Source of the DNA: a virus
Strand: one strand, 5' to 3'
Length of the DNA: 64,000 nt
Virus record (IMG/VR): IMGVR_UViG_3300016669_000002
Position numbers and translations under genes: made by a program
In this document: one piece after another, positions 1-64,000 of the stretch
Numbering within the stretch: position 1 is the stretch's first letter
Layout: the number at the start of each line of letters is the position of its first letter
Notes under the pieces: model-generated
The model's database searches: none
Seen by the model: only the letters and a program-made list of their open reading frames with translations
Told to the model about the DNA's origin: nothing

Positions 1-16
1 CCAAATGCAATGTTTA

Positions 17-25
17 TGTTATAAT
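17..25 (+). promoter_or_regulatory. Extended -10 promoter (TGtTATAAT) driving a candidate small RNA
   Basis: TG-n-TATAAT at 17-25; no convincing -35. Confidence 0.6.
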
Positions 26-30
26 AAATG

Positions 31-141
31 TGACAAAAGACATAGTGCTTTCTGTCCTTGCCTAACCATCATCGAACTAACCCTCTGGAGGTTTACACGT
101 ACTAGTTCGTGTTTACTGAGTCCATGGTTAGTTCCTTTTTT
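31..141 (+). ncRNA. Candidate ~110-nt structured small RNA convergent with the SIR2 gene
   Basis: Downstream of the extended -10; hairpin 32-39/48-56; stem GAACTAACC 74-82 / GGTTAGTTC 126-134 followed by a T-run; no plus-strand ORF. Confidence 0.5.
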
Positions 142-1705
142 ATTTATGTTTAATTAAATCGTATATACGAATTAGTCTTCTCATATCAGCGTTTGTTTCG
201 AATTTATCTTGACTTAAAGTTTGTCTCAAAAAATCGCCAAGTTCTTCAATATTTTCTTTAGAGTAGTCAACAAGAGCAAGTTTGTATAACTTATCATTTG
301 TGTAGGACGTTGCTTTACTGACGGTCATGGACTCAGAAAGTGATTTCTTTTCTTTCTTCATTTTATCAGACAACATTTTTCGTACTGAATCAAACCTAGT
401 GAGATTGTTCCTTACAATCTTTGGTAACTGGGACCATTCGATATCTGCAGCTTTAATGTATTTCCTATACGGAAGATATCCGGCGGTTTTTTGTAGCAAT
501 AGTGGAATTGTTTCAGTGACTAAGAGTTCTGGCGCAAATTTAGCATCATCGAAAACAATGTCTTGAAATATTTCACTTTCATTAACAATTTGGTAACCAT
601 TTTTTGCGCGTTCTATCATCCCAAATCCATATACGAATTCGATATTTTCTAATTCATCTTTACTTAAATCTTCGTCAGGCAATGAGAGCATCATTCTATT
701 TTTCGGATCATTAGTTAATACTAGATTGTACATATCTTCTTTGACATATCTTAGCATTTTGATAGGGTATTTCGACCGGTTTTGTGCAAGTTGATCATAT
801 AGAATAGAATAATTATTAATGGAAATTTTCCTCATCGTTAAAGATCTACCTTTATCAAAAGTGATGGTATAGGTAGACTCTTTAAAGTTCGTTTCATTTG
901 AATCCCAAACTACATAAAAGAGCCTATCGGCTATAATAGATAGCTGATCATCCGTTAAACAAACCTGAATGTCTTCTAAAGTGTTTCGAATATCTTCATC
1001 ACCAATCGAATACCCAATAAAAAAAATTGGATGCTCTAAAAAAATGGTTAACAATTTAGCTGAGATATATTTATGTTTTTCTTCAATTTTTCTATAATCT
1101 GCAGAATTTATCAATATAGAATCTGCATATTTGGAGCAACCGTGAATTTTATATATCTCACCCAAATCAAATTTAGAATGGAATAATAATTCCTCTTGTG
1201 ATGTGTAAGTGTGATACCCAAAAATATTTTCAAGTAATGTGTCATAATTTGTTGTGATAATACCTGAAATAGAATTTGTTGATATATCTCTTAATGAATT
1301 AATTTCATTCTCTGTCCCAGGTATGTACTCTTCAAAGCTGTTTATGTACTCTGCTATCTCAATTTTTATAGGTGGTATGTTTTTTTGTCTAATTAAAGAT
1401 TCATATTCAATTCTATTTTTTTCAAATTTCTCATCAGTGTACCAAATTTTATCCAAATCGTCTGAGATAATATCACATAGAGCAGTCATATATTGATTAT
1501 ATTGATTTTTTTCATCATATTTTTTGGCTGCTTCATTTTTAGCCCTAATAAAGCCAAAATTATTCTCGTAAGTAATTGATGCAATGTACTCAAGCAATTC
1601 TTCCCAATTGGGTAGCCCCAAATATCTTCTCGAAAAACCAGAACCAATAAAAAGAAAGGGTAAGGAATCTGCTTTCTTAAGTAATGGCTCTAAGAAATCA
1701 TTCAT
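140..1705 (-). CDS. SIR2-family (SIR2_2-like) putative NADase, stand-alone, likely anti-phage effector
   Basis: Motifs LFIGSGFS, IITTNYD, YKIHGC, FFIGYSIGD typical of defence-associated sirtuins; AGGAGG RBS. Confidence 0.88.
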   Translation of the reverse strand: MNDFLEPLLKKADSLPFLFIGSGFSRRYLGLPNWEELLEYIASITYENNFGFIRAKNEAAKKYDEKNQYNQYMTALCDIISDDLDKIWYTDEKFEKNRIEYESLIRQKNIPPIKIEIAEYINSFEEYIPGTENEINSLRDISTNSISGIITTNYDTLLENIFGYHTYTSQEELLFHSKFDLGEIYKIHGCSKYADSILINSADYRKIEEKHKYISAKLLTIFLEHPIFFIGYSIGDEDIRNTLEDIQVCLTDDQLSIIADRLFYVVWDSNETNFKESTYTITFDKGRSLTMRKISINNYSILYDQLAQNRSKYPIKMLRYVKEDMYNLVLTNDPKNRMMLSLPDEDLSKDELENIEFVYGFGMIERAKNGYQIVNESEIFQDIVFDDAKFAPELLVTETIPLLLQKTAGYLPYRKYIKAADIEWSQLPKIVRNNLTRFDSVRKMLSDKMKKEKKSLSESMTVSKATSYTNDKLYKLALVDYSKENIEELGDFLRQTLSQDKFETNADMRRLIRIYDLIKHK

Positions 1706-1750
1706 AATATTTCTCCTCCTAAATATGATATATTATTTTTGTAATATGAA

Positions 1751-1796
1751 AGTCCTATTTCAGCTCCCCAGCTATGAAGTAGGGCTATTTTATTTT
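1751..1796 (+). terminator. Hairpin plus T-run between the SIR2 and Zn-ribbon/PH genes (terminates plus-strand transcription)
   Basis: agtcctatttca 1751-1762 pairs with tgaagtagggct 1775-1786, then attttatttt. Confidence 0.6.
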
Positions 1797-2289
1797 ATAA
1801 ATCAACTCGATAATCAATTTTACTTCTTGTTTGATAGTTTTGAGTTGCAGCACGAATCTGGTCTTTGATTTCATATGGATTCTGTAACTGCTTAAATATT
1901 ACTTCTCTACCATCATTTAAATTTAAAACAATGTGGCCAATTTTTAAAACTTTCTCTTTTAGTCCTTGTTTAACATCAATTTTATTAATGTCACCAAGTT
2001 CGATTTCTTCACGCTTAGTGGTTAAATTCTTTCGTTCTAGCAATATACGTTGGTTAGTAAGCGTATAGTTAACTCGTGGTAATGATAGGTCAATTTTTCC
2101 GGCAAAATTTTGCTTTTTATCTTCCATACCAAAAAGATGAGTCGAGAAAGTAGCAATTGTTTCTTCTTTATTTAAGCTCTCGTGTTTATTACTTGCATCA
2201 GTGGTAATACCACCATCAACTTTAAAACCGCAATTAGAACAGAACTTCATACCTTCAATATTATTCCCACATTCTGGACAGAACTTCAT
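1795..2289 (-). CDS. Zinc-ribbon plus bacterial PH-domain protein
   Basis: N-terminal CPECG...CSNCG; C-terminal YTLTNQRILL...I..I.VKQG...G.I.L PH-like pattern. Confidence 0.75.
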   Translation of the reverse strand: MKFCPECGNNIEGMKFCSNCGFKVDGGITTDASNKHESLNKEETIATFSTHLFGMEDKKQNFAGKIDLSLPRVNYTLTNQRILLERKNLTTKREEIELGDINKIDVKQGLKEKVLKIGHIVLNLNDGREVIFKQLQNPYEIKDQIRAATQNYQTRSKIDYRVDL

Positions 2290-2304
2290 TTTCTTTTCCT
2301 CCTA

Positions 2305-2706
2305 TTAACCTAATTTTCCACGCAATCTATACATATATATAGCACTTTCAACAATCTGATCAGGTAAATTCAAATCATCAGCAATCTCATATAAAAATAC
2401 AGCATCTTCAGACTGGTCGTATTTCGCTATATTTTCAACTGGAATTAACTTTGCATACGACCATCTACGTGCTGTTTCTTCTTCTTTAGCAAACATTTTG
2501 TAGTTAGTAATATTTTTCTGTGTTGAAGTTTCGTAGTGACCAATCTCTTCAGCAATGGCTGCTATCGAGTCTTTAAAACTCAATTTCTTATTGATATAGA
2601 CTGTTTTGTTAATAATTAATCCTGAAATACCTTCCGGCATATCATCCCTAAAATCAAAATTTAACTTATCTTCATACTTAGCAATTACTTTTTCAATTTC
2701 ATCCAT
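2305..2706 (-). CDS. ImmA/IrrE-family metallopeptidase (anti-repressor protease)
   Basis: AEEIGHY and EE.ARRW motifs; directly downstream of the repressor. Confidence 0.85.
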   Translation of the reverse strand: MDEIEKVIAKYEDKLNFDFRDDMPEGISGLIINKTVYINKKLSFKDSIAAIAEEIGHYETSTQKNITNYKMFAKEEETARRWSYAKLIPVENIAKYDQSEDAVFLYEIADDLNLPDQIVESAIYMYRLRGKLG

Positions 2707-2715
2707 TCATTCACC

Positions 2716-3150
2716 TTAAATATTTTGTTCATCAATTAATTTTTGAATATAGTCGCTTACTTCTTTTTCTTGTTCATCCGTAAGGTTTTCATCTTTATGT
2801 GCAGCAATCAATATATCGTCTTTCTTATTAATTGCTGTTTGTTCCTCAAGTTGCTTTTTGGCAAACGTATACACTTTTTTCTGTCTTAAATTGTCTAGCT
2901 GGTTATAGATAGGTAAAATAGAACGATCATATTTTCCGTGCACTAAATCATCAACAGTTACCTCGAAGAAATCAGCTAATATTCTCACAGAAGATAGCTT
3001 TGGTTCTTCTTTATTATTTTCCCATTTAGAAATTTTACCTTTATTGAAGTTTAATGTATTAGGGTATTTAGAATTTAACTCATTAGACAATTCTTCAAGT
3101 GTGTAGTTTCTAGAATTTCTTAGCGAGCGTATATTATCTCCAATCATCAT
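2716..3150 (-). CDS. CI-like XRE-family repressor
   Basis: N-terminal HTH (ISKWENNKEEP...LADFFEVTVDDL); divergent from cro; C-terminal IAAH motif. Confidence 0.9.
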   Translation of the reverse strand: MMIGDNIRSLRNSRNYTLEELSNELNSKYPNTLNFNKGKISKWENNKEEPKLSSVRILADFFEVTVDDLVHGKYDRSILPIYNQLDNLRQKKVYTFAKKQLEEQTAINKKDDILIAAHKDENLTDEQEKEVSDYIQKLIDEQNI

Positions 3151-3173
3151 TACACCTCTTTCTATTTGCGTTA

Positions 3174-3202
3174 ATTATATTGCATATGTTTCGAAAACGC
3201 AA
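3174..3202 (-). promoter_or_regulatory. Leftward (lysogenic) sigma-A promoter
   Basis: TTGCGT-17 nt-TATAAT on the minus strand. Confidence 0.75.
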
Positions 3203-3254
3203 CGTATATTGTTACCATAAAAGAAATATTTTTAACTATTATAAAAATAAGTTG

Positions 3255-3283
3255 TTGACTTCGAAACTATAAGGGTATATATT
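3255..3283 (+). promoter_or_regulatory. Rightward (lytic) sigma-A promoter
   Basis: TTGACT-17 nt-TATATT. Confidence 0.8.
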
Positions 3284-3335
3284 AAGGATACGTTAGTTGC
3301 GAAAACAGCAACTTACAAAAAAAGGAGGTGAATGA

Positions 3336-3554
3336 ATGGTAACAGCAGAAAAATTTAGACAACCGTACTATAATTTGAAAATTATTATGGAACGGAAAGG
3401 AATTACGCAAAAACAGATGGCTGACCTTATAGGTATTAGTTTAAATGCTTTCAATTTGAAAGTTAATCGTGCAAATGGAAGAGATTTTGATTTAAGTGAA
3501 GCAGATGAAATTGCTAAAATTCTTGAAATTAAAATTGATGATTTTTTTAATTAA
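3336..3554 (+). CDS. Cro-like HTH regulator
   Basis: 72-aa XRE HTH divergent from CI; AGGAGG RBS. Confidence 0.85.
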   Translation: MVTAEKFRQPYYNLKIIMERKGITQKQMADLIGISLNAFNLKVNRANGRDFDLSEADEIAKILEIKIDDFFN

Positions 3555-3587
3555 TTAGTTGCGAAAACAATAACCGGGGGTGAAAAA

Positions 3588-4313
3588 ATGAATAAAAATA
3601 ATTTATTTAACTTACGAGAACAGGAAGATGGAACTGTTGCAGTAAGCGGCCGTGAGTTACATGAGTTTTTGGAAGTAACAGAAAGGTATGCTTCATGGTT
3701 TGAGCGCATGAAGGGATATGGATTAGAAGAAAACATTGATTTTACAAGTGTAAAAACTTTTACGGTTGTAAATAATGGAGCTCATCGAGAGCTATTAGAC
3801 CACGCACTAACTATCGACACAGCGAAAGAAATTTCTATGATCCAACGAAATGAAAAAGGTAAGCAGGCACGTCAATACTTTATCCAGGTAGAGAAAGCTT
3901 GGAATAGTCCAGAGATGATTATGAAGAGAGCGTTGCAAATTGCTGATAAGAAAATTGAAAGTTTACAGGGACAAATTGCTTTAGATAAGCCCAAAGTCAT
4001 TTTTGCAGATGCAGTTGCCAGCAGTCACACCAGTATTTTAGTAGGAGAGTTATCTAAGCTTTTACGTCAAAACGGTATTGATATTGGCCAAAATAGATTA
4101 TTTGCATGGTTACGTGAGAATGGTTTTCTGATTAAACGTAAAGGTACAGATTTCAACATGCCAACTCAATATTCTATGGATTTAGAGTTATTTGAAATTA
4201 AGGAACGGACAATCAATAATGCTGATGGTTCAATTCGTACAACTAAAACACCAAAAGTAACTGGTAAAGGTCAACAATATTTCATTAACAAATTTATGAA
4301 AGAAATAGCCTAG
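3588..4313 (+). CDS. Phage antirepressor (AntA/AntB N-terminal plus KilAC/ANT C-terminal domains)
   Basis: VSGRELHEFLEV...AKEISMIQRNEKGKQARQYF; PKVIFADAV...KVTGKGQQYFINKF. Confidence 0.92.
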   Translation: MNKNNLFNLREQEDGTVAVSGRELHEFLEVTERYASWFERMKGYGLEENIDFTSVKTFTVVNNGAHRELLDHALTIDTAKEISMIQRNEKGKQARQYFIQVEKAWNSPEMIMKRALQIADKKIESLQGQIALDKPKVIFADAVASSHTSILVGELSKLLRQNGIDIGQNRLFAWLRENGFLIKRKGTDFNMPTQYSMDLELFEIKERTINNADGSIRTTKTPKVTGKGQQYFINKFMKEIA

Positions 4314-4326
4314 GAGGTATATCGAT

Positions 4327-4629
4327 GTGGAAACGAAAGAATTAATTTTTCAACTAATGGAGATTGACAAGCAGAAGTTACTACTTGAGAAACAAGCGGA
4401 ATTACAGCAACTTCACGACCAGCTAGATTATGGGGCAGTTGGAGATATGGCTTGGTTCTGTGAGCGTGTCAATATGTCGGCTGGAAATGCTAAAGAACGA
4501 ATTCTGTATCCGTTCAAAAAAGAATTAGAAGGAAATATAGTGACGTTCCCGGAAGTCCAGGGACAGAAGTGGCAATTCAATAAGTGGCCAATGAACAAAT
4601 GGATCGTTGAAAATTTTGAAAGGTGGTAA
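4327..4629 (+). CDS. DUF771-like DNA-binding protein (possible excisionase)
   Basis: W...RILYPFKKEL...P...GQKW.F...M..W..ENF pattern; position after the antirepressor. Confidence 0.6.
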   Translation: METKELIFQLMEIDKQKLLLEKQAELQQLHDQLDYGAVGDMAWFCERVNMSAGNAKERILYPFKKELEGNIVTFPEVQGQKWQFNKWPMNKWIVENFERW

Positions 4630-4633
4630 AAGC

Positions 4634-4756
4634 ATGAAAAAAGTAATAAAAACACTCGCACTATTTACCACAGGATTGGTAGTCGGTGTGGTAGTAGGGC
4701 GAGTGAAGAAAAGGCATATTAACGTCTGTGAAGACTCTGATGGAAATATTTATTAA
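4634..4756 (+). CDS. 40-aa hydrophobic peptide (MKKVIKTLALFTTGLVVGVVVGRVKKRH...)
   Basis: Read manually (below the ORF-track cutoff); one TM-like stretch; stop overlaps the stop of the antisense gene. Confidence 0.5.
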   Translation: MKKVIKTLALFTTGLVVGVVVGRVKKRHINVCEDSDGNIY

Positions 4757-5031
4757 AAAATATTTTTGTTAATCCAATTCCATTGTTTTTGGGTTAACCA
4801 TCCATTTTTATTATTTGTAACTTCTAAAATAATCATTTTATCACCTTGATCAAGATAAGGTTTTAGCTTATCTAGCATTTGGTTTGGATTTAAATTTGAA
4901 GTAAATAGAAATGCAGACTCCCAATATTTGCACCAAGATACTGAGATTTCATTTTTTATTACTTTAATTACTTCGTCATACTTTTGACCTGGAGAATTCA
5001 AATCATAGGTAATTATAAACGGCTTTTTCAT
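4753..5031 (-). CDS. Cas2/VapD-like ferredoxin-fold protein (antisense moron)
   Basis: FIITYDLNSPGQKY...ESAFL...D beta-strand/Asp pattern; GAGGTG RBS before the ATG at 5031; own promoter. Confidence 0.6.
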   Translation of the reverse strand: MKKPFIITYDLNSPGQKYDEVIKVIKNEISVSWCKYWESAFLFTSNLNPNQMLDKLKPYLDQGDKMIILEVTNNKNGWLTQKQWNWINKNIF

Positions 5032-5135
5032 AATTTTCACCTCGTTTCTAATATATTTGACATCAAAAAAACTATATATGGTCCCCCAGCACGGGGAGTT
5101 TGGATCACCATTTCTAAGGTTTCATTGTCAAAGAT

Positions 5136-5164
5136 ATTGTAACACCATATGACTAAAAGCACAA
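5136..5164 (-). promoter_or_regulatory. Sigma-A promoter for the Cas2-like moron
   Basis: TTGTGC-17 nt-(TG)TACAAT on the minus strand. Confidence 0.7.
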
Positions 5165-5207
5165 CATATAGTTGTGGATAAGTTATCAACAACATCATGG
5201 AGGGTAT

Positions 5208-5402
5208 ATGAACACAAAATTAATAAAAACGTTAATGGATAAATCTGAAATGTCACGTCATCAACTTGCACAAAAAGTAGGCGTTAATCATTCAGTGATT
5301 TACAGAATCTATAGTGGCAAAACCACTGAAATAAAATTGAGTACGGCATTCAAATTAGCAGATGCACTAGGCGTAGATGTTAACGAATTTAGGGAGGGAT
5401 AG
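5208..5402 (+). CDS. Small Cro/C1-type HTH protein
   Basis: HTH pattern SRHQLAQKVGV...KLADALGVDVNEF; GGAGGG RBS before the ATG at 5208. Confidence 0.8.
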   Translation: MNTKLIKTLMDKSEMSRHQLAQKVGVNHSVIYRIYSGKTTEIKLSTAFKLADALGVDVNEFREG

Positions 5403-5404
5403 AT

Positions 5405-5587
5405 ATGAGTAAACAAGCAAAACAGACACAGTGGGGTATTACGATTCTAATCGGTATTTTATTCATCTTAGGTGGCGCAGGCACGGTTGAAGTTGGTAGA
5501 CAACATGGTTTTGAAAGCACATTGGTTGGTGTAATTCTATCGATTTGGGGACTTTATAAGACTTGGATTTGGGATGTGATTGAATGA
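5405..5587 (+). CDS. Small two-TM hypothetical protein
   Basis: Two hydrophobic segments; operon context. Confidence 0.6.
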   Translation: MSKQAKQTQWGITILIGILFILGGAGTVEVGRQHGFESTLVGVILSIWGLYKTWIWDVIE

Positions 5588-5766
5588 GTTTCGTAATTAA
5601 ACGATTAGAAGAAATGCGAGATAAAGAAATTGAAAAATCTCTTAATAATTATTTAGAAACCAAGGATAGAGAACACTTGGATGACGTTCATCGAATCAAT
5701 ATTTATTACGACAATTTGATTCTTGAACAAACGTTTGAGGAAAACAAAGTGAAAAATTATAGCTAG
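5584..5766 (+). CDS. Hypothetical early protein
   Basis: ATGA overlap with the upstream gene. Confidence 0.55.
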   Translation: MSFVIKRLEEMRDKEIEKSLNNYLETKDREHLDDVHRINIYYDNLILEQTFEENKVKNYS

Positions 5767-5777
5767 GGGGTTATGAC

Positions 5778-5981
5778 TTGCGAGGTGTTTATGATTTAGA
5801 TCAACAACAGTGGTTTCCTGATGAGGAAGAAGAGCAGCAAGAAATTGAATACATAGTTTACGTACCTGAAAAGCAAATCAGAGTGATTGCAATTAACGAA
5901 GAAGAAGCTATTGAGAGAGTCCTCTTTAATCTGAATGATGAGTACAGTTTTAAAGATTTAGAAGCTGAAAGTTACGAATAA
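5778..5981 (+). CDS. Hypothetical acidic early protein
   Basis: RBS and operon context. Confidence 0.55.
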   Translation: MRGVYDLDQQQWFPDEEEEQQEIEYIVYVPEKQIRVIAINEEEAIERVLFNLNDEYSFKDLEAESYE

Positions 5982-6039
5982 AAAAAGCACCTATTGCAGT
6001 AGGCGCTAGAAACTATCTAAGTTAAGGAGATTATAACAT

Positions 6040-6984
6040 ATGGGATACAAATTAACCAAAACTGAACAGGATTGGCATGATTTCAGAGCGGAGGGTCTTG
6101 GTGGTTCAGACATTGGGACAGTGCTGGGATTTAATAATTTTAAAAGTCCGTATCAACTTTGGCTTGAAAAAACTGGCCAATTAGAACCTGAAGATATTAG
6201 CCATAAAGTTGCTATTCAAGTTGGGAACGAGCTTGAGGAATTGGTAGCTAAGATGTTTACACAACAAACTGGCATACGAGTTCAAAGAGATAATAAAAGC
6301 TATTTTAAAGACGATAAGCCATTCTTACATGCAAATATTGACCGCAAGATTATTGGTGAGAATGCCTTGTTGGAATGTAAAACAACGGGCGCACACAACA
6401 AATCACAGTGGGAAGGCGACAATGTGCCAGCAAGTTATCTACTGCAAGTACAGCATTATTTAAATGTTCTTGATTACGATTATGCCTACATTGCTGTCAT
6501 CATAGGTAACTTTGATTTTCAGTTTAAAAAGATTGAGCGTGACCAAGAATTAATCGACCTGGTAGAAGCACGAGCGACATCATTCTGGATTGAAAACGTA
6601 AAAAAAGGTATTGCACCAGAAATTGATGGTTCTGAGTCAACTAAAGATAGTTTAGATCAGCTCTATAGTCCAATTTATGAGCGTAAAATTCCGATGGATA
6701 AAATCATCATTCAAACTGCAAAAGAATTATTAAACGTTAAAGATCAGATTAAAGAATTGAACATTTTAAAAACTGAAAAAGAAAATCAAATTAAATTATA
6801 CATGGGTGAGAATCAAGCAGAAGTAATTACTTCAGAAGCACTTAATGCTAGCTGGAAAAACCAAGTAACGAAGCGTTTTGATACGAAGCGATTTAAGTCA
6901 GAGCATCCTGAAATGTCAGATAAATACATGAATGAGACAACAACTAAAGTATTACGACTTAAAGAAGCCAAGGAGGCAGAATGA
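6040..6984 (+). CDS. YqaJ-family viral recombination exonuclease
   Basis: GLGGSDIGTVLG, ANIDRKI, LECKTT, QVQHY motifs; upstream of RecT. Confidence 0.93.
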   Translation: MGYKLTKTEQDWHDFRAEGLGGSDIGTVLGFNNFKSPYQLWLEKTGQLEPEDISHKVAIQVGNELEELVAKMFTQQTGIRVQRDNKSYFKDDKPFLHANIDRKIIGENALLECKTTGAHNKSQWEGDNVPASYLLQVQHYLNVLDYDYAYIAVIIGNFDFQFKKIERDQELIDLVEARATSFWIENVKKGIAPEIDGSESTKDSLDQLYSPIYERKIPMDKIIIQTAKELLNVKDQIKELNILKTEKENQIKLYMGENQAEVITSEALNASWKNQVTKRFDTKRFKSEHPEMSDKYMNETTTKVLRLKEAKEAE

Positions 6985-7184
6985 TGAGCGAATCGTTAAT
7001 TTACTTAGCATTTGTATCTAACATTATAGAGGAAAGAGATAAAGTGATTGCTAAAAAGATAAAGAAATTAAAATACCGGACGAATGGTCTTAGCTTTGGA
7101 AACTTACCTGAGAATCAATTTCATTACAACAAAGCAATCAATGATGTGTTGGTTTTACTAGGACAAGATGAAGAGGAGAACTAA
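6981..7184 (+). CDS. Hypothetical protein
   Basis: Overlapping start/stop within the operon. Confidence 0.55.
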   Translation: MMSESLIYLAFVSNIIEERDKVIAKKIKKLKYRTNGLSFGNLPENQFHYNKAINDVLVLLGQDEEEN

Positions 7185-7186
7185 GC

Positions 7187-7693
7187 ATGAAATACTTCAA
7201 AACAATTGAAAACAGCGATTTCCATAAAGCACTTAAAAAGAACGAGCAACAGAACAAAGACTGGAACGTTATCGCTGACTTTGTTAGTGAACTATTGAAC
7301 GAACCGGAGTTAGATGGTGTTTATCTTTCGCCTAAATTAATGGTGGATGTCAGCGAGTTAAAAGATGAAAACAAGAAACTATTCAAACAAAATGGTGAAA
7401 TCAAACTAAACACCAAACTAGGTAAATCACTGAACGCTAAATACGAAGAAAAGATTAAAGAACTTGGGTTAGATAAGTGCAACACGATTAGTACAATTTT
7501 CTTCATTTACGGTTTCCTAAGAGATCACGTAAGCCAAAAGCAAAACCAATTTAATAACGATGATTTAATTGTGTATTTTGAATCAAATGCACCTTGGACA
7601 GAAAGAGAATATACAAGTCAATTAGAAGAAATCACAGAAGCTGAATACTACCAAGCAAGAGCTGAATTAGCTGAAAAAAAGGAGAATAAATAA
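7187..7693 (+). CDS. Hypothetical protein
   Basis: 168-aa ORF with RBS within the operon. Confidence 0.65.
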   Translation: MKYFKTIENSDFHKALKKNEQQNKDWNVIADFVSELLNEPELDGVYLSPKLMVDVSELKDENKKLFKQNGEIKLNTKLGKSLNAKYEEKIKELGLDKCNTISTIFFIYGFLRDHVSQKQNQFNNDDLIVYFESNAPWTEREYTSQLEEITEAEYYQARAELAEKKENK

Positions 7694-7695
7694 TT

Positions 7696-8661
7696 ATGGC
7701 CACAGCAAACTCAATCAAAAATCAAATGACACAACAACCAACTAGCAATGCACCAGTACCACAAGGTAATTCAGTAAAAGCATTGCTCCAAAATCCAGCA
7801 ATCCAAAAGAAATTTAATGAAGTGCTTAAAGATAAGTCATCAACATTCACCTCAAGCTTAATCACACTGGTTAACAATGATGGCTATCTAGCTGATTCAG
7901 AACCTATGAGCATTATCGCGGGAGCTATGCAAGCAGCGCAATTAGATTTACCAGTAGAAAAGCAATTTGGGTTTGCATACTTAGTACCCTTTAACGAAAA
8001 GAATAAGGTAACTGGCCGATGGGAGAAGAAAGCCCAATTCATGCTAGGTTACCGTGGCTACATCCAACTAGCTCAACGATCTGGCCAATACAAATCAATC
8101 AATGTGATTAACGTGCATGAGGGCGAACTAGAGAGCTGGAATCCACTCACAGAAGAAGCTATCTACAATCCAGAAAACAAGCAATCAGACGTGGTTGTTG
8201 GCTATATTGGTTACTTTAAATTATTGAACGGTTTCGAAAAAACGACTTACTGGACTAAGGCACAAGTAGAAAAACACCGTATTGAAAATAACAAGAATAA
8301 AGACAAGCAAAAACTTTCAGGTGTATGGGCATCAAACTATGATGCTATGGCTCAAAAAACGGTTCTTAGAAACCTTTTAAGTAAGTGGGGTATCTTGTCT
8401 ATTGAAATGCAAAAAGGTGTGCTTGCAGATGATTCTGTTAACGAATTTAACGACCATGGGGAAATTAACCGTGTGGATGTAACAGATTCATTTAAAGAAG
8501 AGTCAGCACCTCAAATCGAAGAACCTAGTAAACCAATCGATGTTGATACAGGTGAGATCATTGGAAACATCGAGGTGACTGTAGATGCGACACTAGATGA
8601 TGAAACCACAAATTATTACAAGAATGCAGCGAAGGAAAATGCAAATAAGATTGGCAAGTAG
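7696..8661 (+). CDS. recT: RecT-family single-strand annealing recombinase
   Basis: AAQLDLP...GFAYLVPF...AQFMLGYRGYIQLAQRSGQY; YDAMAQKTVLR. Confidence 0.95.
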   Translation: MATANSIKNQMTQQPTSNAPVPQGNSVKALLQNPAIQKKFNEVLKDKSSTFTSSLITLVNNDGYLADSEPMSIIAGAMQAAQLDLPVEKQFGFAYLVPFNEKNKVTGRWEKKAQFMLGYRGYIQLAQRSGQYKSINVINVHEGELESWNPLTEEAIYNPENKQSDVVVGYIGYFKLLNGFEKTTYWTKAQVEKHRIENNKNKDKQKLSGVWASNYDAMAQKTVLRNLLSKWGILSIEMQKGVLADDSVNEFNDHGEINRVDVTDSFKEESAPQIEEPSKPIDVDTGEIIGNIEVTVDATLDDETTNYYKNAAKENANKIGK

Positions 8662-9582
8662 GTGATGTTATTGGGTAAGAAATATTTTTGGCTAAAACTA
8701 AAGGATGATTTCTTTAATCAAAAGGAAATCAAGATGCTAAGACGTGTTGCCGGTGGTGACACGTACACGATTATTTATTTAAAAATGCTACTTCTCAGTT
8801 TGAAAAATGACGGCAAAATTTATTATGACGGCATAGCAGAAAATATGATTGAAGAAACTGCACTCGAAATTGATGAAGATATTGAAAATGTTCAAATTAC
8901 GTTTACCTATCTTTTGAAAAAGGGGCTTATCGAAACTGCACATGAAGATGAAATTGAGATGACAAATATTGCATCTATGATTGGGTCTGAAACCGATGCG
9001 GCAGTAAGGAAGAGACGTCAAAGGTTGAAAGAAAAACGTGACATTGTCACAGAGCGGTCACACTTAGGTCACATAGAGATAGAGATAGAGAAAGATATAG
9101 AGCTAGAGAAAGAACTACAACTACAACAAGAAGAAAAAATTACACCTGTTGTCATCGTCGATGATGTGAATCAAGCTATTGATTTTTATCAACAGAACTT
9201 TGGTGTACTTAATCCATATACCACACAACAAATCCTGGATGCAGTAAATACCTTTAACGAGGAAGTTGTAGTAAAAGCAATGCAGATTGCGATTGAAAGT
9301 AATAACCGTAACTATAGTTATGTGAGGGGCATATTAAAGAATTGGTATCAAAATAATGTAAAAACCCTTGAAGATACTCAAGCATTAGATGCGGAACATC
9401 AAAATAAGAAAACAAAAAAATCTTTTAAAAACACACAAAAAGAAGCTGTTGCACCTGCATGGTTAAACTCGGATAAAAGAGCAGATCAAACTAAAGAGAC
9501 TAGCGGAGAATTAACTGCAGAAGAAATCGAGGCTATTGAGGAATTAAAGAAAATGGTAGTTGGTGAAGCTAGTGACAGTTAG
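8662..9582 (+). CDS. Phage replication initiator (replisome-organizer N-terminal plus DnaD-like domain)
   Basis: KKYFWLKLKDDFF...IYLKMLLLSL; C-terminal A....N.RNYSYVRGILKNW. Confidence 0.9.
   Translation: MMLLGKKYFWLKLKDDFFNQKEIKMLRRVAGGDTYTIIYLKMLLLSLKNDGKIYYDGIAENMIEETALEIDEDIENVQITFTYLLKKGLIETAHEDEIEMTNIASMIGSETDAAVRKRRQRLKEKRDIVTERSHLGHIEIEIEKDIELEKELQLQQEEKITPVVIVDDVNQAIDFYQQNFGVLNPYTTQQILDAVNTFNEEVVVKAMQIAIESNNRNYSYVRGILKNWYQNNVKTLEDTQALDAEHQNKKTKKSFKNTQKEAVAPAWLNSDKRADQTKETSGELTAEEIEAIEELKKMVVGEASDS
9038..9130. repeat. Putative phage origin (iteron-like repeats inside the initiator gene)
   Basis: Palindrome gtgacattgtcac, three GTCACA copies, then an (AGAGAT)-like run. Confidence 0.5.
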
Positions 9583-9967
9583 AAGTAAGTACGGTGCTAA
9601 AAAAACAGTAATTGATGAAATCACTTTTGATAGTAAAGCAGAAGCACAATTTTATATGCATCTAAAACAGCTTCAAAGAGCTGGGGTGGTATCTGGATTT
9701 GAGATGCAAGTGCCATTCATCTTGCAAGAAGGATTTGACCATCCAACTAGAAAAATAAAAAGTGGTAAGCCATCAAGAGTACCTGCTATCAAGTATGTGA
9801 CTGATTTTGTGGTCACATACGCTGATGGTAGTGAAAAAGTAATTGATGTAAAAGGCGTACAAACTACTGATTTTAAATTAAAAGCTAGGATGTTTTTAAA
9901 GAAATATCGCAAGCCACTATATTTAGCAAAAAAACAGGGTAGAAATTGGAAAATTGAGGAGTTTTAA
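9560..9967 (+). CDS. DUF1064-family PD-(D/E)XK nuclease
   Basis: SKYGAKKTVIDEITFDSKAEA; Y.TDF.V......VIDVKG..T..FKLK. Confidence 0.85.
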   Translation: MVKLVTVRSKYGAKKTVIDEITFDSKAEAQFYMHLKQLQRAGVVSGFEMQVPFILQEGFDHPTRKIKSGKPSRVPAIKYVTDFVVTYADGSEKVIDVKGVQTTDFKLKARMFLKKYRKPLYLAKKQGRNWKIEEF

Positions 9968-9969
9968 AC

Positions 9970-10464
9970 ATGAATGCAGATAACGTAATTATTTTAAATG
10001 GACGGCTTACACGGGATCCAGAAATCACAACAATGAATGATGGTAAATCCATCGCAAAATTTACTTTGGCAGTAAACCGAAGTTTCAAAGATGCGAATGG
10101 CGAACGACAAGCAGATTTTCATAACTGTGTGATATTTGGCAATCGTGCTGAAGCTATTGGGAAATATTTCAAAAAAGGCAGTGCTATTGGTGTTATGGGT
10201 GAGTTACGAGATAACAACTATGAAAAAGATGGCATCACTCACTACAACAAGCAGGTGATTGTAGACCAATTTAGTTTTAGAAGTAGTGGAGATGGTCAGA
10301 GCGGTCAAAATTCAGGGCAAAATAACGTTCAAAATACTAACCAGTATAATTACGCTCAACCTATCCCAAACACCGCACAAGCGAATTTTGGCGCAAATAA
10401 CACTAGTGCATTTGATAGTGCTGGGAATGATATCAATATTTCTGATAACGATTTGCCGTTTTAG
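9970..10464 (+). CDS. ssb: Single-stranded DNA-binding protein
   Basis: GRLTRDPE, FTLAVNR, ADFHNCV; acidic tail SDNDLPF. Confidence 0.96.
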   Translation: MNADNVIILNGRLTRDPEITTMNDGKSIAKFTLAVNRSFKDANGERQADFHNCVIFGNRAEAIGKYFKKGSAIGVMGELRDNNYEKDGITHYNKQVIVDQFSFRSSGDGQSGQNSGQNNVQNTNQYNYAQPIPNTAQANFGANNTSAFDSAGNDINISDNDLPF

Positions 10465-10474
10465 GAGGACATAA

Positions 10475-10852
10475 ATGATTGATGTAAATGGCGTTGAATT
10501 TAATCCAGTAGTAAAAATTACCGAGCTGAAGTACACAGTGATCTATGAAGATGAGTACGGTGATAGATACGTAGTAAAAGGTAATGGTGGTATTAGCGAA
10601 AAATTGGAAGCTAAGCGCCTTGAATTGGGTATGAGTCAAAAAGCTTTTGCAAGCCATATTGGAATATCACAAGCACTCTACCAAAATTGGAAGTCAGGAC
10701 GAGACATTACAAAGAAAAAGCGACACTATCAAGCGATTATGCGAGCGTTCGATTGTTCCTATGACGAGGCTAGAATGTTGTTAGGCGTTGAAACCGAGAA
10801 AGTGAAAATTGTACTAGGTGGCAAAAAGAAACGGATATTAGAGGAGGAATAG
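10475..10852 (+). CDS. XRE-type HTH protein with N-terminal extension
   Basis: LGMSQKAFASHIGISQALYQNWKSG. Confidence 0.7.
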   Translation: MIDVNGVEFNPVVKITELKYTVIYEDEYGDRYVVKGNGGISEKLEAKRLELGMSQKAFASHIGISQALYQNWKSGRDITKKKRHYQAIMRAFDCSYDEARMLLGVETEKVKIVLGGKKKRILEEE

Positions 10853-10855
10853 ATC

Positions 10856-11083
10856 ATGAGAACTGTGGTTTACAGCAAAAACAATTGCGTTCAATGTGCA
10901 TACACTAAAAAGTTATTGACCGAGTATGGAATCAAATTTGAGGAACGAAATATTGATGAAAATGAAGAGTTTTATGCACAAGCGAAGTCACTAGGTTACC
11001 AACAAGCACCGGTTGTAGTTGCCGGTGTGGAATCTTGGAGTGGTTTCCAACCAGACAAATTGGCTAAGTTAGTGAGTGATTAA
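10856..11083 (+). CDS. nrdH: NrdH-like glutaredoxin
   Basis: VYSKNNCVQC, APVV, WSGFQPDKL motifs. Confidence 0.92.
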   Translation: MRTVVYSKNNCVQCAYTKKLLTEYGIKFEERNIDENEEFYAQAKSLGYQQAPVVVAGVESWSGFQPDKLAKLVSD

Positions 11084-11084
11084 T

Positions 11085-11240
11085 ATGGGCTTAATAACAC
11101 AAATACTAGTATGCATTGGTGCTTTTGCCGTAATTGTTGTGGTAGGTACTTTTGTAGGGTTACTACTTGCTACGGTAGAAGACATTATCACAGAACGTGA
11201 GCAGGAAAGGGAAAGGTCAAAATGGCGTACAAAAAAGTAA
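11085..11240 (+). CDS. 51-aa single-TM hypothetical protein
   Basis: Read manually; hydrophobic N-terminal half and charged tail. Confidence 0.5.
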   Translation: MGLITQILVCIGAFAVIVVVGTFVGLLLATVEDIITEREQERERSKWRTKK

Positions 11241-11428
11241 CGGTAATTCAAGGGAAAACAGGCTGCTTAGAAATCGACGGGGAAAGTGCCTATGAGCAAG
11301 TAGATAGACAGGTTAAATCTAATAAGCAAGATATCTATGTAAACGAGGATATTGGCAGTATGGTGACTGAGAGAATCATTAGGGCAAGTGATATTGAAGC
11401 GTACTATGTTAAGGATGTAATAAACTAG
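11222..11428 (+). CDS. Hypothetical protein
   Basis: ORF in operon context. Confidence 0.55.
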   Translation: MAYKKVTVIQGKTGCLEIDGESAYEQVDRQVKSNKQDIYVNEDIGSMVTERIIRASDIEAYYVKDVIN

Positions 11429-11441
11429 AAGGAGTGTTGGC

Positions 11442-11870
11442 ATGCTATTTCCAGAAGTTAATGAAAAAGCTACAAAAGAAAGAGTGGATAGTTTACTAAA
11501 GAACTATCATAAAATTAGACGTCTGTCAGGCATGCCAATTGAGCAGAAGGTCACAGCAACATATAGCCTAGATCCGAAGAGCTTTACGGGTATGAATTCA
11601 AGCGCAATTGAGAATGGGACTATTAAGAAATTAGATGCAGTTAGCTTATATCGAGATATCAATGCTGCAATTAATACCTTGGATGCTTACTCTAGAAAAC
11701 GCATATACGATAAGTACATCAATTCGACAAGGTTTTATGATTATGAGGTTTATAGTGCTGAAAACATCAGCGAAGCAACCTATTACCGTGAAGTTAGCAA
11801 AGCTATGATAGAATTCGCAGAAGCTTTTCAAAGTGGTAGTTTGCTAGTTTTGAAAATGAGTGATTATTGA
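11442..11870 (+). CDS. ArpU-family late transcriptional activator
   Basis: MLFPEVNEKATKERV..LLKNY; C-terminal SEATYYR...KAMIEFAEAF; last early gene. Confidence 0.9.
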   Translation: MLFPEVNEKATKERVDSLLKNYHKIRRLSGMPIEQKVTATYSLDPKSFTGMNSSAIENGTIKKLDAVSLYRDINAAINTLDAYSRKRIYDKYINSTRFYDYEVYSAENISEATYYREVSKAMIEFAEAFQSGSLLVLKMSDY

Positions 11871-11900
11871 AAGATGTGTGATTGAGAAACATAGTATTAT
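11857..11900 (+). promoter_or_regulatory. Putative ArpU-dependent late promoter
   Basis: Three 11-nt-spaced TGA-led repeats (11857, 11868, 11879), then TATTAT at 11895-11900, with no -35. Confidence 0.5.
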
Positions 11901-12028
11901 GTTAATTGAGATAAGTCGGTAAACTTGTCTCGCCTCCTTTTTGGATTACCATTTCGTGAGATAAACGAGTAAAGTCCTTGAGCCACGGAAATGGTGCAAG
12001 GCAAAAGTTGGGTACCTCCCGACTATAT

Positions 12029-12099
12029 ATAACAGTAGCTATGATTGGTATCGCAAAGACAGCACGCTTTGTAAGGGTTCGATTCCCTTGTTAGTTATA
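12029..12099 (+). pseudogene. Degenerate tRNA-like sequence
   Basis: Perfect T-arm AAGGG-TTCGATT-CCCTT; TAGCT..TTGGTA D-arm remnant; imperfect acceptor and anticodon arms. Confidence 0.5.
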
Positions 12100-12314
12100 G
12101 CAAGGCGCAGGCAGCTCAAATAAATAATACATTTAATCGTCGACTGACTAACCTTGCTTATTGAAAACTGCACAATGCTGATAGAGTAATTGCATTTGGT
12201 AGCTACTTATGCGATTGTCCTAAAACCGAGTGGGAGTTAGACACCTAACGTCGGCGCAATTGGACTCGATAGCTTTGGGGTTGTGTAGTTTTGAGTAATT
12301 AAAATAACATCAAC

Positions 12315-12365
12315 AGCTACCCAGTCTTTAAATAGACACACTTACGAGTGATGGGTGGCTTTTTT
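12315..12365 (+). terminator. Branched intrinsic terminator
   Basis: agctaccca/tgggtggct stem enclosing two small hairpins, then a T-run. Confidence 0.7.
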
Positions 12366-12459
12366 AGCATTTTTCTCCCTTAACCATGCTATATTAATGA
12401 GTGAGAGGAGGAAAATTTCTTGTAAGAGATTGTAGCTATATGAATTAGGAGGTATTTAA

Positions 12460-13014
12460 ATGAAGTTAACACAATATCAACGTCAAGTTTTATCGAACCA
12501 ACATCAGATTCTATCTATGTTACAAACAGATGAGCATATGTCAGATTATCATGAACAAATGCAAGAAATTTATAATGATGGATTTGAATATATGTATTTT
12601 GAGCACGGCGCTTATAATGATAATGAAGTTTTAGAAGAGGCAGAATGTCGTGATGTGTTTAGAATCATAAATATGTATGATGATTTAACATATTATTGGA
12701 ATAATTCAGATGACTTAAAAGAAAATATTTCTGAATATGCAGTGATATTCCCTGGATTTGATTTAAATGACAGCATCGAAAGCAAATACTACTCGTTTGC
12801 GAAATTTTTAATTTTGAAACAAAATAGATTTCATGATACTGGAAAAATGATCCGTGAAGATATTAATAAACTAAATAGTCATGGTAGTGGTCCTGGGATT
12901 TCGGGTTACCTGGATATCCTCAATAGATATGAGGAAGTAATGGCTAATAGAAGTAATACAGGCGTTAGGAATGGAATGACATTAGAAGAGATGAAGAAAA
13001 TCTTAAATAGATAG
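12460..13014 (+). CDS. YfbU-family protein (moron)
   Basis: MKLTQYQRQVLSNQHQIL, EECRDV..I..MYD.L, FPGFD.N...E..Y..FAKFL, NSHG: pattern resembles E. coli YfbU. Confidence 0.8.
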   Translation: MKLTQYQRQVLSNQHQILSMLQTDEHMSDYHEQMQEIYNDGFEYMYFEHGAYNDNEVLEEAECRDVFRIINMYDDLTYYWNNSDDLKENISEYAVIFPGFDLNDSIESKYYSFAKFLILKQNRFHDTGKMIREDINKLNSHGSGPGISGYLDILNRYEEVMANRSNTGVRNGMTLEEMKKILNR

Positions 13015-13035
13015 TTTTATTTGAAAGGAGTTGAG

Positions 13036-13470
13036 ATGATGAGCAAGAAAGAAGCAACAGCGCAACAAAAGCTGTTTATTGATGAGTATTTGAAGTTAAG
13101 AAAATCTAATCAAAAGAAGGCAGCTTTGAATGCTGGATATAGTCCAAAGAGTGCTGAAGCTCAGGCATCTCAACTTCTTAAGAATCCTAGGGTTAGAGCG
13201 TATTTAGACGAACGAGAAAGTCAATTGGAAAAAGAATTGCGCAAAGAATTCATGTTCGATGCTTTAGAAGCAAGAAAGGTCATGTATAACATCATGAACG
13301 ATGAAGAAGCACCGGACAACGTTCGAGTGAGTGCTGCTAAAGATTTCCTTGACCGAGCTGGATTTAAACCAATTGAAAAGCAAGAGATTTCTGGTGAATT
13401 AAAGACTACAAATGCTTTTGCCGAATTAACTACAGAAGAACTGAAGAAGCTAGCTGATGGCTATGAATAA
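13036..13470 (+). CDS. terS: Terminase small subunit
   Basis: QQKLFIDEYL...AALNAGYSPKSA...ASQLLKNP. Confidence 0.93.
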   Translation: MMSKKEATAQQKLFIDEYLKLRKSNQKKAALNAGYSPKSAEAQASQLLKNPRVRAYLDERESQLEKELRKEFMFDALEARKVMYNIMNDEEAPDNVRVSAAKDFLDRAGFKPIEKQEISGELKTTNAFAELTTEELKKLADGYE

Positions 13471-14851
13471 AACAGCATATATTAAACAACAATCACGTTT
13501 GGAATTGGCCAGACGTGATTTTTTTAGATTCTGTAATCTTGTTACGCCAAAGTTTTATAAGCCTAATCGTCAGTATTTAATTGATTTGTGTAACGACATG
13601 CAAGAATTTATGCATGATGAGAACGATATTCTCGTTTTAAATATGCCACCAAGGCACGGAAAATCTTTCACAGCTACTAAATTCACACAATGGCAATTAG
13701 GAATAGATCCTAGCAAGAAGATTATGACAGGGTCATACAATGAACGGCTGTCCACTACCTTTTCAAAAGCAGTTAGAAATGGCATTCAAGAGATTAAAGG
13801 GGATGACGATATTTTAATCTATAACGACATTTTCCCCGATACTAAAATCAAATATGGTGATGCCAATATGAATCTATGGTCATTGGATGGTAGCCAGACG
13901 AACAACTACTTAGCAACTTCTCCCGGTGGTACCGCCACTGGTTTTGGTGCTGACTTGATTATAATTGATGACTTAATTAAGAACTCAGAAGAAGCGAACA
14001 ATGCTATGGTGCTTCAGAAACATCATGAATGGTTTACGGACACAATGCTATCAAGGCTTGAATCAAACGGAAAAATCATCATTATTATGACGAGGTGGTC
14101 ATCTAATGACTTAGCTGGTTATGTGCTTACAGAACTACCCAAGAATGGTTACAAGGTCAAGCACATCAATTTAAAGGCTAAACAGGACGATGGCACAATG
14201 CTATGTGAAGATGTTTTAAGTTTAAGAGAGTTTACTCGTAAGTTTAAGACGATGTCACCGGACATAGCCAACGCAAACTATCAACAAGAACCAATCGACT
14301 TGAAAGGTGCTTTATATTCTGGCTTTAAAACATATCGTGAAAGACCAGAATTTAAAGAGATTGCAGCATATATTGATACGGCTGACACTGGAAGTGATAA
14401 TCTAGCAGGCTTTATCTACGGCGTTACATTCGATGATGATGCTTATATCCTAGATACGATATACACCAAGGAACCGATGGAAGTCACAGAACCTTTAACA
14501 GCTCGTAAGCTGGCCGAAAATTCGGTCAATGTGGCTCATATCGAATCAAACAATGGTGGACGTGGATTTGCAAGAGCTGTGGAAAGGCAATTGTCTAATA
14601 ATCGCACTGTTATTTCGAAATTTACACAATCTAAGAATAAGCAAGCGAGAATTTTATCAAATGCTACTTGGGCCATGGAACATGTTTATTTCCCAGAGAA
14701 TTGGCACAACAAATGGCCAGATCTGTATAAAGACTTGATGACTTATCAGCGTGAAGGTAAGAACGCTCATGATGATGCGCCAGATGCACTAACTGGTATT
14801 GGTGAAAAGATGGGTACAGGAATCGTAATCAAAACATATAAAGGTTTTTAA
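13457..14851 (+). CDS. terL: Terminase large subunit
   Basis: Walker A PPRHGKS, Walker B IIIDD, nuclease YIDTAD and HDDAPDA. Confidence 0.96.
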   Translation: MAMNKTAYIKQQSRLELARRDFFRFCNLVTPKFYKPNRQYLIDLCNDMQEFMHDENDILVLNMPPRHGKSFTATKFTQWQLGIDPSKKIMTGSYNERLSTTFSKAVRNGIQEIKGDDDILIYNDIFPDTKIKYGDANMNLWSLDGSQTNNYLATSPGGTATGFGADLIIIDDLIKNSEEANNAMVLQKHHEWFTDTMLSRLESNGKIIIIMTRWSSNDLAGYVLTELPKNGYKVKHINLKAKQDDGTMLCEDVLSLREFTRKFKTMSPDIANANYQQEPIDLKGALYSGFKTYRERPEFKEIAAYIDTADTGSDNLAGFIYGVTFDDDAYILDTIYTKEPMEVTEPLTARKLAENSVNVAHIESNNGGRGFARAVERQLSNNRTVISKFTQSKNKQARILSNATWAMEHVYFPENWHNKWPDLYKDLMTYQREGKNAHDDAPDALTGIGEKMGTGIVIKTYKGF

Positions 14852-14856
14852 GGGGG

Positions 14857-16203
14857 TTGAAAATGGTATTTGTATATTCAAGAGAAAAGGAAATCACACC
14901 AGAAGTGGTTAATGATTTTATCAAGGAACACCAAGCAGTTGTTCCGCGATATGAGGAGCTGGCAAAACTTTACAAGAGCCAAGCGCCTATTCTAGAACAA
15001 GAAGATAAAGACGAATATAAGCCAGATAACCGTATTGTGGTTAACTTTGCAAAGTACGCTGTTGATACGTTCAACGGCTTTTTTATTGGTATTCCTATCA
15101 AGATTCAGCACGAAGATGAAGAAGTAACACAAATGGTAAATGACTTTATCAATCGACAGAACCTAGACGATGTGATTGCTGAAGCATCTAAAATGTCTAG
15201 TATTTATGGCAACGCTTTTGTATATGCTTTCCAAAATGAAGAATCAGAAACGTGTGTGGTGCATAATAGCCCATTAGATATGTTTGTAGTTTATGACGAC
15301 ACGATAAGCAGAACACCATTATTTGCGGTTAGGTACTACTTGGACGAAGAAGAAACGATTGTCGGACAGTTATTCACAGAAACATATCAACTACAATTTA
15401 GAGCTGATGGCGAAAGTCTTGTATTTGAAAATGAAGAAGCGCATTACTTTGGCATTGTTCCTGTTATTGAATTTATCGAAAACGAAGAACGCCAAAGTTT
15501 AATAGAGCCAATTGAAACGCTTATAAATGCTTATGACAAGGCAATTTCAGAAAAAGCGAATGATGTAGACTACTTTGCTGATGCGTATCTATCAATCCTA
15601 GGCGCTGATATTGGCGATGGCATGAATAGCATACGAGATAATCGGATCATCAACCTGTTTTCAACCAATGGCGAAATTGATGCACAGAAAATTAAGATTG
15701 AATTTCTAGACAAACCCGATGGCGACACTTCACAGGAAAACCTATTGAATCGTATTGAGCGATTGATTTATCAAACTTCAATGGTGGCCAACATTAATGA
15801 CGAGAGTTTTGGTAATGCAAGTGGTGTGGCTTTGAAGATGAAATTACAGCCGATGACGAACTTAGCAATCATGAAAGAACGTAAATTTACAAAAGGTTTA
15901 AGCCAGTTATTTAAGCTTTTCTTTACTTTGCCTACCAATGTACCAAGTGGTAAGAAAGATGAGTGGAGTGGGTTAAAATATACGTTTACACGCAATATTC
16001 CAGAGAACATGGCCGATGAAGCATCAACTGCTGTCAAGTTACAAGGAATTGTGTCAAAAGAAACGCAACTTTCTACTCTTTCATTTGTGGATAATGCAGC
16101 AGAAGAAATCAAGCGAATGGAAGCTGAAGCAGAACAGGAATCATCAGACGGGTATAATACTGATGAAAACGGTGATTTTATTGTTGATGAAAGTGGTGAA
16201 TAA
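14857..16203 (+). CDS. Portal protein, SPP1 gp6-like
   Basis: NRIVVNFAKYAVDTFNGFFIGIP; FGNASGVALK; TFTRNIPEN. Confidence 0.94.
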   Translation: MKMVFVYSREKEITPEVVNDFIKEHQAVVPRYEELAKLYKSQAPILEQEDKDEYKPDNRIVVNFAKYAVDTFNGFFIGIPIKIQHEDEEVTQMVNDFINRQNLDDVIAEASKMSSIYGNAFVYAFQNEESETCVVHNSPLDMFVVYDDTISRTPLFAVRYYLDEEETIVGQLFTETYQLQFRADGESLVFENEEAHYFGIVPVIEFIENEERQSLIEPIETLINAYDKAISEKANDVDYFADAYLSILGADIGDGMNSIRDNRIINLFSTNGEIDAQKIKIEFLDKPDGDTSQENLLNRIERLIYQTSMVANINDESFGNASGVALKMKLQPMTNLAIMKERKFTKGLSQLFKLFFTLPTNVPSGKKDEWSGLKYTFTRNIPENMADEASTAVKLQGIVSKETQLSTLSFVDNAAEEIKRMEAEAEQESSDGYNTDENGDFIVDESGE

Positions 16204-16205
16204 CC

Positions 16206-17102
16206 ATGAACAGCAAGGAGTATTGGGAACGGCGACAAATTAACCTTTTTGCTAAACAAGACAAGAACGATGATAAGTTTGTGGCTAAAATGACCAAAGA
16301 GTATGATCGTGTGGCTAGGAACCTAGAAAAGGAAATCGCACAATATTATGCTAGATTTTCAAAGGATGATGTCATTGAATATCGTCAAATGGTTCAGCAA
16401 TTGTCTGAAGCAGAAAGAACATTGTTATATCAAAATTATGATGCGTTTATGAATAAGCACCCAGATTTACGCCATTTAATGCCTGTAAGACAGTCCATTT
16501 ATAATCTGAATAGGTTAGAGGGCTTACAACTTTCAACACAACAGCAACTGCTTGAATTGGGCATAATTGAACAGTCAGAATTTAATAAAACACTCACAAA
16601 GGCTTATGAGAATGGTTATCTGTCCAGTATGAAAGGATTAGACAATGCTCAAGCCTTTTTTCGTGTAGATCCACTTGTGATGCAGGCAACGCTTGATAGC
16701 AAATGGCTAGATGGAAACAACTATTCAGACCGTATTTGGGATAACAAAACAAAACTAATTAACTCGCTGAACAACGAAATACGTGATGGTTTAATCCGAG
16801 GCGATAGCTACAATAGCATGATTAAAGCTTTGCGACACAGAACAGACGTTGGTTTAAGCGATTCAACTAGGTTAGTCCGAACGGAATCGGCTTATATCTT
16901 GAATGAAGCGAATGCGAAAGCCTTTCAAGAAGCAGGTATCTTAGAATACGAAATAACTGCTGTTATGGATGCTAGGACAAGTCCAACGTGTAGAAGCTTA
17001 GATGGTGAACGTTTTAGCTTTAAAGAGCGTGTTGTGGGTGCCACAGCGCCACCTTTTCATCCATGGTGCAGGTCTACAACTATTCCAGTTGAAAATAATT
17101 AG
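16206..17102 (+). CDS. Minor capsid / head morphogenesis protein (SPP1 gp7-like)
   Basis: RLVRTES...D.RTS..CRSLDG...APPFHPWCRST. Confidence 0.92.
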   Translation: MNSKEYWERRQINLFAKQDKNDDKFVAKMTKEYDRVARNLEKEIAQYYARFSKDDVIEYRQMVQQLSEAERTLLYQNYDAFMNKHPDLRHLMPVRQSIYNLNRLEGLQLSTQQQLLELGIIEQSEFNKTLTKAYENGYLSSMKGLDNAQAFFRVDPLVMQATLDSKWLDGNNYSDRIWDNKTKLINSLNNEIRDGLIRGDSYNSMIKALRHRTDVGLSDSTRLVRTESAYILNEANAKAFQEAGILEYEITAVMDARTSPTCRSLDGERFSFKERVVGATAPPFHPWCRSTTIPVENN

Positions 17103-17153
17103 GAGCGTGATCCTTATGCTGAAAGATGCAGGTATCTAAAAAGGAGAATTACC

Positions 17154-17447
17154 ATGCAAGTAACATGCGACAATTGCCATAAAGAATACGAAGTGGTCAT
17201 GCGAATGGACAGAATCAGCGACATTGAAAAGAATTACTTTAAATGTCCACACTGTCAAATTGAATACATTACCGCTTGTATTGACCCGAGTATCCGTAAA
17301 AAGCAATTGAAGGTTAAAAAGCTATATCAACAATTAAGATTGCTAAAAGATGAACAGAAAATCATCATGAAAGTTAATCAGATTAATGATCTAGAATCTG
17401 AAATTAAGGCTGATATGGCGGAATTGAAAGAAAAATTTAACCATTAG
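17154..17447 (+). CDS. Hypothetical Zn-finger (CxxC...CxxC) protein
   Basis: CDNC and CPHC motifs, followed by a coiled coil. Confidence 0.65.
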   Translation: MQVTCDNCHKEYEVVMRMDRISDIEKNYFKCPHCQIEYITACIDPSIRKKQLKVKKLYQQLRLLKDEQKIIMKVNQINDLESEIKADMAELKEKFNH

Positions 17448-17552
17448 TAAACGCTGGTGGTTTTTATTTTGCCCAAGCATTGAAGGCATTAAAAGCTATG
17501 GATACGTGCAAGCATTTATTCACGATAAAAGATATGGAAGGAGTTAAATAAA

Positions 17553-18152
17553 ATGAAATTCAACTTACAGTATTTTGCTGACGACAATGAGCCAATCGAA
17601 AACGGCGGTGACCCAGTAGATGAAACAACCAAAGATGCAGAAACGCCTGATGAAAAAGAAACTCCGGAGCTTAAATATTCAGACGAAGATGTGGATAAGA
17701 TTGTTCAGAAAAAGCTGGCAAAAGCCAAAAAGGATAAAGAAGCCGCAGTCGAAGAAGCCACCAAGTTAGCAAAAATGAACGAGGACCAAAAAGCGGAATA
17801 TGACCGTGAACAGTTAGAAAAAGAATTAGCTGAATTACGCCGGAAAGATGCTTTTTATAACTTGTCAAAAGAAGCCTCAAAAATGCTAGCAGAGCATGAT
17901 ATTACGGCTGATGATGAATTGCTTCAAGTAGTCGTCAAAGGCGACGCAGAAGGCACTAAACAAGCCGTAGAAAGCTTTGTCAATCTATTCAATGCCAAAG
18001 TTAAGGAAGGCGTTAAACAAGCACTAGCAGGCAATTCGCCTAAATATCCAAATACTGGCAAACAACTTACAAAGCAACAGATTTTGAACGAAAAAGATGC
18101 AACTAAACGGGTGAAATTAATTCAACAAAACCCACAACTTTTTAAACAATAA
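17553..18152 (+). CDS. Capsid scaffolding protein (DUF4355-like)
   Basis: MKFNLQYFAD start, acidic N-terminus, coiled coil; precedes the major capsid gene. Confidence 0.9.
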   Translation: MKFNLQYFADDNEPIENGGDPVDETTKDAETPDEKETPELKYSDEDVDKIVQKKLAKAKKDKEAAVEEATKLAKMNEDQKAEYDREQLEKELAELRRKDAFYNLSKEASKMLAEHDITADDELLQVVVKGDAEGTKQAVESFVNLFNAKVKEGVKQALAGNSPKYPNTGKQLTKQQILNEKDATKRVKLIQQNPQLFKQ

Positions 18153-18165
18153 GGAGAGATAAATT

Positions 18166-19026
18166 ATGGCAGTAGAACCAAACTTAACAACAGAATTAGG
18201 AACAGCATTATCAATTGATTTCGTGGAGCAATTCGGGCAACGTTTCCGTACGTTACAAGAATTATTAGGTGTACAACGTACATTACCAATGGCAGCAGGA
18301 ACATTAATCAAAACTTACACTTCATCTGTGACATTAGATGGTACACAAGTAGCACCGGGCGATATTATTCCATTATCTCAAGTTACTTTAGAAGATGGAC
18401 CATCTCATGAGTTGGAATGGGATAAAAAACGTAAAGCCGTAACTATGGAAGATATCCAAAAATATGGTTTTGATCGTGCGGTTACATTAACTGACAACAA
18501 ATTAATCAATGAAATCCAAAAAGGTGTACGTACTAAATTGTTAACTCAATTATCTACTGGGACAGCAACTGCTACTGGTACAGGTTTACAACAAGTTATG
18601 GCTAAAAACTGGGCAACAGTTACAGCTAAATTTGATGAAGATGATGTTCAAGTGGTGTCTTTCATTAACCCATATGATGCCGGTGATTACTTAGGGAACG
18701 CAGACATCTCTACTCAATCAGCATTCGGTATGACATACATTGAGGATTTCTTAAACAACCGTGTTGTATTCATGTCCGCACAAATTCCAGAAGGTACTGT
18801 TTACTCAACTGCTGACGGAAACTTAGTTGCAGCATACGCATTGATGTCTGGTGGTCAAATTAACCAAGCGTTTGATTTCACAACTGACTCAACTGGTTTA
18901 ATTGGTGTAACTCATGACATTAACAAACAACGCTTACAAGCGGAAACAGTAACTGCTTACGGTATTGAGTTATTTGCTGAACGCTTAGATGGTATTGTAG
19001 TCGGAACAATCGCACCAGCAGTTTAA
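18166..19026 (+). CDS. Major capsid protein
   Basis: Position, size and motifs (K.RKAVT.EDIQKYG; G..LFAE.LDGIV). Confidence 0.9.
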   Translation: MAVEPNLTTELGTALSIDFVEQFGQRFRTLQELLGVQRTLPMAAGTLIKTYTSSVTLDGTQVAPGDIIPLSQVTLEDGPSHELEWDKKRKAVTMEDIQKYGFDRAVTLTDNKLINEIQKGVRTKLLTQLSTGTATATGTGLQQVMAKNWATVTAKFDEDDVQVVSFINPYDAGDYLGNADISTQSAFGMTYIEDFLNNRVVFMSAQIPEGTVYSTADGNLVAAYALMSGGQINQAFDFTTDSTGLIGVTHDINKQRLQAETVTAYGIELFAERLDGIVVGTIAPAV

Positions 19027-19038
19027 GGGGGTTAATCT

Positions 19039-19329
19039 ATGAACAAGGTTATTAAAGCATTTGTGGACAAACAAGACGGTGAAAGACTTTATGAACCGGG
19101 GGTAGGTAAGACCTATCCTCGTGAAGGTTATGAGCCAACTGCTGACCGCATTATTTTTTTGCGTGACAACGGATATATTGAAGCTTTAGAAGTTGAAGAA
19201 ACTGAGGCAGAAAACCTTGGCGCATTAACCAAGGCTGACTTATTAAAGTTGGCGAATGAAAAAGGTATCGAAGCAACTGATAAAAACACTAAAAAGGAAA
19301 TTATTGAAGCTTTAGAAGCAGAAAAGTAG
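19039..19329 (+). CDS. Small head-associated protein with C-terminal Rho-N/HeH-like domain
   Basis: LTKADLLKLANEKGI....TKKEIIEAL. Confidence 0.7.
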   Translation: MNKVIKAFVDKQDGERLYEPGVGKTYPREGYEPTADRIIFLRDNGYIEALEVEETEAENLGALTKADLLKLANEKGIEATDKNTKKEIIEALEAEK

Positions 19330-19337
19330 GTGATTAA

Positions 19338-19679
19338 ATGGCACTTACGTTTGTAAAAGATCGCGTGATTATTCGAAAGCCAGAGCTTGAAGAAAGTCCG
19401 GTATTAAATGAACTTGTCAAAACAGCATCTGACCGAATCAATATTCGTGTAGGCGAAACTGAATTGCCAGTTGAGCTTGAAACGGTTGCTGTTGAAGTCG
19501 TGTGCGCTTTGCATAATCGCATGTATTACGAGGGTATCAAATCTGAAAATGCTGATACATTTAGCGTGTCATTTGTAGACGATGTTTTACGTGAATATGA
19601 AACAGACCTACAAAGATACCGTGAAAAGAAAGCGAAAGATGATATTGAATATCGTGGAGGAGTGGTGAATTTCTTATGA
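19338..19679 (+). CDS. Head-tail connector (adaptor)
   Basis: Synteny; LP.ELE.VAVEVV....NR...EG..SE...S.SF. Confidence 0.85.
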   Translation: MALTFVKDRVIIRKPELEESPVLNELVKTASDRINIRVGETELPVELETVAVEVVCALHNRMYYEGIKSENADTFSVSFVDDVLREYETDLQRYREKKAKDDIEYRGGVVNFL

Positions 19680-19996
19680 GATTTAAACCACTCTTTTTAT
19701 ATTCAAATCAACTAATTGGCGAAGATGAATTATTTAACCCAATTTATGATTTAGCCGAATTTAAAGAAACCACAGGACGGTTTACTACATGGACAGAAAA
19801 AGAAGTCGCTTTAGACGTCAGAAACGTGACTACAACGAGCCGAAAAATACTGACAAGGGAATTACAAGCAAACTTGCTTAAAGCCTCTAGAATCGAATTT
19901 GAAGGCAAATTTCATAACATTAAGGAAATCATAGGCGATGACACAGACCGCTGGCGAATATTAGTCGTTGACCGCTATGGAAGTGATGAACCGTGA
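19676..19996 (+). CDS. Head closure / stopper protein
   Basis: Synteny and size. Confidence 0.7.
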   Translation: MRFKPLFLYSNQLIGEDELFNPIYDLAEFKETTGRFTTWTEKEVALDVRNVTTTSRKILTRELQANLLKASRIEFEGKFHNIKEIIGDDTDRWRILVVDRYGSDEP

Positions 19997-20358
19997 ACAT
20001 TGAATGGCATGGTGTTGAAGCGTTAAGCAAAAAGCTGCTTGAAAAAAGTGAAGCTGATTTTGCAGAAGTTGGCAGAAAGAATATCCGTGATATTTATTCA
20101 CGTTCGCAAAAGAATGCTTATAGCGGTGGGAATGTACCCACTGAAGGTGGTACACCGGTAGATACGAATGAATTGCGTATGTCGGCTAAGTATCGTGATG
20201 ATGAAATGGGCTATTCAGCCTCTCATGCACCTCATGTTGAGTACGGTCATGTGACTAGAAGTGGGAATTTCGTTCCCGGTCAATACTACTTGAAGAAAAG
20301 TGTCGATGCACAACGTGAAATTTATAAGCAAGACTTAAAAACCAAGCTAAAGGAGTGA
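19993..20358 (+). CDS. HK97 gp10-like neck protein
   Basis: TPVDTNELRMS, YSASHAPHVEYGH, PGQYYL. Confidence 0.85.
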   Translation: MNIEWHGVEALSKKLLEKSEADFAEVGRKNIRDIYSRSQKNAYSGGNVPTEGGTPVDTNELRMSAKYRDDEMGYSASHAPHVEYGHVTRSGNFVPGQYYLKKSVDAQREIYKQDLKTKLKE

Positions 20359-20362
20359 TGGC

Positions 20363-20770
20363 GTGTATCAGAAAATGAGCTTTACAAGCATTATCGCTTC
20401 AATTATCAAGCAAGTGCGAGTGAACACAGGTCTACCATGCTATGACAGCGTACCGATTAATGTACCAAAGCCATTCTATGTTGCAGAAATGGTGGGTAGT
20501 TTGCCTGAAAAAAGCAAAACAATGATGAAAGACCGCTATCAAGTCGTCATGCATGTATTCGCTGAAGGTGGTTCATCAGTACCGATTTATAATGCCATTC
20601 AAAAACTTGAAGAAGCGTTAACTGTTGATATTGAGTTGCCGGATGATTACGAAGTGACGTTGCAAATTCCGACTGGCGTCAATCAGATTATGGATCAAGC
20701 TGACGGCAGTAAACATGCTGTTGTTGGCTTTGATTTTGTTGTGTTTAGCGGATATAAGATGAAAATTTAA
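20363..20770 (+). CDS. Tail terminator / completion protein
   Basis: Synteny immediately before the major tail gene. Confidence 0.75.
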   Translation: MYQKMSFTSIIASIIKQVRVNTGLPCYDSVPINVPKPFYVAEMVGSLPEKSKTMMKDRYQVVMHVFAEGGSSVPIYNAIQKLEEALTVDIELPDDYEVTLQIPTGVNQIMDQADGSKHAVVGFDFVVFSGYKMKI

Positions 20771-20785
20771 AGGAGAGATAAAAAT

Positions 20786-21259
20786 ATGTCACAAGAATTA
20801 GAAACACAATTAAAAGGACAATTAAATAAAGCAATTGCAGGTAAAGATATTCTGTTATCTGTGTGGGATTCAACTGGATCTAAACTCATTGCGGTTGCAG
20901 GTCAACAAGGTTTAACAATTAACCGTGATAAAGACACCATTGAAGTAACTTCTAAAGACTCACAAGGTTGGAAACAAAACATTGTAGGTTTCAAAGAATG
21001 GTCTATTGATAATGACGGGGTTTATGTCCGTGACCACGAATCTCACAAGCTGATGAAAGAAGCTTTTGACGGTGATGACCCAGTGTTAATCAAAGTGACC
21101 AATCAAAAGGCTAAAACCGACTTATTTGGCGGTTTAGCATTAGTGACTAGCTATCCTATTGAAGCGCCTTATGACGATGCTGTGACGTACACTGTAACCC
21201 TTACAGGTACAGGGGCATTAGTCGACTTAGAAGATACACCATCACCAGAACAAGTCTAG
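20786..21259 (+). CDS. Major tail protein, TP901-1 family
   Basis: AGKDILL, GQQGLTINR..DTIEVTSKDS.GW, EAPYDDAVTY. Confidence 0.92.
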   Translation: MSQELETQLKGQLNKAIAGKDILLSVWDSTGSKLIAVAGQQGLTINRDKDTIEVTSKDSQGWKQNIVGFKEWSIDNDGVYVRDHESHKLMKEAFDGDDPVLIKVTNQKAKTDLFGGLALVTSYPIEAPYDDAVTYTVTLTGTGALVDLEDTPSPEQV

Positions 21260-21269
21260 GAGGTAGCGA

Positions 21270-21572
21270 ATGTTTACGATTGACGATGAAGTTTACGCTT
21301 TAAAATTTAATAAACGCAAACAAATGATTATTGAAGCTCAAACAGGCAAGTCCTTAATGGCCGAATTTAATCAAACAAGTGGATTAGTATCATTGGGTAC
21401 ATTACAAGCCATGTTTGCTGCTGCACTTGTTGAAGAAAATGAAAATAAACCTGTAAAAGGACAAAAAGCGATTGATATCTTTGAAAAAGTTTTAGATAAC
21501 AATGGCTACCAATCCTTAGTGACATCAACTGTTAACAAATTTACGGAAGATATGGGTTTTTTATTCCGTTAG
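21270..21572 (+). CDS. Tail assembly chaperone (G)
   Basis: Between the major tail and tape measure genes; ends at a slippery site. Confidence 0.85.
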   Translation: MFTIDDEVYALKFNKRKQMIIEAQTGKSLMAEFNQTSGLVSLGTLQAMFAAALVEENENKPVKGQKAIDIFEKVLDNNGYQSLVTSTVNKFTEDMGFLFR

Positions 21573-22009
21573 ATCTGATTGAATCAGAATTTACAAGGGA
21601 TAAAGACCTTACACCAAGGGAAATAAAACTAATAGAACTAGCTAGCGACTTTCAAAGTGAAATGGAGCTAGCTTTTTTTGTTGTTGATTTAGGGATGTCT
21701 TTATCAGATTACCGGTCATTGACTGAAGCTGAAAAGCTTTTTATCAAAAAACGGAGTGAACAGAAATTCATTCACGATACAACCTGGCATAGAAACGCAA
21801 CGTTAAATGCTGAAGCTAATATCAACCGAGGGAAAAATAAGAAGTTTATTGACTTATTTCCTAAAACGAACAAAGCAGATCTTGAATATAACCACAAGGC
21901 AATTGAAACCGTTCTGGAAATGGATGCAACTCAAGGCAAGTCGTGGGTTGACAAGATTTTCCACGCGAACGGCATGCAATTAACAAATAATAAAGAAAGG
22001 AGCAATTAA
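21554..22009 (+). CDS. Tail assembly chaperone frameshift extension (GT); -1 slip at G GGT TTT (21554-21560)
   Basis: The -1 frame is open from the slippery heptamer through the track ORF 21662-22009. Confidence 0.8.
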   Translation, partial: GFFIPLDLIESEFTRDKDLTPREIKLIELASDFQSEMELAFFVVDLGMSLSDYRSLTEAEKLFIKKRSEQKFIHDTTWHRNATLNAEANINRGKNKKFIDLFPKTNKADLEYNHKAIETVLEMDATQGKSWVDKIFHANGMQLTNNKERSN

Positions 22010-25000
22010 ATGGCAGATTATGTTTTAAGCGCCAAGTTGACGGCGGATGCTAATGGGTTTTCTAAAGTATTTCAACAAGCAAATCAGCAACTGACCAATT
22101 TATCAAAAGGCGTGCAAAATGCCGGACGTGAGATTACTGGTTTCGGTAAAAATATGGCCATTACAGGCGCCGGAATGACAGCAGGATTCACTGCTCCTTT
22201 CTTAAAAGCAATCAAGACCACAGGCGATTTTGAAGCCTCTATGACCAAAGCGGGTGCTATTGCGGGTGCAAGTTCTAGTGAACTTGATAAAATGACCGAA
22301 TCAGCGCTTGAATTAGGCGCATCAACGTCACTAAGTTCCACAGAAGTTGCGGATGCAATGACTGAAATGGCCGCTAAAGGTTTTGATGCTACTCAAACAA
22401 TTGCAGCAATGCCCGGTGTAATTTCAGCCGCTGAAGCTTCTGGTGAAGATCTAGCGTTAACTGCTGATACTGTGGCTAGTGCATTGAATGGTTTTGGTCT
22501 TGAAGCTAGCGAATCTGGACGTGTTGCGGATATCTTAGCAATGGCGGCGAATGCAACTGCAGCAGGTGTTGGTGATATGGGTAATGCGTTTAAATATGCG
22601 GCACCTATTGCTAACTCACTAGGTATTGATATTGAGGAATTATCAGCTTCAATCGGTATCATGACTAATGCGGGTCTTGAGGGCGGACAAGCGGGTACAA
22701 CATTAAGGCAGGCTTTTTCTCGTTTAACGAAACCAACCAATGAAGCGGAAACAGCAATGGAAAATCTTGGTTTTTCCGCAGTTGATTCAAATGGTAATTT
22801 TAAAGATTTAACCACAATTGTTGGCGATTTAAACTCGTCAATGGACGGAATGACTGAAGCACAGAAAATGGCAGCATTGTCTACTATTTTCGGTACTGAA
22901 GCAGCTTCTGGTATGAATATCTTGTTAGCGGCTGGTCAAGAAGAATTAGCTGGCTTAACTGCTGAATTAGAAAATTCAGAAGGGGCTAGTGCGGATGCTG
23001 CCGCTCAAATGAAAGATAACTTGAACGGTGCTTTAGAAAATCTAACTGGTGCAATCGAATCGGCAACTATTTCAATGATGAGTAAGTTAACACCGTTTCT
23101 ACAAGACCTAGCAAGTTGGACAACGGGAATCGTTGATCAATTTAACGGATTAAGTGAAGGAACACAAACACTCATTGCCTTTGGAGCATTAGGAATTGCT
23201 GCATTAGGTCCATTGTTAACAATCCTAGGTGTAATGACCATGGGTATTGGTGGACTAGTCACAGCTATTGGTTTCCTAATTAGTCCGGTTGGCCTTGTGA
23301 TAAGTGCCATAGTCGCTCTAGGGGCGGTGTTTGGACGTCAAATGGCCACTAATGAAGCCTTTAGGTCAAATGTATTTAGTGTATTTGAAGCGATTCGTAG
23401 CAAGATTACAGAAGTGATCAATACCATTGTGCCGATAGTGTCAAATCTATGGTCACAGGTTCAACCAGTGCTTGAAAGTTTTGGTTCTAGCATTTCAACC
23501 ATTTTCCAAAATATCGCGCCACAAATTATCCCAACATTACAGAATTTAGGTTCACAGATTGCCACTGTTTTCCAAACGGTATGGGGCATTATCCAAGCGG
23601 TAGCGCCTATATTCACTACTTTATTTAGCAGTATTATCAATGGCTTTAATTCTGTAGGTGGTGCAACTAGCGGTTTTGGTATCAATCTAAGCACCGTTTT
23701 AATCGGTGTTAGTCCATTAATTAAAGGGATTATTTTATTGTTCCAAAACTTTGGACCACAGATCGTGAGTGCTTTCCAACAAATCGCAAGTATGGTAATT
23801 CCAGTAGTGGCAACAATAGGTACTGCCTTAGGTCAACTTGCAGCGGCAGTCATTCCAATGCTGACACAAGCAATGGCCAGCTTAGTACCAACAGTCATGT
23901 TGATTGGTCAAACCTTTATGGCGATTATAACAGCAGTTTTACCAGTTGTAATTTCGCTATTTAACCAGTTAGTGCCAATTATCATGCAGTTGGTAATGGC
24001 ATTTATGAATGTGGTAGCGCAAGTGATGCCACTGGTCGCAACTTTAGTGAGCGCTTTGCTACCAGTAATTCAAAGTATTATACAAGCAGTAATGAACGTG
24101 GTTACAGCCGTTGCCCCAGCGGTAATTGCGATAATTCAAATGATTGTTGCGGCTATTAATGCGATGTTACCAATCATCATGTCTATTATAACGATTGTGG
24201 TCCAAGTGGTGTCGGCGGTAATTGCCACCATTTCGCCAATTGTCGCTTTTATCGGAACTGTAATTTCAGGCATTATGTCAGTGATCACGCCAATCATCGT
24301 ATTTGTTGCTGGTGTAATTAGTTCCGTAATAGCAGTTATTACGCCAATTATTGCTGTTGTCACTGGGATATTTAACACAGTTTTCACGGTTGTAAGTGGT
24401 ATTTGGCAAAACATTATGACCTTTATCGGTTCAGCAATTAATGCCATTGGACAAATTATTAGTAGTTTAACTGGTATTGTCGGCGGTGTATTTAACAGCA
24501 TTTACAGCACTGTTACTGGCACCATGCAGAATGTATCAAGCGCAATCACGAATGTCTTTAGCGCCATTCAAAATGCGTGGACAGGGTTGCAAAGCTTTGT
24601 TAGTGGCGTATTCAGTGGTATTGGTAGTGCGGTTCAACAATTAGTGAATCAAGTTAAAGGCTTCGTGAATGATGTTATAGGTGGAGTTAATGCTGCAGTT
24701 GGTTTAATCAACAAGATTCCCGGTGTATCAATCGGTACTATTCCATATTTACAACATGGTACAGATAACTGGTCTGGTGGATTTGCAATGATGAACGAAG
24801 GTGGACGTGGTGAGTTGGTTAACTTACCGAATGGTGCCCAAGTAATTCCACACGATGTCAGCATGCGCTATGCCCGTGAAGCCGGACGAATGAACGCTGA
24901 AAACACGGGTGGCGAGTATGTATTCAGCGGAACAGATACAAGTAGAATTGAAAGCTTGCTAACTAGAATTGCGGAAAGTGGCTCACAGATTATCCTTGAT

Positions 25001-25087
25001 ACAGGAGAATTCGTCGGGGCTACATATCCACAATACGATAGAGTAGGCGGAAGTCATGCAAGTTTAGTAGAAAGGTGGGGTGGATAA
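22010..25087 (+). CDS. Tape measure protein
   Basis: 1025 aa, Ala/Gly-rich TP901-type core, amphipathic ~11-aa repeats. Confidence 0.96.
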   Translation: MADYVLSAKLTADANGFSKVFQQANQQLTNLSKGVQNAGREITGFGKNMAITGAGMTAGFTAPFLKAIKTTGDFEASMTKAGAIAGASSSELDKMTESALELGASTSLSSTEVADAMTEMAAKGFDATQTIAAMPGVISAAEASGEDLALTADTVASALNGFGLEASESGRVADILAMAANATAAGVGDMGNAFKYAAPIANSLGIDIEELSASIGIMTNAGLEGGQAGTTLRQAFSRLTKPTNEAETAMENLGFSAVDSNGNFKDLTTIVGDLNSSMDGMTEAQKMAALSTIFGTEAASGMNILLAAGQEELAGLTAELENSEGASADAAAQMKDNLNGALENLTGAIESATISMMSKLTPFLQDLASWTTGIVDQFNGLSEGTQTLIAFGALGIAALGPLLTILGVMTMGIGGLVTAIGFLISPVGLVISAIVALGAVFGRQMATNEAFRSNVFSVFEAIRSKITEVINTIVPIVSNLWSQVQPVLESFGSSISTIFQNIAPQIIPTLQNLGSQIATVFQTVWGIIQAVAPIFTTLFSSIINGFNSVGGATSGFGINLSTVLIGVSPLIKGIILLFQNFGPQIVSAFQQIASMVIPVVATIGTALGQLAAAVIPMLTQAMASLVPTVMLIGQTFMAIITAVLPVVISLFNQLVPIIMQLVMAFMNVVAQVMPLVATLVSALLPVIQSIIQAVMNVVTAVAPAVIAIIQMIVAAINAMLPIIMSIITIVVQVVSAVIATISPIVAFIGTVISGIMSVITPIIVFVAGVISSVIAVITPIIAVVTGIFNTVFTVVSGIWQNIMTFIGSAINAIGQIISSLTGIVGGVFNSIYSTVTGTMQNVSSAITNVFSAIQNAWTGLQSFVSGVFSGIGSAVQQLVNQVKGFVNDVIGGVNAAVGLINKIPGVSIGTIPYLQHGTDNWSGGFAMMNEGGRGELVNLPNGAQVIPHDVSMRYAREAGRMNAENTGGEYVFSGTDTSRIESLLTRIAESGSQIILDTGEFVGATYPQYDRVGGSHASLVERWGG

Positions 25088-26061
25088 TGGAACAAATCAT
25101 TGAAAAGATAAATTTTGGTGAATTTGACAGCCAAAAGCGTAAAATGCACTTGTTAGAACGGTCTGCCCCAACACCATCTAGAAAAGAGAAACGGGAATCG
25201 CTAGCGTATATGCAGGGTGATTACGATTTTTCTGGACTAGATGGCCAAGAGTATCACGAAAACCGTGAATTATCATACACATTTTACGTTTTAGAACGTG
25301 ATTATGAGTACAGAAAGCATAATCAGACGGTAATTGAAAATGAGTTGATGAGATATGGCGAAATACCGTTATATGACAGCTATTCAGTTGGGTATTACTA
25401 TCATGCGAAATGTATGGGGGTGCGTGTAACGGATGACCACTTATCCAATAGATTAATTATCGAAATTACTTTCAAAGGCTATCCATTCAAAACAAGTATT
25501 TTACCTGAAGGTCACGATCTCGTGGCCTTTATTAATGTTGACTTGGACGTACGACAGTATACTAACTTCAGTTTTAAATCTAAATGGTCTAACTTCAAGC
25601 AATTAAATGTTGGCGATATGGCTACCTATGGTGCATGGGCAACTCAATACTATGATCCGAATACCTCAACTGGTGGTGGCGCTAGCATTAATCCTAGATT
25701 TCATGGGATTACATATAGAATTGTGGATAAGATTGCGGTAAATATCTCTGATTTAAGGCCATCTAGATATGCTTATAAGCTAGCTAACTATGATGGCTGG
25801 CTACTAGAACAGGATATATTGCAAGCTCAAACGGAATTTTTGGATATCATCCTAGTAAATTCTGGAATTGCTGACGTACCACCTAAAATCACAACCAACC
25901 ACTCGGTTACAATTGTACGTGACAATGAAATTTACAACTTAATGCCCGGAATATACAAAACAGAACAATTCGTTTTAAAATCTGGTGAAAACAGCCTGCA
26001 ACTATATATTCCAAATGTTACTTTGAAGATTGATTTTACTTGGTATAAGGAGCTGATTTAA
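25075..26061 (+). CDS. Distal tail protein (Dit) with an internal SH3/GW-like insertion
   Basis: Follows the tape measure; Dit-like N- and C-termini; insert ending GWLLEQDI; start probably at 25087. Confidence 0.8.
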   Translation: MGWIMEQIIEKINFGEFDSQKRKMHLLERSAPTPSRKEKRESLAYMQGDYDFSGLDGQEYHENRELSYTFYVLERDYEYRKHNQTVIENELMRYGEIPLYDSYSVGYYYHAKCMGVRVTDDHLSNRLIIEITFKGYPFKTSILPEGHDLVAFINVDLDVRQYTNFSFKSKWSNFKQLNVGDMATYGAWATQYYDPNTSTGGGASINPRFHGITYRIVDKIAVNISDLRPSRYAYKLANYDGWLLEQDILQAQTEFLDIILVNSGIADVPPKITTNHSVTIVRDNEIYNLMPGIYKTEQFVLKSGENSLQLYIPNVTLKIDFTWYKELI

Positions 26062-27908
26062 TGTATCGTGTAACAATTTACGATGGACCAGATGACCCAG
26101 TTGGGGAACTTATACACATGGACGGTGCTAAAATTCGGAAAGCTCCTTTTAAGCTGCATTTGAAAAAAGAAGGTATTGATGATGTTTCAATAAAGATGAA
26201 TGTCAATAATCCCGGATGGCTAAAGATGCACCCAAAACGTACACTGATTGAAATTTACAATGAACGTACAGGTAACTATATTTTCAAGGGTAGAGTATTA
26301 AAGCCCACAAGAAAAATGAATGAAACTGGTATTTTTACGAAAACTTTTGCTTGTGAAGGTAGATTAGCCTATTTGCATGATTCAGAGCAAACTTGGGAGA
26401 AAGTACAAGATACTACCATTGCTGATTTTTTCAAAAAATTGATTGAAAATCATAATGAGCAAGTAGAGCCATACAAGCGTTTCAAATTCGGCCGTGTAAC
26501 AGTTAAAAGCAACACTAACAACGTTTATAGGTACATCGGATACGGTAGTACCTATGATGAAATAAAAGAGGACTTAATGGACTCTCTAGGCGGATATTTG
26601 CAGTTGCGTGATGAGCCAGACGGCACCTATATTGATTATCTCGAAGAAATTGGGGAAGTTCGAGAAGAACCTATTCATTTAAAAAATCGACTGCAATCTT
26701 TTGAAAGCGAAATTGACCCAACTGAAGTGATCACTAGAATTCGAGTGTTGGGCGCAACGATTGATGAAGAAACAGAAGAAGGCGCTGAAGAAACACAAGC
26801 GGTAAGTAGCCCTAGAATCACCATGGCTAGTGTGAATAACGGTCTTGATTATATTGTGGATGAAGCGCTTGAAAAGGAATTTGGTATACAATATGGAACA
26901 ATTATTTATGATGACGTCCGTGACCCTAATACCCTTTTAAATCGCGCCAAATCGTACAGAGATGCACAGCAATCAGCAAAAATAAGCTACTCAATTACAG
27001 CGTTAAACATTGACTTAATCAGAACTGATGTTGAAGCTTTGGTTCTAGGGGATACTTATCCAATTATGGCCAACATTGAATTTAACACAGTTGATTATTT
27101 GCAGATTGTTGAAATGACCATTGATTCTGAAAACTTACAGAAACACCAATTGACAGTCGGATCTACATTCAAGACTTTAACGCAATATCAAGCACTGCAA
27201 GCTAAACGTTTAACACAAGTGTACGCGCTGAAAGCAACAGTTGATAGGCAGTCTAGACAGTTGAATTTAGTTTCTTCTGGTCAAAAACAACTTTCGGAAC
27301 TGTACAATGCCGTTTCTGAAAATGCTGGTAAGGTACCAGATATCGAGAAACAACTAAAACAGATTTTAGAAAGCCTTGAAAATGGCGGTGGAAGTGATGT
27401 TGATGAAAACGGCTACTCAACAACCAGAGTATTCCCAGTCGACTACACTCTAGAGGGCGTTAACTATTTCGTTCGTGAAGGTAAATCACCAGGATCAATC
27501 GAATATGACATGACGTACGGCATGCGTGACGGCGTATTGCATAGCGGTCATGATATTGGTACTAATGGCGATAGAAACTACACAGCTCACGCAACGACTG
27601 ATGGCGTTGTCCGTAAAGCCGAATTTATGTCTGGCGGAATCGGTAACGCGGTGTACGTGGAACATACTGGTGACAAATATTGGTCTAACTACATGCACTT
27701 GAAATCAATCAGTGTAGCGGTTGGTCAGACGGTCAAAGCTGGTGACGTGATTGGTGTAATTGGTGGAACAGGCGGAGATTATGCGCCACATTTACATTAC
27801 GAGATTAGTCCTGATGGCAATTTCCATAGTTCCGGTAATACGGTCAATCCGCAAAGCTACTTGGGCATTACTGGGGACAATACAACAAGTTTGCCGAGAC
27901 CAGTTTAA
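26061..27908 (+). CDS. Tail-associated lysin (Tal) with C-terminal M23 peptidase
   Basis: Prophage-tail N-terminus; HSGHDIG, YMHL, HLHYEI M23 motifs. Confidence 0.9.
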   Translation: MYRVTIYDGPDDPVGELIHMDGAKIRKAPFKLHLKKEGIDDVSIKMNVNNPGWLKMHPKRTLIEIYNERTGNYIFKGRVLKPTRKMNETGIFTKTFACEGRLAYLHDSEQTWEKVQDTTIADFFKKLIENHNEQVEPYKRFKFGRVTVKSNTNNVYRYIGYGSTYDEIKEDLMDSLGGYLQLRDEPDGTYIDYLEEIGEVREEPIHLKNRLQSFESEIDPTEVITRIRVLGATIDEETEEGAEETQAVSSPRITMASVNNGLDYIVDEALEKEFGIQYGTIIYDDVRDPNTLLNRAKSYRDAQQSAKISYSITALNIDLIRTDVEALVLGDTYPIMANIEFNTVDYLQIVEMTIDSENLQKHQLTVGSTFKTLTQYQALQAKRLTQVYALKATVDRQSRQLNLVSSGQKQLSELYNAVSENAGKVPDIEKQLKQILESLENGGGSDVDENGYSTTRVFPVDYTLEGVNYFVREGKSPGSIEYDMTYGMRDGVLHSGHDIGTNGDRNYTAHATTDGVVRKAEFMSGGIGNAVYVEHTGDKYWSNYMHLKSISVAVGQTVKAGDVIGVIGGTGGDYAPHLHYEISPDGNFHSSGNTVNPQSYLGITGDNTTSLPRPV

Positions 27909-27922
27909 AAAGGAGGATAAGA

Positions 27923-28171
27923 ATGAAAGTTTATAAAATTTCACCAACCTATTATGATCGGGAAATGACCAATACTGTCATTGTTGTAGCTGAAAATAAA
28001 GAGCAAGCATTGAGTATTGCAAAAAAAGGGAACCCTTTTGATGAAAAAGTTCCCTTTGAAGTTAGAGATAAAATAATTTGGTGGAAGTATGAAGATAAAC
28101 AGTACCCCTTAGTAATAGATGAAATAGATTTAAATGTTGCTCAGGTTCTGGTTGCTGAATGGATTGAATAG
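27923..28171 (+). CDS. 82-aa hypothetical protein abutting the antisense HEPN-like gene
   Basis: AGGAGG RBS; stop at 28169-28171 is directly adjacent to the opposite-strand stop at 28172-28174. Confidence 0.7.
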   Translation: MKVYKISPTYYDREMTNTVIVVAENKEQALSIAKKGNPFDEKVPFEVRDKIIWWKYEDKQYPLVIDEIDLNVAQVLVAEWIE

Positions 28172-28942
28172 TTAGAAATTATATTCAATTTCCTTACCTT
28201 CAACTAGAATGATTTCCGGAGCTTCTTTTATATGTTGATTTGTAAACGCCTTAATTGTGGGATTATAATTTAAACTCAAACCAAATTCTTTTCTTATGCT
28301 TAAAATTAACTCGTGTGCGATTTGTCTGACAGAGGATAGATGTAAGTGTTTATATGGATCATCCATGGACGCTAGTTCGTGGTTAGGTCCTCCTGGCTCT
28401 CTATATAACATACTAGAAATACCTTTAGATAATTTGTAAAAATTTTCTGGCAAGCTTTTATCTATATGGGCCCCTCCATCTTTGTTAGCTACATAGGTGA
28501 TTAATTGCCGTCTGCTAAAAGCATTTGGGTTACTCGTCAAAACGTTTTGATCATACCAAGACTGAAAATCTATCCATTTTTTAGTTTTTGTTTTTGTAAA
28601 TGCAGGAATAAACCAAGGTTCACTTACAAAATCATTAGAATTATCTTGGAAAATTACTTCTGTCGGCATGACTAAACCAAGCTGATAAACTACATTTTTC
28701 GGAGAAGAGACAGTTGTCAAAAATTTCATTGTTTCTTTTTTATTCAATAATGAAAGTAAACTCGTAGAAGTTCTTGTGTCATGTACTAATACACGCACAT
28801 TAGTAGCAATTTGTTTTGCATATTTTACATTACCAGTATCAAACTGTTTGCAATTATTAATTAAAAATTCTAATTGCTCCTCTAAGGCACTAACATAATC
28901 TGAATATTCACGCTCAATTTCTAATTCCCTCAAATATAACAC
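28172..28942 (-). CDS. Putative HEPN-like protein (antisense moron in the tail module)
   Basis: SRRQLITYVANKDGGAHID motif; own RBS (AGGAGGT, likely TTG start at 28933) and extended -10 TGgTATACT (28959-28967). Confidence 0.6.
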   Translation of the reverse strand: MLYLRELEIEREYSDYVSALEEQLEFLINNCKQFDTGNVKYAKQIATNVRVLVHDTRTSTSLLSLLNKKETMKFLTTVSSPKNVVYQLGLVMPTEVIFQDNSNDFVSEPWFIPAFTKTKTKKWIDFQSWYDQNVLTSNPNAFSRRQLITYVANKDGGAHIDKSLPENFYKLSKGISSMLYREPGGPNHELASMDDPYKHLHLSSVRQIAHELILSIRKEFGLSLNYNPTIKAFTNQHIKEAPEIILVEGKEIEYNF

Positions 28943-29040
28943 CTCCTTTCTTAAAAGGAGTATACCAAATAAATAATATGTAAAGACCTCAAATCTAATT
29001 TGTGGTCTTTTTTAATACAAAAATAAAGGAGCTGATAAAT

Positions 29041-31056
29041 TTGGCAGATGAACAAAACATACCTTTGAGCGTACTTAGATCGTATAGTCCACATCCCGAT
29101 AAATTGGATTTAACTGGACTTACTCAAGATGAAATTACTCACGGCATTAAATCGAGTAAATTACCAGACTATATTCGATATAAGCAATACTTGACTGATA
29201 CCAACGAGGCTTTAGCTCAACTAGCTGAAATGATAATCCAATTTGCGGTTAATTTAGGGTTAGACCCAGACCAGACATTAGATTGGGCTAGAAAATTACA
29301 GCAAGCATTACCGCAATCAGAATTTGACAGTTGGGTAGCAACACTGCTAGACGGTGGCCCATCCATTTTTATGAACACGCTGATTGAATTACAAACAACA
29401 TATCCTAACGGTGCAGCAGGGGTCGCTTTGGTTAGAGAAACCGATCCAGCTAGAATTTATGTGTGGAACGGTACAGCATGGGAAGATTTTGGAGCTTATC
29501 AGGGAATTGAAGTTAAGGACGGTAGCATCACGTCAAGTAAGATTGCTGATGGTTCGATAAGTATGACAAAACTTGACTACATATCCATCGGTCAACGCAA
29601 TATTTTTGATAAAACGAAAATCACACCTGAAACATACATTGTTGAAAACGGTGGTACTTTTCCAATCACTGGATTTAGCTCTAGTGATTTTATGAGCGTA
29701 ACAGCAAATCAACAATTATGGATTTCAGATGACCAAACTTACGCGTTTTATGACACTAATAAAAATTTAATTTCTTGGTTTAATGGGGGTTGGGATAATG
29801 CAACTAATACACATATCTTAACTGTGCCAAACAACCAAAACATAAGCTACATAAGAGTATCACTCAAAGACCCAGAAACTTTTATGGTTTTGGATACGCC
29901 AGTTGCGCCTACCGAATATAAAGCGTTCGGCACTTTTGATTTTGATTTTAAGGACGATAATGTCAGAGATAATTTTAAAGATGCGCTAGAGCTTAGTGGT
30001 ACAATACCGATGTTAAAGCCTGGACGCACCAATCTTTTTGATAAGTCAAAAGCGATTGACGGGTACTATGCTGCTAATAACACTGGTGCACAAGCGGCAC
30101 TTGCAAACACAACAATGACAGATTATATTGCAGTAAAGCCAGGCGCTGAAATGTGGTTCTCAAAAGATAACGACATTGCTTTTTATGATTTTAATAAAGT
30201 ATACGTGAGCGGTATTGTGGGTGGCTGGGGAAATTCTCAAGATATTAGTTTGCAAAATTATTTGACAATTCCTAATAACCGAAATATTGCATTTTTAAGA
30301 ACGGCATTTCCAATGGCGGAAAAAGAAACGGGCATGATTTTAGAAGGTTTTGAAAAACCGTTATCATACATACCTTACGGTTATGTTGATTACGAGTACG
30401 CAGACGATAGAATCGCAGAACTTTTCCCGAAAATGTCTGACATTAAACAAGTGTCAAATTTGACTGGAAAAAAATGGAATGCGATGGGCGATAGCATCAC
30501 ACGAGGCGCTTGGGCGTCTAAAAATTATATCCAGTATATTTCAGAAGCTACAGGCGTAATCGCCACAAACTATGGTGTTGATGGGACGATGATTTCAACG
30601 GAGTATAACTCTATGGGTGTCGGTATGGCTGAGAGATATGTAAATATGTCAGATGATGCTGATTATATCACGGTTTTCGGGGGCACAAACGACTGGGGTT
30701 TGGGGTTGGTTGAAATTGGCACTTGGGATGATGGGACATCTACAACCGTGTACGGGGCTATGCAGACCTTAATTACTGGTTTAATTAATAAATATCCTAC
30801 CAAAAAAATTGGCTTTATCTTACCTTTACCACGTCAAGTTATCAATGGAAATAACACTCTAGGAGATTTTGTAGCGGTTATCAAAGAAGTATGTGACCGA
30901 TACTCAATCCCAACTTTAGACTTGTACCATGGCAGCGGTATTATGCCGGGTATACCAGCCCACAAGACTGCTTTAATGCCAGATGGCACTCACCCAAATG
31001 CAGAAGGTCATCGAATTATTGCGACTAAAATTCAGAAATTTTTAGAAAGTTTGTAG
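29041..31056 (+). CDS. Tail fibre/spike with C-terminal SGNH/GDSL hydrolase
   Basis: Phage tail N-terminus (GGP...YPNG...YVWNG..W...G.YQ); GDSIT, GGTND, DGTHPN blocks; TTG start after AAGGAG (track ORF starts at 29002). Confidence 0.85.
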   Translation: MADEQNIPLSVLRSYSPHPDKLDLTGLTQDEITHGIKSSKLPDYIRYKQYLTDTNEALAQLAEMIIQFAVNLGLDPDQTLDWARKLQQALPQSEFDSWVATLLDGGPSIFMNTLIELQTTYPNGAAGVALVRETDPARIYVWNGTAWEDFGAYQGIEVKDGSITSSKIADGSISMTKLDYISIGQRNIFDKTKITPETYIVENGGTFPITGFSSSDFMSVTANQQLWISDDQTYAFYDTNKNLISWFNGGWDNATNTHILTVPNNQNISYIRVSLKDPETFMVLDTPVAPTEYKAFGTFDFDFKDDNVRDNFKDALELSGTIPMLKPGRTNLFDKSKAIDGYYAANNTGAQAALANTTMTDYIAVKPGAEMWFSKDNDIAFYDFNKVYVSGIVGGWGNSQDISLQNYLTIPNNRNIAFLRTAFPMAEKETGMILEGFEKPLSYIPYGYVDYEYADDRIAELFPKMSDIKQVSNLTGKKWNAMGDSITRGAWASKNYIQYISEATGVIATNYGVDGTMISTEYNSMGVGMAERYVNMSDDADYITVFGGTNDWGLGLVEIGTWDDGTSTTVYGAMQTLITGLINKYPTKKIGFILPLPRQVINGNNTLGDFVAVIKEVCDRYSIPTLDLYHGSGIMPGIPAHKTALMPDGTHPNAEGHRIIATKIQKFLESL

Positions 31057-31139
31057 GTGCTACATATGATTGATTACATTGCAGAAACCACGAGAAATTA
31101 GAAGATTGCAAGAAGCAGACGAAACTATATAACTTTTAG

Positions 31140-31169
31140 AAAGCACTCAATTAATTTTGGGTGCTTTTT
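31140..31169 (+). terminator. Intrinsic terminator
   Basis: aaagcactcaa/ttgggtgcttt followed by T residues. Confidence 0.7.
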
Positions 31170-31218
31170 ATACTCTCAAATATGCTATATTATAGTAAAA
31201 GTTTGGGAGTGGGTTTTT

Positions 31219-31761
31219 ATGACTGATGAGCAATTTCGACGATTAATTGATGTTTTAGGAGGATCTACATGGTCACGTCTATGGCCAATAATACTGACAT
31301 TTGCACTTGGTTTATGCGCTTCAGGAATTACTAGCTATTTATCTAAAAAAATAAGAAAACGTAATGAAAGAAAAGAGTTACCAAATAAAATAAAAACAAT
31401 AATCAATATCAGTGAAGAAGTTAAGGATATTATGTCCAAGGATATTGACTTGCATAATACGACTATTGTTTTAGGCAGCGACGCAGATAGTTTAGCTGAT
31501 GGTGTCTTGAATGATATCGAGATTATTGACTTAGAATTTAATAAAGTTTATGAGTATCTTATTTCGAATAGGAATACCTTAAGAGCTACTTTAATGATCA
31601 AAAGACAGATAAATATACTAAAAAAAGTGGTTCCTAGTGTCCTTTTAGATCCACAAAAAGTTCATGGAATTCAAGATAGTGATAAGAAGTTTATTACAAA
31701 TAGTTTAGAATTATTGCAAGAGAGTCTATATAAAACATATGATACATTAACGAATAATTAG
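31219..31761 (+). CDS. Membrane-anchored hypothetical moron protein
   Basis: N-terminal TM (LWPIILTFALGLCASGITSYL) followed by a basic stretch; upstream TGcTATATT at 31183-31191. Confidence 0.7.
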   Translation: MTDEQFRRLIDVLGGSTWSRLWPIILTFALGLCASGITSYLSKKIRKRNERKELPNKIKTIINISEEVKDIMSKDIDLHNTTIVLGSDADSLADGVLNDIEIIDLEFNKVYEYLISNRNTLRATLMIKRQINILKKVVPSVLLDPQKVHGIQDSDKKFITNSLELLQESLYKTYDTLTNN

Positions 31762-31822
31762 TTAAAAGAGTAGCTCGCAAGCTGCTCTTTTTTGTTTCAC
31801 AAATTTAGAAAGGAAGTGGAAG

Positions 31823-32161
31823 ATGGAAACACAAGACCACGAAACACGTATATCACGGTTGGAAGAAAATGATGAAGAAATTTTTAAGCAAATCAAGAAT
31901 ATCAATGACGATTTAAAAGACAGATACTCACGTATTGATGAAAGCAATAAACATCTACGTGAATTGTCTTTGAAGCAAAATGACCAGAATGCGCAGATAC
32001 TCAACGCAGTCTTGAAGGGTAACCAAGACTCTGAAAAAAGAGCAGATGAACGTAAAAAGTCAGTGGATGAAAATCGGGGTCAGTTATTGCTAACAATTTT
32101 AGGTAGTGGGGGTTTAATCTATATCATTATTGAGGCACTCTTTAGAAATTTTGGAGGTTAA
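31823..32161 (+). CDS. Coiled-coil plus C-terminal TM lysis accessory protein (XhlA-like)
   Basis: HETRISRLEE start, coiled coil, single C-terminal TM; precedes the holin. Confidence 0.7.
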   Translation: METQDHETRISRLEENDEEIFKQIKNINDDLKDRYSRIDESNKHLRELSLKQNDQNAQILNAVLKGNQDSEKRADERKKSVDENRGQLLLTILGSGGLIYIIIEALFRNFGG

Positions 32162-32165
32162 ATAA

Positions 32166-32369
32166 ATGAAACTAAATAACCAAGTATATGACACTCTGAA
32201 ATGGGTGTTATTTGTCGTGGTACCAGCACTTACAACTTTAGTTGGTGGTGTGGCTACTTTATATGGCTATGATGCGACACAAGTAGTTACACTAATTAAC
32301 CTAGTATCGACGTTTGTCGGTGTGGTAACTGGTGTATCAAATGCAAATTATAATAGGGAGGAAAAATAA
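32166..32369 (+). CDS. Holin (Dp-1-like)
   Basis: MKLNNQVYDTLKW....VPAL.TL...; two TMs; G...GVS...Y. Confidence 0.85.
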   Translation: MKLNNQVYDTLKWVLFVVVPALTTLVGGVATLYGYDATQVVTLINLVSTFVGVVTGVSNANYNREEK

Positions 32370-32372
32370 CTT

Positions 32373-33533
32373 ATGGTAGTAACTAAAATTCAAAAGCACC
32401 TTACTGATATTAATAAAGGTGATAAAGGTACCAATACCCCGGAATGGATTATTTTCCACTTTGTAGGTGCCGCAGGACAATCGTGGGATAATGCTAATTA
32501 TTTCAAATCGGTTTACCGCGGGGCTTCCGCTCATTACTTCGTTGACCCTAAGAATATCGTCCAAGTAGTAGAAGACGATACACCAGCATGGCATATTGGT
32601 GATGGATACCGTTCAGGGGAAGGCCAATTCAATGGTTACCATAAAGCGGTAGGCGCAACTAATACTAACGCTATTGGGATTGAATTATGCCAAGATACAT
32701 CGACTGGTTCAGACGTTTGGCATTGGGATTTTGCTGATGAAACTGTAGATAACGCCGAGTGGTTAATTAATCAATTGCAAGTTAAGTACGGAATTGATGA
32801 TGATCATGTTATCCGACACTTTGATGCTTCCGGTAAATTATGTCCAGGCAACTGGCAATATGACGGTTGGGCTAAATGGACTGCTTTCAAAAAACGTTTA
32901 GCCGGCGTTCCACAGTCTGCTTCAACTGCAGTTTCGGTATCAGACGGAAAACCTTCCGTGACTGGTATGTACTTGGTTCAAGAAGGTGACACTTTGGCCA
33001 AGATTGCAAAAGCAAATAAGGTGACTGTTCAAGATTTAATCAAGTGGAATGATTTGGATAATCCTGACTTAATTTTCCCTGAAACGAAATTATTTGTTAA
33101 GGCGCCAACAGTATCGGGAACGACTGATATTGATGCACTTGCTCGTAAGACAATCAACGGCGAGTATGGTTCAGGTGACGCGCGTAAAAAGGCACTCGGT
33201 AAAAATTACGACGCGGTTCAAAAACGTGTTAACGAGATTTTGTTAGGAACATCTGCTGAAGTAGTTAAATCTACAAGCCAACTAGTCAAAGAAGTTTTAG
33301 ACGGTAAACATGGAAGCGGTGACCAGCGTAAGGAATCATTAGGCACTCGTTATAATGAGGTGCAAGCAGAAGTCAATAAATTGCTAGGATTAGGTGGTGG
33401 CAAGTCAGTTGATACATTAGCCAAAGAGGTACTAGATGGCAAATGGGGCAACGGGGTAGAACGTAAAAATAGACTAGTCAAAGCTGGATATAATTTTAAT
33501 GCGGTACAAGCTAGAGTAAATCAACTAATTTAA
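32373..33533 (+). CDS. Endolysin: Amidase_2 plus LysM plus three CW_7 (Cpl-7) repeats
   Basis: IIFHFVG, SAHYFVD, IGIELC, RHFD..GKLCPG; YLVQEGDTLAKIA LysM; three GxxGxGxxRK..LG..Y..VQ..VN repeats. Confidence 0.93.
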   Translation: MVVTKIQKHLTDINKGDKGTNTPEWIIFHFVGAAGQSWDNANYFKSVYRGASAHYFVDPKNIVQVVEDDTPAWHIGDGYRSGEGQFNGYHKAVGATNTNAIGIELCQDTSTGSDVWHWDFADETVDNAEWLINQLQVKYGIDDDHVIRHFDASGKLCPGNWQYDGWAKWTAFKKRLAGVPQSASTAVSVSDGKPSVTGMYLVQEGDTLAKIAKANKVTVQDLIKWNDLDNPDLIFPETKLFVKAPTVSGTTDIDALARKTINGEYGSGDARKKALGKNYDAVQKRVNEILLGTSAEVVKSTSQLVKEVLDGKHGSGDQRKESLGTRYNEVQAEVNKLLGLGGGKSVDTLAKEVLDGKWGNGVERKNRLVKAGYNFNAVQARVNQLI

Positions 33534-33540
33534 GATATAG

Positions 33541-33576
33541 AAACAGGGTAGCTCATTACGAGTTACCCTGTTTTTT
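33541..33576 (+). terminator. Intrinsic terminator after the lysin
   Basis: aaacagggtagctc/gagttaccctgttt followed by a T-run. Confidence 0.85.
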
Positions 33577-33686
33577 ATGTGCAAAGAAAGTAAAAATATC
33601 TGGTAAAATAAAAATAGCCCATTAAATGGGCTACGGGTATAATATTCTTAGCACTTATATTATACCATTTCTATTAACTTTTAGGG

Positions 33687-34190
33687 GTGGTCAGTTTGAA
33701 ACAAAAATTTAAATTTGCAATTACAAAATCTAGTATATATGCGAACAATCAAAATGATAATTTTACTTTTGACATCAATACTATAAGAAGTGTTAATGTA
33801 AATTTTGGCATTATTCCAATGCACAACTTTTTTAGTTCTAACTCTCATGATGTTTTTGATCAACTGGTTTTTGATCCAGTATATTTTATAGTCGGACTCT
33901 TTAAAAATACTTCAAAAGAACAAAGGTTAGTTAATATTCTTGTTTATTCAAATGAAGATGTTGAGGACGTTGAAGGAAATATATATGGTATTAATACTGA
34001 GTATGATATAGAGATTTTTAATTTTGATACACCCACATCATATGTAGTTAAACTAGGTTTTTATATTGGTAATGATGAATTTCAAGATAGTAGAGAAGCA
34101 GCTATTTTTTATATGAACAGACTTGTCGAAAATCAATTGTTTGAGTCTATAATTCCTTTTGAAAATCGGGGAGGATGGATTCATGAATAA
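33687..34190 (+). CDS. Hypothetical beta-rich protein (moron gene 1)
   Basis: AT-rich ORF after the lysin terminator; overlaps the next gene by 8 nt. Confidence 0.65.
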   Translation: MVSLKQKFKFAITKSSIYANNQNDNFTFDINTIRSVNVNFGIIPMHNFFSSNSHDVFDQLVFDPVYFIVGLFKNTSKEQRLVNILVYSNEDVEDVEGNIYGINTEYDIEIFNFDTPTSYVVKLGFYIGNDEFQDSREAAIFYMNRLVENQLFESIIPFENRGGWIHE

Positions 34191-34554
34191 CGGAAATATA
34201 CATTATTTAAAGCAGAAATCTCTGCAAATTCCTGATGAAGGTATCTCAATTGAAAGTAAGGCTGAGGAGGTGAATTTTGACATGCAACCAGACACTTTTA
34301 TGAAAGAAATAAAAGACGATATGCGAGAACGTGAAGAGCGCTCAGAACGACGTTTCCAGGAACAACAAGAGTTACTATTAAATAGAATTGATAAAAAGCT
34401 AGATGATAGATTAGGTAATATAGAAAATGATATTAAAGATTTGAAAAATAGCAATGTAAGATGGAGCATTGGTATTATTGGATCAATAATCGTGGCCATC
34501 ATTGGAGCTATACCACAACTAATCCAAGTATTAGATACGTTAATGCAAAATTAA
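34183..34554 (+). CDS. Coiled-coil plus C-terminal TM protein (moron gene 2)
   Basis: GGAGG RBS before the ATG at 34183; charged coiled coil, then WSIGIIGSIIVAIIGAIPQL. Confidence 0.7.
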   Translation: MNNGNIHYLKQKSLQIPDEGISIESKAEEVNFDMQPDTFMKEIKDDMREREERSERRFQEQQELLLNRIDKKLDDRLGNIENDIKDLKNSNVRWSIGIIGSIIVAIIGAIPQLIQVLDTLMQN

Positions 34555-34574
34555 TGTAATTTATCCAATATTTT

Positions 34575-34607
34575 GCCCTCACTCACATTACCGAGTGGGG
34601 CTTTTTT
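34575..34607 (+). terminator. Intrinsic terminator
   Basis: gccctcactc/gagtggggc followed by a T-run. Confidence 0.75.
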
Positions 34608-34673
34608 ATTTACTCTAAATTAGGCAAGGGGTTATGGAAATTAAAAAAGACAGCCTATTACAGACTGTCTTAA

Positions 34674-34866
34674 GAGTTCACACTTGAGTTCACACTTTTT
34701 TGTTTTTTATTGTCATTCTTTTACAACTGTTTTGTCCAAAACCCTATTAAATCAAGGTTTTCAATTTTCTTTAACGTTCTTTTTGTACTTATTTATGCCG
34801 AATGCAGGAATATGAATTGTTGTCATATCAACGTTTGTAAAGGGTGAGTTCACATGGTGTTCACAT
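34674..34866. other. attP: arm-type repeats flanking a core resembling a tRNA 3' end
   Basis: GAGTTCACAC x2 (34674, 34686); GAGTTCACAT/GTGTTCACAT (34846, 34857); core 34796-34811 reads ATTCCTGCATTCGGCA on the minus strand. Confidence 0.75.
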
Positions 34867-35950
34867 GTTGCTCTGTGTTTTCTAAAATCTCGATTACCTT
34901 TGTATCTTGTTGCTGCTTAAATTCATTGAGTATGTGGGCATAAGTCTTAAGCGTTTCAATGGTGCTAGCGTGGCCTAATCGCTTGCTGATGTAATTAATA
35001 TCAATACCATTATAGATCAGGTAGCTACAATGTGTATGACGTAGTCCATGGATACCACAAAATTCTATCGATAAACTCTCACATAGTTTCTTTAAGTATT
35101 TTCTAATTGCAGTATCAGTAATTACTGGGTTTTCAAATTTATCCAAGAATAAAAACTTAGGTGACTGTGATTGAAACTTTAGTTTATATTCAAATATATG
35201 TTTCTTAAAAGTATCAGTAATTTTAATTTTACGAATACTTGTCTTTGTCTTACCTGCAGTAAATGTTTTACTTGCAGTATAATCATAACCACGATTTACC
35301 TCTAATACATTTCCGTGGATATCATCCCATGATAATCCATATATCTCGCCAAGACGTAAACCAGTATTGATAGCAATATATAGCGCTGTACTTCTAGGCG
35401 TTAATTCATCTTGAAACGCTTTTGTTAATAGTTCGCCGTCATGGATATTCCAAGCCTTAATTCTTGATTGCTGATCATTATCGTAGCTAATCACAACATT
35501 GAAAGTAGGGTCAACCTGTATCAGATTATCAGCTAAAGCCATTTGAATAGCTTGTTTTAATCTGAAATGTGTTTTTTCAACGGTATTTCTAGCTCTATTT
35601 TTGCCTCTTATATTAATAAACGTCTGATACCGTTGCCTGGTCAATAGCTTTAAGGGTAAATTACCAAAATACTCATGTACTAATTTTATAAGGTGTTTAT
35701 ACTCTTTGATAACTTTATCAGTTATCATAGTTTCTTTATATGTATAAAACCATTTCTCAAAGTAATTAGCAAAGGGCATATCAGCATTAATATCGTAAGT
35801 AATTTCTTCTTGTTTAGTGCCATAAATTTGAGCCTCTTTTTTTGATTTGAAGCCTTTTTTCATCTTTTGATGTCTATTTCCTTTGTTATCGTAGACGTTA
35901 TATCTAACGTACCATTTATTGGTTTTAGGATCTTTATTAACGCTTGCCAT
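34850..35950 (-). CDS. int: Tyrosine integrase
   Basis: TGLRLGEIYGL, HGLRHTHCS, RLGHAS...TY catalytic residues; arm-binding N-terminus. Confidence 0.96.
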   Translation of the reverse strand: MASVNKDPKTNKWYVRYNVYDNKGNRHQKMKKGFKSKKEAQIYGTKQEEITYDINADMPFANYFEKWFYTYKETMITDKVIKEYKHLIKLVHEYFGNLPLKLLTRQRYQTFINIRGKNRARNTVEKTHFRLKQAIQMALADNLIQVDPTFNVVISYDNDQQSRIKAWNIHDGELLTKAFQDELTPRSTALYIAINTGLRLGEIYGLSWDDIHGNVLEVNRGYDYTASKTFTAGKTKTSIRKIKITDTFKKHIFEYKLKFQSQSPKFLFLDKFENPVITDTAIRKYLKKLCESLSIEFCGIHGLRHTHCSYLIYNGIDINYISKRLGHASTIETLKTYAHILNEFKQQQDTKVIEILENTEQHVNTM

Positions 35951-35973
35951 TATTTATCACTCCTACTATTTCA

Positions 35974-36083
35974 GTGTGAACTCTGGTATAATAGGTATGC
36001 AAAATGCACGCACCTAGTGCATTTTGTCAAACTTCAGATTACCTCACTCTTCGACCGTCCAAAGTGTAGAGTGGGGTGTTTTT
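35974..36083 (+). promoter_or_regulatory. Integrase leader: arm-type site, antisense extended -10 and two hairpins
   Basis: GTGTGAACTC 35974-35983; TGgTATAAT 35984-35992; 10-bp hairpin 36000-36026; hairpin plus T-run 36041-36083. Confidence 0.6.
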
Positions 36084-36128
36084 AATTTAAAATTATTTCC
36101 AAATGCAATGTTTATGTTATAATAAATG

Positions 36129-36239
36129 TGACAAAAGACATAGTGCTTTCTGTCCTTGCCTAACCATCATCGAACTAACCCTCTGGAGGTTTACACGTAC
36201 TAGTTCGTGTTTACTGAGTCCATGGTTAGTTCCTTTTTT
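36129..36239 (+). ncRNA. Copy 2 of the candidate small RNA
   Basis: Same as 31-141. Confidence 0.5.
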
Positions 36240-37803
36240 ATTTATGTTTAATTAAATCGTATATACGAATTAGTCTTCTCATATCAGCGTTTGTTTCGAA
36301 TTTATCTTGACTTAAAGTTTGTCTCAAAAAATCGCCAAGTTCTTCAATATTTTCTTTAGAGTAGTCAACAAGAGCAAGTTTGTATAACTTATCATTTGTG
36401 TAGGACGTTGCTTTACTGACGGTCATGGACTCAGAAAGTGATTTCTTTTCTTTCTTCATTTTATCAGACAACATTTTTCGTACTGAATCAAACCTAGTGA
36501 GATTGTTCCTTACAATCTTTGGTAACTGGGACCATTCGATATCTGCAGCTTTAATGTATTTCCTATACGGAAGATATCCGGCGGTTTTTTGTAGCAATAG
36601 TGGAATTGTTTCAGTGACTAAGAGTTCTGGCGCAAATTTAGCATCATCGAAAACAATGTCTTGAAATATTTCACTTTCATTAACAATTTGGTAACCATTT
36701 TTTGCGCGTTCTATCATCCCAAATCCATATACGAATTCGATATTTTCTAATTCATCTTTACTTAAATCTTCGTCAGGCAATGAGAGCATCATTCTATTTT
36801 TCGGATCATTAGTTAATACTAGATTGTACATATCTTCTTTGACATATCTTAGCATTTTGATAGGGTATTTCGACCGGTTTTGTGCAAGTTGATCATATAG
36901 AATAGAATAATTATTAATGGAAATTTTCCTCATCGTTAAAGATCTACCTTTATCAAAAGTGATGGTATAGGTAGACTCTTTAAAGTTCGTTTCATTTGAA
37001 TCCCAAACTACATAAAAGAGCCTATCGGCTATAATAGATAGCTGATCATCCGTTAAACAAACCTGAATGTCTTCTAAAGTGTTTCGAATATCTTCATCAC
37101 CAATCGAATACCCAATAAAAAAAATTGGATGCTCTAAAAAAATGGTTAACAATTTAGCTGAGATATATTTATGTTTTTCTTCAATTTTTCTATAATCTGC
37201 AGAATTTATCAATATAGAATCTGCATATTTGGAGCAACCGTGAATTTTATATATCTCACCCAAATCAAATTTAGAATGGAATAATAATTCCTCTTGTGAT
37301 GTGTAAGTGTGATACCCAAAAATATTTTCAAGTAATGTGTCATAATTTGTTGTGATAATACCTGAAATAGAATTTGTTGATATATCTCTTAATGAATTAA
37401 TTTCATTCTCTGTCCCAGGTATGTACTCTTCAAAGCTGTTTATGTACTCTGCTATCTCAATTTTTATAGGTGGTATGTTTTTTTGTCTAATTAAAGATTC
37501 ATATTCAATTCTATTTTTTTCAAATTTCTCATCAGTGTACCAAATTTTATCCAAATCGTCTGAGATAATATCACATAGAGCAGTCATATATTGATTATAT
37601 TGATTTTTTTCATCATATTTTTTGGCTGCTTCATTTTTAGCCCTAATAAAGCCAAAATTATTCTCGTAAGTAATTGATGCAATGTACTCAAGCAATTCTT
37701 CCCAATTGGGTAGCCCCAAATATCTTCTCGAAAAACCAGAACCAATAAAAAGAAAGGGTAAGGAATCTGCTTTCTTAAGTAATGGCTCTAAGAAATCATT
37801 CAT
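36238..37803 (-). CDS. SIR2-family protein (copy 2)
   Basis: Same translation as 140-1705. Confidence 0.88.
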   Translation of the reverse strand: MNDFLEPLLKKADSLPFLFIGSGFSRRYLGLPNWEELLEYIASITYENNFGFIRAKNEAAKKYDEKNQYNQYMTALCDIISDDLDKIWYTDEKFEKNRIEYESLIRQKNIPPIKIEIAEYINSFEEYIPGTENEINSLRDISTNSISGIITTNYDTLLENIFGYHTYTSQEELLFHSKFDLGEIYKIHGCSKYADSILINSADYRKIEEKHKYISAKLLTIFLEHPIFFIGYSIGDEDIRNTLEDIQVCLTDDQLSIIADRLFYVVWDSNETNFKESTYTITFDKGRSLTMRKISINNYSILYDQLAQNRSKYPIKMLRYVKEDMYNLVLTNDPKNRMMLSLPDEDLSKDELENIEFVYGFGMIERAKNGYQIVNESEIFQDIVFDDAKFAPELLVTETIPLLLQKTAGYLPYRKYIKAADIEWSQLPKIVRNNLTRFDSVRKMLSDKMKKEKKSLSESMTVSKATSYTNDKLYKLALVDYSKENIEELGDFLRQTLSQDKFETNADMRRLIRIYDLIKHK

Positions 37804-37892
37804 AATATTTCTCCTCCTAAATATGATATATTATTTTTGTAATATGAAAGTCCTATTTCAGCTCCCCAGCTATGAAGTAGGGCTATTTTATT

Positions 37893-38387
37893 TTATAAAT
37901 CAACTCGATAATCAATTTTACTTCTTGTTTGATAGTTTTGAGTTGCAGCACGAATCTGGTCTTTGATTTCATATGGATTCTGTAACTGCTTAAATATTAC
38001 TTCTCTACCATCATTTAAATTTAAAACAATGTGGCCAATTTTTAAAACTTTCTCTTTTAGTCCTTGTTTAACATCAATTTTATTAATGTCACCAAGTTCG
38101 ATTTCTTCACGCTTAGTGGTTAAATTCTTTCGTTCTAGCAATATACGTTGGTTAGTAAGCGTATAGTTAACTCGTGGTAATGATAGGTCAATTTTTCCGG
38201 CAAAATTTTGCTTTTTATCTTCCATACCAAAAAGATGAGTCGAGAAAGTAGCAATTGTTTCTTCTTTATTTAAGCTCTCGTGTTTATTACTTGCATCAGT
38301 GGTAATACCACCATCAACTTTAAAACCGCAATTAGAACAGAACTTCATACCTTCAATATTATTCCCACATTCTGGACAGAACTTCAT
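37893..38387 (-). CDS. Zn-ribbon/PH protein (copy 2)
   Basis: Same translation as 1795-2289. Confidence 0.75.
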   Translation of the reverse strand: MKFCPECGNNIEGMKFCSNCGFKVDGGITTDASNKHESLNKEETIATFSTHLFGMEDKKQNFAGKIDLSLPRVNYTLTNQRILLERKNLTTKREEIELGDINKIDVKQGLKEKVLKIGHIVLNLNDGREVIFKQLQNPYEIKDQIRAATQNYQTRSKIDYRVDL

Positions 38388-38402
38388 TTTCTTTTCCTCC
38401 TA

Positions 38403-38804
38403 TTAACCTAATTTTCCACGCAATCTATACATATATATAGCACTTTCAACAATCTGATCAGGTAAATTCAAATCATCAGCAATCTCATATAAAAATACAG
38501 CATCTTCAGACTGGTCGTATTTCGCTATATTTTCAACTGGAATTAACTTTGCATACGACCATCTACGTGCTGTTTCTTCTTCTTTAGCAAACATTTTGTA
38601 GTTAGTAATATTTTTCTGTGTTGAAGTTTCGTAGTGACCAATCTCTTCAGCAATGGCTGCTATCGAGTCTTTAAAACTCAATTTCTTATTGATATAGACT
38701 GTTTTGTTAATAATTAATCCTGAAATACCTTCCGGCATATCATCCCTAAAATCAAAATTTAACTTATCTTCATACTTAGCAATTACTTTTTCAATTTCAT
38801 CCAT
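38403..38804 (-). CDS. ImmA/IrrE peptidase (copy 2)
   Basis: Same translation as 2305-2706. Confidence 0.85.
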   Translation of the reverse strand: MDEIEKVIAKYEDKLNFDFRDDMPEGISGLIINKTVYINKKLSFKDSIAAIAEEIGHYETSTQKNITNYKMFAKEEETARRWSYAKLIPVENIAKYDQSEDAVFLYEIADDLNLPDQIVESAIYMYRLRGKLG

Positions 38805-38813
38805 TCATTCACC

Positions 38814-39248
38814 TTAAATATTTTGTTCATCAATTAATTTTTGAATATAGTCGCTTACTTCTTTTTCTTGTTCATCCGTAAGGTTTTCATCTTTATGTGC
38901 AGCAATCAATATATCGTCTTTCTTATTAATTGCTGTTTGTTCCTCAAGTTGCTTTTTGGCAAACGTATACACTTTTTTCTGTCTTAAATTGTCTAGCTGG
39001 TTATAGATAGGTAAAATAGAACGATCATATTTTCCGTGCACTAAATCATCAACAGTTACCTCGAAGAAATCAGCTAATATTCTCACAGAAGATAGCTTTG
39101 GTTCTTCTTTATTATTTTCCCATTTAGAAATTTTACCTTTATTGAAGTTTAATGTATTAGGGTATTTAGAATTTAACTCATTAGACAATTCTTCAAGTGT
39201 GTAGTTTCTAGAATTTCTTAGCGAGCGTATATTATCTCCAATCATCAT
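38814..39248 (-). CDS. CI-like repressor (copy 2)
   Basis: Same translation as 2716-3150. Confidence 0.9.
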   Translation of the reverse strand: MMIGDNIRSLRNSRNYTLEELSNELNSKYPNTLNFNKGKISKWENNKEEPKLSSVRILADFFEVTVDDLVHGKYDRSILPIYNQLDNLRQKKVYTFAKKQLEEQTAINKKDDILIAAHKDENLTDEQEKEVSDYIQKLIDEQNI

Positions 39249-39433
39249 TACACCTCTTTCTATTTGCGTTAATTATATTGCATATGTTTCGAAAACGCAA
39301 CGTATATTGTTACCATAAAAGAAATATTTTTAACTATTATAAAAATAAGTTGTTGACTTCGAAACTATAAGGGTATATATTAAGGATACGTTAGTTGCGA
39401 AAACAGCAACTTACAAAAAAAGGAGGTGAATGA

Positions 39434-39652
39434 ATGGTAACAGCAGAAAAATTTAGACAACCGTACTATAATTTGAAAATTATTATGGAACGGAAAGGAA
39501 TTACGCAAAAACAGATGGCTGACCTTATAGGTATTAGTTTAAATGCTTTCAATTTGAAAGTTAATCGTGCAAATGGAAGAGATTTTGATTTAAGTGAAGC
39601 AGATGAAATTGCTAAAATTCTTGAAATTAAAATTGATGATTTTTTTAATTAA
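39434..39652 (+). CDS. Cro-like regulator (copy 2)
   Basis: Same translation as 3336-3554. Confidence 0.85.
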   Translation: MVTAEKFRQPYYNLKIIMERKGITQKQMADLIGISLNAFNLKVNRANGRDFDLSEADEIAKILEIKIDDFFN

Positions 39653-39685
39653 TTAGTTGCGAAAACAATAACCGGGGGTGAAAAA

Positions 39686-40411
39686 ATGAATAAAAATAAT
39701 TTATTTAACTTACGAGAACAGGAAGATGGAACTGTTGCAGTAAGCGGCCGTGAGTTACATGAGTTTTTGGAAGTAACAGAAAGGTATGCTTCATGGTTTG
39801 AGCGCATGAAGGGATATGGATTAGAAGAAAACATTGATTTTACAAGTGTAAAAACTTTTACGGTTGTAAATAATGGAGCTCATCGAGAGCTATTAGACCA
39901 CGCACTAACTATCGACACAGCGAAAGAAATTTCTATGATCCAACGAAATGAAAAAGGTAAGCAGGCACGTCAATACTTTATCCAGGTAGAGAAAGCTTGG
40001 AATAGTCCAGAGATGATTATGAAGAGAGCGTTGCAAATTGCTGATAAGAAAATTGAAAGTTTACAGGGACAAATTGCTTTAGATAAGCCCAAAGTCATTT
40101 TTGCAGATGCAGTTGCCAGCAGTCACACCAGTATTTTAGTAGGAGAGTTATCTAAGCTTTTACGTCAAAACGGTATTGATATTGGCCAAAATAGATTATT
40201 TGCATGGTTACGTGAGAATGGTTTTCTGATTAAACGTAAAGGTACAGATTTCAACATGCCAACTCAATATTCTATGGATTTAGAGTTATTTGAAATTAAG
40301 GAACGGACAATCAATAATGCTGATGGTTCAATTCGTACAACTAAAACACCAAAAGTAACTGGTAAAGGTCAACAATATTTCATTAACAAATTTATGAAAG
40401 AAATAGCCTAG
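39686..40411 (+). CDS. Antirepressor (copy 2)
   Basis: Same translation as 3588-4313. Confidence 0.92.
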   Translation: MNKNNLFNLREQEDGTVAVSGRELHEFLEVTERYASWFERMKGYGLEENIDFTSVKTFTVVNNGAHRELLDHALTIDTAKEISMIQRNEKGKQARQYFIQVEKAWNSPEMIMKRALQIADKKIESLQGQIALDKPKVIFADAVASSHTSILVGELSKLLRQNGIDIGQNRLFAWLRENGFLIKRKGTDFNMPTQYSMDLELFEIKERTINNADGSIRTTKTPKVTGKGQQYFINKFMKEIA

Positions 40412-40424
40412 GAGGTATATCGAT

Positions 40425-40727
40425 GTGGAAACGAAAGAATTAATTTTTCAACTAATGGAGATTGACAAGCAGAAGTTACTACTTGAGAAACAAGCGGAAT
40501 TACAGCAACTTCACGACCAGCTAGATTATGGGGCAGTTGGAGATATGGCTTGGTTCTGTGAGCGTGTCAATATGTCGGCTGGAAATGCTAAAGAACGAAT
40601 TCTGTATCCGTTCAAAAAAGAATTAGAAGGAAATATAGTGACGTTCCCGGAAGTCCAGGGACAGAAGTGGCAATTCAATAAGTGGCCAATGAACAAATGG
40701 ATCGTTGAAAATTTTGAAAGGTGGTAA
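40425..40727 (+). CDS. DUF771-like protein (copy 2)
   Basis: Same translation as 4327-4629. Confidence 0.6.
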   Translation: METKELIFQLMEIDKQKLLLEKQAELQQLHDQLDYGAVGDMAWFCERVNMSAGNAKERILYPFKKELEGNIVTFPEVQGQKWQFNKWPMNKWIVENFERW

Positions 40728-40850
40728 AAGCATGAAAAAAGTAATAAAAACACTCGCACTATTTACCACAGGATTGGTAGTCGGTGTGGTAGTAGGGCGA
40801 GTGAAGAAAAGGCATATTAACGTCTGTGAAGACTCTGATGGAAATATTTA

Positions 40851-41129
40851 TTAAAAAATATTTTTGTTAATCCAATTCCATTGTTTTTGGGTTAACCATC
40901 CATTTTTATTATTTGTAACTTCTAAAATAATCATTTTATCACCTTGATCAAGATAAGGTTTTAGCTTATCTAGCATTTGGTTTGGATTTAAATTTGAAGT
41001 AAATAGAAATGCAGACTCCCAATATTTGCACCAAGATACTGAGATTTCATTTTTTATTACTTTAATTACTTCGTCATACTTTTGACCTGGAGAATTCAAA
41101 TCATAGGTAATTATAAACGGCTTTTTCAT
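40851..41129 (-). CDS. Cas2/VapD-like protein (copy 2)
   Basis: Same as 4753-5031. Confidence 0.6.
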   Translation of the reverse strand: MKKPFIITYDLNSPGQKYDEVIKVIKNEISVSWCKYWESAFLFTSNLNPNQMLDKLKPYLDQGDKMIILEVTNNKNGWLTQKQWNWINKNIF

Positions 41130-41305
41130 AATTTTCACCTCGTTTCTAATATATTTGACATCAAAAAAACTATATATGGTCCCCCAGCACGGGGAGTTTG
41201 GATCACCATTTCTAAGGTTTCATTGTCAAAGATATTGTAACACCATATGACTAAAAGCACAACATATAGTTGTGGATAAGTTATCAACAACATCATGGAG
41301 GGTAT

Positions 41306-41500
41306 ATGAACACAAAATTAATAAAAACGTTAATGGATAAATCTGAAATGTCACGTCATCAACTTGCACAAAAAGTAGGCGTTAATCATTCAGTGATTTA
41401 CAGAATCTATAGTGGCAAAACCACTGAAATAAAATTGAGTACGGCATTCAAATTAGCAGATGCACTAGGCGTAGATGTTAACGAATTTAGGGAGGGATAG
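41306..41500 (+). CDS. Small HTH protein (copy 2)
   Basis: Same as 5208-5402. Confidence 0.8.
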   Translation: MNTKLIKTLMDKSEMSRHQLAQKVGVNHSVIYRIYSGKTTEIKLSTAFKLADALGVDVNEFREG

Positions 41501-42137
41501 ATATGAGTAAACAAGCAAAACAGACACAGTGGGGTATTACGATTCTAATCGGTATTTTATTCATCTTAGGTGGCGCAGGCACGGTTGAAGTTGGTAGACA
41601 ACATGGTTTTGAAAGCACATTGGTTGGTGTAATTCTATCGATTTGGGGACTTTATAAGACTTGGATTTGGGATGTGATTGAATGAGTTTCGTAATTAAAC
41701 GATTAGAAGAAATGCGAGATAAAGAAATTGAAAAATCTCTTAATAATTATTTAGAAACCAAGGATAGAGAACACTTGGATGACGTTCATCGAATCAATAT
41801 TTATTACGACAATTTGATTCTTGAACAAACGTTTGAGGAAAACAAAGTGAAAAATTATAGCTAGGGGGTTATGACTTGCGAGGTGTTTATGATTTAGATC
41901 AACAACAGTGGTTTCCTGATGAGGAAGAAGAGCAGCAAGAAATTGAATACATAGTTTACGTACCTGAAAAGCAAATCAGAGTGATTGCAATTAACGAAGA
42001 AGAAGCTATTGAGAGAGTCCTCTTTAATCTGAATGATGAGTACAGTTTTAAAGATTTAGAAGCTGAAAGTTACGAATAAAAAAAGCACCTATTGCAGTAG
42101 GCGCTAGAAACTATCTAAGTTAAGGAGATTATAACAT

Positions 42138-43082
42138 ATGGGATACAAATTAACCAAAACTGAACAGGATTGGCATGATTTCAGAGCGGAGGGTCTTGGT
42201 GGTTCAGACATTGGGACAGTGCTGGGATTTAATAATTTTAAAAGTCCGTATCAACTTTGGCTTGAAAAAACTGGCCAATTAGAACCTGAAGATATTAGCC
42301 ATAAAGTTGCTATTCAAGTTGGGAACGAGCTTGAGGAATTGGTAGCTAAGATGTTTACACAACAAACTGGCATACGAGTTCAAAGAGATAATAAAAGCTA
42401 TTTTAAAGACGATAAGCCATTCTTACATGCAAATATTGACCGCAAGATTATTGGTGAGAATGCCTTGTTGGAATGTAAAACAACGGGCGCACACAACAAA
42501 TCACAGTGGGAAGGCGACAATGTGCCAGCAAGTTATCTACTGCAAGTACAGCATTATTTAAATGTTCTTGATTACGATTATGCCTACATTGCTGTCATCA
42601 TAGGTAACTTTGATTTTCAGTTTAAAAAGATTGAGCGTGACCAAGAATTAATCGACCTGGTAGAAGCACGAGCGACATCATTCTGGATTGAAAACGTAAA
42701 AAAAGGTATTGCACCAGAAATTGATGGTTCTGAGTCAACTAAAGATAGTTTAGATCAGCTCTATAGTCCAATTTATGAGCGTAAAATTCCGATGGATAAA
42801 ATCATCATTCAAACTGCAAAAGAATTATTAAACGTTAAAGATCAGATTAAAGAATTGAACATTTTAAAAACTGAAAAAGAAAATCAAATTAAATTATACA
42901 TGGGTGAGAATCAAGCAGAAGTAATTACTTCAGAAGCACTTAATGCTAGCTGGAAAAACCAAGTAACGAAGCGTTTTGATACGAAGCGATTTAAGTCAGA
43001 GCATCCTGAAATGTCAGATAAATACATGAATGAGACAACAACTAAAGTATTACGACTTAAAGAAGCCAAGGAGGCAGAATGA
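42138..43082 (+). CDS. YqaJ exonuclease (copy 2)
   Basis: Same translation as 6040-6984. Confidence 0.93.
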   Translation: MGYKLTKTEQDWHDFRAEGLGGSDIGTVLGFNNFKSPYQLWLEKTGQLEPEDISHKVAIQVGNELEELVAKMFTQQTGIRVQRDNKSYFKDDKPFLHANIDRKIIGENALLECKTTGAHNKSQWEGDNVPASYLLQVQHYLNVLDYDYAYIAVIIGNFDFQFKKIERDQELIDLVEARATSFWIENVKKGIAPEIDGSESTKDSLDQLYSPIYERKIPMDKIIIQTAKELLNVKDQIKELNILKTEKENQIKLYMGENQAEVITSEALNASWKNQVTKRFDTKRFKSEHPEMSDKYMNETTTKVLRLKEAKEAE

Positions 43083-43793
43083 TGAGCGAATCGTTAATTT
43101 ACTTAGCATTTGTATCTAACATTATAGAGGAAAGAGATAAAGTGATTGCTAAAAAGATAAAGAAATTAAAATACCGGACGAATGGTCTTAGCTTTGGAAA
43201 CTTACCTGAGAATCAATTTCATTACAACAAAGCAATCAATGATGTGTTGGTTTTACTAGGACAAGATGAAGAGGAGAACTAAGCATGAAATACTTCAAAA
43301 CAATTGAAAACAGCGATTTCCATAAAGCACTTAAAAAGAACGAGCAACAGAACAAAGACTGGAACGTTATCGCTGACTTTGTTAGTGAACTATTGAACGA
43401 ACCGGAGTTAGATGGTGTTTATCTTTCGCCTAAATTAATGGTGGATGTCAGCGAGTTAAAAGATGAAAACAAGAAACTATTCAAACAAAATGGTGAAATC
43501 AAACTAAACACCAAACTAGGTAAATCACTGAACGCTAAATACGAAGAAAAGATTAAAGAACTTGGGTTAGATAAGTGCAACACGATTAGTACAATTTTCT
43601 TCATTTACGGTTTCCTAAGAGATCACGTAAGCCAAAAGCAAAACCAATTTAATAACGATGATTTAATTGTGTATTTTGAATCAAATGCACCTTGGACAGA
43701 AAGAGAATATACAAGTCAATTAGAAGAAATCACAGAAGCTGAATACTACCAAGCAAGAGCTGAATTAGCTGAAAAAAAGGAGAATAAATAATT

Positions 43794-44759
43794 ATGGCCA
43801 CAGCAAACTCAATCAAAAATCAAATGACACAACAACCAACTAGCAATGCACCAGTACCACAAGGTAATTCAGTAAAAGCATTGCTCCAAAATCCAGCAAT
43901 CCAAAAGAAATTTAATGAAGTGCTTAAAGATAAGTCATCAACATTCACCTCAAGCTTAATCACACTGGTTAACAATGATGGCTATCTAGCTGATTCAGAA
44001 CCTATGAGCATTATCGCGGGAGCTATGCAAGCAGCGCAATTAGATTTACCAGTAGAAAAGCAATTTGGGTTTGCATACTTAGTACCCTTTAACGAAAAGA
44101 ATAAGGTAACTGGCCGATGGGAGAAGAAAGCCCAATTCATGCTAGGTTACCGTGGCTACATCCAACTAGCTCAACGATCTGGCCAATACAAATCAATCAA
44201 TGTGATTAACGTGCATGAGGGCGAACTAGAGAGCTGGAATCCACTCACAGAAGAAGCTATCTACAATCCAGAAAACAAGCAATCAGACGTGGTTGTTGGC
44301 TATATTGGTTACTTTAAATTATTGAACGGTTTCGAAAAAACGACTTACTGGACTAAGGCACAAGTAGAAAAACACCGTATTGAAAATAACAAGAATAAAG
44401 ACAAGCAAAAACTTTCAGGTGTATGGGCATCAAACTATGATGCTATGGCTCAAAAAACGGTTCTTAGAAACCTTTTAAGTAAGTGGGGTATCTTGTCTAT
44501 TGAAATGCAAAAAGGTGTGCTTGCAGATGATTCTGTTAACGAATTTAACGACCATGGGGAAATTAACCGTGTGGATGTAACAGATTCATTTAAAGAAGAG
44601 TCAGCACCTCAAATCGAAGAACCTAGTAAACCAATCGATGTTGATACAGGTGAGATCATTGGAAACATCGAGGTGACTGTAGATGCGACACTAGATGATG
44701 AAACCACAAATTATTACAAGAATGCAGCGAAGGAAAATGCAAATAAGATTGGCAAGTAG
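43794..44759 (+). CDS. recT: RecT (copy 2)
   Basis: Same translation as 7696-8661. Confidence 0.95.
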   Translation: MATANSIKNQMTQQPTSNAPVPQGNSVKALLQNPAIQKKFNEVLKDKSSTFTSSLITLVNNDGYLADSEPMSIIAGAMQAAQLDLPVEKQFGFAYLVPFNEKNKVTGRWEKKAQFMLGYRGYIQLAQRSGQYKSINVINVHEGELESWNPLTEEAIYNPENKQSDVVVGYIGYFKLLNGFEKTTYWTKAQVEKHRIENNKNKDKQKLSGVWASNYDAMAQKTVLRNLLSKWGILSIEMQKGVLADDSVNEFNDHGEINRVDVTDSFKEESAPQIEEPSKPIDVDTGEIIGNIEVTVDATLDDETTNYYKNAAKENANKIGK

Positions 44760-45680
44760 GTGATGTTATTGGGTAAGAAATATTTTTGGCTAAAACTAAA
44801 GGATGATTTCTTTAATCAAAAGGAAATCAAGATGCTAAGACGTGTTGCCGGTGGTGACACGTACACGATTATTTATTTAAAAATGCTACTTCTCAGTTTG
44901 AAAAATGACGGCAAAATTTATTATGACGGCATAGCAGAAAATATGATTGAAGAAACTGCACTCGAAATTGATGAAGATATTGAAAATGTTCAAATTACGT
45001 TTACCTATCTTTTGAAAAAGGGGCTTATCGAAACTGCACATGAAGATGAAATTGAGATGACAAATATTGCATCTATGATTGGGTCTGAAACCGATGCGGC
45101 AGTAAGGAAGAGACGTCAAAGGTTGAAAGAAAAACGTGACATTGTCACAGAGCGGTCACACTTAGGTCACATAGAGATAGAGATAGAGAAAGATATAGAG
45201 CTAGAGAAAGAACTACAACTACAACAAGAAGAAAAAATTACACCTGTTGTCATCGTCGATGATGTGAATCAAGCTATTGATTTTTATCAACAGAACTTTG
45301 GTGTACTTAATCCATATACCACACAACAAATCCTGGATGCAGTAAATACCTTTAACGAGGAAGTTGTAGTAAAAGCAATGCAGATTGCGATTGAAAGTAA
45401 TAACCGTAACTATAGTTATGTGAGGGGCATATTAAAGAATTGGTATCAAAATAATGTAAAAACCCTTGAAGATACTCAAGCATTAGATGCGGAACATCAA
45501 AATAAGAAAACAAAAAAATCTTTTAAAAACACACAAAAAGAAGCTGTTGCACCTGCATGGTTAAACTCGGATAAAAGAGCAGATCAAACTAAAGAGACTA
45601 GCGGAGAATTAACTGCAGAAGAAATCGAGGCTATTGAGGAATTAAAGAAAATGGTAGTTGGTGAAGCTAGTGACAGTTAG
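44760..45680 (+). CDS. Replication initiator (copy 2)
   Basis: Same translation as 8662-9582. Confidence 0.9.
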   Translation: MMLLGKKYFWLKLKDDFFNQKEIKMLRRVAGGDTYTIIYLKMLLLSLKNDGKIYYDGIAENMIEETALEIDEDIENVQITFTYLLKKGLIETAHEDEIEMTNIASMIGSETDAAVRKRRQRLKEKRDIVTERSHLGHIEIEIEKDIELEKELQLQQEEKITPVVIVDDVNQAIDFYQQNFGVLNPYTTQQILDAVNTFNEEVVVKAMQIAIESNNRNYSYVRGILKNWYQNNVKTLEDTQALDAEHQNKKTKKSFKNTQKEAVAPAWLNSDKRADQTKETSGELTAEEIEAIEELKKMVVGEASDS

Positions 45681-46065
45681 AAGTAAGTACGGTGCTAAAA
45701 AAACAGTAATTGATGAAATCACTTTTGATAGTAAAGCAGAAGCACAATTTTATATGCATCTAAAACAGCTTCAAAGAGCTGGGGTGGTATCTGGATTTGA
45801 GATGCAAGTGCCATTCATCTTGCAAGAAGGATTTGACCATCCAACTAGAAAAATAAAAAGTGGTAAGCCATCAAGAGTACCTGCTATCAAGTATGTGACT
45901 GATTTTGTGGTCACATACGCTGATGGTAGTGAAAAAGTAATTGATGTAAAAGGCGTACAAACTACTGATTTTAAATTAAAAGCTAGGATGTTTTTAAAGA
46001 AATATCGCAAGCCACTATATTTAGCAAAAAAACAGGGTAGAAATTGGAAAATTGAGGAGTTTTAA
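45658..46065 (+). CDS. DUF1064 nuclease (copy 2)
   Basis: Same translation as 9560-9967. Confidence 0.85.
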   Translation: MVKLVTVRSKYGAKKTVIDEITFDSKAEAQFYMHLKQLQRAGVVSGFEMQVPFILQEGFDHPTRKIKSGKPSRVPAIKYVTDFVVTYADGSEKVIDVKGVQTTDFKLKARMFLKKYRKPLYLAKKQGRNWKIEEF

Positions 46066-46067
46066 AC

Positions 46068-46562
46068 ATGAATGCAGATAACGTAATTATTTTAAATGGA
46101 CGGCTTACACGGGATCCAGAAATCACAACAATGAATGATGGTAAATCCATCGCAAAATTTACTTTGGCAGTAAACCGAAGTTTCAAAGATGCGAATGGCG
46201 AACGACAAGCAGATTTTCATAACTGTGTGATATTTGGCAATCGTGCTGAAGCTATTGGGAAATATTTCAAAAAAGGCAGTGCTATTGGTGTTATGGGTGA
46301 GTTACGAGATAACAACTATGAAAAAGATGGCATCACTCACTACAACAAGCAGGTGATTGTAGACCAATTTAGTTTTAGAAGTAGTGGAGATGGTCAGAGC
46401 GGTCAAAATTCAGGGCAAAATAACGTTCAAAATACTAACCAGTATAATTACGCTCAACCTATCCCAAACACCGCACAAGCGAATTTTGGCGCAAATAACA
46501 CTAGTGCATTTGATAGTGCTGGGAATGATATCAATATTTCTGATAACGATTTGCCGTTTTAG
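46068..46562 (+). CDS. ssb: SSB (copy 2)
   Basis: Same translation as 9970-10464. Confidence 0.96.
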   Translation: MNADNVIILNGRLTRDPEITTMNDGKSIAKFTLAVNRSFKDANGERQADFHNCVIFGNRAEAIGKYFKKGSAIGVMGELRDNNYEKDGITHYNKQVIVDQFSFRSSGDGQSGQNSGQNNVQNTNQYNYAQPIPNTAQANFGANNTSAFDSAGNDINISDNDLPF

Positions 46563-46572
46563 GAGGACATAA

Positions 46573-46950
46573 ATGATTGATGTAAATGGCGTTGAATTTA
46601 ATCCAGTAGTAAAAATTACCGAGCTGAAGTACACAGTGATCTATGAAGATGAGTACGGTGATAGATACGTAGTAAAAGGTAATGGTGGTATTAGCGAAAA
46701 ATTGGAAGCTAAGCGCCTTGAATTGGGTATGAGTCAAAAAGCTTTTGCAAGCCATATTGGAATATCACAAGCACTCTACCAAAATTGGAAGTCAGGACGA
46801 GACATTACAAAGAAAAAGCGACACTATCAAGCGATTATGCGAGCGTTCGATTGTTCCTATGACGAGGCTAGAATGTTGTTAGGCGTTGAAACCGAGAAAG
46901 TGAAAATTGTACTAGGTGGCAAAAAGAAACGGATATTAGAGGAGGAATAG
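46573..46950 (+). CDS. XRE HTH protein (copy 2)
   Basis: Same translation as 10475-10852. Confidence 0.7.
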   Translation: MIDVNGVEFNPVVKITELKYTVIYEDEYGDRYVVKGNGGISEKLEAKRLELGMSQKAFASHIGISQALYQNWKSGRDITKKKRHYQAIMRAFDCSYDEARMLLGVETEKVKIVLGGKKKRILEEE

Positions 46951-46953
46951 ATC

Positions 46954-47181
46954 ATGAGAACTGTGGTTTACAGCAAAAACAATTGCGTTCAATGTGCATA
47001 CACTAAAAAGTTATTGACCGAGTATGGAATCAAATTTGAGGAACGAAATATTGATGAAAATGAAGAGTTTTATGCACAAGCGAAGTCACTAGGTTACCAA
47101 CAAGCACCGGTTGTAGTTGCCGGTGTGGAATCTTGGAGTGGTTTCCAACCAGACAAATTGGCTAAGTTAGTGAGTGATTAA
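46954..47181 (+). CDS. nrdH: NrdH-like glutaredoxin (copy 2)
   Basis: Same translation as 10856-11083. Confidence 0.92.
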   Translation: MRTVVYSKNNCVQCAYTKKLLTEYGIKFEERNIDENEEFYAQAKSLGYQQAPVVVAGVESWSGFQPDKLAKLVSD

Positions 47182-47539
47182 TATGGGCTTAATAACACAA
47201 ATACTAGTATGCATTGGTGCTTTTGCCGTAATTGTTGTGGTAGGTACTTTTGTAGGGTTACTACTTGCTACGGTAGAAGACATTATCACAGAACGTGAGC
47301 AGGAAAGGGAAAGGTCAAAATGGCGTACAAAAAAGTAACGGTAATTCAAGGGAAAACAGGCTGCTTAGAAATCGACGGGGAAAGTGCCTATGAGCAAGTA
47401 GATAGACAGGTTAAATCTAATAAGCAAGATATCTATGTAAACGAGGATATTGGCAGTATGGTGACTGAGAGAATCATTAGGGCAAGTGATATTGAAGCGT
47501 ACTATGTTAAGGATGTAATAAACTAGAAGGAGTGTTGGC

Positions 47540-47968
47540 ATGCTATTTCCAGAAGTTAATGAAAAAGCTACAAAAGAAAGAGTGGATAGTTTACTAAAGA
47601 ACTATCATAAAATTAGACGTCTGTCAGGCATGCCAATTGAGCAGAAGGTCACAGCAACATATAGCCTAGATCCGAAGAGCTTTACGGGTATGAATTCAAG
47701 CGCAATTGAGAATGGGACTATTAAGAAATTAGATGCAGTTAGCTTATATCGAGATATCAATGCTGCAATTAATACCTTGGATGCTTACTCTAGAAAACGC
47801 ATATACGATAAGTACATCAATTCGACAAGGTTTTATGATTATGAGGTTTATAGTGCTGAAAACATCAGCGAAGCAACCTATTACCGTGAAGTTAGCAAAG
47901 CTATGATAGAATTCGCAGAAGCTTTTCAAAGTGGTAGTTTGCTAGTTTTGAAAATGAGTGATTATTGA
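47540..47968 (+). CDS. ArpU activator (copy 2)
   Basis: Same translation as 11442-11870. Confidence 0.9.
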   Translation: MLFPEVNEKATKERVDSLLKNYHKIRRLSGMPIEQKVTATYSLDPKSFTGMNSSAIENGTIKKLDAVSLYRDINAAINTLDAYSRKRIYDKYINSTRFYDYEVYSAENISEATYYREVSKAMIEFAEAFQSGSLLVLKMSDY

Positions 47969-48557
47969 AAGATGTGTGATTGAGAAACATAGTATTATGT
48001 TAATTGAGATAAGTCGGTAAACTTGTCTCGCCTCCTTTTTGGATTACCATTTCGTGAGATAAACGAGTAAAGTCCTTGAGCCACGGAAATGGTGCAAGGC
48101 AAAAGTTGGGTACCTCCCGACTATATATAACAGTAGCTATGATTGGTATCGCAAAGACAGCACGCTTTGTAAGGGTTCGATTCCCTTGTTAGTTATAGCA
48201 AGGCGCAGGCAGCTCAAATAAATAATACATTTAATCGTCGACTGACTAACCTTGCTTATTGAAAACTGCACAATGCTGATAGAGTAATTGCATTTGGTAG
48301 CTACTTATGCGATTGTCCTAAAACCGAGTGGGAGTTAGACACCTAACGTCGGCGCAATTGGACTCGATAGCTTTGGGGTTGTGTAGTTTTGAGTAATTAA
48401 AATAACATCAACAGCTACCCAGTCTTTAAATAGACACACTTACGAGTGATGGGTGGCTTTTTTAGCATTTTTCTCCCTTAACCATGCTATATTAATGAGT
48501 GAGAGGAGGAAAATTTCTTGTAAGAGATTGTAGCTATATGAATTAGGAGGTATTTAA

Positions 48558-49112
48558 ATGAAGTTAACACAATATCAACGTCAAGTTTTATCGAACCAAC
48601 ATCAGATTCTATCTATGTTACAAACAGATGAGCATATGTCAGATTATCATGAACAAATGCAAGAAATTTATAATGATGGATTTGAATATATGTATTTTGA
48701 GCACGGCGCTTATAATGATAATGAAGTTTTAGAAGAGGCAGAATGTCGTGATGTGTTTAGAATCATAAATATGTATGATGATTTAACATATTATTGGAAT
48801 AATTCAGATGACTTAAAAGAAAATATTTCTGAATATGCAGTGATATTCCCTGGATTTGATTTAAATGACAGCATCGAAAGCAAATACTACTCGTTTGCGA
48901 AATTTTTAATTTTGAAACAAAATAGATTTCATGATACTGGAAAAATGATCCGTGAAGATATTAATAAACTAAATAGTCATGGTAGTGGTCCTGGGATTTC
49001 GGGTTACCTGGATATCCTCAATAGATATGAGGAAGTAATGGCTAATAGAAGTAATACAGGCGTTAGGAATGGAATGACATTAGAAGAGATGAAGAAAATC
49101 TTAAATAGATAG
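48558..49112 (+). CDS. YfbU-family protein (copy 2)
   Basis: Same translation as 12460-13014. Confidence 0.8.
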   Translation: MKLTQYQRQVLSNQHQILSMLQTDEHMSDYHEQMQEIYNDGFEYMYFEHGAYNDNEVLEEAECRDVFRIINMYDDLTYYWNNSDDLKENISEYAVIFPGFDLNDSIESKYYSFAKFLILKQNRFHDTGKMIREDINKLNSHGSGPGISGYLDILNRYEEVMANRSNTGVRNGMTLEEMKKILNR

Positions 49113-49133
49113 TTTTATTTGAAAGGAGTTGAG

Positions 49134-49568
49134 ATGATGAGCAAGAAAGAAGCAACAGCGCAACAAAAGCTGTTTATTGATGAGTATTTGAAGTTAAGAA
49201 AATCTAATCAAAAGAAGGCAGCTTTGAATGCTGGATATAGTCCAAAGAGTGCTGAAGCTCAGGCATCTCAACTTCTTAAGAATCCTAGGGTTAGAGCGTA
49301 TTTAGACGAACGAGAAAGTCAATTGGAAAAAGAATTGCGCAAAGAATTCATGTTCGATGCTTTAGAAGCAAGAAAGGTCATGTATAACATCATGAACGAT
49401 GAAGAAGCACCGGACAACGTTCGAGTGAGTGCTGCTAAAGATTTCCTTGACCGAGCTGGATTTAAACCAATTGAAAAGCAAGAGATTTCTGGTGAATTAA
49501 AGACTACAAATGCTTTTGCCGAATTAACTACAGAAGAACTGAAGAAGCTAGCTGATGGCTATGAATAA
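49134..49568 (+). CDS. terS: Terminase small subunit (copy 2)
   Basis: Same as 13036-13470. Confidence 0.93.
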   Translation: MMSKKEATAQQKLFIDEYLKLRKSNQKKAALNAGYSPKSAEAQASQLLKNPRVRAYLDERESQLEKELRKEFMFDALEARKVMYNIMNDEEAPDNVRVSAAKDFLDRAGFKPIEKQEISGELKTTNAFAELTTEELKKLADGYE

Positions 49569-50949
49569 AACAGCATATATTAAACAACAATCACGTTTGG
49601 AATTGGCCAGACGTGATTTTTTTAGATTCTGTAATCTTGTTACGCCAAAGTTTTATAAGCCTAATCGTCAGTATTTAATTGATTTGTGTAACGACATGCA
49701 AGAATTTATGCATGATGAGAACGATATTCTCGTTTTAAATATGCCACCAAGGCACGGAAAATCTTTCACAGCTACTAAATTCACACAATGGCAATTAGGA
49801 ATAGATCCTAGCAAGAAGATTATGACAGGGTCATACAATGAACGGCTGTCCACTACCTTTTCAAAAGCAGTTAGAAATGGCATTCAAGAGATTAAAGGGG
49901 ATGACGATATTTTAATCTATAACGACATTTTCCCCGATACTAAAATCAAATATGGTGATGCCAATATGAATCTATGGTCATTGGATGGTAGCCAGACGAA
50001 CAACTACTTAGCAACTTCTCCCGGTGGTACCGCCACTGGTTTTGGTGCTGACTTGATTATAATTGATGACTTAATTAAGAACTCAGAAGAAGCGAACAAT
50101 GCTATGGTGCTTCAGAAACATCATGAATGGTTTACGGACACAATGCTATCAAGGCTTGAATCAAACGGAAAAATCATCATTATTATGACGAGGTGGTCAT
50201 CTAATGACTTAGCTGGTTATGTGCTTACAGAACTACCCAAGAATGGTTACAAGGTCAAGCACATCAATTTAAAGGCTAAACAGGACGATGGCACAATGCT
50301 ATGTGAAGATGTTTTAAGTTTAAGAGAGTTTACTCGTAAGTTTAAGACGATGTCACCGGACATAGCCAACGCAAACTATCAACAAGAACCAATCGACTTG
50401 AAAGGTGCTTTATATTCTGGCTTTAAAACATATCGTGAAAGACCAGAATTTAAAGAGATTGCAGCATATATTGATACGGCTGACACTGGAAGTGATAATC
50501 TAGCAGGCTTTATCTACGGCGTTACATTCGATGATGATGCTTATATCCTAGATACGATATACACCAAGGAACCGATGGAAGTCACAGAACCTTTAACAGC
50601 TCGTAAGCTGGCCGAAAATTCGGTCAATGTGGCTCATATCGAATCAAACAATGGTGGACGTGGATTTGCAAGAGCTGTGGAAAGGCAATTGTCTAATAAT
50701 CGCACTGTTATTTCGAAATTTACACAATCTAAGAATAAGCAAGCGAGAATTTTATCAAATGCTACTTGGGCCATGGAACATGTTTATTTCCCAGAGAATT
50801 GGCACAACAAATGGCCAGATCTGTATAAAGACTTGATGACTTATCAGCGTGAAGGTAAGAACGCTCATGATGATGCGCCAGATGCACTAACTGGTATTGG
50901 TGAAAAGATGGGTACAGGAATCGTAATCAAAACATATAAAGGTTTTTAA
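49555..50949 (+). CDS. terL: Terminase large subunit (copy 2)
   Basis: Same translation as 13457-14851. Confidence 0.96.
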   Translation: MAMNKTAYIKQQSRLELARRDFFRFCNLVTPKFYKPNRQYLIDLCNDMQEFMHDENDILVLNMPPRHGKSFTATKFTQWQLGIDPSKKIMTGSYNERLSTTFSKAVRNGIQEIKGDDDILIYNDIFPDTKIKYGDANMNLWSLDGSQTNNYLATSPGGTATGFGADLIIIDDLIKNSEEANNAMVLQKHHEWFTDTMLSRLESNGKIIIIMTRWSSNDLAGYVLTELPKNGYKVKHINLKAKQDDGTMLCEDVLSLREFTRKFKTMSPDIANANYQQEPIDLKGALYSGFKTYRERPEFKEIAAYIDTADTGSDNLAGFIYGVTFDDDAYILDTIYTKEPMEVTEPLTARKLAENSVNVAHIESNNGGRGFARAVERQLSNNRTVISKFTQSKNKQARILSNATWAMEHVYFPENWHNKWPDLYKDLMTYQREGKNAHDDAPDALTGIGEKMGTGIVIKTYKGF

Positions 50950-50954
50950 GGGGG

Positions 50955-52301
50955 TTGAAAATGGTATTTGTATATTCAAGAGAAAAGGAAATCACACCAG
51001 AAGTGGTTAATGATTTTATCAAGGAACACCAAGCAGTTGTTCCGCGATATGAGGAGCTGGCAAAACTTTACAAGAGCCAAGCGCCTATTCTAGAACAAGA
51101 AGATAAAGACGAATATAAGCCAGATAACCGTATTGTGGTTAACTTTGCAAAGTACGCTGTTGATACGTTCAACGGCTTTTTTATTGGTATTCCTATCAAG
51201 ATTCAGCACGAAGATGAAGAAGTAACACAAATGGTAAATGACTTTATCAATCGACAGAACCTAGACGATGTGATTGCTGAAGCATCTAAAATGTCTAGTA
51301 TTTATGGCAACGCTTTTGTATATGCTTTCCAAAATGAAGAATCAGAAACGTGTGTGGTGCATAATAGCCCATTAGATATGTTTGTAGTTTATGACGACAC
51401 GATAAGCAGAACACCATTATTTGCGGTTAGGTACTACTTGGACGAAGAAGAAACGATTGTCGGACAGTTATTCACAGAAACATATCAACTACAATTTAGA
51501 GCTGATGGCGAAAGTCTTGTATTTGAAAATGAAGAAGCGCATTACTTTGGCATTGTTCCTGTTATTGAATTTATCGAAAACGAAGAACGCCAAAGTTTAA
51601 TAGAGCCAATTGAAACGCTTATAAATGCTTATGACAAGGCAATTTCAGAAAAAGCGAATGATGTAGACTACTTTGCTGATGCGTATCTATCAATCCTAGG
51701 CGCTGATATTGGCGATGGCATGAATAGCATACGAGATAATCGGATCATCAACCTGTTTTCAACCAATGGCGAAATTGATGCACAGAAAATTAAGATTGAA
51801 TTTCTAGACAAACCCGATGGCGACACTTCACAGGAAAACCTATTGAATCGTATTGAGCGATTGATTTATCAAACTTCAATGGTGGCCAACATTAATGACG
51901 AGAGTTTTGGTAATGCAAGTGGTGTGGCTTTGAAGATGAAATTACAGCCGATGACGAACTTAGCAATCATGAAAGAACGTAAATTTACAAAAGGTTTAAG
52001 CCAGTTATTTAAGCTTTTCTTTACTTTGCCTACCAATGTACCAAGTGGTAAGAAAGATGAGTGGAGTGGGTTAAAATATACGTTTACACGCAATATTCCA
52101 GAGAACATGGCCGATGAAGCATCAACTGCTGTCAAGTTACAAGGAATTGTGTCAAAAGAAACGCAACTTTCTACTCTTTCATTTGTGGATAATGCAGCAG
52201 AAGAAATCAAGCGAATGGAAGCTGAAGCAGAACAGGAATCATCAGACGGGTATAATACTGATGAAAACGGTGATTTTATTGTTGATGAAAGTGGTGAATA
52301 A
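50955..52301 (+). CDS. Portal (copy 2)
   Basis: Same translation as 14857-16203. Confidence 0.94.
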   Translation: MKMVFVYSREKEITPEVVNDFIKEHQAVVPRYEELAKLYKSQAPILEQEDKDEYKPDNRIVVNFAKYAVDTFNGFFIGIPIKIQHEDEEVTQMVNDFINRQNLDDVIAEASKMSSIYGNAFVYAFQNEESETCVVHNSPLDMFVVYDDTISRTPLFAVRYYLDEEETIVGQLFTETYQLQFRADGESLVFENEEAHYFGIVPVIEFIENEERQSLIEPIETLINAYDKAISEKANDVDYFADAYLSILGADIGDGMNSIRDNRIINLFSTNGEIDAQKIKIEFLDKPDGDTSQENLLNRIERLIYQTSMVANINDESFGNASGVALKMKLQPMTNLAIMKERKFTKGLSQLFKLFFTLPTNVPSGKKDEWSGLKYTFTRNIPENMADEASTAVKLQGIVSKETQLSTLSFVDNAAEEIKRMEAEAEQESSDGYNTDENGDFIVDESGE

Positions 52302-52303
52302 CC

Positions 52304-53200
52304 ATGAACAGCAAGGAGTATTGGGAACGGCGACAAATTAACCTTTTTGCTAAACAAGACAAGAACGATGATAAGTTTGTGGCTAAAATGACCAAAGAGT
52401 ATGATCGTGTGGCTAGGAACCTAGAAAAGGAAATCGCACAATATTATGCTAGATTTTCAAAGGATGATGTCATTGAATATCGTCAAATGGTTCAGCAATT
52501 GTCTGAAGCAGAAAGAACATTGTTATATCAAAATTATGATGCGTTTATGAATAAGCACCCAGATTTACGCCATTTAATGCCTGTAAGACAGTCCATTTAT
52601 AATCTGAATAGGTTAGAGGGCTTACAACTTTCAACACAACAGCAACTGCTTGAATTGGGCATAATTGAACAGTCAGAATTTAATAAAACACTCACAAAGG
52701 CTTATGAGAATGGTTATCTGTCCAGTATGAAAGGATTAGACAATGCTCAAGCCTTTTTTCGTGTAGATCCACTTGTGATGCAGGCAACGCTTGATAGCAA
52801 ATGGCTAGATGGAAACAACTATTCAGACCGTATTTGGGATAACAAAACAAAACTAATTAACTCGCTGAACAACGAAATACGTGATGGTTTAATCCGAGGC
52901 GATAGCTACAATAGCATGATTAAAGCTTTGCGACACAGAACAGACGTTGGTTTAAGCGATTCAACTAGGTTAGTCCGAACGGAATCGGCTTATATCTTGA
53001 ATGAAGCGAATGCGAAAGCCTTTCAAGAAGCAGGTATCTTAGAATACGAAATAACTGCTGTTATGGATGCTAGGACAAGTCCAACGTGTAGAAGCTTAGA
53101 TGGTGAACGTTTTAGCTTTAAAGAGCGTGTTGTGGGTGCCACAGCGCCACCTTTTCATCCATGGTGCAGGTCTACAACTATTCCAGTTGAAAATAATTAG
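52304..53200 (+). CDS. Minor capsid protein (copy 2)
   Basis: Same translation as 16206-17102. Confidence 0.92.
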   Translation: MNSKEYWERRQINLFAKQDKNDDKFVAKMTKEYDRVARNLEKEIAQYYARFSKDDVIEYRQMVQQLSEAERTLLYQNYDAFMNKHPDLRHLMPVRQSIYNLNRLEGLQLSTQQQLLELGIIEQSEFNKTLTKAYENGYLSSMKGLDNAQAFFRVDPLVMQATLDSKWLDGNNYSDRIWDNKTKLINSLNNEIRDGLIRGDSYNSMIKALRHRTDVGLSDSTRLVRTESAYILNEANAKAFQEAGILEYEITAVMDARTSPTCRSLDGERFSFKERVVGATAPPFHPWCRSTTIPVENN

Positions 53201-53650
53201 GAGCGTGATCCTTATGCTGAAAGATGCAGGTATCTAAAAAGGAGAATTACCATGCAAGTAACATGCGACAATTGCCATAAAGAATACGAAGTGGTCATGC
53301 GAATGGACAGAATCAGCGACATTGAAAAGAATTACTTTAAATGTCCACACTGTCAAATTGAATACATTACCGCTTGTATTGACCCGAGTATCCGTAAAAA
53401 GCAATTGAAGGTTAAAAAGCTATATCAACAATTAAGATTGCTAAAAGATGAACAGAAAATCATCATGAAAGTTAATCAGATTAATGATCTAGAATCTGAA
53501 ATTAAGGCTGATATGGCGGAATTGAAAGAAAAATTTAACCATTAGTAAACGCTGGTGGTTTTTATTTTGCCCAAGCATTGAAGGCATTAAAAGCTATGGA
53601 TACGTGCAAGCATTTATTCACGATAAAAGATATGGAAGGAGTTAAATAAA

Positions 53651-54250
53651 ATGAAATTCAACTTACAGTATTTTGCTGACGACAATGAGCCAATCGAAAA
53701 CGGCGGTGACCCAGTAGATGAAACAACCAAAGATGCAGAAACGCCTGATGAAAAAGAAACTCCGGAGCTTAAATATTCAGACGAAGATGTGGATAAGATT
53801 GTTCAGAAAAAGCTGGCAAAAGCCAAAAAGGATAAAGAAGCCGCAGTCGAAGAAGCCACCAAGTTAGCAAAAATGAACGAGGACCAAAAAGCGGAATATG
53901 ACCGTGAACAGTTAGAAAAAGAATTAGCTGAATTACGCCGGAAAGATGCTTTTTATAACTTGTCAAAAGAAGCCTCAAAAATGCTAGCAGAGCATGATAT
54001 TACGGCTGATGATGAATTGCTTCAAGTAGTCGTCAAAGGCGACGCAGAAGGCACTAAACAAGCCGTAGAAAGCTTTGTCAATCTATTCAATGCCAAAGTT
54101 AAGGAAGGCGTTAAACAAGCACTAGCAGGCAATTCGCCTAAATATCCAAATACTGGCAAACAACTTACAAAGCAACAGATTTTGAACGAAAAAGATGCAA
54201 CTAAACGGGTGAAATTAATTCAACAAAACCCACAACTTTTTAAACAATAA
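53651..54250 (+). CDS. Scaffold (copy 2)
   Basis: Same translation as 17553-18152. Confidence 0.9.
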   Translation: MKFNLQYFADDNEPIENGGDPVDETTKDAETPDEKETPELKYSDEDVDKIVQKKLAKAKKDKEAAVEEATKLAKMNEDQKAEYDREQLEKELAELRRKDAFYNLSKEASKMLAEHDITADDELLQVVVKGDAEGTKQAVESFVNLFNAKVKEGVKQALAGNSPKYPNTGKQLTKQQILNEKDATKRVKLIQQNPQLFKQ

Positions 54251-54263
54251 GGAGAGATAAATT

Positions 54264-55124
54264 ATGGCAGTAGAACCAAACTTAACAACAGAATTAGGAA
54301 CAGCATTATCAATTGATTTCGTGGAGCAATTCGGGCAACGTTTCCGTACGTTACAAGAATTATTAGGTGTACAACGTACATTACCAATGGCAGCAGGAAC
54401 ATTAATCAAAACTTACACTTCATCTGTGACATTAGATGGTACACAAGTAGCACCGGGCGATATTATTCCATTATCTCAAGTTACTTTAGAAGATGGACCA
54501 TCTCATGAGTTGGAATGGGATAAAAAACGTAAAGCCGTAACTATGGAAGATATCCAAAAATATGGTTTTGATCGTGCGGTTACATTAACTGACAACAAAT
54601 TAATCAATGAAATCCAAAAAGGTGTACGTACTAAATTGTTAACTCAATTATCTACTGGGACAGCAACTGCTACTGGTACAGGTTTACAACAAGTTATGGC
54701 TAAAAACTGGGCAACAGTTACAGCTAAATTTGATGAAGATGATGTTCAAGTGGTGTCTTTCATTAACCCATATGATGCCGGTGATTACTTAGGGAACGCA
54801 GACATCTCTACTCAATCAGCATTCGGTATGACATACATTGAGGATTTCTTAAACAACCGTGTTGTATTCATGTCCGCACAAATTCCAGAAGGTACTGTTT
54901 ACTCAACTGCTGACGGAAACTTAGTTGCAGCATACGCATTGATGTCTGGTGGTCAAATTAACCAAGCGTTTGATTTCACAACTGACTCAACTGGTTTAAT
55001 TGGTGTAACTCATGACATTAACAAACAACGCTTACAAGCGGAAACAGTAACTGCTTACGGTATTGAGTTATTTGCTGAACGCTTAGATGGTATTGTAGTC
55101 GGAACAATCGCACCAGCAGTTTAA
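54264..55124 (+). CDS. Major capsid protein (copy 2)
   Basis: Same translation as 18166-19026. Confidence 0.9.
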   Translation: MAVEPNLTTELGTALSIDFVEQFGQRFRTLQELLGVQRTLPMAAGTLIKTYTSSVTLDGTQVAPGDIIPLSQVTLEDGPSHELEWDKKRKAVTMEDIQKYGFDRAVTLTDNKLINEIQKGVRTKLLTQLSTGTATATGTGLQQVMAKNWATVTAKFDEDDVQVVSFINPYDAGDYLGNADISTQSAFGMTYIEDFLNNRVVFMSAQIPEGTVYSTADGNLVAAYALMSGGQINQAFDFTTDSTGLIGVTHDINKQRLQAETVTAYGIELFAERLDGIVVGTIAPAV

Positions 55125-55136
55125 GGGGGTTAATCT

Positions 55137-56868
55137 ATGAACAAGGTTATTAAAGCATTTGTGGACAAACAAGACGGTGAAAGACTTTATGAACCGGGGG
55201 TAGGTAAGACCTATCCTCGTGAAGGTTATGAGCCAACTGCTGACCGCATTATTTTTTTGCGTGACAACGGATATATTGAAGCTTTAGAAGTTGAAGAAAC
55301 TGAGGCAGAAAACCTTGGCGCATTAACCAAGGCTGACTTATTAAAGTTGGCGAATGAAAAAGGTATCGAAGCAACTGATAAAAACACTAAAAAGGAAATT
55401 ATTGAAGCTTTAGAAGCAGAAAAGTAGGTGATTAAATGGCACTTACGTTTGTAAAAGATCGCGTGATTATTCGAAAGCCAGAGCTTGAAGAAAGTCCGGT
55501 ATTAAATGAACTTGTCAAAACAGCATCTGACCGAATCAATATTCGTGTAGGCGAAACTGAATTGCCAGTTGAGCTTGAAACGGTTGCTGTTGAAGTCGTG
55601 TGCGCTTTGCATAATCGCATGTATTACGAGGGTATCAAATCTGAAAATGCTGATACATTTAGCGTGTCATTTGTAGACGATGTTTTACGTGAATATGAAA
55701 CAGACCTACAAAGATACCGTGAAAAGAAAGCGAAAGATGATATTGAATATCGTGGAGGAGTGGTGAATTTCTTATGAGATTTAAACCACTCTTTTTATAT
55801 TCAAATCAACTAATTGGCGAAGATGAATTATTTAACCCAATTTATGATTTAGCCGAATTTAAAGAAACCACAGGACGGTTTACTACATGGACAGAAAAAG
55901 AAGTCGCTTTAGACGTCAGAAACGTGACTACAACGAGCCGAAAAATACTGACAAGGGAATTACAAGCAAACTTGCTTAAAGCCTCTAGAATCGAATTTGA
56001 AGGCAAATTTCATAACATTAAGGAAATCATAGGCGATGACACAGACCGCTGGCGAATATTAGTCGTTGACCGCTATGGAAGTGATGAACCGTGAACATTG
56101 AATGGCATGGTGTTGAAGCGTTAAGCAAAAAGCTGCTTGAAAAAAGTGAAGCTGATTTTGCAGAAGTTGGCAGAAAGAATATCCGTGATATTTATTCACG
56201 TTCGCAAAAGAATGCTTATAGCGGTGGGAATGTACCCACTGAAGGTGGTACACCGGTAGATACGAATGAATTGCGTATGTCGGCTAAGTATCGTGATGAT
56301 GAAATGGGCTATTCAGCCTCTCATGCACCTCATGTTGAGTACGGTCATGTGACTAGAAGTGGGAATTTCGTTCCCGGTCAATACTACTTGAAGAAAAGTG
56401 TCGATGCACAACGTGAAATTTATAAGCAAGACTTAAAAACCAAGCTAAAGGAGTGATGGCGTGTATCAGAAAATGAGCTTTACAAGCATTATCGCTTCAA
56501 TTATCAAGCAAGTGCGAGTGAACACAGGTCTACCATGCTATGACAGCGTACCGATTAATGTACCAAAGCCATTCTATGTTGCAGAAATGGTGGGTAGTTT
56601 GCCTGAAAAAAGCAAAACAATGATGAAAGACCGCTATCAAGTCGTCATGCATGTATTCGCTGAAGGTGGTTCATCAGTACCGATTTATAATGCCATTCAA
56701 AAACTTGAAGAAGCGTTAACTGTTGATATTGAGTTGCCGGATGATTACGAAGTGACGTTGCAAATTCCGACTGGCGTCAATCAGATTATGGATCAAGCTG
56801 ACGGCAGTAAACATGCTGTTGTTGGCTTTGATTTTGTTGTGTTTAGCGGATATAAGATGAAAATTTAA
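55137..56868 (+). other. Head-tail joining gene block (copy 2; five CDS)
   Basis: Same translations as 19039-20770. Confidence 0.85.
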
Positions 56869-56883
56869 AGGAGAGATAAAAAT

Positions 56884-57357
56884 ATGTCACAAGAATTAGA
56901 AACACAATTAAAAGGACAATTAAATAAAGCAATTGCAGGTAAAGATATTCTGTTATCTGTGTGGGATTCAACTGGATCTAAACTCATTGCGGTTGCAGGT
57001 CAACAAGGTTTAACAATTAACCGTGATAAAGACACCATTGAAGTAACTTCTAAAGACTCACAAGGTTGGAAACAAAACATTGTAGGTTTCAAAGAATGGT
57101 CTATTGATAATGACGGGGTTTATGTCCGTGACCACGAATCTCACAAGCTGATGAAAGAAGCTTTTGACGGTGATGACCCAGTGTTAATCAAAGTGACCAA
57201 TCAAAAGGCTAAAACCGACTTATTTGGCGGTTTAGCATTAGTGACTAGCTATCCTATTGAAGCGCCTTATGACGATGCTGTGACGTACACTGTAACCCTT
57301 ACAGGTACAGGGGCATTAGTCGACTTAGAAGATACACCATCACCAGAACAAGTCTAG
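56884..57357 (+). CDS. Major tail protein (copy 2)
   Basis: Same translation as 20786-21259. Confidence 0.92.
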   Translation: MSQELETQLKGQLNKAIAGKDILLSVWDSTGSKLIAVAGQQGLTINRDKDTIEVTSKDSQGWKQNIVGFKEWSIDNDGVYVRDHESHKLMKEAFDGDDPVLIKVTNQKAKTDLFGGLALVTSYPIEAPYDDAVTYTVTLTGTGALVDLEDTPSPEQV

Positions 57358-57367
57358 GAGGTAGCGA

Positions 57368-58107
57368 ATGTTTACGATTGACGATGAAGTTTACGCTTTA
57401 AAATTTAATAAACGCAAACAAATGATTATTGAAGCTCAAACAGGCAAGTCCTTAATGGCCGAATTTAATCAAACAAGTGGATTAGTATCATTGGGTACAT
57501 TACAAGCCATGTTTGCTGCTGCACTTGTTGAAGAAAATGAAAATAAACCTGTAAAAGGACAAAAAGCGATTGATATCTTTGAAAAAGTTTTAGATAACAA
57601 TGGCTACCAATCCTTAGTGACATCAACTGTTAACAAATTTACGGAAGATATGGGTTTTTTATTCCGTTAGATCTGATTGAATCAGAATTTACAAGGGATA
57701 AAGACCTTACACCAAGGGAAATAAAACTAATAGAACTAGCTAGCGACTTTCAAAGTGAAATGGAGCTAGCTTTTTTTGTTGTTGATTTAGGGATGTCTTT
57801 ATCAGATTACCGGTCATTGACTGAAGCTGAAAAGCTTTTTATCAAAAAACGGAGTGAACAGAAATTCATTCACGATACAACCTGGCATAGAAACGCAACG
57901 TTAAATGCTGAAGCTAATATCAACCGAGGGAAAAATAAGAAGTTTATTGACTTATTTCCTAAAACGAACAAAGCAGATCTTGAATATAACCACAAGGCAA
58001 TTGAAACCGTTCTGGAAATGGATGCAACTCAAGGCAAGTCGTGGGTTGACAAGATTTTCCACGCGAACGGCATGCAATTAACAAATAATAAAGAAAGGAG
58101 CAATTAA
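57368..58107 (+). CDS. Tail assembly chaperone G/GT with -1 frameshift (copy 2)
   Basis: Same as 21270-22009. Confidence 0.8.
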
Positions 58108-61100
58108 ATGGCAGATTATGTTTTAAGCGCCAAGTTGACGGCGGATGCTAATGGGTTTTCTAAAGTATTTCAACAAGCAAATCAGCAACTGACCAATTTA
58201 TCAAAAGGCGTGCAAAATGCCGGACGTGAGATTACTGGTTTCGGTAAAAATATGGCCATTACAGGCGCCGGAATGACAGCAGGATTCACTGCTCCTTTCT
58301 TAAAAGCAATCAAGACCACAGGCGATTTTGAAGCCTCTATGACCAAAGCGGGTGCTATTGCGGGTGCAAGTTCTAGTGAACTTGATAAAATGACCGAATC
58401 AGCGCTTGAATTAGGCGCATCAACGTCACTAAGTTCCACAGAAGTTGCGGATGCAATGACTGAAATGGCCGCTAAAGGTTTTGATGCTACTCAAACAATT
58501 GCAGCAATGCCCGGTGTAATTTCAGCCGCTGAAGCTTCTGGTGAAGATCTAGCGTTAACTGCTGATACTGTGGCTAGTGCATTGAATGGTTTTGGTCTTG
58601 AAGCTAGCGAATCTGGACGTGTTGCGGATATCTTAGCAATGGCGGCGAATGCAACTGCAGCAGGTGTTGGTGATATGGGTAATGCGTTTAAATATGCGGC
58701 ACCTATTGCTAACTCACTAGGTATTGATATTGAGGAATTATCAGCTTCAATCGGTATCATGACTAATGCGGGTCTTGAGGGCGGACAAGCGGGTACAACA
58801 TTAAGGCAGGCTTTTTCTCGTTTAACGAAACCAACCAATGAAGCGGAAACAGCAATGGAAAATCTTGGTTTTTCCGCAGTTGATTCAAATGGTAATTTTA
58901 AAGATTTAACCACAATTGTTGGCGATTTAAACTCGTCAATGGACGGAATGACTGAAGCACAGAAAATGGCAGCATTGTCTACTATTTTCGGTACTGAAGC
59001 AGCTTCTGGTATGAATATCTTGTTAGCGGCTGGTCAAGAAGAATTAGCTGGCTTAACTGCTGAATTAGAAAATTCAGAAGGGGCTAGTGCGGATGCTGCC
59101 GCTCAAATGAAAGATAACTTGAACGGTGCTTTAGAAAATCTAACTGGTGCAATCGAATCGGCAACTATTTCAATGATGAGTAAGTTAACACCGTTTCTAC
59201 AAGACCTAGCAAGTTGGACAACGGGAATCGTTGATCAATTTAACGGATTAAGTGAAGGAACACAAACACTCATTGCCTTTGGAGCATTAGGAATTGCTGC
59301 ATTAGGTCCATTGTTAACAATCCTAGGTGTAATGACCATGGGTATTGGTGGACTAGTCACAGCTATTGGTTTCCTAATTAGTCCGGTTGGCCTTGTGATA
59401 AGTGCCATAGTCGCTCTAGGGGCGGTGTTTGGACGTCAAATGGCCACTAATGAAGCCTTTAGGTCAAATGTATTTAGTGTATTTGAAGCGATTCGTAGCA
59501 AGATTACAGAAGTGATCAATACCATTGTGCCGATAGTGTCAAATCTATGGTCACAGGTTCAACCAGTGCTTGAAAGTTTTGGTTCTAGCATTTCAACCAT
59601 TTTCCAAAATATCGCGCCACAAATTATCCCAACATTACAGAATTTAGGTTCACAGATTGCCACTGTTTTCCAAACGGTATGGGGCATTATCCAAGCGGTA
59701 GCGCCTATATTCACTACTTTATTTAGCAGTATTATCAATGGCTTTAATTCTGTAGGTGGTGCAACTAGCGGTTTTGGTATCAATCTAAGCACCGTTTTAA
59801 TCGGTGTTAGTCCATTAATTAAAGGGATTATTTTATTGTTCCAAAACTTTGGACCACAGATCGTGAGTGCTTTCCAACAAATCGCAAGTATGGTAATTCC
59901 AGTAGTGGCAACAATAGGTACTGCCTTAGGTCAACTTGCAGCGGCAGTCATTCCAATGCTGACACAAGCAATGGCCAGCTTAGTACCAACAGTCATGTTG
60001 ATTGGTCAAACCTTTATGGCGATTATAACAGCAGTTTTACCAGTTGTAATTTCGCTATTTAACCAGTTAGTGCCAATTATCATGCAGTTGGTAATGGCAT
60101 TTATGAATGTGGTAGCGCAAGTGATGCCACTGGTCGCAACTTTAGTGAGCGCTTTGCTACCAGTAATTCAAAGTATTATACAAGCAGTAATGAACGTGGT
60201 TACAGCCGTTGCCCCAGCGGTAATTGCGATAATTCAAATGATTGTTGCGGCTATTAATGCGATGTTACCAATCATCATGTCTATTATAACGATTGTGGTC
60301 CAAGTGGTGTCGGCGGTAATTGCCACCATTTCGCCAATTGTCGCTTTTATCGGAACTGTAATTTCAGGCATTATGTCAGTGATCACGCCAATCATCGTAT
60401 TTGTTGCTGGTGTAATTAGTTCCGTAATAGCAGTTATTACGCCAATTATTGCTGTTGTCACTGGGATATTTAACACAGTTTTCACGGTTGTAAGTGGTAT
60501 TTGGCAAAACATTATGACCTTTATCGGTTCAGCAATTAATGCCATTGGACAAATTATTAGTAGTTTAACTGGTATTGTCGGCGGTGTATTTAACAGCATT
60601 TACAGCACTGTTACTGGCACCATGCAGAATGTATCAAGCGCAATCACGAATGTCTTTAGCGCCATTCAAAATGCGTGGACAGGGTTGCAAAGCTTTGTTA
60701 GTGGCGTATTCAGTGGTATTGGTAGTGCGGTTCAACAATTAGTGAATCAAGTTAAAGGCTTCGTGAATGATGTTATAGGTGGAGTTAATGCTGCAGTTGG
60801 TTTAATCAACAAGATTCCCGGTGTATCAATCGGTACTATTCCATATTTACAACATGGTACAGATAACTGGTCTGGTGGATTTGCAATGATGAACGAAGGT
60901 GGACGTGGTGAGTTGGTTAACTTACCGAATGGTGCCCAAGTAATTCCACACGATGTCAGCATGCGCTATGCCCGTGAAGCCGGACGAATGAACGCTGAAA
61001 ACACGGGTGGCGAGTATGTATTCAGCGGAACAGATACAAGTAGAATTGAAAGCTTGCTAACTAGAATTGCGGAAAGTGGCTCACAGATTATCCTTGATAC

Positions 61101-61185
61101 AGGAGAATTCGTCGGGGCTACATATCCACAATACGATAGAGTAGGCGGAAGTCATGCAAGTTTAGTAGAAAGGTGGGGTGGATAA
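58108..61185 (+). CDS. Tape measure protein (copy 2)
   Basis: Same translation as 22010-25087. Confidence 0.96.
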   Translation: MADYVLSAKLTADANGFSKVFQQANQQLTNLSKGVQNAGREITGFGKNMAITGAGMTAGFTAPFLKAIKTTGDFEASMTKAGAIAGASSSELDKMTESALELGASTSLSSTEVADAMTEMAAKGFDATQTIAAMPGVISAAEASGEDLALTADTVASALNGFGLEASESGRVADILAMAANATAAGVGDMGNAFKYAAPIANSLGIDIEELSASIGIMTNAGLEGGQAGTTLRQAFSRLTKPTNEAETAMENLGFSAVDSNGNFKDLTTIVGDLNSSMDGMTEAQKMAALSTIFGTEAASGMNILLAAGQEELAGLTAELENSEGASADAAAQMKDNLNGALENLTGAIESATISMMSKLTPFLQDLASWTTGIVDQFNGLSEGTQTLIAFGALGIAALGPLLTILGVMTMGIGGLVTAIGFLISPVGLVISAIVALGAVFGRQMATNEAFRSNVFSVFEAIRSKITEVINTIVPIVSNLWSQVQPVLESFGSSISTIFQNIAPQIIPTLQNLGSQIATVFQTVWGIIQAVAPIFTTLFSSIINGFNSVGGATSGFGINLSTVLIGVSPLIKGIILLFQNFGPQIVSAFQQIASMVIPVVATIGTALGQLAAAVIPMLTQAMASLVPTVMLIGQTFMAIITAVLPVVISLFNQLVPIIMQLVMAFMNVVAQVMPLVATLVSALLPVIQSIIQAVMNVVTAVAPAVIAIIQMIVAAINAMLPIIMSIITIVVQVVSAVIATISPIVAFIGTVISGIMSVITPIIVFVAGVISSVIAVITPIIAVVTGIFNTVFTVVSGIWQNIMTFIGSAINAIGQIISSLTGIVGGVFNSIYSTVTGTMQNVSSAITNVFSAIQNAWTGLQSFVSGVFSGIGSAVQQLVNQVKGFVNDVIGGVNAAVGLINKIPGVSIGTIPYLQHGTDNWSGGFAMMNEGGRGELVNLPNGAQVIPHDVSMRYAREAGRMNAENTGGEYVFSGTDTSRIESLLTRIAESGSQIILDTGEFVGATYPQYDRVGGSHASLVERWGG

Positions 61186-62159
61186 TGGAACAAATCATTG
61201 AAAAGATAAATTTTGGTGAATTTGACAGCCAAAAGCGTAAAATGCACTTGTTAGAACGGTCTGCCCCAACACCATCTAGAAAAGAGAAACGGGAATCGCT
61301 AGCGTATATGCAGGGTGATTACGATTTTTCTGGACTAGATGGCCAAGAGTATCACGAAAACCGTGAATTATCATACACATTTTACGTTTTAGAACGTGAT
61401 TATGAGTACAGAAAGCATAATCAGACGGTAATTGAAAATGAGTTGATGAGATATGGCGAAATACCGTTATATGACAGCTATTCAGTTGGGTATTACTATC
61501 ATGCGAAATGTATGGGGGTGCGTGTAACGGATGACCACTTATCCAATAGATTAATTATCGAAATTACTTTCAAAGGCTATCCATTCAAAACAAGTATTTT
61601 ACCTGAAGGTCACGATCTCGTGGCCTTTATTAATGTTGACTTGGACGTACGACAGTATACTAACTTCAGTTTTAAATCTAAATGGTCTAACTTCAAGCAA
61701 TTAAATGTTGGCGATATGGCTACCTATGGTGCATGGGCAACTCAATACTATGATCCGAATACCTCAACTGGTGGTGGCGCTAGCATTAATCCTAGATTTC
61801 ATGGGATTACATATAGAATTGTGGATAAGATTGCGGTAAATATCTCTGATTTAAGGCCATCTAGATATGCTTATAAGCTAGCTAACTATGATGGCTGGCT
61901 ACTAGAACAGGATATATTGCAAGCTCAAACGGAATTTTTGGATATCATCCTAGTAAATTCTGGAATTGCTGACGTACCACCTAAAATCACAACCAACCAC
62001 TCGGTTACAATTGTACGTGACAATGAAATTTACAACTTAATGCCCGGAATATACAAAACAGAACAATTCGTTTTAAAATCTGGTGAAAACAGCCTGCAAC
62101 TATATATTCCAAATGTTACTTTGAAGATTGATTTTACTTGGTATAAGGAGCTGATTTAA
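61173..62159 (+). CDS. Dit (copy 2)
   Basis: Same translation as 25075-26061. Confidence 0.8.
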   Translation: MGWIMEQIIEKINFGEFDSQKRKMHLLERSAPTPSRKEKRESLAYMQGDYDFSGLDGQEYHENRELSYTFYVLERDYEYRKHNQTVIENELMRYGEIPLYDSYSVGYYYHAKCMGVRVTDDHLSNRLIIEITFKGYPFKTSILPEGHDLVAFINVDLDVRQYTNFSFKSKWSNFKQLNVGDMATYGAWATQYYDPNTSTGGGASINPRFHGITYRIVDKIAVNISDLRPSRYAYKLANYDGWLLEQDILQAQTEFLDIILVNSGIADVPPKITTNHSVTIVRDNEIYNLMPGIYKTEQFVLKSGENSLQLYIPNVTLKIDFTWYKELI

Positions 62160-64000
62160 TGTATCGTGTAACAATTTACGATGGACCAGATGACCCAGTT
62201 GGGGAACTTATACACATGGACGGTGCTAAAATTCGGAAAGCTCCTTTTAAGCTGCATTTGAAAAAAGAAGGTATTGATGATGTTTCAATAAAGATGAATG
62301 TCAATAATCCCGGATGGCTAAAGATGCACCCAAAACGTACACTGATTGAAATTTACAATGAACGTACAGGTAACTATATTTTCAAGGGTAGAGTATTAAA
62401 GCCCACAAGAAAAATGAATGAAACTGGTATTTTTACGAAAACTTTTGCTTGTGAAGGTAGATTAGCCTATTTGCATGATTCAGAGCAAACTTGGGAGAAA
62501 GTACAAGATACTACCATTGCTGATTTTTTCAAAAAATTGATTGAAAATCATAATGAGCAAGTAGAGCCATACAAGCGTTTCAAATTCGGCCGTGTAACAG
62601 TTAAAAGCAACACTAACAACGTTTATAGGTACATCGGATACGGTAGTACCTATGATGAAATAAAAGAGGACTTAATGGACTCTCTAGGCGGATATTTGCA
62701 GTTGCGTGATGAGCCAGACGGCACCTATATTGATTATCTCGAAGAAATTGGGGAAGTTCGAGAAGAACCTATTCATTTAAAAAATCGACTGCAATCTTTT
62801 GAAAGCGAAATTGACCCAACTGAAGTGATCACTAGAATTCGAGTGTTGGGCGCAACGATTGATGAAGAAACAGAAGAAGGCGCTGAAGAAACACAAGCGG
62901 TAAGTAGCCCTAGAATCACCATGGCTAGTGTGAATAACGGTCTTGATTATATTGTGGATGAAGCGCTTGAAAAGGAATTTGGTATACAATATGGAACAAT
63001 TATTTATGATGACGTCCGTGACCCTAATACCCTTTTAAATCGCGCCAAATCGTACAGAGATGCACAGCAATCAGCAAAAATAAGCTACTCAATTACAGCG
63101 TTAAACATTGACTTAATCAGAACTGATGTTGAAGCTTTGGTTCTAGGGGATACTTATCCAATTATGGCCAACATTGAATTTAACACAGTTGATTATTTGC
63201 AGATTGTTGAAATGACCATTGATTCTGAAAACTTACAGAAACACCAATTGACAGTCGGATCTACATTCAAGACTTTAACGCAATATCAAGCACTGCAAGC
63301 TAAACGTTTAACACAAGTGTACGCGCTGAAAGCAACAGTTGATAGGCAGTCTAGACAGTTGAATTTAGTTTCTTCTGGTCAAAAACAACTTTCGGAACTG
63401 TACAATGCCGTTTCTGAAAATGCTGGTAAGGTACCAGATATCGAGAAACAACTAAAACAGATTTTAGAAAGCCTTGAAAATGGCGGTGGAAGTGATGTTG
63501 ATGAAAACGGCTACTCAACAACCAGAGTATTCCCAGTCGACTACACTCTAGAGGGCGTTAACTATTTCGTTCGTGAAGGTAAATCACCAGGATCAATCGA
63601 ATATGACATGACGTACGGCATGCGTGACGGCGTATTGCATAGCGGTCATGATATTGGTACTAATGGCGATAGAAACTACACAGCTCACGCAACGACTGAT
63701 GGCGTTGTCCGTAAAGCCGAATTTATGTCTGGCGGAATCGGTAACGCGGTGTACGTGGAACATACTGGTGACAAATATTGGTCTAACTACATGCACTTGA
63801 AATCAATCAGTGTAGCGGTTGGTCAGACGGTCAAAGCTGGTGACGTGATTGGTGTAATTGGTGGAACAGGCGGAGATTATGCGCCACATTTACATTACGA
63901 GATTAGTCCTGATGGCAATTTCCATAGTTCCGGTAATACGGTCAATCCGCAAAGCTACTTGGGCATTACTGGGGACAATACAACAAGTTTGCCGAGACCA
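62159..64000 (+). CDS. Tal-M23 (copy 2; the last bases are cut by the window end)
   Basis: Same sequence as 26061-27902. Confidence 0.88.
   Translation, partial: MYRVTIYDGPDDPVGELIHMDGAKIRKAPFKLHLKKEGIDDVSIKMNVNNPGWLKMHPKRTLIEIYNERTGNYIFKGRVLKPTRKMNETGIFTKTFACEGRLAYLHDSEQTWEKVQDTTIADFFKKLIENHNEQVEPYKRFKFGRVTVKSNTNNVYRYIGYGSTYDEIKEDLMDSLGGYLQLRDEPDGTYIDYLEEIGEVREEPIHLKNRLQSFESEIDPTEVITRIRVLGATIDEETEEGAEETQAVSSPRITMASVNNGLDYIVDEALEKEFGIQYGTIIYDDVRDPNTLLNRAKSYRDAQQSAKISYSITALNIDLIRTDVEALVLGDTYPIMANIEFNTVDYLQIVEMTIDSENLQKHQLTVGSTFKTLTQYQALQAKRLTQVYALKATVDRQSRQLNLVSSGQKQLSELYNAVSENAGKVPDIEKQLKQILESLENGGGSDVDENGYSTTRVFPVDYTLEGVNYFVREGKSPGSIEYDMTYGMRDGVLHSGHDIGTNGDRNYTAHATTDGVVRKAEFMSGGIGNAVYVEHTGDKYWSNYMHLKSISVAVGQTVKAGDVIGVIGGTGGDYAPHLHYEISPDGNFHSSGNTVNPQSYLGITGDNTTSLPRP

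What the first reader, a model, noticed from the sequence alone, without database searches (positions are those of the whole stretch)
15..1796. SIR2 NADase-like gene paired with a convergent, self-contained structured small RNA: candidate RNA-controlled defence/toxin module
Seen: a plus-strand extended -10 (TGtTATAAT, 17-25) is followed by ~110 ORF-free nt that end in a 9-bp stem and T-run touching the SIR2 stop codon at 140. The RNA has mutually exclusive pairings: GAACTAACC 74-82 with 126-134, CGAACTA 73-79 with 103-109, and CTAACCAT 62-69 with 124-131, plus hairpins at 32-56 and 95-112. That is more structure than a simple terminator needs. On the minus strand it is not the leader of any gene, because the separate int leader follows it, so it appears to travel with the SIR2 cassette. 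Known: RNA antitoxins that bind protein toxins exist (type III TA such as ToxIN, and AbiF HEPN toxins), and defence sirtuins deplete NAD+. Inference: this RNA may bind or regulate the SIR2 enzyme. I know of no described SIR2-ncRNA pair, but that needs a literature check.
Basis: partly seen in the sequence, partly recalled or inferred. Interest (0 to 1): 0.78.

Follow-up and report, generated by a model that had tools for sequence, protein, structure and literature searches.

The report
Small antisense RNA gene guarding SIR2
A temperate phage's NAD-destroying SIR2 "candidate immunity" gene is followed, here and in about 45 related loci, by a backwards-facing gene for a small folded RNA; this looks like an undescribed RNA safety catch for this enzyme class, though its expression and action are untested.

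Summary
The window is a wrapped circular 36,098-bp temperate phage. The plus strand at 17-141 carries an extended -10 promoter, a variable leader and a 61-nt bulged hairpin. Its U-run overlaps the stop codon of a 521-aa SIR2 gene (PADLOC PDC-S25, PHROG 2695).

Comparative evidence shows the element belongs to SIR2, not to the integrase:
- 14 of 15 distinct homologue loci at 39-80% identity carry the same promoter, hairpin and U-run in prophage, IS-flanked and chromosomal contexts.
- 9 of 12 modelled pairs covary (0/500 shuffles).
- G·U pairs lie on the RNA strand, 54 against 2.
- A covariance model finds the element only beside SIR2, including one hit in 151 Bacilli genomes.
- 33 further phage loci (27-61% identity) show the same strand-biased structure (p=6e-11 against controls) and promoter enrichment (18/33 against 1/33).

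No Rfam family and no paper describes the pair.

SIR2's own terminator usually lies beyond the RNA gene, so the likeliest mechanism is a 3'-overlapping cis-antisense, antitoxin-like brake. Direct RNA-protein binding is not excluded. Expression is unproven.

The parts
17..25 (+). Extended -10 promoter element TGtTATAAT of the small RNA gene. The second copy is at 36115-36123, with a TTTCCA -35 at 36096-36101.
   Evidence: Sequence. The promoter scan gives 10/12 with TG. An equivalent -10 box (>=5/6) lies 6-54 nt upstream of the hairpin in 13 of 14 homologous loci; the 14th, L015, has a weaker TTGACT-17-TAAACT box seen by eye. The TGn-extended form occurs in 8 of 14, against 1.3 expected.
32..73 (+). 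Predicted 5' leader of the RNA (start about 31-33), with a local hairpin at 32-56. Not conserved.
   Evidence: Fold. The distance from the -10 box to the hairpin base ranges from 6 to 54 nt across homologues, so the leader varies from about 0 to 47 nt. Leader identity between homologues is about background level.
74..134 (+). Conserved core: a 61-nt bulged hairpin. It has a basal 9-bp stem (74-82/126-134), a CUC internal loop opposite a one-U bulge, a middle stem UGGA/UCCA, and an apical stem ACACG/CGUGU (95-99/108-112).
   Evidence: MFE and z -4.65. The same architecture appears in 15 variants. Covariation: 9/12 pairs. Covariance model R1 scores 63.2 bits here.
136..145 (+). U-run of the intrinsic terminator (TTTTTTATTT). 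It overlaps the SIR2 stop codon and its last Lys codon.
   Evidence: Sequence. The A-run directly after the stop codon is conserved in the 14 homologous loci that carry the element.
140..1705 (-). SIR2-domain protein, 521 aa (PADLOC PDC-S25, PHROG 2695). The N-terminal part is a defence-type SIR2 NADase fold; the C-terminal part (about 364-521) is an all-alpha domain of unknown fold.
   Evidence: Pfam SIR2_2 1.8e-18. PDC-S25 3.1e-136. PHROG 2695 8e-128. Fold matches to DSR2, ThsA and KomC. Invariant TNYD152-155 and KIHG186-189; H188 aligns with the catalytic H146 of KomC. The C-terminal domain has no match.
36124..36243 (+). The same small RNA gene in the unbroken second copy of the wrapped genome. 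It lies antisense within the 288-nt SIR2-to-integrase spacer.
   Evidence: Exact repeat of position 1 onward. R1 hit at 36168-36238.
34850..35950 (-). Tyrosine integrase, the next gene downstream of SIR2 on the minus strand. This is context only, not part of the module.
   Evidence: ORF list. Weak XerC/XerD-type recombinase matches, all far below the curated cut-offs. Homologous SIR2+RNA pairs occur without any integrase nearby.

Best explanation
Positions 17-145 (+) are a dedicated gene for a small non-coding RNA of about 110 nt. Its core is a 61-nt bulged hairpin that also serves as its terminator. The gene is transcribed convergently with the SIR2 gene, ends on the SIR2 stop codon, and is an integral second component of the PDC-S25 / PHROG 2695 SIR2 cassette.

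The most likely mechanism is as follows. The SIR2 mRNA has no terminator of its own before the RNA gene, so its 3' UTR runs through that gene. The abundant small RNA pairs with this 3' UTR as a perfect cis-antisense. This holds SIR2 expression down in healthy cells, probably through duplex cleavage or 3'-end destabilisation, as in 3'-overlapping type I toxin-antitoxin pairs. When infection stops host transcription or RNA turnover changes, the brake is lost, SIR2 rises and NAD+ is depleted.

Shown: the gene layout, the conservation, the covariation, the strand of the structure, the promoter enrichment and the intact catalytic motifs. Inferred: transcription itself, the overlap of the two transcripts, the sign of the regulation and the link to infection.
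For: (1) Co-occurrence. 14 of 15 distinct SIR2 loci at 39-80% identity carry a promoter, long hairpin and U-run abutting the stop codon. They come from Enterococcus, Lacticaseibacillus, Loigolactobacillus, Lactococcus, another Bacilli genome and metagenomes. The flanks differ: integrase, IS21 or chromosomal genes.

(2) Specificity. Model R1 scores at least 40.7 bits on these loci and at most 18.6 bits on about 1.9 Mb of unrelated loci. Two hits recovered from RNA-first pattern scans both abut a SIR2 homologue. There is one hit in 151 Bacilli genomes, and it lies beside that genome's SIR2. All 8 IMG/VR loci at >=44% identity are hit, always at the stop codon on the opposite strand.

(3) RNA-level selection. 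89.4% of cells are paired against 78.2% in shuffles (0/500). 9 of 12 pairs show compensatory change (0/500). Slid controls give 28-53%. Apical stems have unrelated sequence but the same architecture.

(4) Strand. The antisense strand is more stable in 15/15 variants (-22.8 against -14.2 kcal/mol), with 54 G·U pairs against 2. In 33 further loci the 90 nt after the stop favour the antisense strand by 8.15 kcal/mol. Controls give 0.26 inside the CDS, -2.68 upstream of the gene and 2.23 further downstream (p=6e-11).

(5) Promoter. An extended -10 occurs in 8/14 loci against 1.3 expected. A strong antisense promoter lies 75-155 nt from the stop in 18/33 loci. The sense strand has 1/33 and CDS control windows 14/222.

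(6) Overlap. A canonical sense-strand terminator lies within +75 of the stop in only 2/33 loci and at +75..+320 in 18/33.

(7) SIR2 is predicted to be catalytically competent.
Against: No transcript has been shown. The only RNA-library signal was one low-depth 151-nt contig that also covers the promoter, so it may be DNA or SIR2 read-through. Three raw-read runs held no reads.

For a pure cis-antisense RNA the fine architecture need not be conserved, yet it is: the CYC loop opposite a one-U bulge and the covarying middle stem. Within the closest clade the hairpin is better conserved than the coding DNA (0.82-0.92 against 0.72-0.77). This hints at recognition by a protein.

Known type I toxins are small membrane peptides, not 521-aa enzymes.

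One 64%-identical homologue (Chryseomicrobium, L002) has no recognisable copy, although its contig ends 125 nt after the stop. Bacillus phage phBC6A51 (31.6% identity) has an ordinary sense terminator instead.

In this window no clean sense terminator follows the RNA gene. The nearest candidate is at +216, so SIR2 transcripts may run on into int.
Confidence: 0.45

Rival explanations
1. Type III-like control or cofactor. The folded RNA binds the SIR2 protein directly, for example through the unassigned all-alpha C-terminal domain. It either inhibits the NADase until the RNA is lost or displaced during infection, or acts as the sensor that licenses it.
For: The architecture of internal loops and bulges is conserved across 39-80% protein identity, with covariation. 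In the closest clade the hairpin sequence is more conserved than the CDS. The C-terminal domain is confidently folded (pLDDT >90), conserved and has no known function. There is precedent for RNA antitoxins that block enzymes, namely ToxIN and AbiF as reviewed in PMC13064643.
Against: No RNA-binding fold or motif was found. The gene layout is unlike every described type III system: convergent, downstream, single copy, without repeats. The hairpin sequence drifts freely in more distant homologues and is swapped outright in L039, although its CDS is 73% identical. No RNA-protein complex prediction was available.
Confidence: 0.22
2. No RNA function. The hairpin with its U-run is only a protective terminator that stops outside transcription from running antisense into a toxic gene. 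The promoter acts, if at all, by transcriptional interference or collision with SIR2 read-through. The short product itself does nothing.
For: The conserved core coincides with the terminator. The leader is dispensable, falling to roughly 0-1 nt in L040 and L046. In some loci a convergent ORF lies upstream and could use the terminator (L039, L057). No trans-pairing signal with the SIR2 ribosome-binding site was found.
Against: A simple insulator needs neither a strong, often extended -10 promoter placed 6-54 nt ahead of it in every close locus, nor a 50-67-nt multi-bulge architecture kept by compensatory change. The tight placement on the stop codon is conserved.
Confidence: 0.15
3. A phage or host regulatory sRNA with another target. 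It might control integrase or lysogeny, or act in trans on host mRNAs, and sits next to SIR2 only by linkage.
For: In this phage and in many prophages it lies in the SIR2-to-int spacer. A second sRNA-like unit (35983-36085) lies between it and int.
Against: The pair persists where no integrase is present: L004, L008 and the L046 IS21 context. The RNA is never found apart from SIR2. Sequence homology ends at the RNA promoter.
Confidence: 0.06

Closest known systems
3'-overlapping type I toxin-antitoxin pairs of Firmicutes prophages (B. subtilis txpA/RatA, bsrG/SR4; E. faecalis pAD1 par RNA I/RNA II). Recalled from my own knowledge, not tested against sequences here.
   Same: A small, strongly promoted RNA gene is convergent with a toxic gene. 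The two transcripts overlap at their 3' ends and the RNA ends in a stable terminator hairpin. The modules are carried on prophages and other mobile elements of low-GC Gram-positives.
   Different: The partner is a 521-aa SIR2 NADase-type enzyme, not a hydrophobic peptide of under 60 aa. There are no 5' direct repeats as in par. Regulation and toxicity are untested.
Type III toxin-antitoxin / Abi systems with RNA antitoxins (ToxIN, AbiQ, AbiF-ncRNA; PMC13064643)
   Same: The concept is the same: a defence effector is kept silent by a dedicated non-coding RNA encoded beside it. The likely abortive-infection logic is also shared.
   Different: In those systems the RNA genes lie upstream in the same orientation, usually as tandem repeats processed by the toxin, which is an endoribonuclease. 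Here the RNA is single-copy, convergent, downstream and without repeats, and the effector is a sirtuin.
Defence sirtuins: DSR2, ThsA (Thoeris), KomC/HAM-SIR2, SIR2-HerA, SIR2-APAZ/pAgo
   Same: The N-terminal SIR2 fold and the catalytic Asn/His motifs are shared. NAD+ depletion is the expected output.
   Different: None of them is described with a dedicated ncRNA gene. This protein lacks SLOG, HerA, APAZ/Argonaute or TIR partners, and it is half the size of DSR1 and DSR2. Its C-terminal domain is of unknown fold.
PADLOC PDC-S25 / PHROG 2695
   Same: The protein is a full-length member of both.
   Different: PDC-S25 is catalogued as a single-gene candidate and PHROG 2695 as a family of unknown function. 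Neither has a partner RNA or a demonstrated function. The only papers that name PDC-S25 mention it in passing.
Phage lambda OOP RNA (antisense to the 3' end of cII). Recalled from my own knowledge.
   Same: A short phage-encoded RNA from its own promoter is convergent with, and complementary to, the 3' end of a neighbouring gene's mRNA.
   Different: OOP belongs to the lysis-lysogeny circuit of one phage group. The RNA here follows a mobile defence-type gene across unrelated elements.

Membership tests
PADLOC PDC-S25 / PHROG 2695 SIR2 proteins | Full-length match to the family profile | tested here: met
   PDLC04968 E 3.1e-136, residues 2-521 on profile positions 9-515 of 517. phrog_2695 E 8.1e-128.
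PADLOC PDC-S25 / PHROG 2695 SIR2 proteins | SIR2 fold with catalytic Asn and His | tested here: met
   Pfam SIR2_2. Foldseek matches to DSR2, ThsA and KomC at E 4e-9 to 1e-6. Invariant N153 and H188; H188 aligns with KomC H146.
PADLOC PDC-S25 / PHROG 2695 SIR2 proteins | Anti-phage activity | not testable with these tools
   It is only a candidate in PADLOC. No experimental paper was found.
Type I toxin-antitoxin (3'-overlapping class) | Small antisense RNA gene convergent with the toxin gene, with transcripts overlapping at their 3' ends | tested here: met
   This rests on layout only. The promoter, hairpin and U-run lie on the opposite strand and end on the stop codon. The sense terminator lies beyond the RNA gene in most loci. 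The transcripts themselves have not been observed.
Type I toxin-antitoxin (3'-overlapping class) | Toxin is a small hydrophobic peptide | tested here: not met
   The partner is a 521-aa soluble SIR2 enzyme.
Type I toxin-antitoxin (3'-overlapping class) | The RNA lowers toxin mRNA stability or translation | not testable with these tools
   This needs expression experiments.
Type III toxin-antitoxin (ToxIN / AbiQ / AbiF) | RNA antitoxin encoded upstream in the same operon, typically as tandem repeats | tested here: not met
   The RNA gene is convergent and downstream. There are no tandem repeats in 35800-38100 apart from a 9-nt repeat inside the ORF.
Type III toxin-antitoxin (ToxIN / AbiQ / AbiF) | Toxin is an endoribonuclease that binds its RNA | tested here: not met
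   The effector has a SIR2 fold and no RNase domain. RNA binding itself is not testable.
Thoeris ThsA | SIR2 fused to a SLOG sensor domain, with a TIR (ThsB) gene adjacent | tested here: not met
   The ThsA profiles match only the SIR2 part, residues 139-254. The C-terminal domain has no fold match. The neighbours are a Zn-ribbon/bPH protein and the integrase.
Any Rfam RNA family | Score at or above the gathering threshold | tested here: not met
   No hit was found on the element in the window or in 14 homologous loci at E<=0.05.
Plain intrinsic terminator | GC-containing hairpin followed by a U-run | tested here: met
   This is met on the plus strand. However, a dedicated promoter lies about 48 nt (window coordinates) upstream of the hairpin, and the hairpin is about three times longer than usual, with conserved bulges.

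The most novel reading that the evidence does not exclude
The PDC-S25 sirtuin and its hairpin RNA form a ribonucleoprotein. The RNA is a direct protein-binding antitoxin or infection sensor of an NADase. That would be the first RNA-gated sirtuin and a toxin-antitoxin type that fits neither type I nor type III as defined.
Probability: 0.2. Interest if true: 0.88.

Novelty: new variant of a known kind. Interest (0 to 1): 0.72.

Why it matters
Defence sirtuins destroy NAD+, so they must be kept silent until infection. The known ways of doing this are protein sensors (DSR2), signalling nucleotides (Thoeris), HerA partners or Argonaute guides. A dedicated, conserved antisense or structured RNA would be a further control principle for this effector class.

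It would also turn the 'single-gene' candidate PDC-S25 / PHROG 2695 into a two-component system. That matters practically. Cloning the ORF without its 3' flank could give toxic or inactive constructs. Defence-system finders that look only at proteins miss the RNA partner.

It would extend cis-antisense 'antitoxin' logic from small membrane peptides to a large enzyme. The family is common in prophages of Enterococcus, lactobacilli and Lactococcus, which are tractable hosts, so the idea can be tested directly.

Tried and rejected
- **Whole-genome context:** no genome is held for the window. Context was recovered from the wrap-around instead.
- **Near and distant DNA searches of phage records with the element:** no match.
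- **RNA-first pattern scans:** these were too loose. Only 2 true hits remained after CM filtering.
- **RNA-seq:** one RNA-library contig of 151 nt at depth about 4 also spans the promoter, so it does not show the sRNA. Three raw-read runs held no reads of this prophage. This is inconclusive, not evidence of absence.
- **Trans pairing of the RNA with the SIR2 ribosome-binding region:** cognate -18.3, non-cognate -16.8, shuffled -17.0±3.8 kcal/mol. There is no signal.
- **Riboswitch-like alternative pairings:** not conserved.
- **Small peptide in the RNA:** only frames of 9-14 codons without a ribosome-binding site exist, and L040's RNA has no ATG. Rejected by inspection.
- **Fold of the C-terminal domain:** nothing was found (best Z 3.6, Foldseek E>=1; Atlas matches only other SIR2 proteins).
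- **Integron attC-like recombination hairpin:** considered because of the AAC...GTT arms and the bulges. Rejected because the pairing relies on G·U pairs on one strand, a U-run and promoter are conserved, and no integron integrase is present.
- **Conserved element upstream of SIR2:** none beyond the ribosome-binding site.
- **Complex prediction:** not used, because it cannot model RNA.
Full report
**What the window is.**
The first 40 bases recur exactly at 36099 and base composition repeats with that period. The window is therefore a circular genome of 36,098 bp read about 1.8 times. It is a temperate phage of a low-GC Firmicute. Only its terminase region resembles known streptococcal and other phages, at about 65% DNA identity.

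The lysogeny module runs on the minus strand in this order:
- a cI-like HTH repressor (2716-3150)
- an ImmA/M78 peptidase (2305-2706)
- a zinc-ribbon plus bacterial-PH protein (1795-2289)
- the SIR2 gene (140-1705)
- a 288-nt spacer
- the tyrosine integrase (34850-35950)

The finding lies in that spacer, on the opposite strand.

**Checking the observation.**
- TGtTATAAT at 17-25. A TTTCCA -35 lies 16 nt upstream, visible in the second copy (10/12 match with TG).
- a hairpin at 32-56
- a 9-bp stem, 74-82 with 126-134, that encloses a UGGA/UCCA stem and an ACACG/CGUGU stem
- a T-run at 136-141 that overlaps the SIR2 stop codon (140-142)

The RNA folds at -29.5 kcal/mol (z -2.65). The 61-nt terminal hairpin alone has z -4.65. 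The alternative pairings also exist in the sequence.

**What the SIR2 gene is.**
The protein is a full-length member of PADLOC's single-gene candidate PDC-S25 (E 3e-136) and of PHROG 2695, a family of unknown function (E 8e-128). An AlphaFold model (pLDDT 86) gives two parts:
- An N-terminal domain that matches the defence sirtuins DSR2, ThsA and KomC/HAM-SIR2.
- A well-folded all-alpha C-terminal domain (residues about 364-521) without any convincing structural relative. The best Z is 3.6, no Foldseek match has E<1, and the Atlas finds only other SIR2 proteins.

The motifs TNYD152-155 and KIHG186-189 are invariant in 51 homologues. H188 aligns with the catalytic H146 of KomC. An active NADase is therefore expected. 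This is inferred, not shown.

**Does the RNA travel with SIR2?**
I collected homologous loci in several ways:
- by identity look-ups of homologues at 44-80% identity
- from IMG/VR and GTDB

In every distinct locus from 39% to 80% identity except one, the DNA just after the SIR2 stop codon reads the same way on the opposite strand. It has a -10 box, a variable leader, a long bulged hairpin, and a U-run whose complement is the A-run that includes the stop codon.

The flanks differ:
- Integrases of different families (L003, L042, L053, L054).
- An IS21 element (L046).
- Non-phage chromosomal genes (L008).
- Unrelated small genes (L004, L039, L057).

Homology between loci stops at the RNA promoter. 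Leader identity is about 0.6, which is background for AT-rich DNA.

**Is it an RNA structure, and on which strand?**
All 15 variants fold on their own into one architecture:
- a basal stem of 7-10 bp
- a three-base CYC loop facing a single bulged U
- a 3-5-bp middle stem that covaries (UGGA/UCCA, UGAA/UUCA, UAGA/UCUA)
- an asymmetric loop
- an apical stem of unrelated sequence

RNAalifold finds compensatory changes in 10 of 12 basal and middle pairs. On the model-based alignment, 89.4% of cells pair against 78.2% in shuffles (0/500). 9 of 12 pairs change on both sides (0/500). Sliding the partners drops pairing to 28-53%.

The structure belongs to the strand opposite SIR2. That strand is more stable in 15 of 15 variants (mean -22.8 against -14.2 kcal/mol) and holds 54 G·U pairs against 2.

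Base composition could mimic such a bias, so I ran controls on 33 further distinct phage loci (27-61% identity). The figures below give the advantage of the opposite strand over the sense strand:
- 90 nt after the stop codon: 8.15 kcal/mol (28 of 33 loci)
- inside the coding region: 0.26 (321 windows)
- upstream of the gene: -2.68
- 200 nt further downstream: 2.23

The difference from the coding-region controls is significant (Mann-Whitney p=6e-11).

**Is there a promoter?**
Thirteen of the 14 close loci have a -10 box matching at least 5 of 6 positions, placed 6-54 nt before the hairpin. The remaining locus (L015) has a weaker TTGACT-17-TAAACT box seen by eye. Eight carry the TGn extension, against 1.3 expected from shuffles (maximum 6 in 1,000).

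In the 33-locus set a strong promoter lies 75-155 nt from the stop on the opposite strand in 18 loci. The sense strand of the same region has 1, and 14 of 222 control windows have one.

**Specificity.**
Covariance model R1 scores its family at 40.7-70.6 bits and nothing else above 18.6 bits in about 1.9 Mb of unrelated loci.
- Two hits that came from RNA-pattern scans, not from SIR2 searches, both abut a SIR2 homologue (L165, L260).
- In 151 Bacilli genomes the only hit is the one beside the SIR2 gene of genome G143.
- All 8 IMG/VR loci at >=44% identity are hit, always at the stop codon on the opposite strand.
- No Rfam family matches the element in the window or in 14 homologous loci.

**Exceptions.**
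- The Chryseomicrobium homologue (64% identity) shows no recognisable copy. Its contig ends 125 nt after the stop, and another opposite-strand terminator lies there.
- Bacillus phage phBC6A51 (31.6% identity) has an ordinary sense terminator.
- Streptococcus phage Javan227 (26.5% identity) has an analogous opposite-strand hairpin and U-run at the stop codon.

**What is not supported.**
The 8-nt leader/3'-arm match and the 6-7-nt arm/loop match fall to 0-6 nt in 12 other variants; only L040 reaches 6 nt, for the 5'-arm pairing. Two variants have almost no leader. Nothing therefore suggests a switch.

The RNA has no tandem repeats and no plausible peptide. It shows no better pairing with its own SIR2 ribosome-binding site than shuffled RNAs do.

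**Mechanism.**
A canonical sense-strand terminator is almost never found between the stop codon and the RNA promoter (2 of 33 loci). It is common just beyond the promoter (18 of 33 loci at +75..+320; 7 of 14 close loci). The SIR2 mRNA should therefore carry the complement of the whole small RNA in its 3' UTR.

This is the layout of 3'-overlapping type I toxin-antitoxin pairs of Firmicutes prophages (from my own knowledge). For that reason I rank a cis-antisense brake first (0.45).

Two points argue for direct recognition by a protein, which I rank second (0.22):
- The loop and bulge architecture is kept more faithfully than a mere antisense RNA or terminator requires.
- In the nearest clade the hairpin is more conserved than the coding DNA (0.82-0.92 against 0.72-0.77).

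Against that rival, more distant hairpins drift or are replaced, as in L039, and no RNA-binding fold is detectable.

An RNA-independent insulator or transcriptional-interference role (0.15) and a different target (0.06) remain possible.

Transcription itself is unproven. The only RNA-library evidence is a low-depth contig that also covers the promoter.

**Prior knowledge.**
Full-text searches found no SIR2-ncRNA pair:
- The term PDC-S25 occurs only in passing, in two versions of one unrelated paper.
- Combined searches returned nothing relevant: SIR2 with non-coding RNA, anti-phage and antitoxin; RNA antitoxin with NADase; SIR2 with antisense RNA and prophage.
- The lactococcal Abi review lists AbiH as sirtuin-like and AbiF/AbiQ as RNA-controlled, but makes no link between the two.

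Within this scan, an earlier agent reported the same association on another genome (e1-3484257). I tested that claim independently here and it holds. Another note (e1-382619) read a SIR2 3' flank in a different genome as an ordinary terminator. I did not examine that locus.

**Verdict.**
A conserved, convergent small-RNA gene is the second component of the PDC-S25 / PHROG 2695 SIR2 cassette. The specific type III analogy and the alternative-pairing argument are not. I class it as a new variant of a known kind: antisense or antitoxin RNA control applied to a sirtuin effector.

Noticed in passing
window 35983-36085 (+): A second sRNA-like unit lies between the SIR2-linked RNA and the integrase start. 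It has TGgTATAAT, an 11-bp perfect hairpin (GCAAAATGCAC...GTGCATTTTGT) and a terminator hairpin with a U-run. It folds at z -4.2 and gives a sub-threshold Rfam match to S. pyogenes sRNA Spy779816 (32 bits against a gathering score of 67, E 0.007). It is divergent from int and may regulate it.
   Followed up: partly
L040, L042, L046, L051, L054 (about 100-130 nt beyond the sRNA promoter, towards int): Gram-positive SOS (Cheo/LexA-type) boxes of the form GAAC-N4-GTTC, for example GAACGTACGTTC, sit next to a bidirectional-looking hairpin between the sRNA gene and the integrase or remnant flank. They occur in Enterococcus, Lacticaseibacillus and metagenomic prophages. The window itself has none.
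   Followed up: no
window 1745-1795: A long hairpin lies between the bPH gene stop and the SIR2 start. It pairs much better on the plus strand (the 135-nt region folds at -32.5 against -19.0 kcal/mol; G·U pairs are on the plus strand) and is followed there by ATTTTATTTT. It could be a terminator for antisense transcription that runs through SIR2. It is not conserved in the other loci.
   Followed up: partly
window 1-64000: The window is a circular 36,098-bp genome wrapped about 1.8 times. Every feature from 1 to 27,902 recurs at +36,098.
   Followed up: yes
L039:3164-3228: This SIR2 homologue has 73% nucleotide identity to the window in the CDS. Its hairpin RNA has the same architecture but largely replaced sequence (54-57% identity). 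This is a natural 'swapped RNA' variant that could be used to test cognate specificity.
   Followed up: partly
window 1795-2289 (-); L040:2057-2419; L004:1116-1778: The gene just upstream of SIR2 is repeatedly a small PH-domain protein: zinc ribbon plus bPH_2 here, bPH_1/bPH_3 in L040, and PH_gly_zipper (a weak match) in L004. In other loci it is something else (SHOCT, DUF4352, BLIP-like). This may be a loose association.
   Followed up: no
L002 / G001 contig 22 end: The Chryseomicrobium aureum SIR2 homologue (64% identity) lacks a recognisable copy of the RNA. A different opposite-strand terminator (CGTCAACAAATTGACG+T5) lies 45-65 nt after the stop, and the contig ends at +125.
   Followed up: partly
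L275 (Streptococcus phage Javan227) 3063-3170: A distant SIR2 relative (26.5% identity), also placed just before an integrase, has an analogous opposite-strand long hairpin and U-run on its stop codon (-27.0 against -18.2 kcal/mol). A TGaTATAAC box lies about 105 nt upstream.
   Followed up: partly
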